Shown here in pieces: positions 1-64,000 of a DNA stretch of 64,000 nt. Where the stretch lies: the sequence record PP886230, one strand, 5' to 3'. This DNA is from Escherichia phage vB_EcoM_E9.1. Within the stretch, counting starts at the first letter, position 1, and every line of letters starts with the position of its first letter. The position numbers were made by a program, and so were the translations under genes. Below the pieces are notes generated by a model. The model saw only the letters and a list, made by a program, of their open reading frames with translations, did no database searches and was not told where the DNA came from.

Positions 1-164
<164 letters not shown>

Positions 165-165
165 T

Positions 166-335
<170 letters not shown>

Positions 336-553
336 CGAAATTACAATAGGAAATTAAAATGCAACTTTTAATTCTTTCAATATTGTATATTATTATAATG
401 GTTCCGATATCAATACGTTTAATTACAGTTGAACGATTTTTATCGAAACATGGAAATAGATCTATGATCTTTGTACCAATTGGGCTTATATTGTTTGGTA
501 TTTTTGCATTTATAATGGGAATTAACGCTACATTCATTTCATAGGAAACAAAT

Positions 554-811
<258 letters not shown>

Positions 812-814
812 CTA

Positions 815-1015
815 ATGTCAAAATTTATTAACCGTAAGAAAAGAAAAAAACGTTCTAAAGAAGAAATTCTTCAGTTAATTAAACAAAACAAGAAAGAATT
901 GATACTTGATGAATATGTTTTCCAATACGGAATGAAAAGTGGTTTAGTGAAAGAATGTAATAATAAGTACAGTACTGAGCATTTTGATCTTATTAAAAAT
1001 ATTCTTTTAAAATAA
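815..1015 (+). CDS. hypothetical protein, lysine-rich
   Basis: ORF 66 aa starting 4 nt after previous stop. Confidence 0.5.
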   Translation: MSKFINRKKRKKRSKEEILQLIKQNKKELILDEYVFQYGMKSGLVKECNNKYSTEHFDLIKNILLK

Positions 1016-1183
1016 AAGTATTTTTTGGATTAATTATGAGATTAACACTTGAAGAAAAAGAAGCTATTCGAGTACTGGTACGGTAAAAAGAAATTGACAA
1101 AATATGTCATTTCACCTAAACTACGTGGTAAGACTTCACTTGGTGTATTCAACGCCGCAGACTTAAACTACTAGCGGGTATTA

Positions 1184-1525
<342 letters not shown>

Positions 1526-1550
1526 GGACGTAGGATGTAAGTATTCAGTT

Positions 1551-1588
<38 letters not shown>

Positions 1589-1607
1589 AGAGGTACTTCG
1601 AGTATGC

Positions 1608-1734
<127 letters not shown>

Positions 1735-1736
1735 TA

Positions 1737-1793
<57 letters not shown>

Positions 1794-1794
1794 A

Positions 1795-1826
<32 letters not shown>

Positions 1827-1878
1827 TACCAAGCAGCTTGAAGAACTTTGTAGTGCTGCACCTATGCCGACTCTTGGC

Positions 1879-1979
<101 letters not shown>

Positions 1980-1991
1980 TATCTTACTTCT

Positions 1992-2081
<90 letters not shown>

Positions 2082-2087
2082 TACACT

Positions 2088-2513
2088 ATGACATACAACA
2101 TTGTTAAAATGGTGAACTATGTATTAAAAAACAACGCATGGTCACTGCATGATGTACAATTAGAAGATATTGGTGAAGTTAGAGTATTTTGCTATGATCC
2201 AGATTTGAATCAAACCACAGATTTGAGTAAATGTTTTAATATTTTTCTTGGTTATGAATTCAATAATCATTTTTATTCATTTGATGTGTATTTTGAAAAA
2301 GTTATATTCAGAAGTTATGAATGTGATAATGAAGATTATGATTATGATGATGAATCAATTGAATTGAATGTTAACGATATTGATACTGAAGAAAAATTCT
2401 TCCAGTACTGCCTCCTTAACGACATATTAGGATTAACATTTGAGGACATTAAAGCTATACTTAAAGTTCAAAAGTTGATTCCAGAAGAGGTTCTAAATCC
2501 ATTAAATGACTAG
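2088..2513 (+). CDS. family-A paralog (C-terminal FQY..NDI.GLT motif)
   Basis: ORF 141 aa; C-terminus EEKFFQYCLLNDILGLTFEDIKAIL shared with 2506, 3591, 4000 and 39819 ORFs. Confidence 0.6.
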   Translation: MTYNIVKMVNYVLKNNAWSLHDVQLEDIGEVRVFCYDPDLNQTTDLSKCFNIFLGYEFNNHFYSFDVYFEKVIFRSYECDNEDYDYDDESIELNVNDIDTEEKFFQYCLLNDILGLTFEDIKAILKVQKLIPEEVLNPLND

Positions 2514-2871
2514 TCTAATAGTACGTATAATGCAAGATGTTTGTAATAACCTTTATACAGGCAATTTTGACGATCCGAACATAAAAATATTATGTTATGA
2601 TGGTTTTACAATGGTACATCCATCCTATTCAAATAATATCTACGTAGCATATACAGGTGAAAATCTATTATATCAATTTGATATATATAGTACAATGACA
2701 AAGATAATTTTGGATGCCTCTAAACCAGCAATCTTTATTGCTTCTCATGATTACCATTACACTGAAGAATCACTATTTCAGTACTCAATGATTAATGACA
2801 TTGGTGGGTTGACATTGGATGAGGTTAATGCTATACTAGCTGTCTCACGTTTAGTTAAAACCCACAATTAG
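2506..2871 (+). CDS. family-A paralog
   Basis: ORF 121 aa; start overlaps previous stop; C-terminus EESLFQYSMINDIGGLTLDEVNAIL. Confidence 0.6.
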   Translation: MTSLIVRIMQDVCNNLYTGNFDDPNIKILCYDGFTMVHPSYSNNIYVAYTGENLLYQFDIYSTMTKIILDASKPAIFIASHDYHYTEESLFQYSMINDIGGLTLDEVNAILAVSRLVKTHN

Positions 2872-2880
2872 GAGATTCAT

Positions 2881-3072
2881 ATGTTCTGGAATTTATTATG
2901 CTTGTTTGGTCGTACATTGGTTCTTGCTATTATTCATACACCTGGTATTCGTAATTATGTTTCTTATGAATTTAAGAAAAATTATCACAACAATACTGAA
3001 GTTCGTACAACTAAGATGTGCAAAGACTTCAAGGTAGATGTTCCACCATTCAAGAAGTACGAGGATGAATAA
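2881..3072 (+). CDS. hypothetical protein
   Basis: ORF 63 aa. Confidence 0.45.
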   Translation: MFWNLLCLFGRTLVLAIIHTPGIRNYVSYEFKKNYHNNTEVRTTKMCKDFKVDVPPFKKYEDE

Positions 3073-3356
3073 TGGAATTCATTGTTGCACCTGATGAACT
3101 TAAAACATTCACGTTCAGAGATAATAACAATTATCCTTATACAAATCATTCATTGAATTCATTACATGTTATTTCAATCATTGCATCTGAATACAGGGAT
3201 AATCCATGTATTGATTTTAAAACCACTGATGGTGAATATACATGGGTGATCCCAAAAGATAAATATAGTTATCAAGGGGCAGTAGAAATTCGTGACTCGA
3301 TTCTAAAACAAATCGAAGATGGAAATACTCATCCTAAACTAAACACTCAGTACTGA
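3072..3356 (+). CDS. hypothetical protein
   Basis: ORF 94 aa. Confidence 0.5.
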   Translation: MEFIVAPDELKTFTFRDNNNYPYTNHSLNSLHVISIIASEYRDNPCIDFKTTDGEYTWVIPKDKYSYQGAVEIRDSILKQIEDGNTHPKLNTQY

Positions 3357-3369
3357 AATCGTTTAACCC

Positions 3370-3424
3370 GATAGCTTCTAGTCAGTACTGATTCCTCCTT
3401 ATGTATAGAAGCTATCACTTTTTT
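3370..3424 (+). terminator. intrinsic terminator candidate
   Basis: 11-bp stem GATAGCTTCTA/TAGAAGCTATC with a large loop containing CAGTACTG, followed by a T6 run. Confidence 0.45.
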
Positions 3425-3512
3425 ACGTATAATGATATTACCCTCAAATTCATTATATTCGTTACCCTCTAACAGTATCTTTTTATTCCTCTTGGATGCT
3501 GTAATTTAGAAG

Positions 3513-3541
3513 TTGACTTTTTAACTTCTACTGTGTTATAC
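3513..3541 (+). promoter_or_regulatory. sigma70-type promoter
   Basis: TTGACT, 17-nt spacer, TATACT; followed by a leader hairpin GGCTGATTCG..CGAATCGGCC plus T-run before the next gene. Confidence 0.5.
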
Positions 3542-3590
3542 TTAAGGCTGATTCGATGAATCGGCCTTTTTTCTTATATAGGTGAATGCA

Positions 3591-4010
3591 ATGAGTTATT
3601 TGTTTACTTTAATTGATAAGTATGTTGACATTGTATACTGTCAAGTTTGTAGTGATACGTTTGAAACAAAAAACCCAATTAGAGATGGCTTTTTTGATGT
3701 TGTCGTTGGATCATTTTTGAATGGATACACCGAGACATTATACAACAGTAATAATATTTTTATTTCAGTTCAATCCAGACATACATCAGACTATGCTGTT
3801 AGCATTGATATTTGGGAAAATAATATAGAAATAGATATAACGGAACATACTAACATTCATGTTGATGATACATTTAATCAATTAACTGAAGAAATGTACT
3901 TGCAGTTGAATTTTGTACATGATCTTACAAATATCAGTTATGATACATTAAGGAAAATATGTTTTCTTAGTGGGGTGATCCGTAGTAATATGAGTAAGGA
4001 TGGGAAGTGA
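3591..4010 (+). CDS. family-A paralog
   Basis: ORF ~139 aa; ATG at 3591 preferred over GTG at 3582 because of upstream AGGTGA; C-terminal EEMYLQLNFVHDLTNISYDTL motif. Confidence 0.55.
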   Translation: MSYLFTLIDKYVDIVYCQVCSDTFETKNPIRDGFFDVVVGSFLNGYTETLYNSNNIFISVQSRHTSDYAVSIDIWENNIEIDITEHTNIHVDDTFNQLTEEMYLQLNFVHDLTNISYDTLRKICFLSGVIRSNMSKDGK

Positions 4011-4428
4011 AATGTTAAAAATTCCACCTAAGTCGTTAACACATCTTATTGAATGTGGTGTAATATTTTCCGAAGGTGATACCTCATCATACACATTGGT
4101 CGATGAACCTTATAATTTTTCATACCAATCTTATAAAAATAATTCTAAAATTTCTTGTAGATATGCTGAAAACATATTAATAGATGTTTCGTTACATAAT
4201 GTTCCGAAATTTTACATTGATATCTTTGGTGATTCTTTGACAATTCGAACATATGATTATTTTATTAATAAAGACCTCTTGAGTCTTCCAATTGAACATG
4301 ATACTATAGATTCAGAGATGTTCTTTCAACTATCAACAGTTTACGATTTACAGGGTTTAACTGTTGAGCAGTTGAATGGAATATTTGAGATTTCACGAAA
4401 CATACGAAGCAGGAATAAAAATGTCTAA
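4000..4428 (+). CDS. family-A paralog
   Basis: ORF 142 aa; C-terminal SEMFFQLSTVYDLQGLTVEQLNGIF motif. Confidence 0.6.
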   Translation: MGSEMLKIPPKSLTHLIECGVIFSEGDTSSYTLVDEPYNFSYQSYKNNSKISCRYAENILIDVSLHNVPKFYIDIFGDSLTIRTYDYFINKDLLSLPIEHDTIDSEMFFQLSTVYDLQGLTVEQLNGIFEISRNIRSRNKNV

Positions 4429-4831
4429 TATTTTAAATGAAAAAACAGTTGATGTTGTTATTGGTGTTCTTAACACCGCAACTTCATTTCAGAAGAAACA
4501 CAGTGTTGTATACTTTGGTGAAGATTGTTGGCTGAACTATACTAATAATTCGTTTATAATTCGTGTAGAGGCTGATGATATTGGATTAACCGTTCAGGTA
4601 GGATGTACCAAAACTGACAAACAAATCACTGTCATTGTTGATAAACTTACGTCTTCTTTTTATGATAGTATAGATGATTGTGAACACTGTAGTTCAACAT
4701 TTTATGATACAGAAGAAGAACATTTTATGGAAAGTACTGTTCAAGAGTTAGCTATTCCATATAAGCTAATGAAAGCAGTGAGTGATTTAATTTTAAAATA
4801 TAAAAAAATAGGAGTTACTAATGCAATTTAA
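4421..4831 (+). CDS. hypothetical protein
   Basis: ORF ~136 aa; start at ATG 4421 (MSNILNEK) preferred over the track start 4376. Confidence 0.5.
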   Translation: MSNILNEKTVDVVIGVLNTATSFQKKHSVVYFGEDCWLNYTNNSFIIRVEADDIGLTVQVGCTKTDKQITVIVDKLTSSFYDSIDDCEHCSSTFYDTEEEHFMESTVQELAIPYKLMKAVSDLILKYKKIGVTNAI

Positions 4832-5267
4832 TGGTAAAGTTTCCAAAGTAGGTTTGGTTTTTGAAAACTGTGAATTTGTTGATATTGATGTAAAGAATGT
4901 TTTATGGATGCATATTGCTGATGAGAAGACTCTTTGTAGCCGTTTTTCAAACGGTCTGACAATTAGTACTGTTATCGGTGAGTTCGGTATTGCATTACGC
5001 AGCAATACACCATCGGATTTCATGGACAACTCTACACTGTTAGACCGTTTAAAAATGCGTGACGTTACACACGTTTATCTATATGATACTAACGGTGTTG
5101 AACAGCGTTATGTAGTTGAATGGGCTAATTATAACCTTAGTGATCAATATTCAGTAAACCAGCGTGTTCAAATCACCCCTGGTGGTAATATTGTGTTTGT
5201 TAGTTCAACTGGTAAATTAATCAGTGTAGATGATAAAAACATTGACCTATTCACAGCATATAACTAA
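4821..5267 (+). CDS. hypothetical protein
   Basis: ORF 148 aa. Confidence 0.55.
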   Translation: MQFNGKVSKVGLVFENCEFVDIDVKNVLWMHIADEKTLCSRFSNGLTISTVIGEFGIALRSNTPSDFMDNSTLLDRLKMRDVTHVYLYDTNGVEQRYVVEWANYNLSDQYSVNQRVQITPGGNIVFVSSTGKLISVDDKNIDLFTAYN

Positions 5268-5278
5268 TACGAGCTTCC

Positions 5279-5698
5279 ATGAAAACAATCAAAATTCATT
5301 TCAAAGACACTTGGACAGAAGTAAGTACTGGTAATATTCAGGATATTTTATATAGTACTGAAACTATTCATGTTTATGATGAAGAGACTGCTACCGAGCA
5401 GTTAAAAGTTTTGCATCGTAGTGTTGGTGTGCACACCGAATATGGCATTAAACATACTCGTGAATTACTTAATACTAATCACATTGAAACCCGTAAAGCA
5501 AACTTATCAAAAGAAGAAATGTTCGATTTCATCCTGAACCATAAAGTTCATATTGAGCCTGATGGGTCTATATGGGAGAACACTGCTGGACAAAAAGTGC
5601 TGAAAAAATATCATGTTTCAATTGATAATGTAAAAATGTCAGGGTATGATTTGGAAGATGCAATTAATGAATATGTATCTAGGCAGAGGGCAAATTGA
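5279..5698 (+). CDS. hypothetical protein
   Basis: ORF 139 aa. Confidence 0.55.
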   Translation: MKTIKIHFKDTWTEVSTGNIQDILYSTETIHVYDEETATEQLKVLHRSVGVHTEYGIKHTRELLNTNHIETRKANLSKEEMFDFILNHKVHIEPDGSIWENTAGQKVLKKYHVSIDNVKMSGYDLEDAINEYVSRQRAN

Positions 5699-6069
5699 TG
5701 AGCTTGATAACATTTACAATTATTTGTTGCATTACTATTGTACTTTGTCGCCTGATTCATGTATACTCATATCATAAAGCGTTGCGAATCGAACAAGAGA
5801 TTTACAACGAAAACCGAGAACCAGAACCAGTCAAGAAGCCACCATCACCTTATGGGTTGAAACGTGAGATGCATTCTCAAAGTAAAAAGTGGGGTTATGC
5901 AATTACTAAAAATGGCTACATCTATACTGCAAGTAATGGTTATTTTCAAATTCACCACGAATTAGAAGTGGCAGTTCAAATTTTGTGGGAGATGGAGGAC
6001 ATTGGTGGTTATGAGCGTACTAAGTTTGAATTCATATCAAATGATCCAGGAACTTCACGAGAAACATGA
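5695..6069 (+). CDS. hypothetical protein with N-terminal TM helix
   Basis: ORF 124 aa; hydrophobic N-terminus; ATGA overlap with previous gene. Confidence 0.55.
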   Translation: MMSLITFTIICCITIVLCRLIHVYSYHKALRIEQEIYNENREPEPVKKPPSPYGLKREMHSQSKKWGYAITKNGYIYTASNGYFQIHHELEVAVQILWEMEDIGGYERTKFEFISNDPGTSRET

Positions 6070-6214
6070 TATAATTGTTGATGTGAAGAAGAAGGAAGTC
6101 GTTATGAAAAAGCAAGCATATAGAATTTTAGAAGACTTCCATCTAAAAGCATTTATAATGAAGTTCTGTACAGATGAACATCTTACCGGACGAGTAATAC
6201 GTAAGGAGTTGTAA

Positions 6215-6556
6215 ATGAACTTAAGTTCAACAATTCAGTACTTGAGCAGTAACTTCGAGAAAATTATTTCTCGCGGTGGGATGATTGTACACCCAGAAAC
6301 AGAGGAAATGTACATCATTGGATTTGATAAAAATTCTTATGATCAAGTACTTGTAATTTCCAAGTTAGAAAGTTATAATGAAGTTGTTCAGTTTTGCTGT
6401 ACCGAATTTGGTATCTATATTAAAGACGCTGAAACTAATACAATTTCGCATTATTTTTACCACACACTGATGGGTACTAAAGACTTCGGCTTGAAGTTCG
6501 ATGATTTAGTACAATGTCACTATATGTTTAAAACCTTCCCAGCTAGTGGGCATTAA
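6215..6556 (+). CDS. hypothetical protein
   Basis: ORF 113 aa. Confidence 0.55.
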   Translation: MNLSSTIQYLSSNFEKIISRGGMIVHPETEEMYIIGFDKNSYDQVLVISKLESYNEVVQFCCTEFGIYIKDAETNTISHYFYHTLMGTKDFGLKFDDLVQCHYMFKTFPASGH

Positions 6557-7358
6557 GGAGTATATCAATATGAGCAACATTTTCTTCAAAACTATTTCTT
6601 TCAAAAAAGCATCTTACTCCTACGCCTACGTTGATGGTAAAGTGCTTAATATTGTACTGGATGGTGTTGACGTACCAGTTGAATTTAAAACACATGAAGA
6701 AGCAGTTGAAGGTGCTAAAGAATTGAATTCAATTCTTAATGGTGAAGTAAGTCAAAAACAACATGTAAAATCTGATTTAGATGTACTTTTGGAAAAAATC
6801 AAAACTGGTGAAGTATTAGAAATTTTAGACAACTGTAATGAAAAACTTCGTAATGTAGTTAATAATGTTCGTGACCAGATTCAAGAAAAAGCACTAGAGC
6901 AAGCATTCAAACATGTATCCAAGAATGCTGAATCTCGTATTGACGGTATGGTTAAAAATCTTGATGATGTACTATCTCATCTCTTTACTAAAGAATACGA
7001 ACAAGAAGTTGAAGAAGAACCAGTAAAAGAAACTAAAAAAGAAAAACGTAGCTTTGGCTCAGGTGATGATGTGTTTGGTTTTACGAATGTCCGAACAAGT
7101 GCAGATGAACCAAAAGAAATTAGTGAGATGCTCATTGGTGACATGACAACTAAGCAGCTTCGTAATGAAATTGACAAGTTTGTAACTAGTTGTATCAAAT
7201 CAGAACGTGCACAAAGTATGTTTAAAAGCATTAGTGAGAACTTTGGTCCAGAAGCAACTGAGCAGGCACTAACTGCATTTAAAGAATTGATTTATAATGT
7301 AGCCATTAGCAATCCAGATAAAACACTTGAAGAAGTTCTACGTGACAATTTCAAATAA
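6546..7358 (+). CDS. hypothetical charged protein
   Basis: ORF 270 aa, rich in K/E. Confidence 0.6.
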   Translation: MGIKEYINMSNIFFKTISFKKASYSYAYVDGKVLNIVLDGVDVPVEFKTHEEAVEGAKELNSILNGEVSQKQHVKSDLDVLLEKIKTGEVLEILDNCNEKLRNVVNNVRDQIQEKALEQAFKHVSKNAESRIDGMVKNLDDVLSHLFTKEYEQEVEEEPVKETKKEKRSFGSGDDVFGFTNVRTSADEPKEISEMLIGDMTTKQLRNEIDKFVTSCIKSERAQSMFKSISENFGPEATEQALTAFKELIYNVAISNPDKTLEEVLRDNFK

Positions 7359-7372
7359 TTAGATAAAATTAA

Positions 7373-7400
7373 AGCCACTACAATGTAGTGGCTTTTTTTA
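7373..7400. terminator. bidirectional intrinsic terminator
   Basis: Hairpin AGCCACTA-CAATG-TAGTGGCT followed by T7; sits between convergent genes 6546-7358 (+) and 7401-8555 (-). Confidence 0.7.
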
Positions 7401-8555
7401 TTATGCGTTGTAACCAACTATTACGACTGAGCAGTCAAGCGGTTCTACTACTTTAAGAATTACATTATCATCTTCATCCACTTGTATTTCACTATGAACT
7501 ACATGATTGTCTGAAGAATATAATTGAACTTGTGGTAGTGCTTTACCATGTTCAGTTACTGGAACTGAGATAGAGTACATAGAGTCTTCACCGAGAACCC
7601 ACTCACTTAAAGTATATTCTTTATGGAAAGGAGTAGTATGCAGTGTTTTTCCGATTATACTCAAAGAAACAGGTAAATTATCAGTTTGATACACAGTAAT
7701 ATTACCTTCTGCGTCTACAGAAAGATCTACACCAACTTGATATAAGTCACCACTGTATGCTTGAAGTGCTAAGTACTGTCCACGATCATGAACATCAAAT
7801 GGAACAACCGCAGAAAATACACCTTCCGAAACAGGTTCAAATTGGGATAGAAGAACTGATGTAACAAAATCAATATCCTCACCACTTTCAAGAACATCAA
7901 ATTCCACCACTTTAGTGTTATAATATGGAGAAGTGAGCGTAGCAGTACCTTTCCCTGATTGTGTGATAACATCAACTGGAATTGTAAATGCATCATTAAC
8001 AAATTGGGTAGTAAAGTATTCTGTCCCGTCTGGTAATACGATTGTTATTACCATACCGTTAGTATCAATTTCTGAACCAGTGTTGAATAATTTACCACTA
8101 ATTGAGTCATTACCAACAAATACTGGTGAAATGAGAATATTATCTATATCACGATCTATAATACCACATTCAGGTGTATACATATGATACAAGGTTTGTG
8201 AACTACCTAAAATTGTTTTATGTAGCATAAATTTATATACAAATCCAGTATCAGTTTCTTGTGGCTCTTCAGAATATCCACGAACAAAGAAACAATTTTT
8301 ATTAATTTCACTTAATAGTTGGTCATTAGTTTTATTGTAATTTAATAGATAACCTTTATTATCTTTAGTTGTTATTTGTACTTTACGATATATTATATTA
8401 GTTCTTGGATCAACTAAATCATATAATCTATGGCTTCTTTGGCGATAGATTCTAATATTTTTTAGTCTAGTTCCATCGTTGAGGATTGCACCATCAACAA
8501 CATAACCACATTCACCAAACTTATAGCGTCCAGCCGCAGCAATTGACCTTGACAT
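7401..8555 (-). CDS. hypothetical protein (only minus-strand gene in the first 40 kb)
   Basis: ORF 384 aa; no recognisable motif. Confidence 0.6.
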   Translation of the reverse strand: MSRSIAAAGRYKFGECGYVVDGAILNDGTRLKNIRIYRQRSHRLYDLVDPRTNIIYRKVQITTKDNKGYLLNYNKTNDQLLSEINKNCFFVRGYSEEPQETDTGFVYKFMLHKTILGSSQTLYHMYTPECGIIDRDIDNILISPVFVGNDSISGKLFNTGSEIDTNGMVITIVLPDGTEYFTTQFVNDAFTIPVDVITQSGKGTATLTSPYYNTKVVEFDVLESGEDIDFVTSVLLSQFEPVSEGVFSAVVPFDVHDRGQYLALQAYSGDLYQVGVDLSVDAEGNITVYQTDNLPVSLSIIGKTLHTTPFHKEYTLSEWVLGEDSMYSISVPVTEHGKALPQVQLYSSDNHVVHSEIQVDEDDNVILKVVEPLDCSVVIVGYNA

Positions 8556-8615
8556 TTATCCCTCCATTGGTATAATTATTATAACGTATTTATTATGCAT
8601 ATCCAAAAAATGAGC

Positions 8616-8644
8616 TTGACTGGTGTATGATTTGGTGTTATCAT
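8616..8644 (+). promoter_or_regulatory. sigma70-type promoter
   Basis: TTGACT, 17-nt spacer, TATCAT, upstream of ORF 8672. Confidence 0.45.
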
Positions 8645-8671
8645 GTAGTGAATGAATAATGAGGTGTTTTT

Positions 8672-9256
8672 ATGAATGTTATTGATAATAGATTAGTACT
8701 GAAAAATGGAAAAATGACTGTTAAGTTATATAAAGATGAAGCTGATTCTTTTATGGCAAAAGCGATTGAAAAATCAGAACGATATAAACTTTTGGCTCCA
8801 GCAAGTAAATCGCCATATGGTTTTAATCATGCACATAGTCATTTTGTTGGTATGGTGTGTGAGCACGCATCTTTAGTACTTTTTAATGAAATTGAAAACA
8901 ATACTGGTATTAAACTTAATATCGATCCAGCATTCCAAAATGAAGCACGTGACGGTGAATGTGATATTAAGGTAAACAACCTTCGTATTGAAGTAAAAGG
9001 TATCAAGTATAAATCATGGACTGACTTTGGACCATGTGTTAGTACTCGACAGTTAAAAAATATCCAGAAAAAAGCTGACGTAATACTATGGGTATTGTAT
9101 AATGAGAAAAAACAAGAGTTCACGTTTGAGGGATTCAACTATGTAAAAGATATTAGTTCTATCCCAGTTATCCTCACTGGTGTACCAGGGCGACCAATGA
9201 TTGAAAATCACCCAGTACTCGGTATTATGAAACCACTACAGGAGTTACCATTGTGA
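8672..9256 (+). CDS. hypothetical protein (possible PD-(D/E)xK-like motif, unverified)
   Basis: ORF 194 aa; D..ECDIK..EVK segment is only suggestive. Confidence 0.5.
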   Translation: MNVIDNRLVLKNGKMTVKLYKDEADSFMAKAIEKSERYKLLAPASKSPYGFNHAHSHFVGMVCEHASLVLFNEIENNTGIKLNIDPAFQNEARDGECDIKVNNLRIEVKGIKYKSWTDFGPCVSTRQLKNIQKKADVILWVLYNEKKQEFTFEGFNYVKDISSIPVILTGVPGRPMIENHPVLGIMKPLQELPL

Positions 9257-9480
9257 TTACTGCAACTGTATATCAAGATATCAATGAAGAATTTCATTCT
9301 AAAATTGCGTTCTTATCATTTCCTGTACTCCCAGTAGTTGGGTCAACGTTGAATCTTACCATTTGTGGGTTTGAGAAATATTATAAAGTTCTAGATATTG
9401 AGTACTGTGCTGATGTATATTCATGTAATAGTGAAATTGCAATTCCAGTATCAATCGATATTATTGTAAAAGAGGTTTGA
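9253..9480 (+). CDS. hypothetical protein
   Basis: ORF 75 aa; GTG start preceded by GGAG. Confidence 0.45.
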   Translation: MITATVYQDINEEFHSKIAFLSFPVLPVVGSTLNLTICGFEKYYKVLDIEYCADVYSCNSEIAIPVSIDIIVKEV

Positions 9481-9938
9481 TTATGTTTAAGAATTTTATG
9501 GTTATCGTAGCAGTACTGTTTGGTACATCATGTTTTATTTCCCCAGTACACGCAGAAGAACAACGTCAAACTATTAAAACTATTGGGACTGGTAAAACTC
9601 CCCCTAAACGTACTGCTGACGAATACATGCCTGAAATGCGTGAACGTTATCGTCAGACATACAGGGAAAAACATGCTAATGATAAACCCATCAAGAAGCA
9701 TAAATGGGAAGTTGTTAAATCTCCTTCATTTTGTGCTGGATATGCTAAAGTAAAGATTGAGCAGCACAAAAACCAGTACTATAAAGATATGTATTCCTTC
9801 TATGACTCCAGAATTTCTGACACAGATATGATGGCAGGGAAGGTTGATAAAGAAGAATTTCTACAAGGCTATGATATGATGGACGATGACAAAATCATGG
9901 AATGCGTTGAAGTGTATGAAAAATACAGAGGCTTCTGA
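9477..9938 (+). CDS. secreted protein (signal peptide)
   Basis: ORF 153 aa; N-terminus MFKNFMVIVAVLFGTSCFISPVHA-EE looks like a Sec signal with AxA-type cleavage site. Confidence 0.6.
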   Translation: MIMFKNFMVIVAVLFGTSCFISPVHAEEQRQTIKTIGTGKTPPKRTADEYMPEMRERYRQTYREKHANDKPIKKHKWEVVKSPSFCAGYAKVKIEQHKNQYYKDMYSFYDSRISDTDMMAGKVDKEEFLQGYDMMDDDKIMECVEVYEKYRGF

Positions 9939-10414
9939 TGTTAACAATAGTGTTGTTGGTAAGTCCATTTGTGTATTTTGTGCTGTATAATATTTTTAGT
10001 AATGCTAATCATTTTAAATATGCACAAACAATTGCAAAGTATGAAGGTTTTTGGAATTTTTTCCCAGCATTACTATGCTCATATCTATACCATGAACGCT
10101 ATTTCATTTTTCCTGAATATAAAAATTATGGTTATGATTCTAAAGTAAATGGTATAATTGAGTACTGTATAAGAAATTATCTTAATAATAATGATAACGT
10201 CCAAGTAAGAATAGGAAATGGTAATATATCAAGAATAGTTTTCATACCTGATATACAAGATCCAATATACTTATATCCATATGATTATAGTATTAGTGTA
10301 GGTTGTTCGATACATGGTAGTAAATCTATGTACGATTACTTTATCTTACCACCAACACAAATTAGATTAATAGAAAAATATTTGAGGGAAAAGTTTGACA
10401 ACAAAGATTCTTAG
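9938..10414 (+). CDS. hypothetical protein with N-terminal TM segment
   Basis: ORF 158 aa. Confidence 0.5.
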   Translation: MLTIVLLVSPFVYFVLYNIFSNANHFKYAQTIAKYEGFWNFFPALLCSYLYHERYFIFPEYKNYGYDSKVNGIIEYCIRNYLNNNDNVQVRIGNGNISRIVFIPDIQDPIYLYPYDYSISVGCSIHGSKSMYDYFILPPTQIRLIEKYLREKFDNKDS

Positions 10415-10455
10415 TATTATAATTAACACACCAAGTAACCCAAGGGGGATGGAAA

Positions 10456-10914
10456 ATGGATGTATTAGCTACAAATTTCAAACGTAATGTTGAAGAGCGT
10501 GAAGGTTATTTTAGTATTAGTGAAGTTGTCGATGACAATTTTAAACAATACATTTTTAATAGTGCAATTAAATTAAAATGCACAAAAGATTCACCTGATC
10601 GTAGCTTTACTAAATGGATTGCGTATTGGGAAGATTCACCAGTTGCAATTGAAATGACTGTGATTACAACAGTACTTGAAACTGGTTACATCAAAGCCAT
10701 TATAGTTGATAAGAAAGTCCGTACTCTTGATGAAATTAATCCATATCCAGCCCGAAATTCTAAAGTTTTTGGTGTGTTGGTTGATGGTAAATTTATGATA
10801 GAAAAAGATGCAAAGGAATATGTAATTAATAAACTTCAAACTACATCAGAAAAAAAGGAAGTAGTGGACCAAAACTCTGTTGATGCAATCAAAAAAGCAT
10901 GGGGATTAAAGTAA
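10456..10914 (+). CDS. hypothetical protein
   Basis: ORF 152 aa. Confidence 0.55.
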   Translation: MDVLATNFKRNVEEREGYFSISEVVDDNFKQYIFNSAIKLKCTKDSPDRSFTKWIAYWEDSPVAIEMTVITTVLETGYIKAIIVDKKVRTLDEINPYPARNSKVFGVLVDGKFMIEKDAKEYVINKLQTTSEKKEVVDQNSVDAIKKAWGLK

Positions 10915-10915
10915 T

Positions 10916-11338
10916 ATGTTCACACTAAGTAATGCAAAATATCTTTTTCTTATTAGTATTATTGGTTGGGTTATGGCTCCAGTGCTAAATGCACTGGGGT
11001 TTTCCGATGAACATAAACTTTTAAATGTTTCAGGTTTAATTCAGGGTATTTCATGGTATACATTAATTACATTTTCAGTGTGCATCAATACATTTGCCCG
11101 TGATTATCGACGTTTGTTATATCTGAAAGTATTTGGAACTACACGATATAGTTTTGTTTACACTTTCATTTTAGTACCGTGTATGTTATATGCATTTGTA
11201 TTTGATTACTATACATATCTATGGGTATGTGGAACTATGTTTGTTATGTTGGAATACATCAGAACTGTTCAAAACTCATATGCCGATGAGTTTCATGATC
11301 TAGAAGTTAAACGAAAATTAACGGAGCTAAACAAATGA
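10916..11338 (+). CDS. multi-pass membrane protein
   Basis: ORF 140 aa with several hydrophobic stretches. Confidence 0.55.
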   Translation: MFTLSNAKYLFLISIIGWVMAPVLNALGFSDEHKLLNVSGLIQGISWYTLITFSVCINTFARDYRRLLYLKVFGTTRYSFVYTFILVPCMLYAFVFDYYTYLWVCGTMFVMLEYIRTVQNSYADEFHDLEVKRKLTELNK

Positions 11339-11760
11339 GAGGCTATAATAAGATTTGTATTTTTGTATTTTTAGTTTGTGCATTCAATTCGTTTGGTTAC
11401 TACTGTACAGAAAATAATATTTCATATGGTTTAAATCCTTTGTGGTTTACAATTTCCAATGTAGCACAAATTGGTATTGCTCTTATGTCTGCACTTATGT
11501 TCTGTCCAATTGTCACTATGGATACTGATCATGAAAGGCTTGGATTTCTCCGTGATACTGGAGACGAACCTTACAGTAGATTGATTGTGTTGTATCCATT
11601 TATTGTTATTTTAGGTACTAACATCCAACTTGGGTCATTATCTAATAGTGTTACATCAGCAGCTATTGCTATATTTGCATTCACATTTTTTATGGTACAC
11701 AAATCAGTACTTAATTGGTATATCACAAAAATGGCAGAAGAAGGTACTAAAAATACTTGA
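11335..11760 (+). CDS. multi-pass membrane protein
   Basis: ORF 141 aa; hydrophobic; ATGA overlap with previous. Confidence 0.55.
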   Translation: MRGYNKICIFVFLVCAFNSFGYYCTENNISYGLNPLWFTISNVAQIGIALMSALMFCPIVTMDTDHERLGFLRDTGDEPYSRLIVLYPFIVILGTNIQLGSLSNSVTSAAIAIFAFTFFMVHKSVLNWYITKMAEEGTKNT

Positions 11761-11785
11761 CATAATTTAGTATGTTATATATAAT
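11757..11785 (+). promoter_or_regulatory. sigma70-type promoter
   Basis: TTGACA, 17-nt spacer, TATAAT; the TGA stop of the upstream ORF lies inside the -35 hexamer. Confidence 0.6.
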
Positions 11786-11819
11786 TATTTTGTTAAAAAC
11801 AAATTAGAGTAAGGAACTT

Positions 11820-12071
11820 ATGAACATCGATAAGGTCAAAGAACTTAGTGCTGCACTAATTAAGAATGAAGAAGTTTGTGAAGAACTTCGCAGTACTATC
11901 AAAGTTGAGTACGCACGACTCCAAGGTATGCTTCAAGAATCAGAATGGGTAGTAACTAAATCTATCGAAGCAATCTATAAGGATATCGAATCCCTTTTCA
12001 ACAAGAAAAGTAAGATTGAATCTGATTCATATAACAAACGTAAAGAGTTATCTACTGCACTTGGTATCTAA
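11820..12071 (+). CDS. hypothetical protein
   Basis: ORF 83 aa. Confidence 0.55.
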   Translation: MNIDKVKELSAALIKNEEVCEELRSTIKVEYARLQGMLQESEWVVTKSIEAIYKDIESLFNKKSKIESDSYNKRKELSTALGI

Positions 12072-12077
12072 AAGTAT

Positions 12078-12106
12078 TTGACATAACAAATAATATGGAG
12101 TACAAT
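12078..12106 (+). promoter_or_regulatory. sigma70-type promoter
   Basis: TTGACA, 17-nt spacer, TACAAT. Confidence 0.55.
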
Positions 12107-12145
12107 GTGCTCCTAATTTAATTATCAGCTAAAAAGGAAAACATT

Positions 12146-12406
12146 ATGAAATCTATTCTCGTTGCAGTTAACCTGGTTGCTTCCCCATCTTTCAACTTCA
12201 AACAAGTTGTTGCTGATAATCTGAAGAAGATCTGTCCAAACGCTGAATTAACTTTCTGTGTGTTTGATTCAGAAAAAGTAACTAAAGTTGATCTAAACTA
12301 TCTTTTGAACGAAGTAAAAAGCGTTTCTGGTGAAAGTAACTTAAAAGTTCTTCATGATATTGCAGAAGATTATGATGACACTCTAGTAATTTCGGAGAAA
12401 TTCTAA
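12146..12406 (+). CDS. hypothetical protein
   Basis: ORF 86 aa. Confidence 0.55.
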   Translation: MKSILVAVNLVASPSFNFKQVVADNLKKICPNAELTFCVFDSEKVTKVDLNYLLNEVKSVSGESNLKVLHDIAEDYDDTLVISEKF

Positions 12407-12411
12407 ATCAA

Positions 12412-12831
12412 ATGATTACATTCATTCAGTACTTAATCATTAAATTTTTTGGCTATTATACGATTGAAGGCAAAGCTACACTCGCACATAAAATCTTTGT
12501 AGCATTATGTACGGGTGATTATGACGTATTGAATAAGTACTGTAAATCGCAAGCATGTATTGATATAATGGCACTTCGTATCTATGAGTGCCAGTTCAAT
12601 AGATATAATTTTTACCAGTACAGATTTGATAAAGAAGAATTTGATAGCATCAAAATGCTAAAGAATTTATGTAACAATAAAAAGAATATGCATATATCAG
12701 AATTTGTTGCTTTGTATTTTTATTTAAAAAGTTCATTGTATATGAACACGATGCAAAGATTCGATACTAGAATTAATGTATTCACCGATAAAGAATTTTA
12801 TATATACGATAAATTCTTAGATAAGGTTTAA
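12412..12831 (+). CDS. hypothetical protein
   Basis: ORF 139 aa. Confidence 0.5.
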   Translation: MITFIQYLIIKFFGYYTIEGKATLAHKIFVALCTGDYDVLNKYCKSQACIDIMALRIYECQFNRYNFYQYRFDKEEFDSIKMLKNLCNNKKNMHISEFVALYFYLKSSLYMNTMQRFDTRINVFTDKEFYIYDKFLDKV

Positions 12832-12832
12832 T

Positions 12833-13330
12833 ATGACAACTGTTTATATTGATAAACGATTAAATTTATTGATTACCGATTCTAGAGTTACGTCAACTAT
12901 ACCACGAAACTTATTTGGTTTTTTCCCACTAAGACCAAAATATCAATATGGAGTTGTTAATCAAAAAACTTTATATGTACATGACCGTTTATTCAGTGCT
13001 AGTGGGGTAGTAAGTGAAATTGATAAAGTACTGGATTGGTTAATTAATAAAGTACCAGTTATACCTGACAGAAAGTTAAGTTGCCATTGTGTGCTTCTTT
13101 CTAAAGATTATGTTATTCATATGATTTTAACTAAAGGAAAGTTTATTAAAAAACTTGAATATCTACATGAAGACTACACTTTCTTTATGGGAAGTGGTGG
13201 TGAATACATGCTAGATGCTGCTATTCATGAAGAACATACAACTTTATATGATAAAGTGTTTAGTACTTTCATGGATGTGCACAACCATGATTGCTTCACA
13301 GATGATAATATTAATGTATATCGATTTTGA
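12833..13330 (+). CDS. hypothetical protein
   Basis: ORF 165 aa. Confidence 0.55.
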   Translation: MTTVYIDKRLNLLITDSRVTSTIPRNLFGFFPLRPKYQYGVVNQKTLYVHDRLFSASGVVSEIDKVLDWLINKVPVIPDRKLSCHCVLLSKDYVIHMILTKGKFIKKLEYLHEDYTFFMGSGGEYMLDAAIHEEHTTLYDKVFSTFMDVHNHDCFTDDNINVYRF

Positions 13331-13351
13331 TTTCGTCATTAGGAGATGTAA

Positions 13352-14317
13352 GTGAAAAAGCTTGATTTAAATACAATTGCCGAAGAAGTTCTGGATGAAT
13401 GTTTTGCTAATGAAGAAGTCAACACACTAGAAGCCTTAGATTTCGTTGAAGATAAAGATGATAATGAAGGTAAAGTACAAAGCAGTTTCAAATATAATAT
13501 TACACTTAAGCGACCACCAAATGTTTCCAATGAAGATCTAATTCGTGATATTCAAGCTGGTATCAATGTAAAGAAAAACACTGAACTGTTAGTTCGTTAC
13601 AATTATGGACTGATTATTGATGTAGCAAGTAAATGTACTTGTTATATCCCATTTGAAGATAAGATTTCATATGGTGTTGAGGGGTTCATGAGAGCACTAA
13701 AAACCTTTGATCTTAATAAGAATGTTAAGTTCATTACCTATGCTTCTTCTAGTATTTACATGACAGTCTATAACGAAAGTTCTGACGCTAACTATATGGT
13801 ACACTTCCCACGTTATATGAGTGTTCATAAGATCAAAGTAAAAAGATTCTGCCAGGAATATATGCGTAAACATGGTGTTCGCCCAACACCTGAAATAATC
13901 TCAGAGGGTACTGGGATTGAGATTCAGCATGTTAATAATTGTTTGTTATTTCAAAGCGAATACACTTCGCTGGATGCACCATTAGACGGTGTTACAGATG
14001 GTACATTAGGTGACATTATTCATTCACCTGCTTCTGATTTTAACCTCAATGTTGATAGTATCCGTGCACCTTTGCGTTATGCTATCAATGAACTGACCAA
14101 CGAATTGAGTACTAAAGAACGTGAGATTATCCAGCGTGTTCATGGTCTAGGTGAATATGAACCTGAAACGCTTCGTGAGATTGCTGATAATGGTTTTGTT
14201 GATGATAATGGAAAATATGTTAAATCCCGTTCATCAATACATCGAAAGTACAGTGAAGCTATGCAAAAGCTTAAGAAGTTAGTACTTGCAAAAGGGTACG
14301 AATACGAAGATTTCTAA
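13352..14317 (+). CDS. phage-encoded sigma-70-family RNA polymerase sigma factor
   Basis: ORF 321 aa (GTG start after AGGAGA). Region-2-like segments (VRYNYGLIIDVASKC; FITYASSSIYMTVYN..FPRYM, compare RpoD FSTYATWWIRQ..RIPVHM) and a region-4-like HTH (LSTKEREIIQRVHGLGEYEPETLREIAD..SRSSIHRKYSEAMQKLKKL). Confidence 0.75.
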   Translation: MKKLDLNTIAEEVLDECFANEEVNTLEALDFVEDKDDNEGKVQSSFKYNITLKRPPNVSNEDLIRDIQAGINVKKNTELLVRYNYGLIIDVASKCTCYIPFEDKISYGVEGFMRALKTFDLNKNVKFITYASSSIYMTVYNESSDANYMVHFPRYMSVHKIKVKRFCQEYMRKHGVRPTPEIISEGTGIEIQHVNNCLLFQSEYTSLDAPLDGVTDGTLGDIIHSPASDFNLNVDSIRAPLRYAINELTNELSTKEREIIQRVHGLGEYEPETLREIADNGFVDDNGKYVKSRSSIHRKYSEAMQKLKKLVLAKGYEYEDF

Positions 14318-14325
14318 AGAACAAG

Positions 14326-14350
14326 GGTTGGCTTATGCCAACCTTTTTTT
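14326..14350 (+). terminator. intrinsic terminator
   Basis: Hairpin GGTTGGC-TTAT-GCCAACC followed by T7, directly after the sigma gene stop. Confidence 0.75.
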
Positions 14351-14874
14351 ATGGGATGAAGTAAAAGTTTGTGATATAATTATCTTGTACAATTCTGTTG
14401 GCATGATATTCATGTACCTGATCCACTCGAAAACGTAGAGGGCAGTTGAGCAGTCCGACAGTGCGAACAGCAAAAGAAACCCGTTAGATGTGGGCATAGT
14501 TTGAACCCCTCACGGCAATGCGGCTGTATAAAGAACCACGTTAGGATAGCTGGTGGTTCCTTGATAGACATATAAGGATAACACCTTACGAATTATCTAA
14601 GGGAGAGTTATCGAATTTTGTACAGGAAAGTTGCGTCCAAAATTTGAGTACTCACATTAAGTATTTGATTGCATAGATACTTAATGAAGATACACTATGT
14701 TTAAAAGTGTAGACCGTCATATGAAACTGAAGTAGAGAGAAACAGGATGACCCGCTTTCGCACTCTTTATGAGTAATCTTCAATGCAATAGCTCTGATAC
14801 CATCAGCGTCAAATTTCCCTCCTTGTGGGGGGAAGAAAAATCCCTTCCTCAAATCCCGTCAATATTAAAAGTCC

Positions 14875-14903
14875 TTGACAGTTATTAATCATTCGCGTAG
14901 AAT
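14875..14903 (+). promoter_or_regulatory. sigma70-type promoter
   Basis: TTGACA, 17-nt spacer, TAGAAT. Confidence 0.5.
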
Positions 14904-14967
14904 ACGTAGTATTAGAAGCGAACAGACATCTCGAAGAGATGGATGATTAACCATTAAGGAATATCAA

Positions 14968-15177
14968 ATGAATTCAGTAATCTTTTTAGTAGTCGCTTTC
15001 TCTGTTAATTCCGGTGTACAAATAACCCCAATGAATTCCATGAATCAATGCATAGCAGTACGTGATAGTACATACGAACAAGTAAACAAAGATATTTGGA
15101 TTACAGTTAGTAAAGAACAAATGTGGTGTTACAATAGTAATACTAACACAAAGCTTATTGTAGGACAAACTCAATGA
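14968..15177 (+). CDS. hypothetical protein
   Basis: ORF 69 aa; hydrophobic N-terminus. Confidence 0.5.
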   Translation: MNSVIFLVVAFSVNSGVQITPMNSMNQCIAVRDSTYEQVNKDIWITVSKEQMWCYNSNTNTKLIVGQTQ

Positions 15178-15404
15178 GTTATGGCGTTCGTTTTGAGATT
15201 CGTTCTATTGTCATCAATGCAGAGAAACAAGTATCGTTGGATGGTGATATACGTGAAATTTATCTATCATGTATCCGTGCGAAATCTGAAGCAGATGCCT
15301 TAGTACAAATGTATAGTTTTAACTTTTCAAATGGATTCTATTTGGTACGAGTTATTGAAGTGAAAAAAGTACTTATTGGTTGTAGCATAGAAGGATTAAT
15401 GTAA
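15174..15404 (+). CDS. hypothetical protein
   Basis: ORF 76 aa; ATGA overlap. Confidence 0.5.
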   Translation: MSYGVRFEIRSIVINAEKQVSLDGDIREIYLSCIRAKSEADALVQMYSFNFSNGFYLVRVIEVKKVLIGCSIEGLM

Positions 15405-15405
15405 A

Positions 15406-16194
15406 ATGAGCACTATAGATGAACTGATTCGACGGAATTCAAAATATTACCAACCATCAGAAATTGTAGGTAACATTACCAAATCAGAGTTTGGTCCAAA
15501 TACTCGAAAACTCATTCATGTAATGTCACGTGATGGCTTTAAATGTGATTGTTGCGGTGAATCTAATGTAGTATTCACTTTACACAAGCACAGTACTAAA
15601 GATCGTTATAAATTCAGACCTTATGTACTTAAAGGGAAACGCCTTGTACGCATGACGTTAGACCATAATGTACTGGACTGTCTTCAGGGCGGTAATGATA
15701 AAGAGAACATGACTGCACTGTGTGAAGATTGTAACGCATTACGCCAGCATAAGTTTGCTGAATACAGTGAGTTTAAACACTGGTATCATAACGCGGATCG
15801 TTCAATCGAGCCTGACGTTAACTACTGCTTCATTGAGTACATTAAGAATGCCAAAGATACATACATTCTTAAATCAATGTCACCTATTACCGTGTTTCCT
15901 GAGAACCTATTCACTACATTAAAGAATAGTTTTATTGTGGGTGATATTGATGCATTCAAGTATTTTGACAAAGGTGCAAAACATTTTGAAATTCAATGTC
16001 TTAGTACTGCACTATGTGAACTCATTAAAATTTACATAAAAGAGTATTTGGGTATTGACAATGTACGTGTACCAGAGTATACTTTTTCTATTGAATTCGA
16101 TTGTGAATCAATCAAAGAGTTTGGAATTCTTTTCAATAAACAAATAGAACTTGCAATTCAAAACGAAATCAAGTACTATACTACTAACATTTAA
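15406..16194 (+). CDS. HNH endonuclease
   Basis: ORF 262 aa; CDCCGE..LDHNVLDCLQGGNDKENMTALCEDCNALRQH matches the HNH His-Asn-His/zinc-knuckle signature. Confidence 0.7.
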   Translation: MSTIDELIRRNSKYYQPSEIVGNITKSEFGPNTRKLIHVMSRDGFKCDCCGESNVVFTLHKHSTKDRYKFRPYVLKGKRLVRMTLDHNVLDCLQGGNDKENMTALCEDCNALRQHKFAEYSEFKHWYHNADRSIEPDVNYCFIEYIKNAKDTYILKSMSPITVFPENLFTTLKNSFIVGDIDAFKYFDKGAKHFEIQCLSTALCELIKIYIKEYLGIDNVRVPEYTFSIEFDCESIKEFGILFNKQIELAIQNEIKYYTTNI

Positions 16195-16209
16195 TCAGAG
16201 GAAATTATC

Positions 16210-16392
16210 ATGCAAATTATCATTCTTATCGTTGGCATCATGCTGGGTGTTTACGGTCACTCCTGGATGAACGAGAAGTTTCCTAATACGCGTCCTGAGT
16301 ATTGCAGTACTAATGTATTCCAGAATGGTGAGAAACCAAAGGAAAGCATTGGTAAAAAGCTGGATAAAGTACTTGATGTGATCAATGAATAA
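16210..16392 (+). CDS. small membrane protein
   Basis: ORF 60 aa; N-terminal hydrophobic helix MQIIILIVGIMLGVYG. Confidence 0.5.
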   Translation: MQIIILIVGIMLGVYGHSWMNEKFPNTRPEYCSTNVFQNGEKPKESIGKKLDKVLDVINE

Positions 16393-16603
16393 GGGCCATA
16401 AAATGTTTAAACCGAATTCCAATGTTGGTAAGAAAGTTCAATTACTTGAAGATGTATCCACCATGAGTGGAATTTTCCCAAGAGGTCACATCATGACTAT
16501 TATTGCCGAAACATCCCGTGGGTGGGATTTGGAAGATGCTGATGGTAATCGCATCCTTGAGGCTGGATTCTATGGTCATCGTGAATATAAAATCGTTGAT
16601 TAA
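16385..16603 (+). CDS. hypothetical protein
   Basis: ORF 72 aa. Confidence 0.5.
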   Translation: MNKGHKMFKPNSNVGKKVQLLEDVSTMSGIFPRGHIMTIIAETSRGWDLEDADGNRILEAGFYGHREYKIVD

Positions 16604-16699
16604 GGATACAACATGACTTTAGAGATTGTCTTTGGTATTGTTAGCTTAGTCGTCTGTGTGGGTTGGTTTGGGTATCTGATGATTTTTGGTGATTAATAC

Positions 16700-16727
16700 T
16701 TGACATAAGATATCAGTACTGTATAAT
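16700..16727 (+). promoter_or_regulatory. sigma70-type promoter with CAGTACTG in spacer
   Basis: TTGACA, 16-nt spacer ending in CAGTACTG, TATAAT, then GTTTATATC. Confidence 0.65.
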
Positions 16728-16772
16728 GTTTATATCAAACGAAATCCACTTTAACAAATGATAGGAAATATT

Positions 16773-17051
16773 ATGTCTTTTTCTAAAGAAGAACGTGACC
16801 TTATTAAAAAAGCAATTTGGTTTTATGCTAATGAAGGGAAGTGCGATGAAGAAAAAGCACGTGAACTGTGTAATATTCTTGAGAAGAAACAAGAACTGAA
16901 AGTGTATCGTATCCGTGATTTGGATGAAGGAGATCGTATTGTCCTAGCTGAAACAAAAGAAGAAGCAGAACAAATCTTCACTGATAAAAACGAAAATCCA
17001 CATTGGATGGAAGAAGTCTGTGATGTTAAAAAAGGTACTTATATCGATTGA
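16773..17051 (+). CDS. hypothetical acidic protein
   Basis: ORF ~92 aa; ATG 16773 after AGGAAA preferred over in-frame ATG 16758. Confidence 0.55.
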   Translation: MSFSKEERDLIKKAIWFYANEGKCDEEKARELCNILEKKQELKVYRIRDLDEGDRIVLAETKEEAEQIFTDKNENPHWMEEVCDVKKGTYID

Positions 17052-17076
17052 CAGTACTGAATAATAGCAGTATTAT
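17048..17076 (+). promoter_or_regulatory. sigma70-type promoter
   Basis: TTGACA (containing the TGA stop of the upstream ORF), 17-nt spacer starting GTACTGAAT, TATTAT; followed by a 13-bp-stem hairpin GGGAATGCAGTGA..TCACTGCGTTCCC. Confidence 0.5.
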
Positions 17077-17170
17077 GTTTTATATAAAAGGGAATGCAGT
17101 GAAAGGAAAGACAGCATAATCGTACTCGTCACTGCGTTCCCGCCCTTTTAAATTAAATGAGGAATTAACT

Positions 17171-17479
17171 ATGTTTCAAACTAACACTCAAGGTTTTGTA
17201 ATCATCGATTTGAATCAAAACAGCGGTCATTGGATGAAACCTACTGACGCATGTATGCAGTTTGATTTCTTAGGTTACAAAATTAGTGTAAGTACTGGTG
17301 CTTCTGTACTGAGAGGTGGTTGTATCGTTGAACATCTGGTAACTGATCCAGAAGGTCGTGAGTATGAAATCGCAGGTTCAGTACAAGATGCCATTATGTT
17401 TGTATGTCAGCGTGAAATGAATGGTTCGAATTCAAATGCACTGACTCATGCTCTTTCTCAAGAAGTGGAGGTTCGTTAA
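17171..17479 (+). CDS. hypothetical protein
   Basis: ORF 102 aa. Confidence 0.55.
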   Translation: MFQTNTQGFVIIDLNQNSGHWMKPTDACMQFDFLGYKISVSTGASVLRGGCIVEHLVTDPEGREYEIAGSVQDAIMFVCQREMNGSNSNALTHALSQEVEVR

Positions 17480-17724
17480 TGAAATACATTGTAGCAGTAC
17501 TCGTCGCATTTCTACTCACTGCATGTGATGCTTCTACCAAAGAACGTACAAGTGATTTTGTTCTACCTGCTGAATTAAAAGAAGCAGGGTGTAAGATTTA
17601 TCGTATGCAACAAGATGGTGCTGGTGCGACTTTATACACTGTGTACTGTCCTAATGCAAATACAAGTACTGGATACACTAGCGGTAAAACACGAATCAAC
17701 ACTTCCGTAATTCATGGAGAATAA
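17479..17724 (+). CDS. putative lipoprotein
   Basis: ORF 81 aa; N-terminus MKYIVAVLVAFLLTAC with lipobox L-T-A-C. Confidence 0.65.
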   Translation: MKYIVAVLVAFLLTACDASTKERTSDFVLPAELKEAGCKIYRMQQDGAGATLYTVYCPNANTSTGYTSGKTRINTSVIHGE

Positions 17725-17726
17725 CA

Positions 17727-18095
17727 ATGAGCCTTGATACAACACGTGCAGCAGATTTATTAACTCGTCTGAATGATGAAGAATATCTTGCTGAGATAAA
17801 GTACAAGCTTGACAAACTTGTTCGAAGTGCTGAAGTAATTGAAGTTGAAGGTCACTTACCGATGGATCAATACCATAGGTTCAAGGAAGATATGGTTTAT
17901 TATCCTAATGAAATTTGGATTGAGTGGCAACATTGGACTAACAAAACTCTTCGCATTGAAGGGTATTGTGTGAAGTATGAAAGTTCACCTGGTGATGTTA
18001 CAAAAACTCTATCAATTTGGTGTACAAAAACAAATGAACTCGTTGAGGTGAATTTGAATTATATGAATGGATTCCGTTGGGGTGATGTTAAATGA
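17727..18095 (+). CDS. hypothetical protein
   Basis: ORF 122 aa. Confidence 0.55.
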   Translation: MSLDTTRAADLLTRLNDEEYLAEIKYKLDKLVRSAEVIEVEGHLPMDQYHRFKEDMVYYPNEIWIEWQHWTNKTLRIEGYCVKYESSPGDVTKTLSIWCTKTNELVEVNLNYMNGFRWGDVK

Positions 18096-18367
18096 TTAAA
18101 AAACTCTTGACTGGAATCATTGTGTGCAGTACAATGTTTCTTACAGCATGTAATGATGACGGCAGGTTTAGTGCAAAAGACTTAGTTCGTCAGGATTGTA
18201 CATTCACAGGTAAGTCTTTTATTAACGAGTATGAAATATGTACACAATCAGGTCGTATCTGTGGTGGTTGGGAAAAACGACAGGAGCGATTGTATGTATA
18301 TGAATGCCCTGGACATCACAACAAAGTACTAAGCACACACAAACTTGTTTATGATAAGGTTGAATAA
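18092..18367 (+). CDS. putative lipoprotein
   Basis: ORF 91 aa; N-terminus MIKKLLTGIIVCSTMFLTAC with lipobox L-T-A-C; cysteine-rich. Confidence 0.65.
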   Translation: MIKKLLTGIIVCSTMFLTACNDDGRFSAKDLVRQDCTFTGKSFINEYEICTQSGRICGGWEKRQERLYVYECPGHHNKVLSTHKLVYDKVE

Positions 18368-18582
18368 TGACTACCAATGAAATGATGCAGGTTATTTGGG
18401 ATAAAGGTTGTGATATTAAAATCACTAGTACTGATGTTCGTGTATTCAAAACTGAATATATGGAGTACTTGGACCTTGATACTTATAATAATATTGTATC
18501 AATTGAACACAAAGGTGCAGTACTGGAAACCATTGACGTAGTACTCAAGAAAGCTACCGACCTATTAGGAGTGGCAGTGTGA
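18367..18582 (+). CDS. hypothetical protein
   Basis: ORF 71 aa. Confidence 0.5.
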   Translation: MTTNEMMQVIWDKGCDIKITSTDVRVFKTEYMEYLDLDTYNNIVSIEHKGAVLETIDVVLKKATDLLGVAV

Positions 18583-18735
18583 ATAACAAAGAGTGGGAAG
18601 ATTACCGCAAGAAGTGCAGGGAGTTTGATAAAGAACTTACTGGTACAGTGAATGCAGTAATGTGGGTATCTGTAATTATTGCAGTTCTTGCGTTGGGTGC
18701 TATTATTATTAATAAATTATTCTAAGGCGAATATC

Positions 18736-18936
18736 ATGTTTACTTTATATCTCGCAGTAGTTCTCACCAATGGTGAAATCACTCGTACTATTGGTGAAGG
18801 TGTATATAAAACACCAGACCAGTGCTACTCTGCCACTCATTGGCCTCGCGATAGTGGGGATGAAACTCGCACTGAATTCAAATGCATGAAAGTAAAAGGT
18901 GATTTTGTTAACCTTAAGGTTATCGAGGCGAAATAA
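18736..18936 (+). CDS. small membrane protein
   Basis: ORF ~66 aa starting MFTLYLAVVLTNG; ATG 18736 preferred over track start 18679. Confidence 0.5.
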   Translation: MFTLYLAVVLTNGEITRTIGEGVYKTPDQCYSATHWPRDSGDETRTEFKCMKVKGDFVNLKVIEAK

Positions 18937-19454
18937 TGGATATTAATGAGTTGTTGAAATTAGTGTTTAATCGTGAACGCCGCGATACAAGACCAATTGA
19001 ATATCAAGATGTGATACGCATTGAAACTGATTTCTGTTATGGTAAAACAACTCATGACCTTTTGAATCTCTCTGGAAAACGCTATGCTGATGTTTGTTTT
19101 TCAGAGAGAAGTGATGGTTCAGAAATAACGAGTACTGATATTGTTTGTTACGCACGCAGTGCTGATAAATCTTATGAAATAGAACTTATATATTCCCCTA
19201 GTTCTAAAACAAATCATCACCGCCATATTTTATATGATGTTTATACACCACCTGGTATTGCTGAATATTTTGTTATTGATTATAGTACTGAAGAAAATGT
19301 GTTTCAACAAAGTTTGATTCATAACTTTGAGGTGAATGATCCATTAGTACCAAAGTTGTTCAAACTACTTGACACCATAGATGTTGATTTTGAATTTGTT
19401 ATGTGCATTAGAACTTCTTTATTCAATGAATTCATGGAACTTTTTAATATATGA
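18936..19454 (+). CDS. hypothetical protein
   Basis: ORF 172 aa. Confidence 0.55.
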   Translation: MDINELLKLVFNRERRDTRPIEYQDVIRIETDFCYGKTTHDLLNLSGKRYADVCFSERSDGSEITSTDIVCYARSADKSYEIELIYSPSSKTNHHRHILYDVYTPPGIAEYFVIDYSTEENVFQQSLIHNFEVNDPLVPKLFKLLDTIDVDFEFVMCIRTSLFNEFMELFNI

Positions 19455-19672
19455 ATAGATACTATGTTGTGTATGAACACGTCTCTGAATTTAATAACAT
19501 ACGCGGGTTTTCCAGAGTAGTCACCAAGATGGATGTATTCATTCGTGCTCTTAGTGAAGTAGATGCACTGTTTAAATTGTTTGATGAAATTACAAAGTAT
19601 AACACACCTAAAACACACCGCTATGTGGAAACTGTACATAGCATTATGCTAACTGAAAGTGATGAGGAATGA
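19451..19672 (+). CDS. hypothetical protein
   Basis: ORF 73 aa. Confidence 0.5.
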   Translation: MNRYYVVYEHVSEFNNIRGFSRVVTKMDVFIRALSEVDALFKLFDEITKYNTPKTHRYVETVHSIMLTESDEE

Positions 19673-19675
19673 TAA

Positions 19676-19894
19676 ATGAATTTATATCTAGTTGAAGGTT
19701 TAGTACAAGTCTATAAACCAGAAGGTGAAGGTCAACGTTTTTCACACGTAGAAGAATTTAAGTACGTTGTACAGGCTGATGGTCAGTACGATGCGGAAAT
19801 TCAAGTAGATGAATCATTCCGTAAGAAAAATGAAATTGGTAAATTTCAATACCAGAACTTACAATATAAAGTATGGCCTAGTATAAATGACTAA
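19676..19894 (+). CDS. hypothetical protein
   Basis: ORF 72 aa. Confidence 0.5.
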   Translation: MNLYLVEGLVQVYKPEGEGQRFSHVEEFKYVVQADGQYDAEIQVDESFRKKNEIGKFQYQNLQYKVWPSIND

Positions 19895-20102
19895 GATGTG
19901 GTGGTGTCATGGTGTATATAACGTGTATGTAAATGGTAGATATAAAATGTCTAGTACCTATGCAAGACGTGTTAATGCGAACAACCAAGTTGATGCTGCT
20001 TGTGAGATCATTGAGTGGTATGCTGAGTTCAATGCACCTGACTATATGTACGAAATAGTTACAATAAATGTTGTACAAATCGATACATCTTTGATACAAT
20101 AA
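19887..20102 (+). CDS. hypothetical protein
   Basis: ORF 71 aa. Confidence 0.5.
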   Translation: MTKMWWCHGVYNVYVNGRYKMSSTYARRVNANNQVDAACEIIEWYAEFNAPDYMYEIVTINVVQIDTSLIQ

Positions 20103-20134
20103 CCACATCAAAAAAATTGCATCTGAGGATACTT

Positions 20135-20797
20135 ATGTTAGTTAATCTTAATTTCATCACTTCACCTGACTGGGCATTACGTGGAGTTTCTTTAAACTTC
20201 AAGGAAACTATGTTTGACTACATTGGTGAGTGTACATTGGTAAATGCAACTTTTGATCCAAATCATCCGTTTTGGGCTGAAATTCATGATCCAAATGTAA
20301 ACAACAATACATCTGTTATGACTATTGTCCAGACTAAACATGCAGGTATCCTTGCAGGTTATCGACCTGCACATGCAATTGAACACTTCACTGATTACGA
20401 TGTCGTGGATGAATACCCAATGATCCATGAAGATGGAAGTCTATACACATCTGAAGACTTCCGTGCTATCTTTAATAGTACTGATGATATTCTACCAAGT
20501 GGACGTCCACGTCCTGAGTCTTATCTTATGCATCCATCTTATGGTGTAGCAGATACGCTTGAACAGATTATGAATAAGTACAAGAACCTAATTGAAGGTC
20601 CAGAAGAAATTGTCCTGTGCTATCACCCAGTACTGAAGTCTGAACAACCAAAGGATGGTGGATGGCGTTGGCATAAGAATGGTGAGTATATCGGTACTAA
20701 ACGAAGTAAAGAACGTTTTGAGTACTTGTATGATGAGCCAGATGTTGATGTGGTTTTGTGTTATAATTTTATTAAGGTGAAAAAGAAATGTATCTAG
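20135..20797 (+). CDS. hypothetical protein
   Basis: ORF ~220 aa; ATG 20135 after GAGGA preferred over TTG at 20117. Confidence 0.55.
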   Translation: MLVNLNFITSPDWALRGVSLNFKETMFDYIGECTLVNATFDPNHPFWAEIHDPNVNNNTSVMTIVQTKHAGILAGYRPAHAIEHFTDYDVVDEYPMIHEDGSLYTSEDFRAIFNSTDDILPSGRPRPESYLMHPSYGVADTLEQIMNKYKNLIEGPEEIVLCYHPVLKSEQPKDGGWRWHKNGEYIGTKRSKERFEYLYDEPDVDVVLCYNFIKVKKKCI

Positions 20798-21030
20798 TAC
20801 TAAGTTTTGTTGTTGCACTATTGTTTATGTTCTATCCTACACTAGTGGCATTAGCCACTAGGCGAACGATGGTAGATCTCACTACTGTATTCTTGCTAAA
20901 CGTGGCATTAGTACTGGTGTCTATTATCATTCCAGTGAGCTTTACAGTTATTGATATTATTTCGGTATTACTCTTCGTGTTAAGTTATCTTATGCTTATT
21001 GAAGAAACAAATGTTGACAAACGTTCGTAG
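20788..21030 (+). CDS. small membrane protein
   Basis: ORF 80 aa, two hydrophobic helices. Confidence 0.55.
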   Translation: MYLVLSFVVALLFMFYPTLVALATRRTMVDLTTVFLLNVALVLVSIIIPVSFTVIDIISVLLFVLSYLMLIEETNVDKRS

Positions 21031-21041
21031 TACTGTATAAT
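21014..21041 (+). promoter_or_regulatory. sigma70-type promoter
   Basis: TTGACA, 16-nt spacer ending in AGTACTG, TATAAT. Confidence 0.6.
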
Positions 21042-21088
21042 GGTTCCTGTAGTCTGAAACTTAACACTTAAACTTGAGGTAAAAAAAT

Positions 21089-21415
21089 ATGCTATCAGTA
21101 CTAATTTCAATTCCGTCTTTAATTCTGATTTGGCTTCTGGTTTACGAATGCTTTATTACTGATGATAATGATAAAAAAGAGTTCTCTGAGTTGTTTATGC
21201 TTGATTCACCGATTGTGCGTATTTTCTATACAGTCGTTGTGGTTTCAGTAATTGTATGGATTTTGAGTTTTATCTTCCCACTCGGTGCAGTAGTTAAAAC
21301 TTTGGATTTAGTTGAGAACTTTGTTGCAATTATGTGGCTAATCAAAGCACTATTTGCAGGAAATGTTAAAATTTGGATTGATATTATCAAATTCAAGTTC
21401 ACGAATAAGATGTAA
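21089..21415 (+). CDS. membrane protein
   Basis: ORF 108 aa, hydrophobic. Confidence 0.55.
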   Translation: MLSVLISIPSLILIWLLVYECFITDDNDKKEFSELFMLDSPIVRIFYTVVVVSVIVWILSFIFPLGAVVKTLDLVENFVAIMWLIKALFAGNVKIWIDIIKFKFTNKM

Positions 21416-21493
21416 CAGTGAAAATATCTCTATAGTATTAAATACTTCTGTACATATATATAGTACAGAAGTATTTCTCGTTAGAGGTTTGTT

Positions 21494-21853
21494 ATGAAGA
21501 GTTATATAAAATTAATAGCACTTGTGTGTGCATTATTTTCATGTTTTAGTTATGGTGCAGCAGCAGAAACATATTGTCGTAGTACTAAGGGAACGTGGCA
21601 TGTATTGACTAACGACCCTAGAAATGGTAAAAATATAGTTGTTGATGGTGTGATTTATCGTTTTAAAGTAGAAAGTATTATCGGTAATAAAAAAATCTCG
21701 ACTTATAGAGATGATTCTGGTACATTAGCAAACGTAATATTAATTGTAGACCCAAGAACTGGTAATGGTGATATCTATATAGTAATTTACTTGGACTCAT
21801 CGGTACGCCGTGACCTAGATATAGATAAATTGAACTTACACTGTGAAATATAG
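21494..21853 (+). CDS. secreted protein (signal peptide)
   Basis: ORF 119 aa; N-terminus MKSYIKLIALVCALFSCFSYGAAA-ET. Confidence 0.6.
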   Translation: MKSYIKLIALVCALFSCFSYGAAAETYCRSTKGTWHVLTNDPRNGKNIVVDGVIYRFKVESIIGNKKISTYRDDSGTLANVILIVDPRTGNGDIYIVIYLDSSVRRDLDIDKLNLHCEI

Positions 21854-21864
21854 GACTTAAAAAA

Positions 21865-22242
21865 ATGGTAAACACTATTTTACTTTTGTTGTTGAATATT
21901 CCAATTATTCTGTCTTTTTTAATTTCTATTTTTATGGCAGGATATTGTTTAGTTGCAGTAATTCATTTCATTTTAACAAACAAATATGTCCTAATTTCTA
22001 AGCTTGATTCTATTTTTGCTTGCGATTCGATTGCTTATAACTTGTGGTTAATTTGTTCTTGCATTATGGGAGTAACTTTCCTTCTGTATGTATTTGATGT
22101 CCTTGACCAAAAGTTCGTATACATCAGTACTGGATTGGCTCTTTATCCTGCTACGTGGTACTTGATTTACGTTGGTGATATATGGTATAGTACTTATAAA
22201 GAATATCAGTACAAGAAATCACTTAACGTTGGAGGAAAATAA
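21865..22242 (+). CDS. multi-pass membrane protein
   Basis: ORF 125 aa. Confidence 0.55.
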   Translation: MVNTILLLLLNIPIILSFLISIFMAGYCLVAVIHFILTNKYVLISKLDSIFACDSIAYNLWLICSCIMGVTFLLYVFDVLDQKFVYISTGLALYPATWYLIYVGDIWYSTYKEYQYKKSLNVGGK

Positions 22243-22244
22243 TC

Positions 22245-22595
22245 ATGAAAATTATTTTATTTTTTGTATGTATGTTAATGTGTGGATTGTCATATGCTGA
22301 ACCATTGGAAGGTTTAGTTTGTACAGATGGTAATATTAAACATATCTATCAAGGTGATAGTGACGATCGAGATATTGTATATATTGATGGACAATCATAT
22401 ACGTTTGTTAAAGAGCATACAGTAGGCGACATTAGCTTCACTGAGTTTTCTAACGACACAGACCCTAACTTCTTAGCGTTTATTGAAGTAGATGTATATG
22501 AAGATAGTAATGGCACACAATATGCTAAATTAGTTATGATGCGTCGTGGTGCTAAAGAAACTAGTTTTGGTGGCTTGTGTAAATATAAGGATTGA
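22245..22595 (+). CDS. secreted protein (signal peptide)
   Basis: ORF 116 aa; N-terminus MKIILFFVCMLMCGLSYA-EP. Confidence 0.6.
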   Translation: MKIILFFVCMLMCGLSYAEPLEGLVCTDGNIKHIYQGDSDDRDIVYIDGQSYTFVKEHTVGDISFTEFSNDTDPNFLAFIEVDVYEDSNGTQYAKLVMMRRGAKETSFGGLCKYKD

Positions 22596-22599
22596 TATT

Positions 22600-22791
22600 A
22601 TGTTGATTTATCAAAGTGATAATATTCGTGTTATGCAGCATCCCTACTTACAAATCTTTGATGTGCAGCAGTATATGGAAGGTGATGACCCAAGAACCTA
22701 TGGTCGTAAGTATGATTACTTCACTGTAAAGCAGTGTAAAAATATTAACGAAGTACGACAATTAGTTCAAGAACTTCAAAACAAAGGTTGA
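22600..22791 (+). CDS. hypothetical protein
   Basis: ORF ~63 aa; ATG 22600 after AAGGA; TGA stop lies inside the TTGACT of the downstream module. Confidence 0.5.
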   Translation: MLIYQSDNIRVMQHPYLQIFDVQQYMEGDDPRTYGRKYDYFTVKQCKNINEVRQLVQELQNKG

Positions 22792-22817
22792 CTTCGGTCA
22801 GCCTTTTTTGTTATAAT
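22785..22817 (+). promoter_or_regulatory. fused terminator-promoter module
   Basis: Hairpin AGGTTGAC-TTCG-GTCAGCCT plus T6; TTGACT in the 5-prime stem arm serves as -35, 18-nt spacer, TATAAT. Confidence 0.65.
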
Positions 22818-22845
22818 TCTCTTAATAAATTAGAGGATTTTAATT

Positions 22846-23286
22846 ATGTATGTATATCGTTTTGAACTTAAATTTAGTTACATTGAACCTAACTTAGATC
22901 CTGCACGAACTGTAGGTCCGTTTGCACGGTATTCAACTAGATACAGTACTAAAAATGGATTTGACCGTTTGCTTATGACTACACCTTCTCAATTCCAACC
23001 TGAACCAACTGAGGATGGGATCTATTCAATCAAAAGTGGATGGGTATTTGGCTGTCAAAGTTTGAAAGATTTGTTCAGATTCTTCACTATGGACTTGGGT
23101 AAATTGCATCGTGCTGGGTTTGCTATATCTGTATATGAAGTTCCAGACCACCATGTAGACATTGGTCGTAATCAGGTTCAGTACTATTGCGGTAGTGCTA
23201 AATTAGTTCGTATCATGTCAGTTAAGGAAGCAAAGGATGAGTTCCGACAAAGTAAAAGAGAAACACATGAGGTAATATATGGATAA
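22846..23286 (+). CDS. hypothetical protein
   Basis: ORF 146 aa. Confidence 0.55.
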   Translation: MYVYRFELKFSYIEPNLDPARTVGPFARYSTRYSTKNGFDRLLMTTPSQFQPEPTEDGIYSIKSGWVFGCQSLKDLFRFFTMDLGKLHRAGFAISVYEVPDHHVDIGRNQVQYYCGSAKLVRIMSVKEAKDEFRQSKRETHEVIYG

Positions 23287-23623
23287 AACTCAAATAGAAT
23301 TAAAGAAATTTGTTTCATTCTATTTTCCTGATGACCCACGTAATTCACAAAAAGATATTGAATATTATAATATCCTATCTAAACAGTTAATGAGAAAGTT
23401 TCAACAGTGTTTAACTATATTCAATACAGATGGAAGACGTAGATACCGAATCGTTTCAATGAATGATGAAAACGCAAATTTCTTTGATTACGATGTAGTT
23501 TTTAGAGCATATAATGATGATCGTATAAAATTAAATTATGATCAAATTATACTTGACCTGAATGTTATATGTGTTATAATCACTCACGTAGCCGAACTTA
23601 ATGGTTTTAAAGAATGGTATTGA
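23279..23623 (+). CDS. hypothetical protein
   Basis: ORF 114 aa. Confidence 0.55.
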   Translation: MDKTQIELKKFVSFYFPDDPRNSQKDIEYYNILSKQLMRKFQQCLTIFNTDGRRRYRIVSMNDENANFFDYDVVFRAYNDDRIKLNYDQIILDLNVICVIITHVAELNGFKEWY

Positions 23624-23637
23624 ATAGAGGATAACAT

Positions 23638-23904
23638 ATGAAGCTTAAATTACAATATAATGGATTTACTTTACGTAATGATACTGAATTTATTAATCGT
23701 TCTCCTGGTGCTGAACTGTTTTTACGAGAGATGAACATTCCTTTCATCATTACTACAGTGGGCGACCGTGAAGTTCTACAATATGCAGAGCATCCGATTA
23801 TTGATGTTCCTTGGTACTCTGAGCATATGTACATGGATATGGCACGTCGCTACAACTGTAAGTTCGTAGTTGAAGGTGATAAAATTACAGTCGAATTTAA
23901 ATAA
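23638..23904 (+). CDS. hypothetical protein
   Basis: ORF 88 aa. Confidence 0.55.
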   Translation: MKLKLQYNGFTLRNDTEFINRSPGAELFLREMNIPFIITTVGDREVLQYAEHPIIDVPWYSEHMYMDMARRYNCKFVVEGDKITVEFK

Positions 23905-23916
23905 GGTAAATTAAAA

Positions 23917-24210
23917 ATGATCAGTACTTCAGTTAATGAAAGCATCGTCGCTGACGTAGAAATGGTTAAAGAATGTGCAGATGAAACTCTTCGTGATATG
24001 TACATTAATGATTTAATTACTGAATACGGTAGTCGTGGTGTACACGAATTTATTCGTTTAAGTGGAGAGTTGATGAAAAATCGAATTCGTATGAAGCTTA
24101 ACGTACATCCAAAAGCATGGGCATTTACATTAAAATACGCAGAAGATATTGTGAATTTGCGTCGAACTGAAGTATATGAACGTTTGCACAATGGTATGTT
24201 AGATAAATGA
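23917..24210 (+). CDS. hypothetical protein
   Basis: ORF 97 aa. Confidence 0.55.
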   Translation: MISTSVNESIVADVEMVKECADETLRDMYINDLITEYGSRGVHEFIRLSGELMKNRIRMKLNVHPKAWAFTLKYAEDIVNLRRTEVYERLHNGMLDK

Positions 24211-24262
24211 TTGTAAAAAAGGAATTCTTAAATGAATTCCTTTTTGTTTATAAGGTATAGTA

Positions 24263-24484
24263 ATGAAATATATAGTACTTGTACTGATATTATTCAGTAC
24301 TGTTGTAAGTGCTAAACAAAAAGAATATGTTAAATGTATAAATTATGAAGAGAAATATGTTGAAACATATAAAAAAAGTATAATTAAAAACGTTTCGATT
24401 ACTAACAGAGCAACAATCATTGTACTTAAAAATGGGTTAATTATGCTATATAAACCACACGTTAAATGTGAAATTATTAATTGA
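24263..24484 (+). CDS. secreted small protein (signal peptide)
   Basis: ORF 73 aa; N-terminus MKYIVLVLILFSTVVSA-KQ. Confidence 0.55.
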   Translation: MKYIVLVLILFSTVVSAKQKEYVKCINYEEKYVETYKKSIIKNVSITNRATIIVLKNGLIMLYKPHVKCEIIN

Positions 24485-24491
24485 GGAAATT

Positions 24492-25064
24492 ATGAATCGT
24501 AAAGGTCGTTTTAAAGTATCAAAAAAGAACAAAAGTTCTAGGTTTAAACCTATTGTTTTAACAGTTAAATCTAACAAAGAATTAACTGCACTTAGTAAAA
24601 AGATAATTTCATCTAAGATTGAAGTATCATACGTAAATTCATTAAAATATATGAATGTCAAACCACTGGACCAACTCATTTCACTTATATTTGAACGTAA
24701 TGATTTTGAGATATCAGTAGATGATTATAGAGCCTATAATGCTGGTTTCATTAATGTTACTTGTAATAAAAAACTAACTGAGTTGGAAAATTTGTCATGT
24801 ATAATAAATCTAGATAAAGGTGTTGTGAAGTACCATTTTGTACATTTCACTAATATCAATAATGGAATGGGTGTACAATCCAGACCTATAGTGCCTACGT
24901 GTGATGTTACTAAATTAGCAAAGCTCAATGATGAAGAATATTTTCAAGAAAGCATTGTAACTGAGCATTTAGATGATATAATAGCTACTTACAAAGAATG
25001 CATATGGGTGTTGAATGCTATAAAACCTAAATTGTGTTTAATGAATATTGTTCGTGATTTATGA
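24492..25064 (+). CDS. hypothetical protein
   Basis: ORF ~190 aa; ATG 24492 after GAGGAA preferred over track start 24468. Confidence 0.55.
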   Translation: MNRKGRFKVSKKNKSSRFKPIVLTVKSNKELTALSKKIISSKIEVSYVNSLKYMNVKPLDQLISLIFERNDFEISVDDYRAYNAGFINVTCNKKLTELENLSCIINLDKGVVKYHFVHFTNINNGMGVQSRPIVPTCDVTKLAKLNDEEYFQESIVTEHLDDIIATYKECIWVLNAIKPKLCLMNIVRDL

Positions 25065-25077
25065 ATGGGGAATCGTA

Positions 25078-25521
25078 ATGAGTTGGGTAAATGTTAATAG
25101 TATTGAACTTAACGAACAAGATATTTTTGCATTTGTAAATTTAACTAATAACACAGTACTAAAAGGGCGTTTGTTCAGTGCTAGTGATGGGTACAAATGG
25201 ATCTCTTTGATGGATGATAGTGGTGTGATTTATAATGTAATGCAATTACCCCAATGGGTATATAGTAACACTGCTGACGATGTTCTTACCGCAGTTATGC
25301 GTGAGTTTGAAAAACTCCCAGGTGGTGATATCAAAAACAAAGTTTTTAATGCAGAACGTAAAAATTATACAGCACAGCAGTTGGAATCCCTTGCCATTGC
25401 TGCTTATCAAGCTGCTATTAAGAAGCCAGAGTGCGTTATTCTTAAGTATGTACCAGACTTAAAACTTACGTTGGAAGACATGGATGCATTCATTTTTACA
25501 TCTGAACTTGATCAGTACTAA
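25078..25521 (+). CDS. hypothetical protein
   Basis: ORF ~147 aa; ATG 25078 preferred over track start 25048. Confidence 0.5.
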   Translation: MSWVNVNSIELNEQDIFAFVNLTNNTVLKGRLFSASDGYKWISLMDDSGVIYNVMQLPQWVYSNTADDVLTAVMREFEKLPGGDIKNKVFNAERKNYTAQQLESLAIAAYQAAIKKPECVILKYVPDLKLTLEDMDAFIFTSELDQY

Positions 25522-25636
25522 TTTAACTTTGGGACAACCATTCTTATTATGATATAATGTTTTATGTCATTCGATATAAATGACAACGGAACTATAAATA
25601 TTATAGTAAAATTTATCTCTTATAGGAGTTATAAAA

Positions 25637-26020
25637 ATGGTTGATAAATGGAATAAGAAAGATCCATCACATGATGTTGATATTTCTGGTCTAGACAATG
25701 CACATAAGCACAAGTATCTAGATTCACTAGGTCTTCTAAAACCAGACCAAAGTCTTGCACATGATCGTCCATCCCGTGAAAAAGCATTTAGCCTAGAATC
25801 ACTAGGTCATGAGCTTAATCGTGTGTTTGAGGATCACCCAATCTATGTACGTGATATTATCGAGAAACTTAAAGTAACTCCTAAAGAGCACTTTAAAGCA
25901 ACTGTACACTCTGCATTCCGTGCATTACATGAATCTCTAAAGAAAACTCACAATCTTCGTAAAATTCATGATGAAATCGTGAATGCAATCGAAAGTGAAA
26001 AACATAAGTTCAAGAAGTAA
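25637..26020 (+). CDS. hypothetical helical protein; domain paralogous to N-terminal part of 26266 ORF
   Basis: ORF 127 aa; LDSLGLLKP..IIEKLKVTPKEHFKATVHSAF resembles VNSLGLLNA..IVKELQSVPKEELKVKAQAVL in the 425-aa ORF. Confidence 0.6.
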   Translation: MVDKWNKKDPSHDVDISGLDNAHKHKYLDSLGLLKPDQSLAHDRPSREKAFSLESLGHELNRVFEDHPIYVRDIIEKLKVTPKEHFKATVHSAFRALHESLKKTHNLRKIHDEIVNAIESEKHKFKK

Positions 26021-26027
26021 TAAAAAG

Positions 26028-26060
26028 GGGTTGACTAAGGTCAGCCCTTTGTTGTATCAT
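26028..26060 (+). promoter_or_regulatory. fused terminator-promoter module (variant)
   Basis: Hairpin GGGTTGAC-TAAG-GTCAGCCC, short T-run, TTGACT -35, 18-nt spacer, TATCAT. Confidence 0.55.
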
Positions 26061-26089
26061 AAATTCTCAATATAACTGAGGTATCATAT

Positions 26090-26203
26090 ATGCAAGGTTT
26101 GAAATTTGTAGTTGCTGCACTCATCGCCGCAGTACTGGTTGGTGGTGTATTCTATGTAGTGGATCAAAAAGTAAATCCACCTGCACAAGAACAATCTAAG
26201 TAA
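26090..26203 (+). CDS. micro membrane protein (37 aa)
   Basis: MQGLKFVVAALIAAVLVGGVFYVVDQKVNPPAQEQSK; single TM helix; sits between two terminator-promoter modules; below the ORF-track length cut-off. Confidence 0.45.
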   Translation: MQGLKFVVAALIAAVLVGGVFYVVDQKVNPPAQEQSK

Positions 26204-26210
26204 CAAAATA

Positions 26211-26242
26211 AGGTTGACTTCGGTCAGCCTTTTCTTTATACT
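26211..26242 (+). promoter_or_regulatory. fused terminator-promoter module
   Basis: Hairpin AGGTTGAC-TTCG-GTCAGCCT plus T-run, TTGACT -35, 17-nt spacer, TATACT. Confidence 0.6.
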
Positions 26243-26265
26243 ATAAATATAGACATAGAGAAAAA

Positions 26266-27543
26266 ATGAAATCTATGGAGAGAAATCAAATGCCAAGTAA
26301 TTTTACTGATAAAAATGGTGGTAACATGGCTGGTCACTCTGATAAATGGAGTGAACGCAACCGCCGTCCAAATAGTTATCAAGCAGGTCAAGGTTCACGT
26401 GGATCACGTAACCAAGGAACTGGTCTAGCTGGTAAAGCAAACGCAGAAGCAGGTGAAGTTAAGAGTACTGAGAACATGACTGAGCTAGAAAAGCTACGTT
26501 ATGTTAATTCATTGGGACTTCTTAATGCTACACAAAAACAACGCCTAGCTGATATGGAACGTGAAGAAAAAGAAAAATCTGCTCCTGCTAAAGAAGAACC
26601 AAAACAAGAAGCACCAAAGGCGGTTAACCCTGTCAAAGAACTGTCGGATAAGTTAGGTAAGATTTTTGCTAATAAACCACAACTTATCCAAGGTATTGTG
26701 AAAGAATTGCAATCTGTACCTAAAGAAGAATTAAAAGTCAAAGCACAAGCTGTGCTTGATGCAATGAGTGGAAATACCAGTACTGAACCAACTGAAGTAT
26801 TCAGTACTATAATGCGTGCACTTGAAGGTACGCAACAAGGTGATGTGCCTGCACAAGAGGAAGTAAGTCTTGAAAGCGTACTTAAAACATTTGATAGTAT
26901 TGGTAAAGAAGACCGTGCTAATGCTCAACAAGTTAAGAATGTACTAGCTAAGTTAGAAAACCGTCTGGAAGGTAAAGACGATAAGATTAAATTAGTATCT
27001 GATGCAGTTAACGATGCACTTAAATCTTATGTACAAGGTGAAAAGAGTCGTTTTGTAACTGCAATGGATGCTGCATTCAATACTATGAAAAAGTATGAAG
27101 CTGATCATGGTGAGAAGGTTACACGAGATGGTTATCTGATGCGTGATGATGAAGAAGGTGCAGTAGAACAGAACGATGTTCATTCAGACGAAGAAATTGA
27201 TGACATGGAAGCTGAACTGTCACAAGACCGCCAAATGACTGAAAAATCCCATAACGAACTACAGAAATTAATGCAATGGGTTGCAGATGTTGGTGAAAAA
27301 GCTGGTGCTGATAAGAAGAGTATAAACCGAAATCTTAGTTGGATTAAAGATAAAGTTGGTAACAACGCTCGTAAACTACAAAAAGCGTGGACTGATGTAG
27401 TGAATGGTGCTGTTGACATTGATGTTGAATCCGGTGAGGCATATGATTATGCATTGACTACACTTGATGACTCTTTCCGTGATTACGAAAATGGAAATGT
27501 AACTCCTTGGGAAAAGGACATCATGAGCAAATACGGTAAATGA
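26266..27543 (+). CDS. large acidic charged protein
   Basis: ORF 425 aa; E/K/D-rich; internal segment paralogous to ORF 25637. Confidence 0.65.
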   Translation: MKSMERNQMPSNFTDKNGGNMAGHSDKWSERNRRPNSYQAGQGSRGSRNQGTGLAGKANAEAGEVKSTENMTELEKLRYVNSLGLLNATQKQRLADMEREEKEKSAPAKEEPKQEAPKAVNPVKELSDKLGKIFANKPQLIQGIVKELQSVPKEELKVKAQAVLDAMSGNTSTEPTEVFSTIMRALEGTQQGDVPAQEEVSLESVLKTFDSIGKEDRANAQQVKNVLAKLENRLEGKDDKIKLVSDAVNDALKSYVQGEKSRFVTAMDAAFNTMKKYEADHGEKVTRDGYLMRDDEEGAVEQNDVHSDEEIDDMEAELSQDRQMTEKSHNELQKLMQWVADVGEKAGADKKSINRNLSWIKDKVGNNARKLQKAWTDVVNGAVDIDVESGEAYDYALTTLDDSFRDYENGNVTPWEKDIMSKYGK

Positions 27544-27552
27544 TAAAACAAA

Positions 27553-27577
27553 AGGTTGACTTCGGTCAGCCTTTTTT
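27553..27577 (+). terminator. intrinsic terminator (GGTTGAC-TTCG-GTCAGCC family)
   Basis: Perfect 7-bp stem, TTCG loop, T7 run; downstream -10 is weak. Confidence 0.7.
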
Positions 27578-27614
27578 TGTAAATACAAAAGAGGAATTAA
27601 GAAGAGGGATTACA

Positions 27615-27866
27615 ATGAAAAAATATATTATATTTGGAATTGTATTATTTTCCAGTACTGCTTATGGTGCAGATTATCATTGCTCCGTAGCAAGGCAGGA
27701 TTTCAGAAATGGGGAGTTCTATACTACCTCATACACAAAAGGAATAATACACGACACCGACAGAACTATTGGATTTAATGCGTTTGACAACAAAGATTCA
27801 TATACTTCAGGTATACTATCTGAGCGTAAGACTGATGTAATGGGAATAGAAAAAGAGTTCCGGTGA
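27615..27866 (+). CDS. secreted small protein (signal peptide)
   Basis: ORF ~83 aa from ATG 27615 (MKKYIIFGIVLFSSTAYG-AD); track start 27540 would read through the terminator hairpin. Confidence 0.6.
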   Translation: MKKYIIFGIVLFSSTAYGADYHCSVARQDFRNGEFYTTSYTKGIIHDTDRTIGFNAFDNKDSYTSGILSERKTDVMGIEKEFR

Positions 27867-27876
27867 TTCAGTAGCA

Positions 27877-28176
27877 ATGTGCAATGGCATTGAAAGTACT
27901 AAAACAATTTATTATAATAATGAACGTAACTATCGTTTTCATAATTTAACCACAAATAAAAGTTTACTATTTTACAATTGTAAAGAAGTAATACTCCCAT
28001 CAGACAATAGCTGTACTCCAACTAATCAACCCCCAGCACAATGTAATACTCCCTCTGAACCTGATAAAAATAAAAAAGACAAAAAACCTTTAAAAGATAA
28101 AAAGAAAGATAAAAAACCTAATCCGTTTAAAAATAATAAACAAGCACAACCCGATATGACGTGTAAAATAAAATAA
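27877..28176 (+). CDS. hypothetical lysine-rich protein
   Basis: ORF 99 aa; C-terminal KNKKDKKPLKDKKKDKKPNPFK low-complexity tail. Confidence 0.5.
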   Translation: MCNGIESTKTIYYNNERNYRFHNLTTNKSLLFYNCKEVILPSDNSCTPTNQPPAQCNTPSEPDKNKKDKKPLKDKKKDKKPNPFKNNKQAQPDMTCKIK

Positions 28177-28185
28177 GGATATATA

Positions 28186-28605
28186 ATGAAAAAGATTTTT
28201 TTAAGTATTATTTTAGTACTTTTTAGTTTTAATGTATATGCAGCAGATGCTAAACAGGTTGCAAATACAGTAAAAGATGTTATAGTAGATAATGCTCCTA
28301 CATTAGAGGAAATTGGGGTAAAAACTTGTGATATAGTAATATATAATTTAGTTAATGATGAACGAGTTATGTTGAATACGTATGAACAAGTAGTCCCATT
28401 GGTTGAATCTGGTGATGCTTTTAGCTTTACATATAAAGTTAAATTAACAGGAGGGGTTGAAGTTAATCTTGACATTGATACCGCTTCAGTACTAAAAGAT
28501 AAACTAGGATATGTGTTCAATCGTATTCGTGAAGAAGGTCATCTTAAGTATGTTTATGAAAGTAAAATACTAAAACGTGCAATAGTTATAGAAAACTGTA
28601 AATGA
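28186..28605 (+). CDS. secreted protein (signal peptide)
   Basis: ORF 139 aa; N-terminus MKKIFLSIILVLFSFNVYA-AD. Confidence 0.6.
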   Translation: MKKIFLSIILVLFSFNVYAADAKQVANTVKDVIVDNAPTLEEIGVKTCDIVIYNLVNDERVMLNTYEQVVPLVESGDAFSFTYKVKLTGGVEVNLDIDTASVLKDKLGYVFNRIREEGHLKYVYESKILKRAIVIENCK

Positions 28606-28614
28606 TAATAAAAG

Positions 28615-28646
28615 GGTTGACTTCGGTCAGCCTTTTTTGTTATGAT
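28615..28646 (+). promoter_or_regulatory. fused terminator-promoter module
   Basis: Hairpin GGTTGAC-TTCG-GTCAGCC plus T6, TTGACT -35, 18-nt spacer, TATGAT. Confidence 0.65.
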
Positions 28647-28674
28647 GTTGGTATTAACTACAGAGGATAAAGTA

Positions 28675-29316
28675 ATGACTAAGCAAGACATATTCAAAAC
28701 TTTAATTGACATTTTGCGTCCATCAAAAACTCGTTGTGCGATGGAGTTTGATATTCCTTATGCTGAACGCGTAATCTTTCCACAAGTTAAAGCTGCTGGA
28801 CTTACTTTGCTTGGAATGGGGATGTACTCTGTAGTAGTTGAACATAAAAACTATCCTGGGCGTGCATTTAAAGTAACCACTTCACGCTGGGATGGTTTTC
28901 GTGCTTATGCAAAGTACTGCATTGAAAACGCAGGAACCAAGTTTCTTCCAGTGATCTACAGTGCAAACGAACAAGGAAACTTTGGATGGTATGAGATGGA
29001 CAAGTACTATCCTATAATTAAACAAAAAAATAATTATGATGACTTTGTTAGTACTAAAATTGGAGATTTATATTCTTATGCACATGCTGGTCAGTACGCT
29101 ACTTCAGTGAATGATATGCGTGGAAATTCTGAAGAGATTGCTATTGCGACGGTCGCTGCTAACATCATGAAAGAGTTTCACGGGCGTTTTGTACCAGACA
29201 TTCATTCCAGTAATGTCATGATGGATAAAGATGGCAATGTATTCATTACTGATCCTCTTTCGTGTGATGTACGTAGAGAAATACCAGTTACTGAAGAAGA
29301 TCCAGTTTTTTATTGA
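28675..29316 (+). CDS. kinase-like protein (weak motif)
   Basis: ORF ~213 aa from ATG 28675 after AGAGGA; DIHSSNVMMDKDGNVFITDPLS resembles the catalytic-loop and metal-binding-loop pattern of APH/choline-kinase-like kinases (HGDLHxxN ... IDFE). Confidence 0.45.
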   Translation: MTKQDIFKTLIDILRPSKTRCAMEFDIPYAERVIFPQVKAAGLTLLGMGMYSVVVEHKNYPGRAFKVTTSRWDGFRAYAKYCIENAGTKFLPVIYSANEQGNFGWYEMDKYYPIIKQKNNYDDFVSTKIGDLYSYAHAGQYATSVNDMRGNSEEIAIATVAANIMKEFHGRFVPDIHSSNVMMDKDGNVFITDPLSCDVRREIPVTEEDPVFY

Positions 29317-29377
29317 CAGAACTGATGTTCTGGTGTATTCTTAATAAACCATAAAAATTGCGGTAAAGGATAAAATC

Positions 29378-29659
29378 ATGCGTTCATTTGAAAACTTAAT
29401 AGGTAAGCATCTTTTATCTGAAATTGATGCAGACGTTAAAGAATTATCCAAATCAAAAAGTTACATTCATTTGGATGAACTGTTTATTAAGTACGGTGAG
29501 ATTGGTTTTAAGTCATTATTTGTTTTTACTATGAAAGTACATAGTTTAAAGTACTTCGATTTGAGTGCTAAAGATGGTGAACCGAATCTATATTACATGT
29601 ATTACCTTAAGAACAAAGATGAAGCTAATACATTACTCTCTGAATATATATTGGGGTAA
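29378..29659 (+). CDS. hypothetical protein
   Basis: ORF 93 aa. Confidence 0.55.
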   Translation: MRSFENLIGKHLLSEIDADVKELSKSKSYIHLDELFIKYGEIGFKSLFVFTMKVHSLKYFDLSAKDGEPNLYYMYYLKNKDEANTLLSEYILG

Positions 29660-29661
29660 AA

Positions 29662-30000
29662 ATGGAACAATATTTTGAATTAATAAACAAAGTATCATTT
29701 TATGTAGTATCTTTGGTTTGGGTGTATTATATGTTTTGCTACATTATTGCATTCTTCCGATACACTACTTTATATGAACGTATCTATTATGATGCCCCAA
29801 TTTCATTCTTGATGTTTTGTGCATGTACGTGGGGAATATTAGAAGTACTGATATGTGGGTATAGTACTGATGAATTAAATCTGGTATCGGTCTTGACTGG
29901 GTTTTCATTTGTTGTTATGATAGCTGCCGTTCCAGTATGGTTGTTCTTTGGACTAGTTCATCGCATTGATATATGGCGTTCTAATATCCCTGAAAAGTAA
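29662..30000 (+). CDS. family-B small multi-pass membrane protein
   Basis: ORF 112 aa; 3-4 hydrophobic helices; basic motif FFRYTTLYERIYYD after helix 1; tail RSNIPEK. Confidence 0.65.
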   Translation: MEQYFELINKVSFYVVSLVWVYYMFCYIIAFFRYTTLYERIYYDAPISFLMFCACTWGILEVLICGYSTDELNLVSVLTGFSFVVMIAAVPVWLFFGLVHRIDIWRSNIPEK

Positions 30001-30009
30001 GGATTGGTA

Positions 30010-30351
30010 ATGATTTATTACACTAACATGTTTGCCTATGCTGTTGCTTGCATTTACATTGTGTACTTCTTATTCGGTGGAGTACTGTGCTTCTTTAAGT
30101 ACAAAACGTTGTTCAACCGAATGTACCCAAATCATCCAATTGTGGTTGTACTTTTGATTCTTTCAGTTTCTCAAATAATAGTTGAAACTACAATGGGTAT
30201 CAGTAGTGTACATTATAGTTTTGGTACTATAGTAATTATTACTATGCTTATTGCATACATTTTAGTACTTGGATATGGTATCTTTGGTAATATTGGTATG
30301 AAAATGTATCATCGAATTAAAACATTACGTGATAATCTACCGGAGCGTTGA
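30010..30351 (+). CDS. family-B small multi-pass membrane protein
   Basis: ORF ~113 aa (ATG 30010; track used TTG 30004); FFKYKTLFNRMYPN; tail RDNLPER. Confidence 0.65.
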   Translation: MIYYTNMFAYAVACIYIVYFLFGGVLCFFKYKTLFNRMYPNHPIVVVLLILSVSQIIVETTMGISSVHYSFGTIVIITMLIAYILVLGYGIFGNIGMKMYHRIKTLRDNLPER

Positions 30352-30352
30352 T

Positions 30353-30697
30353 ATGTATAATTTGAACCTAATCTCATATATTATAACAACACTGTTTACA
30401 TTCTATGCCTTTGTTGGTATAATCCTACTGTACTTTAAATTTTATAAAGTGTTTAACCGTTTCTATCCTTCAATGGAGAATGAGTTTTTCTTTGTGTTGT
30501 ACGTAGGTTACACATTAATGGCTACATGTTTCACTGTAGCCGATGGTGTCATCGGCATTAAAACTGATTCCCCAAATGGTAGTACGCTGGTTGCATTTAT
30601 TCTTACTGGATTCCTTGCAACTTATATTGCCTTCATTACAACATGGTCAGTGGTTGAATTTCTCTTGCGACTACGAAAGAATATGCCGAATCGATAG
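30353..30697 (+). CDS. family-B small multi-pass membrane protein
   Basis: ORF ~114 aa from ATG 30353 (TGATATG junction); YFKFYKVFNRFYPS; tail RKNMPNR. Confidence 0.65.
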   Translation: MYNLNLISYIITTLFTFYAFVGIILLYFKFYKVFNRFYPSMENEFFFVLYVGYTLMATCFTVADGVIGIKTDSPNGSTLVAFILTGFLATYIAFITTWSVVEFLLRLRKNMPNR

Positions 30698-30706
30698 GAG
30701 ACATAT

Positions 30707-30961
30707 ATGTTTGCGTTGCGTAATAAAAACACTAAAGAATTATTATGTATTGATACCGTATGGGATTGTGCGGGGTCAACTACAGTTCTTGAAGAAGGAA
30801 CTGGATATTGCGTGTTTGTTGTACATGATAGGAATGAACTCGAATTATTACTTGCTGAGTTCAATGCTGGTGGTAATCCTAACAGTACTGAATACCCTGA
30901 GATTATCAATCCAGCACCACCAGGCTCTTATGAAATTCTACAACTGTGGGAGTTGAAGTAA
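30707..30961 (+). CDS. hypothetical protein
   Basis: ORF 84 aa. Confidence 0.55.
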   Translation: MFALRNKNTKELLCIDTVWDCAGSTTVLEEGTGYCVFVVHDRNELELLLAEFNAGGNPNSTEYPEIINPAPPGSYEILQLWELK

Positions 30962-31341
30962 TGCGTCAAATGCACAAAGTAACCGAGCTAAACAAGCGTC
31001 TGGTTAAACAATCAATGTTCGAGGATAAAGAGTCTTATTATAACTTTAAACGTGCTGTAGAGGCTGCTATCCACATTCAGAAGCTTAAAGAACGTGGTTG
31101 TATTATTCTGGAAAATGGGTCGGAAGTTGTAACGGATGACTTTAGTGTAGCGTTTGATGTTTCACCTGACGGGACGCTATCAATGCCCCGCTTAGGAACT
31201 GGAAACATGACTGTTTGGGTTGGCTTCACTATGGGGAATGTACCTGGTACTGTGTACGTAGATGATGCGGAATTGAAAGACAGTTTCAAAAACTTATCTT
31301 ATCTTGAACCACAATACGCACATGAAATGAATTTATTTTGA
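30961..31341 (+). CDS. hypothetical protein
   Basis: ORF ~126 aa; TAATG stop-start overlap. Confidence 0.55.
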   Translation: MRQMHKVTELNKRLVKQSMFEDKESYYNFKRAVEAAIHIQKLKERGCIILENGSEVVTDDFSVAFDVSPDGTLSMPRLGTGNMTVWVGFTMGNVPGTVYVDDAELKDSFKNLSYLEPQYAHEMNLF

Positions 31342-31342
31342 G

Positions 31343-31370
31343 TTGACAAACACATTCAGTACTGTATAAT
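31343..31370 (+). promoter_or_regulatory. sigma70-type promoter with ATTCAGTACTG in spacer
   Basis: TTGACA, 16-nt spacer ending in ATTCAGTACTG, TATAAT; leader hairpin GGGATGA..TCATCCC follows. Confidence 0.65.
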
Positions 31371-31417
31371 GCTTATCAAGGGGATGAACTTCTCATCCCT
31401 ACAATCGAGGAACTACC

Positions 31418-31972
31418 ATGATTACTTTTAAGAAAACTGCTAACCACATCCATGAAATCTACATTAACGGTCACAAAGCTGGCCTTCTTCGTTTACTCGC
31501 CCATCATCCTGATGTTACCGTATCTGATAATGAACCTAAAGATTGGCGTGTATTTTTCTTTGGAAAGTACAGTGATTTTCAAGTATCAAACCTGAAGAAC
31601 ATTCGTTCAGTATGCACGTTAACTGAAATTAAAGAAAAGTTAGAAAAAGCATTGAAAACTAATCCAGATGGTGTTCTTCCACCTGATAACTTTGTAGAGA
31701 AAGGTTATGCATTAGCTCATTTCAAAGATGGTACTATTCAATCTATCAGTACTGAATATGAATATCAATGGACTGAGTACTTCACTTATGGATCGCGTAA
31801 TACATTGATGGCTTCACGTAGTAAATTGGAAGAAGTACTGACTCGTATGAATGAACGCGAGCGTCAATTTTATGACAAACCAGAAATGTGGAGTTCAACT
31901 TACATTGACCGTATTGACTATGTTATTATGACTCCAATCTTTGACACTGCTTACTATGATTCTTTGAAATAA
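31418..31972 (+). CDS. hypothetical protein
   Basis: ORF 184 aa. Confidence 0.6.
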   Translation: MITFKKTANHIHEIYINGHKAGLLRLLAHHPDVTVSDNEPKDWRVFFFGKYSDFQVSNLKNIRSVCTLTEIKEKLEKALKTNPDGVLPPDNFVEKGYALAHFKDGTIQSISTEYEYQWTEYFTYGSRNTLMASRSKLEEVLTRMNERERQFYDKPEMWSSTYIDRIDYVIMTPIFDTAYYDSLK

Positions 31973-31983
31973 GGATAACTTAT

Positions 31984-32160
31984 ATGAAACTACGTACTCG
32001 TAATCGACTGATGGATGCACTGTACCATGAACAGCTTTCACTGAATGAAGTGAAGCGTCAGTTAATGTACACATATCTGTTACCCGCTCGCATTGCAAAA
32101 CAACGTGCTAAAGAATTGCTGAAAGAAGCAATCGAGTACTGGGAATCTGATTCGTACTAA
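31984..32160 (+). CDS. hypothetical small protein (58 aa)
   Basis: MKLRTRNRLMDALYHEQLSLNEVKRQLMYTYLLPARIAKQRAKELLKEAIEYWESDSY; fills the gap between flanking genes; below the ORF-track cut-off. Confidence 0.45.
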   Translation: MKLRTRNRLMDALYHEQLSLNEVKRQLMYTYLLPARIAKQRAKELLKEAIEYWESDSY

Positions 32161-32164
32161 TATT

Positions 32165-32536
32165 ATGAATATAGATTTGAAAGGTGCAACACGAACTGTT
32201 ATCCTTATTGGGGATTATGCTATCAAGATTCCAACCTTCAAAAGCTGGAAGTTATTCTTGACAGGAATGATAGCTAACCTCAATGAACGTTCGTGGATGC
32301 AGTACTCCAATCGTAGTGATAGTAGTATCTGTCCTACGTTGTGGTCATCATGTACTGGACTAGTAACTGTACAGAAACGTTGTAAGCCAGTGCAACATAG
32401 GGGTTTATTTTGGGTGGAGTTGTGTGCTTTAGCATTGAATTCAGAGTTAAGTACTGACTTCTTCTATTCAGATGCGAAGCCAGAAAACTTTGGGTATCTG
32501 TGTGGTAAGTTGGTTAAACTTGATTATGGAGATTAA
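32165..32536 (+). CDS. hypothetical protein
   Basis: ORF 123 aa. Confidence 0.55.
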   Translation: MNIDLKGATRTVILIGDYAIKIPTFKSWKLFLTGMIANLNERSWMQYSNRSDSSICPTLWSSCTGLVTVQKRCKPVQHRGLFWVELCALALNSELSTDFFYSDAKPENFGYLCGKLVKLDYGD

Positions 32537-32537
32537 T

Positions 32538-32807
32538 ATGTACGCACTGTATAATAAAGAAAAGAAACGATTTGCTAAGGTTGAAATTTCGATTGATACA
32601 TTTGACATGTTGGAGTACTGTATTGTAACGGACCTATATGCTAACTTGTATTACGTTCTTGATGACGTATCAGTACTGCAACGATTGCTTGAGAATTCCA
32701 AAAGCCAATGCCAGGGCATCTATGATGGTTCATCTTATGAAACACCTGAGTGTTCCTACGGCTATCTGGACGGGTATGAGATTGTGAAGTTGGGGATTGT
32801 TGAATAA
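32538..32807 (+). CDS. hypothetical protein
   Basis: ORF ~89 aa; ATG 32538 one nt after previous stop. Confidence 0.5.
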   Translation: MYALYNKEKKRFAKVEISIDTFDMLEYCIVTDLYANLYYVLDDVSVLQRLLENSKSQCQGIYDGSSYETPECSYGYLDGYEIVKLGIVE

Positions 32808-32900
32808 ATGGATTAAACAATGAAGAAGTGTATGATTCTTTGTTCTAATCACCATCGCATGGTACATTCTGGTAGACTATGTTTGATTGAAAGAAAAAAA

Positions 32901-32933
32901 GGGTTGACTTCAGTCGGCCCTTTTTGCTATAAT
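32901..32933 (+). promoter_or_regulatory. fused terminator-promoter module
   Basis: Hairpin GGGTTGAC-TTCA-GTCGGCCC (two G-U pairs) plus T5, TTGACT -35, 18-nt spacer, TATAAT; conserved leader CATTTCATCGAAACGAGAGG before the ATG. Confidence 0.65.
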
Positions 32934-32961
32934 CATTTCATCGAAACGAGAGGATGAATAC

Positions 32962-33477
32962 ATGACACGCATTAACTTAGTACACGTTAAAGAACTTGCT
33001 GACCAACATCTGATGGCTGAATATCGTGAACTCCCACGTGTATTTGGTGCTGTACAAAAACACGTTCAAGCACGTAAGCGTGTACGTGATTTCAAAATTA
33101 ACAGTACTTATCTGTTAGGTTCAGGTCATGTAACATTTTTCTACGACAAGTTACTGTACTTACAGAAGCGTCATATTGATATTGTCAACGAATGTCTGCG
33201 TCGTGGTATGAAGATTCAAAACACTGAAGTAAACGACATTAGCGGCTTCCCTGCTGAGTTTTGTAATGACTATGTACCATCGGAGTCAGAGATTAAAATG
33301 TCTCGTGATCGTTTGATTGAGAAGCTCCAGATGAAGCCTACGTGGTATAAGTTTACTGATGTTGAATGTCCACAGTACGTTAAAGATATGCAGAACGTAA
33401 GTAGTAAGAACGAATCTAGTACTGATATGTTCGACGAAATTGAAGAACAAATCAAAGATGAAATGAATAATTATTAA
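32962..33477 (+). CDS. denV: pyrimidine-dimer DNA glycosylase / AP lyase (T4 endonuclease V family)
   Basis: ORF 171 aa; N-terminal ~135 aa nearly collinear with T4 endonuclease V as recalled ([50 protein letters not shown]); carries a ~35-aa acidic C-terminal extension. Confidence 0.85.
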
Positions 33478-33515
33478 AGGAAAGGATTGACTTCGGTTAC
33501 ACAAAGGAACATAAC

Positions 33516-33710
33516 ATGTTATTAGTATATTCAAAGCGTTTCTGGATTTCTTTTATTGTACTATCGCTAATCGGCTTCGGTTTGAGTATACTCTTTTCGT
33601 GGGATGAATTGGGTACATGGTATTATGAAGTACCGTGGTACATGAAGATAGCTCCTTGTTATGCGGCATTGTTCGTGTCATTCCTTATTGTTGTCTTCAG
33701 CGAGGATTAG
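33516..33710 (+). CDS. small membrane protein
   Basis: ORF 64 aa; two hydrophobic helices. Confidence 0.5.
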   Translation: MLLVYSKRFWISFIVLSLIGFGLSILFSWDELGTWYYEVPWYMKIAPCYAALFVSFLIVVFSED

Positions 33711-33761
33711 TTGATGTAGTATGTGCTACACCAAAGTATTTGGATATTTGAGATATAAACA

Positions 33762-33790
33762 TTGACACCTGTTCTATCTTTCTGTATTAT
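33762..33790 (+). promoter_or_regulatory. sigma70-type promoter
   Basis: TTGACA, 17-nt spacer, TG-extended TATTAT. Confidence 0.55.
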
Positions 33791-33816
33791 GTACATCACC
33801 AAATGAGGAATACAAC

Positions 33817-34176
33817 ATGGCATCTTTAAGTGAAATCGCGGAATACAACCCACTAACAATCTCAACAATTCAACGTACAAAAACTTTTTATTTCCGTCCT
33901 GCTGATGGATGGAAACGTGGAATGAATGGTGACTATCGAGTACTGGAAGATTCGCTCATCGAGCGTATCAACTCTGAACTACAGAAGTATGAAGGTGTTA
34001 AAGTTGTGCGTTCAACTTCTCGTTATTTTGAGTACTACATTGAGTCTTCAACTGTAAATGAAAACTCATCATTCTCGGTGGACAACACTGATATTCTTCG
34101 TAATGCAGTTGGTCTGTTATGCAACATTGCAGAAGAAATGGGCTTAACTATTACTACTATGAGTGAATTAGAATAA
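33817..34176 (+). CDS. hypothetical protein
   Basis: ORF 119 aa. Confidence 0.6.
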   Translation: MASLSEIAEYNPLTISTIQRTKTFYFRPADGWKRGMNGDYRVLEDSLIERINSELQKYEGVKVVRSTSRYFEYYIESSTVNENSSFSVDNTDILRNAVGLLCNIAEEMGLTITTMSELE

Positions 34177-34182
34177 CATAAA

Positions 34183-34215
34183 GGGTTGACTTCGGTCAGC
34201 CCTTTTTGCTATAAT
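34183..34215 (+). promoter_or_regulatory. fused terminator-promoter module
   Basis: Hairpin GGGTTGAC-TTCG-GTCAGCCC plus T5, TTGACT -35, 18-nt spacer, TATAAT; same conserved leader ATCGAAACGAGAGG as at 32940. Confidence 0.7.
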
Positions 34216-34241
34216 TATTTTATCGAAACGAGAGGTAATAC

Positions 34242-34481
34242 ATGAAACTATCTTTTATACGTTTAGCAGAATTCTTCGGTACTGATATTATTACTTTACA
34301 ACAAATTGCAGACAATACTTCATTAAGTACACAAGAAGTACTTGACTTAGATGTAATTCAGTGCGATAATACTTCCATTGATTTCAAAGAAGGTCTTGTC
34401 GAAAAAGATAAGATTCAAGCTAAGATTAATGGTGCTGGACGGGTTCAGTACTGGAAAGGAGTTTTAAGTAATGCCAGCTAA
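34242..34481 (+). CDS. hypothetical protein
   Basis: ORF 79 aa. Confidence 0.55.
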   Translation: MKLSFIRLAEFFGTDIITLQQIADNTSLSTQEVLDLDVIQCDNTSIDFKEGLVEKDKIQAKINGAGRVQYWKGVLSNAS

Positions 34482-35820
34482 ATTAACCCCTAAACAAGCA
34501 AAAGAAAAATTCAACAATAAAGTATTAGAACATAACGTTCCAATTGAAGCTGATTATAGTAAGTATGAAAATGCCAAATTAAAAAACATCCAAGTAGTTT
34601 GCAATGATGTATTAAAACACAAATCAGGCATATCACAAGTATATCTTATGGATCACGCAAACCTCACACACCCATCTAAAAAATTTGGTTGTCCTGAATG
34701 TGAAGACTGGTATAATGGTCATGCTAAAAGTTTAGATATTTTAATTGTTAGGGAAAGAATTAATTCTTGGATTAGTACTTATGGTGGCATAATTGATACA
34801 GTTAGTGGTGAAGTTGAAGTTTATAAAAATAATTCAACAAAAATACCATATATTTGTAAAAATGGAACTAAAAAAACGCTTACTATTTCTACACTGGGTG
34901 ATGAAATCGGTTGTAATTGTTCTAAATGTAAATCTGAATTAATATCAGAAATCGAAGATAACAATGAATATACATCCATGACTACTGATGATGATTGTGT
35001 TACAATTTCCCATTTTATATTTGGGGATGATGTTGCATTCTCGTGGATTTCACCATTGGAAATGAAAAAACATGGTTACGGTCTTGCCGAAAAAATGAAA
35101 GAAAAAGCATTGTCGGTTGGTAAAAATATTATTGGATATGCAATATCATCTCTTAGTGAATGGAAAAATGAAAAAACTCCTGTAATAACGGAACACGAAG
35201 GAGTATTATATCGTATTTCCAGAGCATCATATTTGATCAATAATAATATAGTACATAGACCACATTATACAAAAAATAATTTTTTATATTATTTTTACAA
35301 ATGTTCACCTAACAATCAACTTATTACACCAATCCTAATACCTGATGATGTTGGTACAAAAAAGAAAATTAAAGTATGTTATAAATCATGTGGGTGTGAA
35401 TACGATATATCTGTGGACGTTATAATGAACAGAAATTTAAAAACTTGTGGAAACTGTAAAAATATAGATACTAAAACATTTATAGAAAAGTGCTTGGAGT
35501 TCAAATCAAGTGGAGAATATATCTATAATAGAGTAAACTATATAAATCAAAGTACACCTGTAACTATAGTTCATAAAATTTACGGAGAATTCAAAAGTAC
35601 ACCACAAAATCACTTAACACATTTAAAAAACAGTTTGAAATATGATACAGCTAACTTTAAAATAAAAAATCTAACTCAATTTAAAATTAAAGCAAATGAA
35701 GTTCATAATAACTTATATAATTATGATAAAGTTGATTATGTAAATTCTTCAACGAATTTAAAATTAAAGCAAATGAAGTTCATAATAACTTATATAATTA
35801 TGATAAAGTTGATTATGTAA
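34471..35820 (+). CDS. cysteine-rich repeat protein, C-terminus disrupted by a 77-bp tandem duplication
   Basis: ORF 449 aa with CxxC pairs (CPECEDW, CNCSKCK, CGNCKN) and repeated ~40-aa units (Y..V.Y.N..T...I.H..YG.F...P..HL); the last 21 codons are read out of frame through the second DNA repeat copy. Confidence 0.5.
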   Translation: MPAKLTPKQAKEKFNNKVLEHNVPIEADYSKYENAKLKNIQVVCNDVLKHKSGISQVYLMDHANLTHPSKKFGCPECEDWYNGHAKSLDILIVRERINSWISTYGGIIDTVSGEVEVYKNNSTKIPYICKNGTKKTLTISTLGDEIGCNCSKCKSELISEIEDNNEYTSMTTDDDCVTISHFIFGDDVAFSWISPLEMKKHGYGLAEKMKEKALSVGKNIIGYAISSLSEWKNEKTPVITEHEGVLYRISRASYLINNNIVHRPHYTKNNFLYYFYKCSPNNQLITPILIPDDVGTKKKIKVCYKSCGCEYDISVDVIMNRNLKTCGNCKNIDTKTFIEKCLEFKSSGEYIYNRVNYINQSTPVTIVHKIYGEFKSTPQNHLTHLKNSLKYDTANFKIKNLTQFKIKANEVHNNLYNYDKVDYVNSSTNLKLKQMKFIITYIIMIKLIM

Positions 35821-36068
35821 ATTCTTCAACGAAAGTATTAATAACTCATCCAGTGTATGGAGACTTTTGGCAAACTCCAAATGGGCATTTGGCAGGTAAA
35901 GGACACCCGAAAGTCAAAGGTGGTGTTCCTTATACATGTGATGAATTTAAAATTAAAGCAAATGAAGTTCATAATAACTTATATAATTATGATAAAGTTG
36001 ATTATGTAAATTCTTCAACGAAAGTATTAATAACTCATCCAGTGTATGGAGACTTTTGGCAAACTCCA
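35680..36068 (+). repeat. tandem DNA duplication inside the repeat-protein locus
   Basis: 77-bp unit TTTAAAATTAAAGCAAATGAAGTTCATAATAACTTATATAATTATGATAAAGTTGATTATGTAAATTCTTCAACGAA at 35680-35756, repeated and extended at 35757-35879 and again at 35946-36068; copies identical by eye. Confidence 0.8.
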
Positions 36069-36434
36069 GCAAGTCACCTTTGTGGGTCTGGTCATCCACT
36101 TGCGGCTGGTCATTCTCAGCAATATGCATATATTCATAATATTTTGGATGGTGATTTATCTGTAGCATTGAAATATGGTATTGAAAAGCAGAAAGGTAAG
36201 AGGGTTATGCAGCAAAATAAAAAATCATTATTTAAAATTGAATCGTTACATACGTATTTTTTCACATCTGTGTTTGAGTGTAAGGAAGCTGAAAAAGAAT
36301 GTAAAAAACTATTTGGTAAAGGCGTTTTAACTAAACAAGAAATGCCAGATGGTTATACTGAAACTACTACACCAAACAACATAGATAAAATTATTGCAAT
36401 CTATGAAAAATGGGGTGGGGTGAAAAAAAACTAA
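35853..36434 (+). CDS. repeat protein (continuation or second copy of the 34471 locus)
   Basis: ORF 193 aa containing two copies of FKIKANEVHNNLYNYDKVDYVNSSTKVLITHPVYGDFWQTP.HL.G.GHP. Confidence 0.5.
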   Translation: MYGDFWQTPNGHLAGKGHPKVKGGVPYTCDEFKIKANEVHNNLYNYDKVDYVNSSTKVLITHPVYGDFWQTPASHLCGSGHPLAAGHSQQYAYIHNILDGDLSVALKYGIEKQKGKRVMQQNKKSLFKIESLHTYFFTSVFECKEAEKECKKLFGKGVLTKQEMPDGYTETTTPNNIDKIIAIYEKWGGVKKN

Positions 36435-36440
36435 ACAAAA

Positions 36441-36473
36441 GGGTTGACTTCGGTCAGCCCTTTTTGCTATAAT
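36441..36473 (+). promoter_or_regulatory. fused terminator-promoter module
   Basis: Hairpin GGGTTGAC-TTCG-GTCAGCCC plus T5, TTGACT -35, 18-nt spacer, TATAAT. Confidence 0.7.
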
Positions 36474-36501
36474 TATTTCATCAACTGATGAGGATAACGA
36501 A

Positions 36502-37272
36502 ATGACCAGAGAAGCACGTAGCATTCAAATCCAGAAAAACTTCAACTCCATGATGGTTGCTCTTGAGTGTTTGCTCGACGATAGCAGTACTGTAAAAAGT
36601 ATGGTTGTCAGTGGTGCTCCTGGTGTTGGTAAGACTTACACCCTGTCTAAACGCCTCCAGAAAGCTCATGACGCAGCAGAATGGAACGTAGCTACCATCA
36701 GTGGTAAAATGACTACTCTGGCTCTGTACGAAGTTCTGTACAAGAATCGTCACAGCACTAACGTATTAGTACTGGATGATATGGACAGCATCTTTGATTC
36801 AGAAGACGGTATGAACCTGCTCAAAGCAGTACTGGACAGTGGTAAACGTACTGTGTCTTACATGACTAGCTCTAAGTACTTAACCACTAACGGTATCCCT
36901 AACAGCTTTGATTTTAACGGTCGTATCGTATTCATCACTAACAAAGATTTAGCATTAGATGCTAAAGCTAAAACGAAAATGTCTGCTCACTATGCTGCTC
37001 TTATGTCTCGTTCTGTATACGTTGACTTACAGATTCAGACCAAAAGCGATATCATGATTCACATTGAGAACGTGATGAATCAGACTAACATTTTAGAATC
37101 TAAGGGTATTAACCGTAATGGTAGTAAAGCAATTCTGAACTGGATGTTGAAGCACGAAGATTCTCTTCGTTCACCTTCACTGCGTATGCCACTGTTGATT
37201 TCGGCAGTATATAACAACAACCCATACGATTGGGAAGAGCAGTGCGAAAACTTGTTCCTTGAGAAAATTTAA
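36502..37272 (+). CDS. P-loop NTPase (Walker A/B)
   Basis: ORF 256 aa; Walker A GAPGVGKT near residue 38, Walker-B-like VLVLDD near residue 90. Confidence 0.6.
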   Translation: MTREARSIQIQKNFNSMMVALECLLDDSSTVKSMVVSGAPGVGKTYTLSKRLQKAHDAAEWNVATISGKMTTLALYEVLYKNRHSTNVLVLDDMDSIFDSEDGMNLLKAVLDSGKRTVSYMTSSKYLTTNGIPNSFDFNGRIVFITNKDLALDAKAKTKMSAHYAALMSRSVYVDLQIQTKSDIMIHIENVMNQTNILESKGINRNGSKAILNWMLKHEDSLRSPSLRMPLLISAVYNNNPYDWEEQCENLFLEKI

Positions 37273-37279
37273 TTCCATA

Positions 37280-37308
37280 TTGACAGTACTACCATAGTGT
37301 AGTACTAT
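37280..37308 (+). promoter_or_regulatory. sigma70-type promoter (weaker -10)
   Basis: TTGACA, 17-nt spacer containing AGTACT twice, TACTAT. Confidence 0.45.
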
Positions 37309-37337
37309 AACTTAATATTCACCACCGGAGATACGAT

Positions 37338-37676
37338 ATGCTTGAGTTTTTTAATTCAGATACAATGATTAGTATTACTTTGATTTATCTGTTTGGTTTT
37401 TTCTTTTATCATGCACTGGTTGTAGTACTGTGGTATTTTAAAAAGAAAATTGTTTTTAAACTGTATCCAGTAAGGAATTCATCACTAGTTCTTTACACAC
37501 TAGTTCAAGGTTTGTTTGCAATTGTTGGTCTTATGGCACACTTAATTTATTGTGCTAATCCTCATTTGAACTCAATCTCACAATATATTGTATTCTTTGG
37601 GTTGTTCATTTGGTTAGTTGTATACTTAATCCATCTCATTATTCATGGTAGAGATAAAATTCGCGGAGACTTCTAA
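37338..37676 (+). CDS. family-B small multi-pass membrane protein
   Basis: ORF 112 aa; WYFKKKIVFKLYP after helix 1. Confidence 0.65.
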   Translation: MLEFFNSDTMISITLIYLFGFFFYHALVVVLWYFKKKIVFKLYPVRNSSLVLYTLVQGLFAIVGLMAHLIYCANPHLNSISQYIVFFGLFIWLVVYLIHLIIHGRDKIRGDF

Positions 37677-38023
37677 TGTTTGAAGCTTATCTTGAGTTTT
37701 TAAGGAGTAGTCCAGTTGCACATTCACTTGCAGGGATTATTCTAACAACTTATGTATCATTTTGGGTAGTTATGTTTCTAGGATGGTATTTTAAACGACA
37801 ATTCTATAAACGTAATGGTGAAGATTTTATAAATTCTGCCATTAATCAATCGTTGTTTGCATCAACATTGATTGCATGTATTGTAGCAACACTCACAGGA
37901 AAGGTACTACCAGCTTTTTCCGCAGTTTACGGCACACTTGGGATGATATGTTTAACTTTTATATTGACCATTAAAATTTGTTGTGTTATGATTGAACTTC
38001 GAAATAAGATACCGGAGGAATGA
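37676..38023 (+). CDS. family-B small multi-pass membrane protein
   Basis: ORF 115 aa; WYFKRQFYKRN; tail RNKIPEE. Confidence 0.65.
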   Translation: MFEAYLEFLRSSPVAHSLAGIILTTYVSFWVVMFLGWYFKRQFYKRNGEDFINSAINQSLFASTLIACIVATLTGKVLPAFSAVYGTLGMICLTFILTIKICCVMIELRNKIPEE

Positions 38024-38358
38024 TGGAGTACTTTATTGATTTACTGCCGTGGTATATGAAAGTTAGTACCATGTACTATATTATTAGTGCTGGATTCTAC
38101 TTTCTGATGTGGTTCTTTAAACGACCAATTTCAGTATTCATCGCTGATAACATGCTGCAATTAAAATTACACGCATGGTTTGGTATGGCGATGATTATGC
38201 CTATTATTCACTACTCAATGATTAGTAGAGGTTTCCGTTCTAATGGTGAACCAATTGTATTAGTATTCTATTGGGGTTCAACTATTGCATATGTAAGTTT
38301 GTTGTTGTTCCCAGTCGTTCATAAGTTACGTGCTAAAGTTCCTGATGCGAGGTACTAA
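38020..38358 (+). CDS. family-B small multi-pass membrane protein
   Basis: ORF 112 aa; WFFKRPISVF; tail RAKVPDARY. Confidence 0.65.
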   Translation: MMEYFIDLLPWYMKVSTMYYIISAGFYFLMWFFKRPISVFIADNMLQLKLHAWFGMAMIMPIIHYSMISRGFRSNGEPIVLVFYWGSTIAYVSLLLFPVVHKLRAKVPDARY

Positions 38359-38672
38359 TGGATATAGTAACATTGATTTACACGTTGTATTCATTCTATT
38401 TCATTATGTGTTGGGTTGGATTTTTATTTGTACTCAAGATGTTTGATTATGTTGAAAAACAGATAAAAGAATTTTGTATTCCTTTTATCGGTTCAACCAT
38501 TATTAGTGTTTCTTGTGTGTATTTTTTGGTTTTTGATCCACCAGATAACACTGCAATGATTGACTTGATGTTACTACCAACAACTGTTACTTTTTTATGT
38601 AGTCTGATGCCGCCGATTAGCCGTGGACTATCAGAATTTAGACGCAATCAAAAGCGTAAACGAGGGATGTAA
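38358..38672 (+). CDS. family-B small multi-pass membrane protein
   Basis: ORF 104 aa; tail RRNQKRKRGM. Confidence 0.6.
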   Translation: MDIVTLIYTLYSFYFIMCWVGFLFVLKMFDYVEKQIKEFCIPFIGSTIISVSCVYFLVFDPPDNTAMIDLMLLPTTVTFLCSLMPPISRGLSEFRRNQKRKRGM

Positions 38673-39040
38673 TGGAAATTGCTCTTATTATCTTAACTGC
38701 TATGCTGTTTATTAGTACTGTGGTTATAATTGGTAAATTCTTTTGTGTATCATTTTTAGAAACGGTATACGATGAAATTGCTGATGATTATGAATTACAA
38801 GCCGGATTTTTCATTACGTATTGGCTTAGTTTATTTTGTCTAGTCATTGCTTGGATTTTACATATCTTTAAATGGGGTATGGTAGACGGTGATCCTATTA
38901 TGGCAATTATTGTTCTAGTGTTTGGTATCCTTGGTGGTGCAGTGCATAATCTAATGGTTATCTGGCAAACTGTTCAATATGTTTTGGTTCCCTATTTCGA
39001 AAAGATGCACAGTACAATTAAAAAACGTAAACGAGGTTAG
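38672..39040 (+). CDS. family-B small multi-pass membrane protein
   Basis: ORF 122 aa; tail IKKRKRG. Confidence 0.6.
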   Translation: MEIALIILTAMLFISTVVIIGKFFCVSFLETVYDEIADDYELQAGFFITYWLSLFCLVIAWILHIFKWGMVDGDPIMAIIVLVFGILGGAVHNLMVIWQTVQYVLVPYFEKMHSTIKKRKRG

Positions 39041-39041
39041 T

Positions 39042-48616: not shown

Positions 48617-49756
48617 TTATTTCCACGGTAGAAGTGAATCAGGAACCCTTGTTGGTACAGTAGTTGAAGACATTCCAGTAAGATTGGGTACACCACATGT
48701 GTATAAATTATTATATTCGTCAACTAACATCGTATAAGAATAGCTCTTACAAAAACTACTAAGATTACTACCTTCTAATGCAGTAAGATCCATTTCAGCG
48801 AATGATGTTATATACATATCAGTTGTACCAATACCACATTGACCATTTGAATTAAGGCCACATGAAAATAACTTATTATTATTATTAATTATACAGGATG
48901 GTCCGGTAAGGTTTGTCCCAAGCTCACCCACCAACTCCACTTCTCCTTGGAATGATAAATTTGGAATTAATGTACTCATTGGGGCTACTGACCTATTTCC
49001 TGTACCTGCTTGTCCATAGTCGTTAATAGATGCAACTTTAACATTACCATCATTAAGAAATATATAAGAAGTTTCATTTGTATTGACTGCTTTAATTGCA
49101 TTACTAATCGAAGTATCTTGTGTAAATGTGAGCAAGTTTTGTGTCGTCGTTCCTGATACAAACGTTCTACCTGCATACCAATATGAACCATCATTTAGTA
49201 CTAATCCAGTACTATATATTGCACAACCAGCACTGATAACATTTTCTATTGTACTATAGGTGAATCGTGAAACGCTTGAAGTTGATCCATTCCCAAAAAC
49301 ACCACCAGTACCAGCACCACAGTAGAACCACTTTCCATTTTTTAAAAATACACGCATACACGAAGATATCACAACACTATCAATATCATCTGCACTGACA
49401 CCGAAATCAGTAAAGTTCTGTGTTATATCAACCCAAACGCCGTTAGTGTTTGAAGATAGTATTGGAATAACAGTACGTCTACCAGTGTACCAAATAGTAC
49501 CATCTTTCTTTATAGCAATTGTTCCTTGTACCCCACCCCAATATCGTGTAACATTTGAGTTGACAAGAGTCCATTCAGTTGAAGAGTCCAATGAACCATT
49601 ACCACTTTGTCCATATGCTGAAGAACCAAACCAATATAGATTGCCATTTGTGTGTAAATAAAATTTGGCATCAGCAGAACATTGTAACCTGTTTTTAGGT
49701 AGAATCAGTTCAGGTGCGATATTCCCGTACTTAACCATTCTTGCAAAAGGTAACAT
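48617..49756 (-). CDS. RCC1-like repeat protein, array member 5
   Basis: ~380 aa from MLPFARMVKYGNIAP (track start 49918 runs through the control element); motifs YGQSGNGS, NGQCGIGT, YGQAGTGN. Confidence 0.8.
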   Translation of the reverse strand: MLPFARMVKYGNIAPELILPKNRLQCSADAKFYLHTNGNLYWFGSSAYGQSGNGSLDSSTEWTLVNSNVTRYWGGVQGTIAIKKDGTIWYTGRRTVIPILSSNTNGVWVDITQNFTDFGVSADDIDSVVISSCMRVFLKNGKWFYCGAGTGGVFGNGSTSSVSRFTYSTIENVISAGCAIYSTGLVLNDGSYWYAGRTFVSGTTTQNLLTFTQDTSISNAIKAVNTNETSYIFLNDGNVKVASINDYGQAGTGNRSVAPMSTLIPNLSFQGEVELVGELGTNLTGPSCIINNNNKLFSCGLNSNGQCGIGTTDMYITSFAEMDLTALEGSNLSSFCKSYSYTMLVDEYNNLYTCGVPNLTGMSSTTVPTRVPDSLLPWK

Positions 49757-49826
49757 ATTCCCTCCTTTATTTGTTATACTATATTTAATACAAATAAGAA
49801 AGCCAGTACAGTGTACTGGCATTATG
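49757..49826 (-). promoter_or_regulatory. array control element
   Basis: Near-identical copy. Confidence 0.6.
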
Positions 49827-50936
49827 TTATTTTGGTAAATCAATTTTAGTAAAGACTGCAACATCCTCGATTGCACCTGGAATGGCGTAATACGATCCAG
49901 TACTATACACATCTCCATTTTTGGTTAATATCGATGTCAAACCATCACTAAAAAGAACATCCCTAATCTCACTAACTTCAACGGGTAATTGTAAATTGGT
50001 AGCACTATATATAGCACCAGTTTGAGAATTGTTTAATCCCAAACCACGGTTCGCCCCAACACCCTTCTGATATGTACTAGTAATTACCATTTGTGTAGCA
50101 GTATTTAAGGCAGGTGAATTCGTCATAAACAATGGAGAACTATTAGGCAAAGTACTTACAGGAACTGCACGGAATGTAGTCGTACCTGAACTAAGAAAGT
50201 TTGGAGTTTGACCACATACGAAATATGATGTACCATTATAGTAATTTAATGCATTACCACCAATGGCTGCATCGATTACACCAGAACTACGCAATCCCCA
50301 AGTGTTAATTTGTGTTTGGTTCCCCGTACCATGCTGCCCACTACTATTCCATCCAGAACTATATAGCTTATTATCTAATGTAAGATACATACTATCATTC
50401 GCATTGGTCATTACTTTACGAACGTTCGTAGCACATTGAGTTAATGTGTAAATTGATGAGGAACCAATACCCAAAGAACCACGATATCCATTATCTCCTG
50501 CACCATAGAGTACTGAATTAGTGCTAAGTACAAATATTAAACCATTTGTACATACAATATTAGCAATTTCACTTACTGGTATAGCATTGGTAAACCAATT
50601 AGTTCTTTCAACTAATACAGTACTGTAAGAAGTAGTTGTAGAAGATGAGAACCAGTACGTTTGACCTGATGTCCATATCGTATTATCATTTTTAATAATA
50701 ACAAGTGTACGATCACCCACGAAAAAATTAGAAACATCTGCACTTACTAATGTCCACGAAGACACCGTGTTGGTATTACCATTTCCAGATTCACCACCTT
50801 GATTTCTACCTATGTAATATAAATCATGTGAATCAGTCAATAAGAATTGGCCTTGGGTAGAAGCACCAACTTTAATTATTTTTTTAGGACCAGGGACAAT
50901 ATTTCCATACCTAATCATTCTTCCAAAAGGTAACAT
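49827..50936 (-). CDS. RCC1-like repeat protein, array member 4
   Basis: ~370 aa from MLPFGRMIRYGNIVP; motifs GGESGNGN, SGQHGTGN; start 8 nt after upstream stop, with AGGAGG inside the end of the upstream gene. Confidence 0.75.
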   Translation of the reverse strand: MLPFGRMIRYGNIVPGPKKIIKVGASTQGQFLLTDSHDLYYIGRNQGGESGNGNTNTVSSWTLVSADVSNFFVGDRTLVIIKNDNTIWTSGQTYWFSSSTTTSYSTVLVERTNWFTNAIPVSEIANIVCTNGLIFVLSTNSVLYGAGDNGYRGSLGIGSSSIYTLTQCATNVRKVMTNANDSMYLTLDNKLYSSGWNSSGQHGTGNQTQINTWGLRSSGVIDAAIGGNALNYYNGTSYFVCGQTPNFLSSGTTTFRAVPVSTLPNSSPLFMTNSPALNTATQMVITSTYQKGVGANRGLGLNNSQTGAIYSATNLQLPVEVSEIRDVLFSDGLTSILTKNGDVYSTGSYYAIPGAIEDVAVFTKIDLPK

Positions 50937-50944
50937 ATTCCCTC

Positions 50945-52147
50945 CTATTGTTGCCATAACTGCGTTGGCATTAATGTTAGTGTAGTAATACTATAAGTGC
51001 CATCTGGCAATCTACCACCATTTCCATTCCAGCCACCACATGCATATAATTTATAATCTTTAGTAATTATTATGGTTCTGCTCCAATCTTTAGATGCCAT
51101 AAGAACATTGTCATAACCACCACTTATTGCACTAAGATTAAAAATATTCCAAGTTCTAACTAATGTATTAGTTCCATTACCTTCTTGACCATATGAGTTA
51201 GCACCACTACTTCTAACATATGGTGCGTATTGTGCCATAGGTGCACCAATTGATGCATTTCCCATATTACTTGGACAAATAAAAGTACTGTACTTACTTA
51301 CATCAACCGTGACCGATGTGTTCCTAATTGGTGTTAGCTGATTTACCGATGTAGTCGTACCATTACCAGCTTGTCCAGAACTGTTAGCCCCGCTATAATA
51401 TACAGACCCACCAGTAGTAAACCACCAAGTAACATCGTATGTAGTACTAATATGTTCTACATTACTAATCACGAATTTGTTCAAATATACAACAGAACTA
51501 CCACCACATCCACTTTCACCAAAGTTATCCTTACCACAAAACCATGCATCTTTATTTGATTTGATATAGTGCGTTCCTTGTAATGAACATGCCATATGTG
51601 TAACTTCACCCATATTAGTCATAACTGTGAGTGTAGGGATGGAATTTTTATTCCCAGAGCCACATTCACCATTAGTATTTCTTCCACACGCAATTACTCT
51701 ACCATCGGTTAATAATATTCTAGTACTTTCACCTATATATACACTCTTGATCATATTAGCCATAACACCTATTTTATTAAATGCAACAGTAACATCAGTC
51801 CATGTTGTCAAATAACCATTAACAGGTGTTGCATCTCCATAATCAGAAAATGCACCCACAGACCCAGTGTAGTATATTTTATTATCCAAATCAATCATCA
51901 ATGAACCTTGAACACCAAGCCAAAAGGCTGCACAGTTCCTTGCAAGTACTGTAAATGACGAAACTGCTGCTGAATTCCCAAGACCAAATTGATAAAAGTT
52001 ATTACTACCATAACCATATAAAGTATTAGTTGGGTTATGGAGATACATACAGTTTGTATAATGTTGTTGTAAAACATCTGAGAACTCTACAGGTTCTGGA
52101 CCTGGTGCAATATTTGCGTACTTAACCATTCTTCCAAAAGGTAACAT
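50945..52147 (-). CDS. RCC1-like repeat protein, array member 3
   Basis: 400 aa; leader MLPFGRMVKYANIAP; motifs FYQFGLGNS, NGECGSGN, SGQAGNGT, YGQEGNGT. Confidence 0.8.
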   Translation of the reverse strand: MLPFGRMVKYANIAPGPEPVEFSDVLQQHYTNCMYLHNPTNTLYGYGSNNFYQFGLGNSAAVSSFTVLARNCAAFWLGVQGSLMIDLDNKIYYTGSVGAFSDYGDATPVNGYLTTWTDVTVAFNKIGVMANMIKSVYIGESTRILLTDGRVIACGRNTNGECGSGNKNSIPTLTVMTNMGEVTHMACSLQGTHYIKSNKDAWFCGKDNFGESGCGGSSVVYLNKFVISNVEHISTTYDVTWWFTTGGSVYYSGANSSGQAGNGTTTSVNQLTPIRNTSVTVDVSKYSTFICPSNMGNASIGAPMAQYAPYVRSSGANSYGQEGNGTNTLVRTWNIFNLSAISGGYDNVLMASKDWSRTIIITKDYKLYACGGWNGNGGRLPDGTYSITTLTLMPTQLWQQ

Positions 52148-52218
52148 ATTTCCCTCCTTTATTCATTATACTATATTTAATACAAAAAGAAATGCCAGTA
52201 TCAAGTACTGGCATAATA
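52148..52218 (-). promoter_or_regulatory. array control element
   Basis: Near-identical copy. Confidence 0.6.
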
Positions 52219-53397
52219 TTATCGGTTAAATTTAAAATCTGTTATGTGTGTCCATGTATGATTTAATGGGGTACTCATTGGTGTAAAGCCAGCAGGGTCT
52301 GACAAAGCTGTACCACGTGCGTACATAAATTGATTGCCAGTACAATCCATTATAGCATAAGAACGTGTTGCTGTGCCACATTTGAACCCAACTGCACTAC
52401 TTGGGGTCGGTAATACTTCAAATGTAGGTGCATTTGAACTACCACCCCCATCTTTTGTTCCAGCTATGTACAGAACTCCATTAGTATCAATGATTAAGTT
52501 AGTCCAATATGCTTGTTCTCGACCAGCATAAAAATATGTTAAATCACCGGGTACAAATGGTAACGTTCCTTTATATATTGTAGTATTAACATTCACTGGT
52601 GCACCAGCTACACCCCATGAACTCATATAGTTTCTCCCACTTGAGTAGAATGTAGTTCCTTTACCGTAAAGTATTAATGTTGCTTGACTTGTTCGCATTG
52701 CATTATATTCAAACTCAGGATCATCAGTAGCGTCCTTAAAAATCTGTGTCCATGTTGTTATATTACCAGTAGTCGTAACACCCATTTGATAATAATAATT
52801 ATCACCAGTAGCATAGAATTCTTTAGGGCCAGTTTGTACAATTGCATTCCCATTAGTTAACCAAAAATCTAATGTATTAGTCTTGATCTTGGTTGGTGTG
52901 TAATTCGCCACGGTATTTCCTTTTCCGAAATAACCATTAGCGTTATTTCCATGACCCCATAAATCACCATTAGTTGTGCGTAGGAATAATGTACCAGTAT
53001 TGAATCCAACTTTTTCTATAGTACTTATGTCAATACCAACAGTCGTGTACTTCGTTGTAAAATCTTGAAAAGTACTCCAATAATTAGATGAACCATTAAA
53101 CATGGTTTGTCTACCAGTGTACTTCACTTTATTATCGTTAGTGATAAGTAATGTCCCCCACACTGACGCGAACATTAACTTAACATTTTCCATAACAAAG
53201 TATGGCTTACCGTATGCTGACGCGGTAGTGTTTAAACCTAATAGTTGTCCATCATTACTACAACCCCATACTTCGCCGTTATCCAAAAGCATCAACATAG
53301 TAGGTTTGCCGGATGATACATCCAAAAAGAAATCTTTTGGTGTTGGTACGCCCGGTGCTTCATTTCCATAATTCAACATTCTTCCAAAAGGTAACAT
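52219..53397 (-). CDS. RCC1-like (divergent) repeat protein, array member 2
   Basis: 392 aa; leader MLPFGRMLNYGNEAP; weaker repeat motifs (ANGYFGKGN). Confidence 0.7.
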   Translation of the reverse strand: MLPFGRMLNYGNEAPGVPTPKDFFLDVSSGKPTMLMLLDNGEVWGCSNDGQLLGLNTTASAYGKPYFVMENVKLMFASVWGTLLITNDNKVKYTGRQTMFNGSSNYWSTFQDFTTKYTTVGIDISTIEKVGFNTGTLFLRTTNGDLWGHGNNANGYFGKGNTVANYTPTKIKTNTLDFWLTNGNAIVQTGPKEFYATGDNYYYQMGVTTTGNITTWTQIFKDATDDPEFEYNAMRTSQATLILYGKGTTFYSSGRNYMSSWGVAGAPVNVNTTIYKGTLPFVPGDLTYFYAGREQAYWTNLIIDTNGVLYIAGTKDGGGSSNAPTFEVLPTPSSAVGFKCGTATRSYAIMDCTGNQFMYARGTALSDPAGFTPMSTPLNHTWTHITDFKFNR

Positions 53398-53466
53398 AGT
53401 TCCTCCTTTATCATTATACTATATTTAATACAAATAAGAAAGCCAGTATCAAGTACTGGCATCGTA
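53398..53466 (-). promoter_or_regulatory. array control element
   Basis: Near-identical copy. Confidence 0.6.
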
Positions 53467-54576
53467 TTACTTGGGTAATGGAATTGTGGTCCATCTATTT
53501 GCGGCAACGTCACCTGGTACATATGTAGGACTACCACTTACAGCAATAGTTTCATTACCATCATATACAACACTGAAGTTTGTGCACGTATACAACGCTG
53601 CGGCATCTGGATTGTAATTTTCAAGTGTTAGTGTATTGGTGAACAAATTCAATGCAGTAGTTGAGCCGTTTTTACCATATGCACCTGTAGTATATATCTT
53701 TCCTTCTGTTGTTGAGTACATATTAACATATGACCCAGATGATGATTTAGCAATTTTATCTATCTTGCTATCTATTGTTTTAGAGTTAAATTGAAATGGA
53801 TATACCTGTACGTTAGTATCTAAACCATTTCCCAGTTCCCCATTTAACTGCCACCCTGTGTGGTACATTCCCGCATTTGTATATGCAAGCGTACTATACG
53901 CATTACCACCCATTATTTTAGTGCCAGATAATTTTAAACCAAACGATGTCCACTTACCAGTTTCATTTCCTATGGAACCATAAGCACTTGTACCACACGC
54001 ACGAAGCTCGCCATTTGACGTTAGAAGCACTGTATTATTAACGTTACCAAATATATCAATAACCTGATTAGTGCCATTATTCAGTACTGAAGTAAAAGTA
54101 CTCTGTGAGTAAGTACTACCTGAACCAACAGAACCATTTGTGTTCATACCTCTTCCATATACAATTTTACCATCAGCACTAACATAGTGCATTGAATCAA
54201 AACCAATGGATATCATTTTAATATCAGATATATCTGGAAATGAAGAAGTTACATCTACTCCACCTAGTGGAATTGTATTATTTCCTAAACCTAATGAGAC
54301 ATTAGTTCCGTGCATTATAAATTTATCTTCTTTAAAATATAAAATATTATATCCACCAGCCCATGCATTATTAACGCCATTTGTAATCAGTACCCATTTA
54401 TTTTGTGTAGTAGTTCCAGTAATATTTAACTGTTGATAGTTATTGATTCCACAACCATATAGCGATCCATCACCATATAGTACATATAAATTATCATATC
54501 CTGCAATAACTTTCTTTATTTTTTTGGGTACAGGTGCTACATTCCCATACTTTAACATTCTTCCAAAAGGTAACAT
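53467..54576 (-). CDS. RCC1-like repeat protein, array member 1
   Basis: 369 aa; leader MLPFGRMLKYGNVAP; motifs NGSVGSGS, NGELGNGL. Confidence 0.75.
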   Translation of the reverse strand: MLPFGRMLKYGNVAPVPKKIKKVIAGYDNLYVLYGDGSLYGCGINNYQQLNITGTTTQNKWVLITNGVNNAWAGGYNILYFKEDKFIMHGTNVSLGLGNNTIPLGGVDVTSSFPDISDIKMISIGFDSMHYVSADGKIVYGRGMNTNGSVGSGSTYSQSTFTSVLNNGTNQVIDIFGNVNNTVLLTSNGELRACGTSAYGSIGNETGKWTSFGLKLSGTKIMGGNAYSTLAYTNAGMYHTGWQLNGELGNGLDTNVQVYPFQFNSKTIDSKIDKIAKSSSGSYVNMYSTTEGKIYTTGAYGKNGSTTALNLFTNTLTLENYNPDAAALYTCTNFSVVYDGNETIAVSGSPTYVPGDVAANRWTTIPLPK

Positions 54577-54625
54577 TATTTTCTCCTTTATTCATTATAT
54601 CATATTTACCTCCTAACGAAAACCC

Positions 54626-54654
54626 TTGACATTCTTTCAGTACTGGTGTACTAT
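54626..54654 (+). promoter_or_regulatory. sigma70-type promoter driving the plus-strand small-gene array
   Basis: TTGACA, 17-nt spacer containing CAGTACTG, TG-extended TACTAT, then AAGGAG and ATG 54680; back-to-back with the first array gene. Confidence 0.55.
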
Positions 54655-54679
54655 AGAAGGAATATAAGGAGAACTACAC

Positions 54680-54907
54680 ATGACAAATACTCTTAAGTAC
54701 TACCTCAATACTCTAAATGAACTAGAGTACGGGGAATTTCTCGCGGATAGTTCGTGGCTAATTGAGCTAAAAAATTATAATAGTCCAGGATGCACCCTTA
54801 TGATGAACAATGCAATTGATACCCTCATTGTGAGTATTTTACACAGCAACATCTGCGGGGATAGCAATAAACAATTATCAAAAATCTTAGTACTGCTATC
54901 TATATGA
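54680..54907 (+). CDS. array-S small protein (first member, divergent)
   Basis: ORF 75 aa; N-terminal YY..L motif; hydrophobic C-terminal tail. Confidence 0.5.
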   Translation: MTNTLKYYLNTLNELEYGEFLADSSWLIELKNYNSPGCTLMMNNAIDTLIVSILHSNICGDSNKQLSKILVLLSI

Positions 54908-55107
54908 ATATCGAACAGTACTACATCGATGCACTACCAACAAAAGGTCTACGTGAAAGCCTACTGCATACACAAACTAATTTCAAACACCTCAAACGTA
55001 GCCCTAAACTCCTGAACTCGTACAGGAATAATAACATAAGAAATGCTTTACAAGGGGTAGAATGTATGCAATACTATTACATCCTTACCCTATTAATCGA
55101 GTACTAA
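54904..55107 (+). CDS. array-S small paralog
   Basis: ORF 67 aa; MNIEQYYIDALP..YYYILTLLIEY. Confidence 0.55.
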   Translation: MNIEQYYIDALPTKGLRESLLHTQTNFKHLKRSPKLLNSYRNNNIRNALQGVECMQYYYILTLLIEY

Positions 55108-55108
55108 T

Positions 55109-55318
55109 ATGAATACTGAACATAAAGAATTCTACACCAAATACCTTAGCAACGAAGAACAATTGTTTCTAAGGAGTGTATCACCTGTAAGTACCAATAC
55201 TCAATTCGGTAGAGATTGCTTTAATAATTGTATACGTAGTACTCTAGAAGCAATCGAATGCAATAACAAAAATATTATGTACTCAGGTTTAATAGGACTA
55301 ATATATTTCTATGAATAA
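55109..55318 (+). CDS. array-S small paralog
   Basis: ORF 69 aa; MNTEHKEFYTKYLS..GLIGLIYFYE; closest to ORF 58690. Confidence 0.6.
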   Translation: MNTEHKEFYTKYLSNEEQLFLRSVSPVSTNTQFGRDCFNNCIRSTLEAIECNNKNIMYSGLIGLIYFYE

Positions 55319-55505
55319 TCATAAAGATTTCTATTGTAGTAAACTACCCAAACAAGAACAGCTATCATTCTCTTTAGCACCACCTATGAGAAAGGATAAT
55401 CTGTATTATAATTACGATTTCAGGATGGTGACACGTTATGCAATAGAACATCAGTTCCCTGAAACTAAGTACCGCTCTATCCTGAACCTCATCTTTAAGT
55501 TCTAA
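55311..55505 (+). CDS. array-S small paralog
   Basis: ORF 64 aa; MNNHKDFYCSKLP..LNLIFKF. Confidence 0.55.
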   Translation: MNNHKDFYCSKLPKQEQLSFSLAPPMRKDNLYYNYDFRMVTRYAIEHQFPETKYRSILNLIFKF

Positions 55506-55557
55506 AAGGTACACCAGGGACCGAGTACTTTAATATAGTAAGGCTAATTACATTATA

Positions 55558-55743
55558 ATGAATCATATAAGCTACTACTACCAACAACTATCCGACAGAG
55601 ACAAGTACAGTCACAACTCCCATGTGTGGTACTACAAACGCGGCAGTATAAGAGACAAACAACATTACTTCTGTATTTCTATTAAAGAAGCACTGACAAC
55701 TAAGTACACGTACCGAGCAGTACTTAAACTTATTGAAATGTAA
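55558..55743 (+). CDS. array-S small paralog
   Basis: ORF 61 aa; ..KYTYRAVLKLIEM. Confidence 0.55.
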   Translation: MNHISYYYQQLSDRDKYSHNSHVWYYKRGSIRDKQHYFCISIKEALTTKYTYRAVLKLIEM

Positions 55744-55753
55744 AGAGAATACT

Positions 55754-55936
55754 ATGAACATTGAATTGTACTTAAGTAAATTACAGCCTGGCGATAGATT
55801 CATCTACAATAAGTTCGAATTCAACTACAAGAACGGGAGCAACAAATATCGTCGAGGATACCTATATACAAGCACAAGAGATGCACAAAACGAAAAGTAC
55901 ACATACAGAGAAGTACTTAAACTAATCTCTATTTGA
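55754..55936 (+). CDS. array-S small paralog
   Basis: ~60 aa from MNIELYLSKL; ..EKYTYREVLKLISI. Confidence 0.55.
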   Translation: MNIELYLSKLQPGDRFIYNKFEFNYKNGSNKYRRGYLYTSTRDAQNEKYTYREVLKLISI

Positions 55937-55944
55937 GGTAATAT

Positions 55945-56130
55945 ATGAATACATTTGAGTACTATACCAATAAACTATCTATGCCTGAAAGATCTCATCT
56001 CTATGTGTGGAGAAATGCGTATAAAAGCGGCAATAAACTTATACAAAGAAATTCCCTTACAGTGTGTACAAATTTAATTAAAGCAGAGTACCGCACATAT
56101 ATTGAAGTACTCAAACTGATAGCAATATAA
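55945..56130 (+). CDS. array-S small paralog
   Basis: ORF 61 aa; MNTFEYYTNKLS..YIEVLKLIAI. Confidence 0.6.
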   Translation: MNTFEYYTNKLSMPERSHLYVWRNAYKSGNKLIQRNSLTVCTNLIKAEYRTYIEVLKLIAI

Positions 56131-56138
56131 GGTACTCT

Positions 56139-56318
56139 ATGCAAGAATTCTATATCTATAACCTCCAGCACAAAGATAGATACAACTATAATAAATTCCA
56201 AAGGTACTACACAGTCGGGAACAAAAGAGATAAAAAACGTTATCTACTCTCGTGTACAGTAGAAGCACAAAACGAAAAGTACACGTACAGAGAAGTACTT
56301 AAACTAATCTCAATCTAA
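56139..56318 (+). CDS. array-S small paralog (59 aa, missed by the ORF track)
   Basis: MQEFYIYNLQ..EKYTYREVLKLISI; C-terminal 14 aa identical to ORF 55754. Confidence 0.55.
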   Translation: MQEFYIYNLQHKDRYNYNKFQRYYTVGNKRDKKRYLLSCTVEAQNEKYTYREVLKLISI

Positions 56319-56325
56319 GGTAGAC

Positions 56326-56514
56326 ATGAACACTTTTGAGTACTACTTCAATAAACTAAACCACATAGAACAAAGTATGCACCACACATTTATTCAGAAC
56401 CATCAATCATCTTCACCTCTAATTAAAAACATATCGATTGAGATTATCACTACCCGTGTACAGTCATCTGAACGTTATATGTATATTGATGTACTGAAAC
56501 TCATCTCTATGTAA
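56326..56514 (+). CDS. array-S small paralog
   Basis: ORF 62 aa; MNTFEYYFNKLN..YIDVLKLISM. Confidence 0.6.
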   Translation: MNTFEYYFNKLNHIEQSMHHTFIQNHQSSSPLIKNISIEIITTRVQSSERYMYIDVLKLISM

Positions 56515-56522
56515 GGAATACT

Positions 56523-56702
56523 ATGCAACAATTCTATAGAGAACACATAAGCATTAAAGACCGTTTCATGTACGACACCTTCGTGAAGTACTACAAACTA
56601 GGAACAAAAAGTACTAAAAATATTAATCTCAATAGCTGCATTTATGCTGTACTAACACAAGATAATCCCTACAGGGAAATCATTGCCCTGGCATCTATAT
56701 AA
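56523..56702 (+). CDS. array-S small paralog (59 aa, missed by the ORF track)
   Basis: MQQFYREHISIKDRFMYDTFVKYY..PYREIIALASI. Confidence 0.5.
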   Translation: MQQFYREHISIKDRFMYDTFVKYYKLGTKSTKNINLNSCIYAVLTQDNPYREIIALASI

Positions 56703-56712
56703 AGGAAACCAA

Positions 56713-57372
56713 ATGAAACTTAATCCACACAGCAAACAATACCTTAAGCACTTTAAATACCTCAACAGTATTCAAGCAGAATCTTTTACACCAGCATATA
56801 CGTATCACCCAAATGTACTAAAGAAACGAAATAAAAAGAAAAAATCCAGAAATGTTCTCGTATCTAAGAACCTCAAATCGTACTTGAAGAAAAATAATAT
56901 AGCTCTTGCTTTTATTAATATCTATAATACTGATTTAAAAGTATTGAGTACTAATACCAGCACAAAAGCACTAAAGAATGCATCTATCTATATACACATG
57001 GATAATATCCCGTGCACTATAATTCTATCTTTCGGGAATGTATACTTCTTCGGGAATTGTAATAGCACCCATGATATCAGTACTGCACAATTCCAAATCG
57101 GCGATATGTACTGCATGGGTTCAGAAAAAATACACGATAACATGCACTTCTTCCAAAAGCAACGTACTAACGAAACTGATACAGTACTGCAATTCCTAAA
57201 AGAACTACAAAACAAAGAATTAACACCAGAAGAAGAATTCATGTACAGTACTGTAATCGATAATCCAGAACTCTATAAAAACGCGTACAATCTAACAAAA
57301 CATGTACAGGAACTTATCAGTACTGATAAGAAATTTCATCACCTCATTACGTATATTTCAAACTATGTATAA
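56713..57372 (+). CDS. larger protein embedded in array-S
   Basis: ~219 aa from MKLNPHSKQYLKHFKYLN (track start 56683); basic N-terminus; unrelated to the 60-aa units by eye. Confidence 0.55.
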   Translation: MKLNPHSKQYLKHFKYLNSIQAESFTPAYTYHPNVLKKRNKKKKSRNVLVSKNLKSYLKKNNIALAFINIYNTDLKVLSTNTSTKALKNASIYIHMDNIPCTIILSFGNVYFFGNCNSTHDISTAQFQIGDMYCMGSEKIHDNMHFFQKQRTNETDTVLQFLKELQNKELTPEEEFMYSTVIDNPELYKNAYNLTKHVQELISTDKKFHHLITYISNYV

Positions 57373-57547
57373 AGAATACTACAAAGATAAAATCCCAATG
57401 CATCTACAACACCATATACCAAACGTTGCATTGGGTATCAAAGATCACGCAAAGATAATGTTCCAACAATGTACTAAGTACACGCTCATATACGATGATA
57501 ATCCATATATGCTGTACTACGTAGTAATGCTAACATTCAGGTACTAA
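57365..57547 (+). CDS. array-S small paralog
   Basis: ~60 aa from MYKEYYKDKIPMHLQHHIPNVALGI..VVMLTFRY. Confidence 0.55.
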   Translation: MYKEYYKDKIPMHLQHHIPNVALGIKDHAKIMFQQCTKYTLIYDDNPYMLYYVVMLTFRY

Positions 57548-57548
57548 T

Positions 57549-57728
57549 ATGAATACTTATAAAGAATTCTACCTCTCGTACCTTAATTCCGATATAGTAA
57601 CATCCAATACATTCAGTACTAAAATTATCTATAATGAATTAATGAAAGAATGTATTAAAGGTGCTATTAACCCTAAAGATACGTATGACTTGTACTATGC
57701 AGTACTAACCCTTGTTTTCACGAAATAA
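57549..57728 (+). CDS. array-S small paralog (59 aa, missed by the ORF track)
   Basis: MNTYKEFYLSYLNS..YYAVLTLVFTK; ATG one nt after previous stop. Confidence 0.5.
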   Translation: MNTYKEFYLSYLNSDIVTSNTFSTKIIYNELMKECIKGAINPKDTYDLYYAVLTLVFTK

Positions 57729-57736
57729 CACATAAT

Positions 57737-64000: not shown

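Follow-up and report, generated by a model that had tools for sequence, protein, structure and literature searches.

A divergent spacer in an Asteriusvirus jumbo phage probably pairs a host sigma-70 early promoter with an independent T4-type late promoter

We analysed a stretch of 64,000 nucleotides from Escherichia phage vB_EcoM_E9.1 (record PP886230), referred to here as the window. Judged by sequence comparison, the window belongs to a PBECO4/121Q-type jumbo coliphage of the genus Asteriusvirus, one of the Rak2-like T4 relatives. The 3-kb stretch around the locus described here shows 99.9% identity to Escherichia phage SHEFM2K and 87-99% identity to more than 30 records of the PBECO4/121Q/phAPEC6 type (Asteriusvirus). 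The window opens with a block of small plus-strand genes, for which related records carry annotations such as RpoD-like sigma factor, protein kinase and endonuclease V. This block is followed by an island of minus-strand genes and then by an array of small plus-strand genes. The two arrays diverge from a spacer, hereafter the hub, and the features of the hub and its surroundings are collected in Table 1. Conservation of the hub was assessed in an alignment of 14 related genomes.

Table 1. Features of the hub and its surroundings, with positions in the 64,000-nucleotide window.
Feature	Position	Strand	Evidence or remark
Block of small genes	1-40.4 kb	+	ORF list
Minus-strand island, 12-13 genes, 14 kb	40462-54576	-	mostly RCC1-like by Pfam and PHROG
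Intrinsic terminator, GCCAGTACTTGATACTGGC then TTTCTTATTT	53442..53460	-	terminator scan; -13.8 kcal/mol, z = -4.1
First (rightmost) RCC1-like gene, 369 aa	53467..54576	-	N-terminus MLPFGRMLKYGN, found array-wide
Hub, 103-bp spacer between the arrays	54577-54679	both	exactly from ATG (54576, -) to ATG (54680, +)
RBS of the first RCC1-like gene, AAAGGAGA	54582..54589	-	4/8 columns invariant in 14 genomes
Candidate extended -10, TGATATAAT	54594..54602	-	perfect TGnTATAAT consensus in the sequence; intact in 11/14 genomes
TAAATA core	54603..54608	-	6/6 positions invariant in 14 genomes; nTAAATA, putative T4-type late core
A-tract AACGAAAACCC, UP-like, directly 5' of the -35		54615..54625		AAAAC.C invariant in 14 genomes
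-35 TTGACA, 6/6	54626..54631	+	sequence and promoter scan; invariant in 14 genomes
CAGTACTG palindrome, about -23 to -16	54638..54645		inside the rightward promoter spacer
-10 TACTAT, 4/6	54649..54654	+	promoter scan
RBS AAGGAG, 8 nt 5' of ATG 54680	54666..54671	+	sequence; near-invariant in 14 genomes
First small gene	54680..54907	+	ORF list
Small-gene array, 24 tightly packed genes	54680..59471	+	23 paralogues of 59-81 aa and one 229-aa gene
Likely internal promoter of the small-gene array, TTGACA-17-TATCAT	58247	+	promoter scan; AGTACTG abuts the -10
Equivalent of the left genome end	59745		fEgEco12 base 1 aligns here, 96% identity over 3 kb

The product of the first RCC1-like gene matches Pfam RCC1_2 (8e-11) and WD40_RLD (4e-23) as well as PHROG 4219 (6.5e-66), and its SHEFM2K counterpart, M2K_0248, is annotated as a regulator of chromosome condensation. 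All members of the array have the N-terminus MLPFGRM(L/I/V)KYGN in common, and at their 5' ends about 60 nt of the coding sequence are almost identical, while the gene bodies diverge (27% identity between paralogues). The same N-terminus is found on the member at 45326-46081, which encodes a Gly-rich, non-RCC1 protein (PHROG 4474). This common N-terminus may be a virion-targeting or attachment segment that is kept uniform through gene conversion.

The RCC1-like genes are punctuated by a repeated control element with the consensus TAAATATAGTATAATGAATAAAGGAGGGAAATATG (longer form ATTAAATATAGTATAATGAATAAAGGAGGGAAATATG). On the coding strand the full element consists of a stem-loop, GCCAGTAC-N3-5-GTACTGGC, followed by TTTCTTATTT, then GTATTAAATATAGTATAATGAAT, and finally AAAGGAGG and the ATG. 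The terminator scan recognised the stem-loops as intrinsic terminators, and their folding energies are -12 to -14 kcal/mol (z about -4 relative to shuffled sequences). By its sequence, the element as a whole is a putative cassette of terminator, promoter and RBS. It is carried by 9/11 tallied RCC1 genes, as eight full copies and the one copy in the hub, and the other two genes either overlap their upstream neighbour or follow it after a gap of 8 nt. Eight of the ten tallied RCC1 genes downstream of the first one have a promoter of their own. Given these promoters and the terminator behind the first gene, the leftward promoter of the hub would serve this one gene only. The RCC1 array would thus be made up of about nine separate transcription units, each with promoter, gene and terminator, and not of one regulated unit.

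On the other side of the hub, several of the small paralogues match PHROG 11711, and the 229-aa gene corresponds to PHROG 29152. The Pfam and PHROG searches offered no function for the small proteins, and Pfam returned no match at all. The paralogues start with M-x-K-E-F/Y-Y and end in a hydrophobic ...LLLIYRY, and the stop and start codons of neighbouring genes mostly overlap or lie a few nt apart.

Base 1 of fEgEco12 is a physical genome end, established by PhageTerm and restriction digests, and marks the start of a direct terminal repeat of 20,993 bp. By this alignment, the terminal-repeat boundary of the window phage is probably located just past the small-gene array, beside a small hairpin, GGCAGAGGAAGTCTGCC. 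The hub itself had come into consideration as the edge of a long direct terminal repeat, as several long records place it ~26 kb before their end, and that of phage A4 begins at window position 54578. This idea was rejected, since the fEgEco12 end maps ~5 kb to the right of the hub. A stretch of ~1.9 kb (59472-61400), where the terminal repeat presumably begins, is nearly free of ORFs. The region from 59472 to 63500 holds the densest cluster of the CAGTACTG palindrome, with 16 copies in 4 kb of which several are paired 26-72 nt apart. It also contains consensus promoters at 60110 and 63208 (12/12) and repeated segments such as ...AGGGTGCGGGAG, and Rfam gave no match within it. Over the whole window Rfam reported three tRNAs only and no RNA element in the spacer. 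As RNA folds of the spacer were also not better than those of shuffles (z -1.4 and -1.9), we rejected the spacer as an RNA element.

The nearest genes that might feed transcription into the arrays are distant: upstream there is no plus-strand gene for 14 kb, and rightward there is no minus-strand gene for about 5 kb. Because no outside gene would be able to feed transcription, both transcripts should begin within the spacer.

For the rightward direction, the sequence-only reading had described a promoter made of TTGACA and TG-TACTAT with CAGTACTG in its spacer. Both hexamers stand, separated by a 17-nt spacer that encloses CAGTACTG, but the TG does not hold as part of an extended -10. It abuts the hexamer (TGTACTAT) and is thereby one base off the register of TGnTATAAT, and the promoter scan scored the site as 'no TG'. 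An extended -10 TG is an optional feature of sigma-70 promoters. In the 14 genomes, the -10 is fixed at positions 1, 2, 5 and 6 (TA..AT) and variable at positions 3 and 4 (TACAAT, TAGAAT), so that the bases kept are exactly those important for sigma-70. More generally, the -35, the TA..AT of the -10, TAAATA and both RBSs are fully or nearly invariant across the 14 genomes, whereas the sequence between them is variable. Transcription from this promoter would start near 54661.

The distribution of such sites in the window points in the same direction. The plus strand holds 50 strong sigma-70-like sites, where Markov simulations gave 21 +/- 3.4, and the minus strand holds 11. The 2.4-fold enrichment on the plus strand agrees with the orientation of the small early-type genes. 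TTGAC[AT] was found upstream of 14/98 plus-strand genes of the window, of 2/33 genes in the structural region of phAPEC6 and of 0/11 RCC1 genes. In relatives from the clade, RpoD-like promoters precede short early gene blocks (PMC5259590), and reliance on host RNA polymerase has been described (PMC7318152). We found no description of promoter mapping or transcript data for Asteriusvirus in the searchable literature. Taken from its sequence and conservation, the rightward element is most likely a host sigma-70-type early promoter.

The leftward direction is served by a different kind of element. Read on the minus strand, the hub carries TAAATATGATATAATGAATAAAGGAGAAAATAATG, in which no -35-like hexamer is present for the leftward promoter. 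The gene classes segregate in the opposite sense when TAAATA is counted: at a distance of 10-60 nt, the motif precedes 9/11 RCC1 genes and 14/33 genes in the phAPEC6 structural region, as opposed to 3/98 plus-strand genes of the window. In phAPEC6, the genes for capsid, scaffold/protease, baseplate and endonuclease VII, together with other late genes, have (T)ATAAATA 17-50 nt before the ATG; gp228 has CTAAATA instead of ATAAATA. An ATAAATA motif before structural genes was likewise noted in CBB and GAP32 and likened to T4 TATAAATA (PMC5259590). The late-type core of the hub, GGTAAATA, matches T4 TATAAATA at 6/8 positions and reads GTAAATA, and the full ATAAATA was found upstream of 0/11 RCC1 genes. 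With regard to a factor that could read such promoters, phAPEC6 gp237c is annotated as 'Sigma factor for late transcription', and a gp55-like factor, but no homologue of T4 gp33 or gp45, was reported for CBB (PMC5259590).

Two RCC1-like proteins of phAPEC6, gp551 and gp549, the latter encoded at the hub position, were detected in virions by mass spectrometry, and GAP32 gp1 was likewise found in virions (PMC5259590). The first RCC1 gene of the window encodes a paralogue different from phAPEC6 gp549, with 27-43% identity beyond the shared N-terminus, and its presence in virions is therefore suggested by family and not by orthologue. Late timing fits these products. On the strength of its conservation in the 14 genomes, its match to known late genes and the segregation by gene class, we favour TAAATA as the core of a T4-type late promoter, from which transcription would start near 54596.

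The alternative for the leftward direction is TGATATAAT, read from 54602 to 54594 by sigma-70 as a -35-independent extended -10, which would be active early or throughout, either alone or in addition to a late promoter. The element is a perfect match to the consensus, its TG is created by an AG-to-GA change relative to the array copies, and most of the aligned genomes retain it intact (11 of 14). However, A4 has lost the TG (TAGTATAAT), and critical bases of the TATAAT are damaged in three genomes, ph0011 (GATGAT) and JNE01/Turkey5 (TATAAC), while TAAATA is kept in all 14. One copy within the RCC1 array also has TATAAC, yet its TAAATA is intact. In addition, with a start 7 nt past TATAAT the mRNA would have next to no leader ahead of the RBS, and the products of the family are virion proteins. 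We therefore prefer TAAATA and consider leftward transcription from TGATATAAT unlikely, although a perfect extended -10 could add some sigma-70 transcription in this direction. At the RBS of the first RCC1 gene the GGAG core is present in most of the 14 genomes, and some of the apparent variation stems from the placement of adjacent gaps. A minus-strand mini-ORF in the spacer (AGGAGG-N5-ATGATATAA) was dismissed, as its AGGAGG is not conserved in the 14 genomes.

A further claim of the sequence-only reading was that the spacer harbours, for leftward expression, a degenerate version of the array control element. Such a copy is indeed present: the minus strand reads GGTAAATATGATATAATGAATAAAGGAGAAAATAATG against the consensus ATTAAATATAGTATAATGAATAAAGGAGGGAAATATG, without a working hairpin and T-run. 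The repeat finder grouped 54533-54652 with the array elements in one 120-nt family (68% ungapped identity). When spacer and full element were aligned with MAFFT, CCAGTAC paired with the 5' arm of the terminator, GGG and TTTTCGTT paired with its GGC and T-run, and a 6-nt insertion lay in between. On the minus strand, the A-tract upstream of the rightward -35 reads GGGTTTTCGTT and aligns with this same GGC and T-run. Of the stem, AGTAC-N4-GTACT (54639-54652) is left, which lacks the GCC/GGC clamp and is followed on the minus strand by AAAGAATG with no T-run, and the terminator scan called nothing within 54577-54679. The spacer thus looks like a decayed copy of the array element in which the former terminator part no longer acts as a terminator. 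The other strand of the decayed portion carries the rightward -35 and -10. For the hairpin part, homology to the array terminator is suggestive but unproven, because CAGTAC is so common in the window.

The palindrome CAGTACTG is hyper-abundant. The window holds 51 copies against about 0.7-0.9 expected from shuffles, a roughly 70-fold excess. The shorter AGTACT occurs 227 times against 22 expected (~10-fold) and GTAC 600 times against 204. The excess extends to relatives, with 20 copies of CAGTACTG in the structural region of phAPEC6 at 125-175 kb (0.5 expected) and 18 in Turkey3 (0.3 expected), and beyond the genus to Klebsiella phage K64-1, where 62 copies lie within 180-230 kb (0.4 expected). 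Two thirds of the copies in the window fall within genes, in all three frames, and the motif is 2.4-fold enriched in non-coding DNA; on both grounds an origin as a by-product of coding was rejected. Between the window and Turkey3, 78% of AGTACT sites are fully conserved as opposed to 52% of the background (p about 1e-5), and for GTAC the values are 78% and 62%. The flanks of CAGTACTG are rich in T/A and lengthen the palindrome, which takes the form TCAGTACTGA 16 times.

Some AGTACT copies are placed in a fixed relation to promoters. The distance from the end of AGTACT to the -10 is 1-2 nt in 7/61 promoter-like sites of the window (0.22 expected per offset), in 9/62 of K64-1 and in 3/24 of Turkey3. 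These sites form a promoter subclass of the type TTGACA-N9-CAGTACTG-TATAAT or TTGACA-N9-(C)AGTACTG-TATAAT, or else ...CAGTACTGG-CATAAT and ...AGTACTGG-CATAAT, in which the palindrome abuts the -10. Members in the window lie at 16700, 21014, 31343, 58247, 60110, 62870 and 63042(-). The subclass is common to Asteriusvirus and Alcyoneusvirus, and both genera encode an RpoD-like sigma factor. Another recurrent arrangement on the plus strand of the window fuses terminator and promoter (AAAGGGTTGACTTCGGTCAGCCCTTTTTGCTATAAT at 22788, 26031, 26214, 28617, 32904, 34186 and 36444). Here the -35 (TTGACT) lies within the stem of a terminator hairpin with a UUCG loop, and TATAAT follows 17-18 nt later.

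The CAGTACTG copy of the hub stands outside the common register of the subclass: its distance to the -10 is 3 nt, and that to the -35 is 6 nt where 9 would be usual. All of the 12 closer genomes have this copy unchanged, and it is degenerate in JNE01 and Turkey5, both of which keep the -35 and the -10. As 4/9 other spacer positions vary among the 12 closer genomes (about p = 0.05 by hand calculation), a local constraint on this copy is possible. Judged by its distribution, the hub palindrome is best described as one copy of a clade-wide palindrome that appears to be selected throughout the genome, and not as an operator specific to the hub.

These findings bear on the proposal of the sequence-only reading that both arrays are co-regulated from one site, for which the CAGTACTG palindrome and the array element are the candidates. 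In its favour, just 17 bp separate the two promoters, CAGTAC/GTACTG half sites occur in the array elements as well, where they are terminator stems upstream of each TAAATA, and the palindrome does not vary among the 12 close relatives. However, the elements do not overlap, the last position of TAAATA being 54608 and the first of the -35 being 54626, and the 17 bp between them are the least conserved part of the spacer (11 bases there vary among the 14 genomes, along with the first bases of the rightward spacer). No region-specific binding site was found over or between both promoters; CAGTACTG occurs within the rightward spacer only, 29 bp from TAAATA, and most of its 51 copies in the window sit within genes. 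JNE01 and Turkey5 have lost it and retained both promoters, and the half sites of the array copies have another geometry, with 3-5 nt between them. Moreover, the promoter classes differ, as the TAAATA and TTGAC[AT] counts illustrate, and almost all RCC1 genes come with a promoter and a terminator each, so that no single site would control the RCC1 array. With separate elements of different classes, an autonomous array and a palindrome spread over the genome, co-regulation could not be upheld, and we regard a shared control site as very improbable.

A role for CAGTACTG at the rightward promoter alone would be compatible with two independent promoters and could be added to that explanation. In this case the palindrome would be bound by a phage factor or by the RpoD-like sigma factor of the phage and would switch the small-gene operon off or on in the course of infection, with a like role at the other promoters that contain CAGTACTG. 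The phage does encode such a sigma factor, AGTACT adjoins the -10 more often than expected in the window, K64-1 and Turkey3, its sites are conserved above background (78% vs 52%), and the flanks extend the palindrome. Against this, the hub copy departs from the usual register, the motif is dispensable at the hub in two relatives, and about two thirds of all copies are intragenic in all three frames. As most copies lie within genes, promoter control cannot be the main role of CAGTACTG. We hold a factor acting at the hub copy to be rather unlikely, if conceivable. A more specific version, in which CAGTACTG is here a working instance of a 'self' signal common to the clade of Rak2-like jumbo phages and a putative phage factor uses it to switch the 24-gene operon, appears quite unlikely to us. 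The traits that speak of such a signal are a spacing of about one per kb, conservation above background, its occurrence across Escherichia and Klebsiella phage genera, its participation in terminator stems and its place against the -10 in a promoter subclass.

Hyper-abundant short genomic signals are known from Chi in E. coli and from the DNA uptake sequences of Neisseria and Haemophilus. By pattern only, CAGTACTG resembles these in being an 8-mer that occurs ~1 per 1.2 kb, within genes in all frames as well as in non-coding DNA. Its halves also form inverted pairs in terminator stems, and it is conserved above background and across genera. Unlike Chi and the uptake sequences, it is palindromic and viral and tied to -10 elements in a promoter subclass, and we know of no cognate machinery for it. 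The same segments are depleted of other short words. GCGC is completely absent from the window, the phAPEC6 region, Turkey3 and the K64-1 segment, where 57, 43, 22 and 29 copies were expected, and GATC, GGCC, CCGG and CTAG are under-represented there too. The absence of GCGC suggests strong selection against a GCGC-specific nuclease, either of the host or of the phage itself. We found no description of the AGTACT/CAGTACTG excess or of the lack of GCGC in the searchable literature, where the bare text of CAGTACTG returned primer noise.

The promoter elements, their conservation, their segregation by gene class and the array terminators were observed directly. From them we infer the start sites, the timing and the sigma factor reading each promoter. 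Our preferred explanation, to which we assign a probability of roughly 0.7, is that a host sigma-70 early promoter directed rightward stands back-to-back with an independent, non-overlapping T4-type late promoter directed leftward. The A-tract, TTGACA, the 17-nt spacer and TACTAT would be used by host sigma-70 to start an early transcript of the 24 small genes, heading for the terminal repeat. The nTAAATA core would be read by host RNA polymerase carrying a gp55-like late sigma factor of the phage, giving an mRNA with a short leader and a single RCC1-like virion-protein gene, which stops at the terminator behind that gene. The two outputs of the hub would thereby be separated in time, the rightward one being early and the leftward one late.

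In T4, early genes are transcribed from sigma-70 promoters, and late genes from gp55 promoters with TATAAATA. The hub resembles T4 and the predictions for the Rak2-like phages CBB and GAP32 in that TTGACA/TATAAT-type promoters precede short early gene blocks, a -35-less (T)ATAAATA-like motif precedes virion genes and a gp55-like sigma factor is encoded. Unlike in T4, the motif of the RCC1 array and the hub is nTAAATA (TTAAATA or GTAAATA), followed by a TATAAT outside the T4 consensus. With two divergent promoters within about 100 bp, whose inferred starts lie about 65 bp apart, the hub is also similar to classical bacterial divergent operons. It differs from those with a shared operator in that no shared or overlapping site was found, its sole palindrome lies in one promoter and occurs genome-wide, and its promoters are of different classes.

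The hub is most likely an unannotated example of a familiar arrangement, namely a divergent junction equipped with T4-style early and late promoters. It gives a concrete and conserved early/late promoter pair for a genus of jumbo coliphages, which is useful for annotation, and since a single 103-bp fragment reports on both promoter classes it is a compact test bed. It also corrects the view of the RCC1 array as one regulated unit. The unexpected items lie outside the hub proper: the clade-wide excess of AGTACT/CAGTACTG and the complete lack of GCGC, both of which extend across genera, suggest an undiscovered sequence-reading function in these phages.
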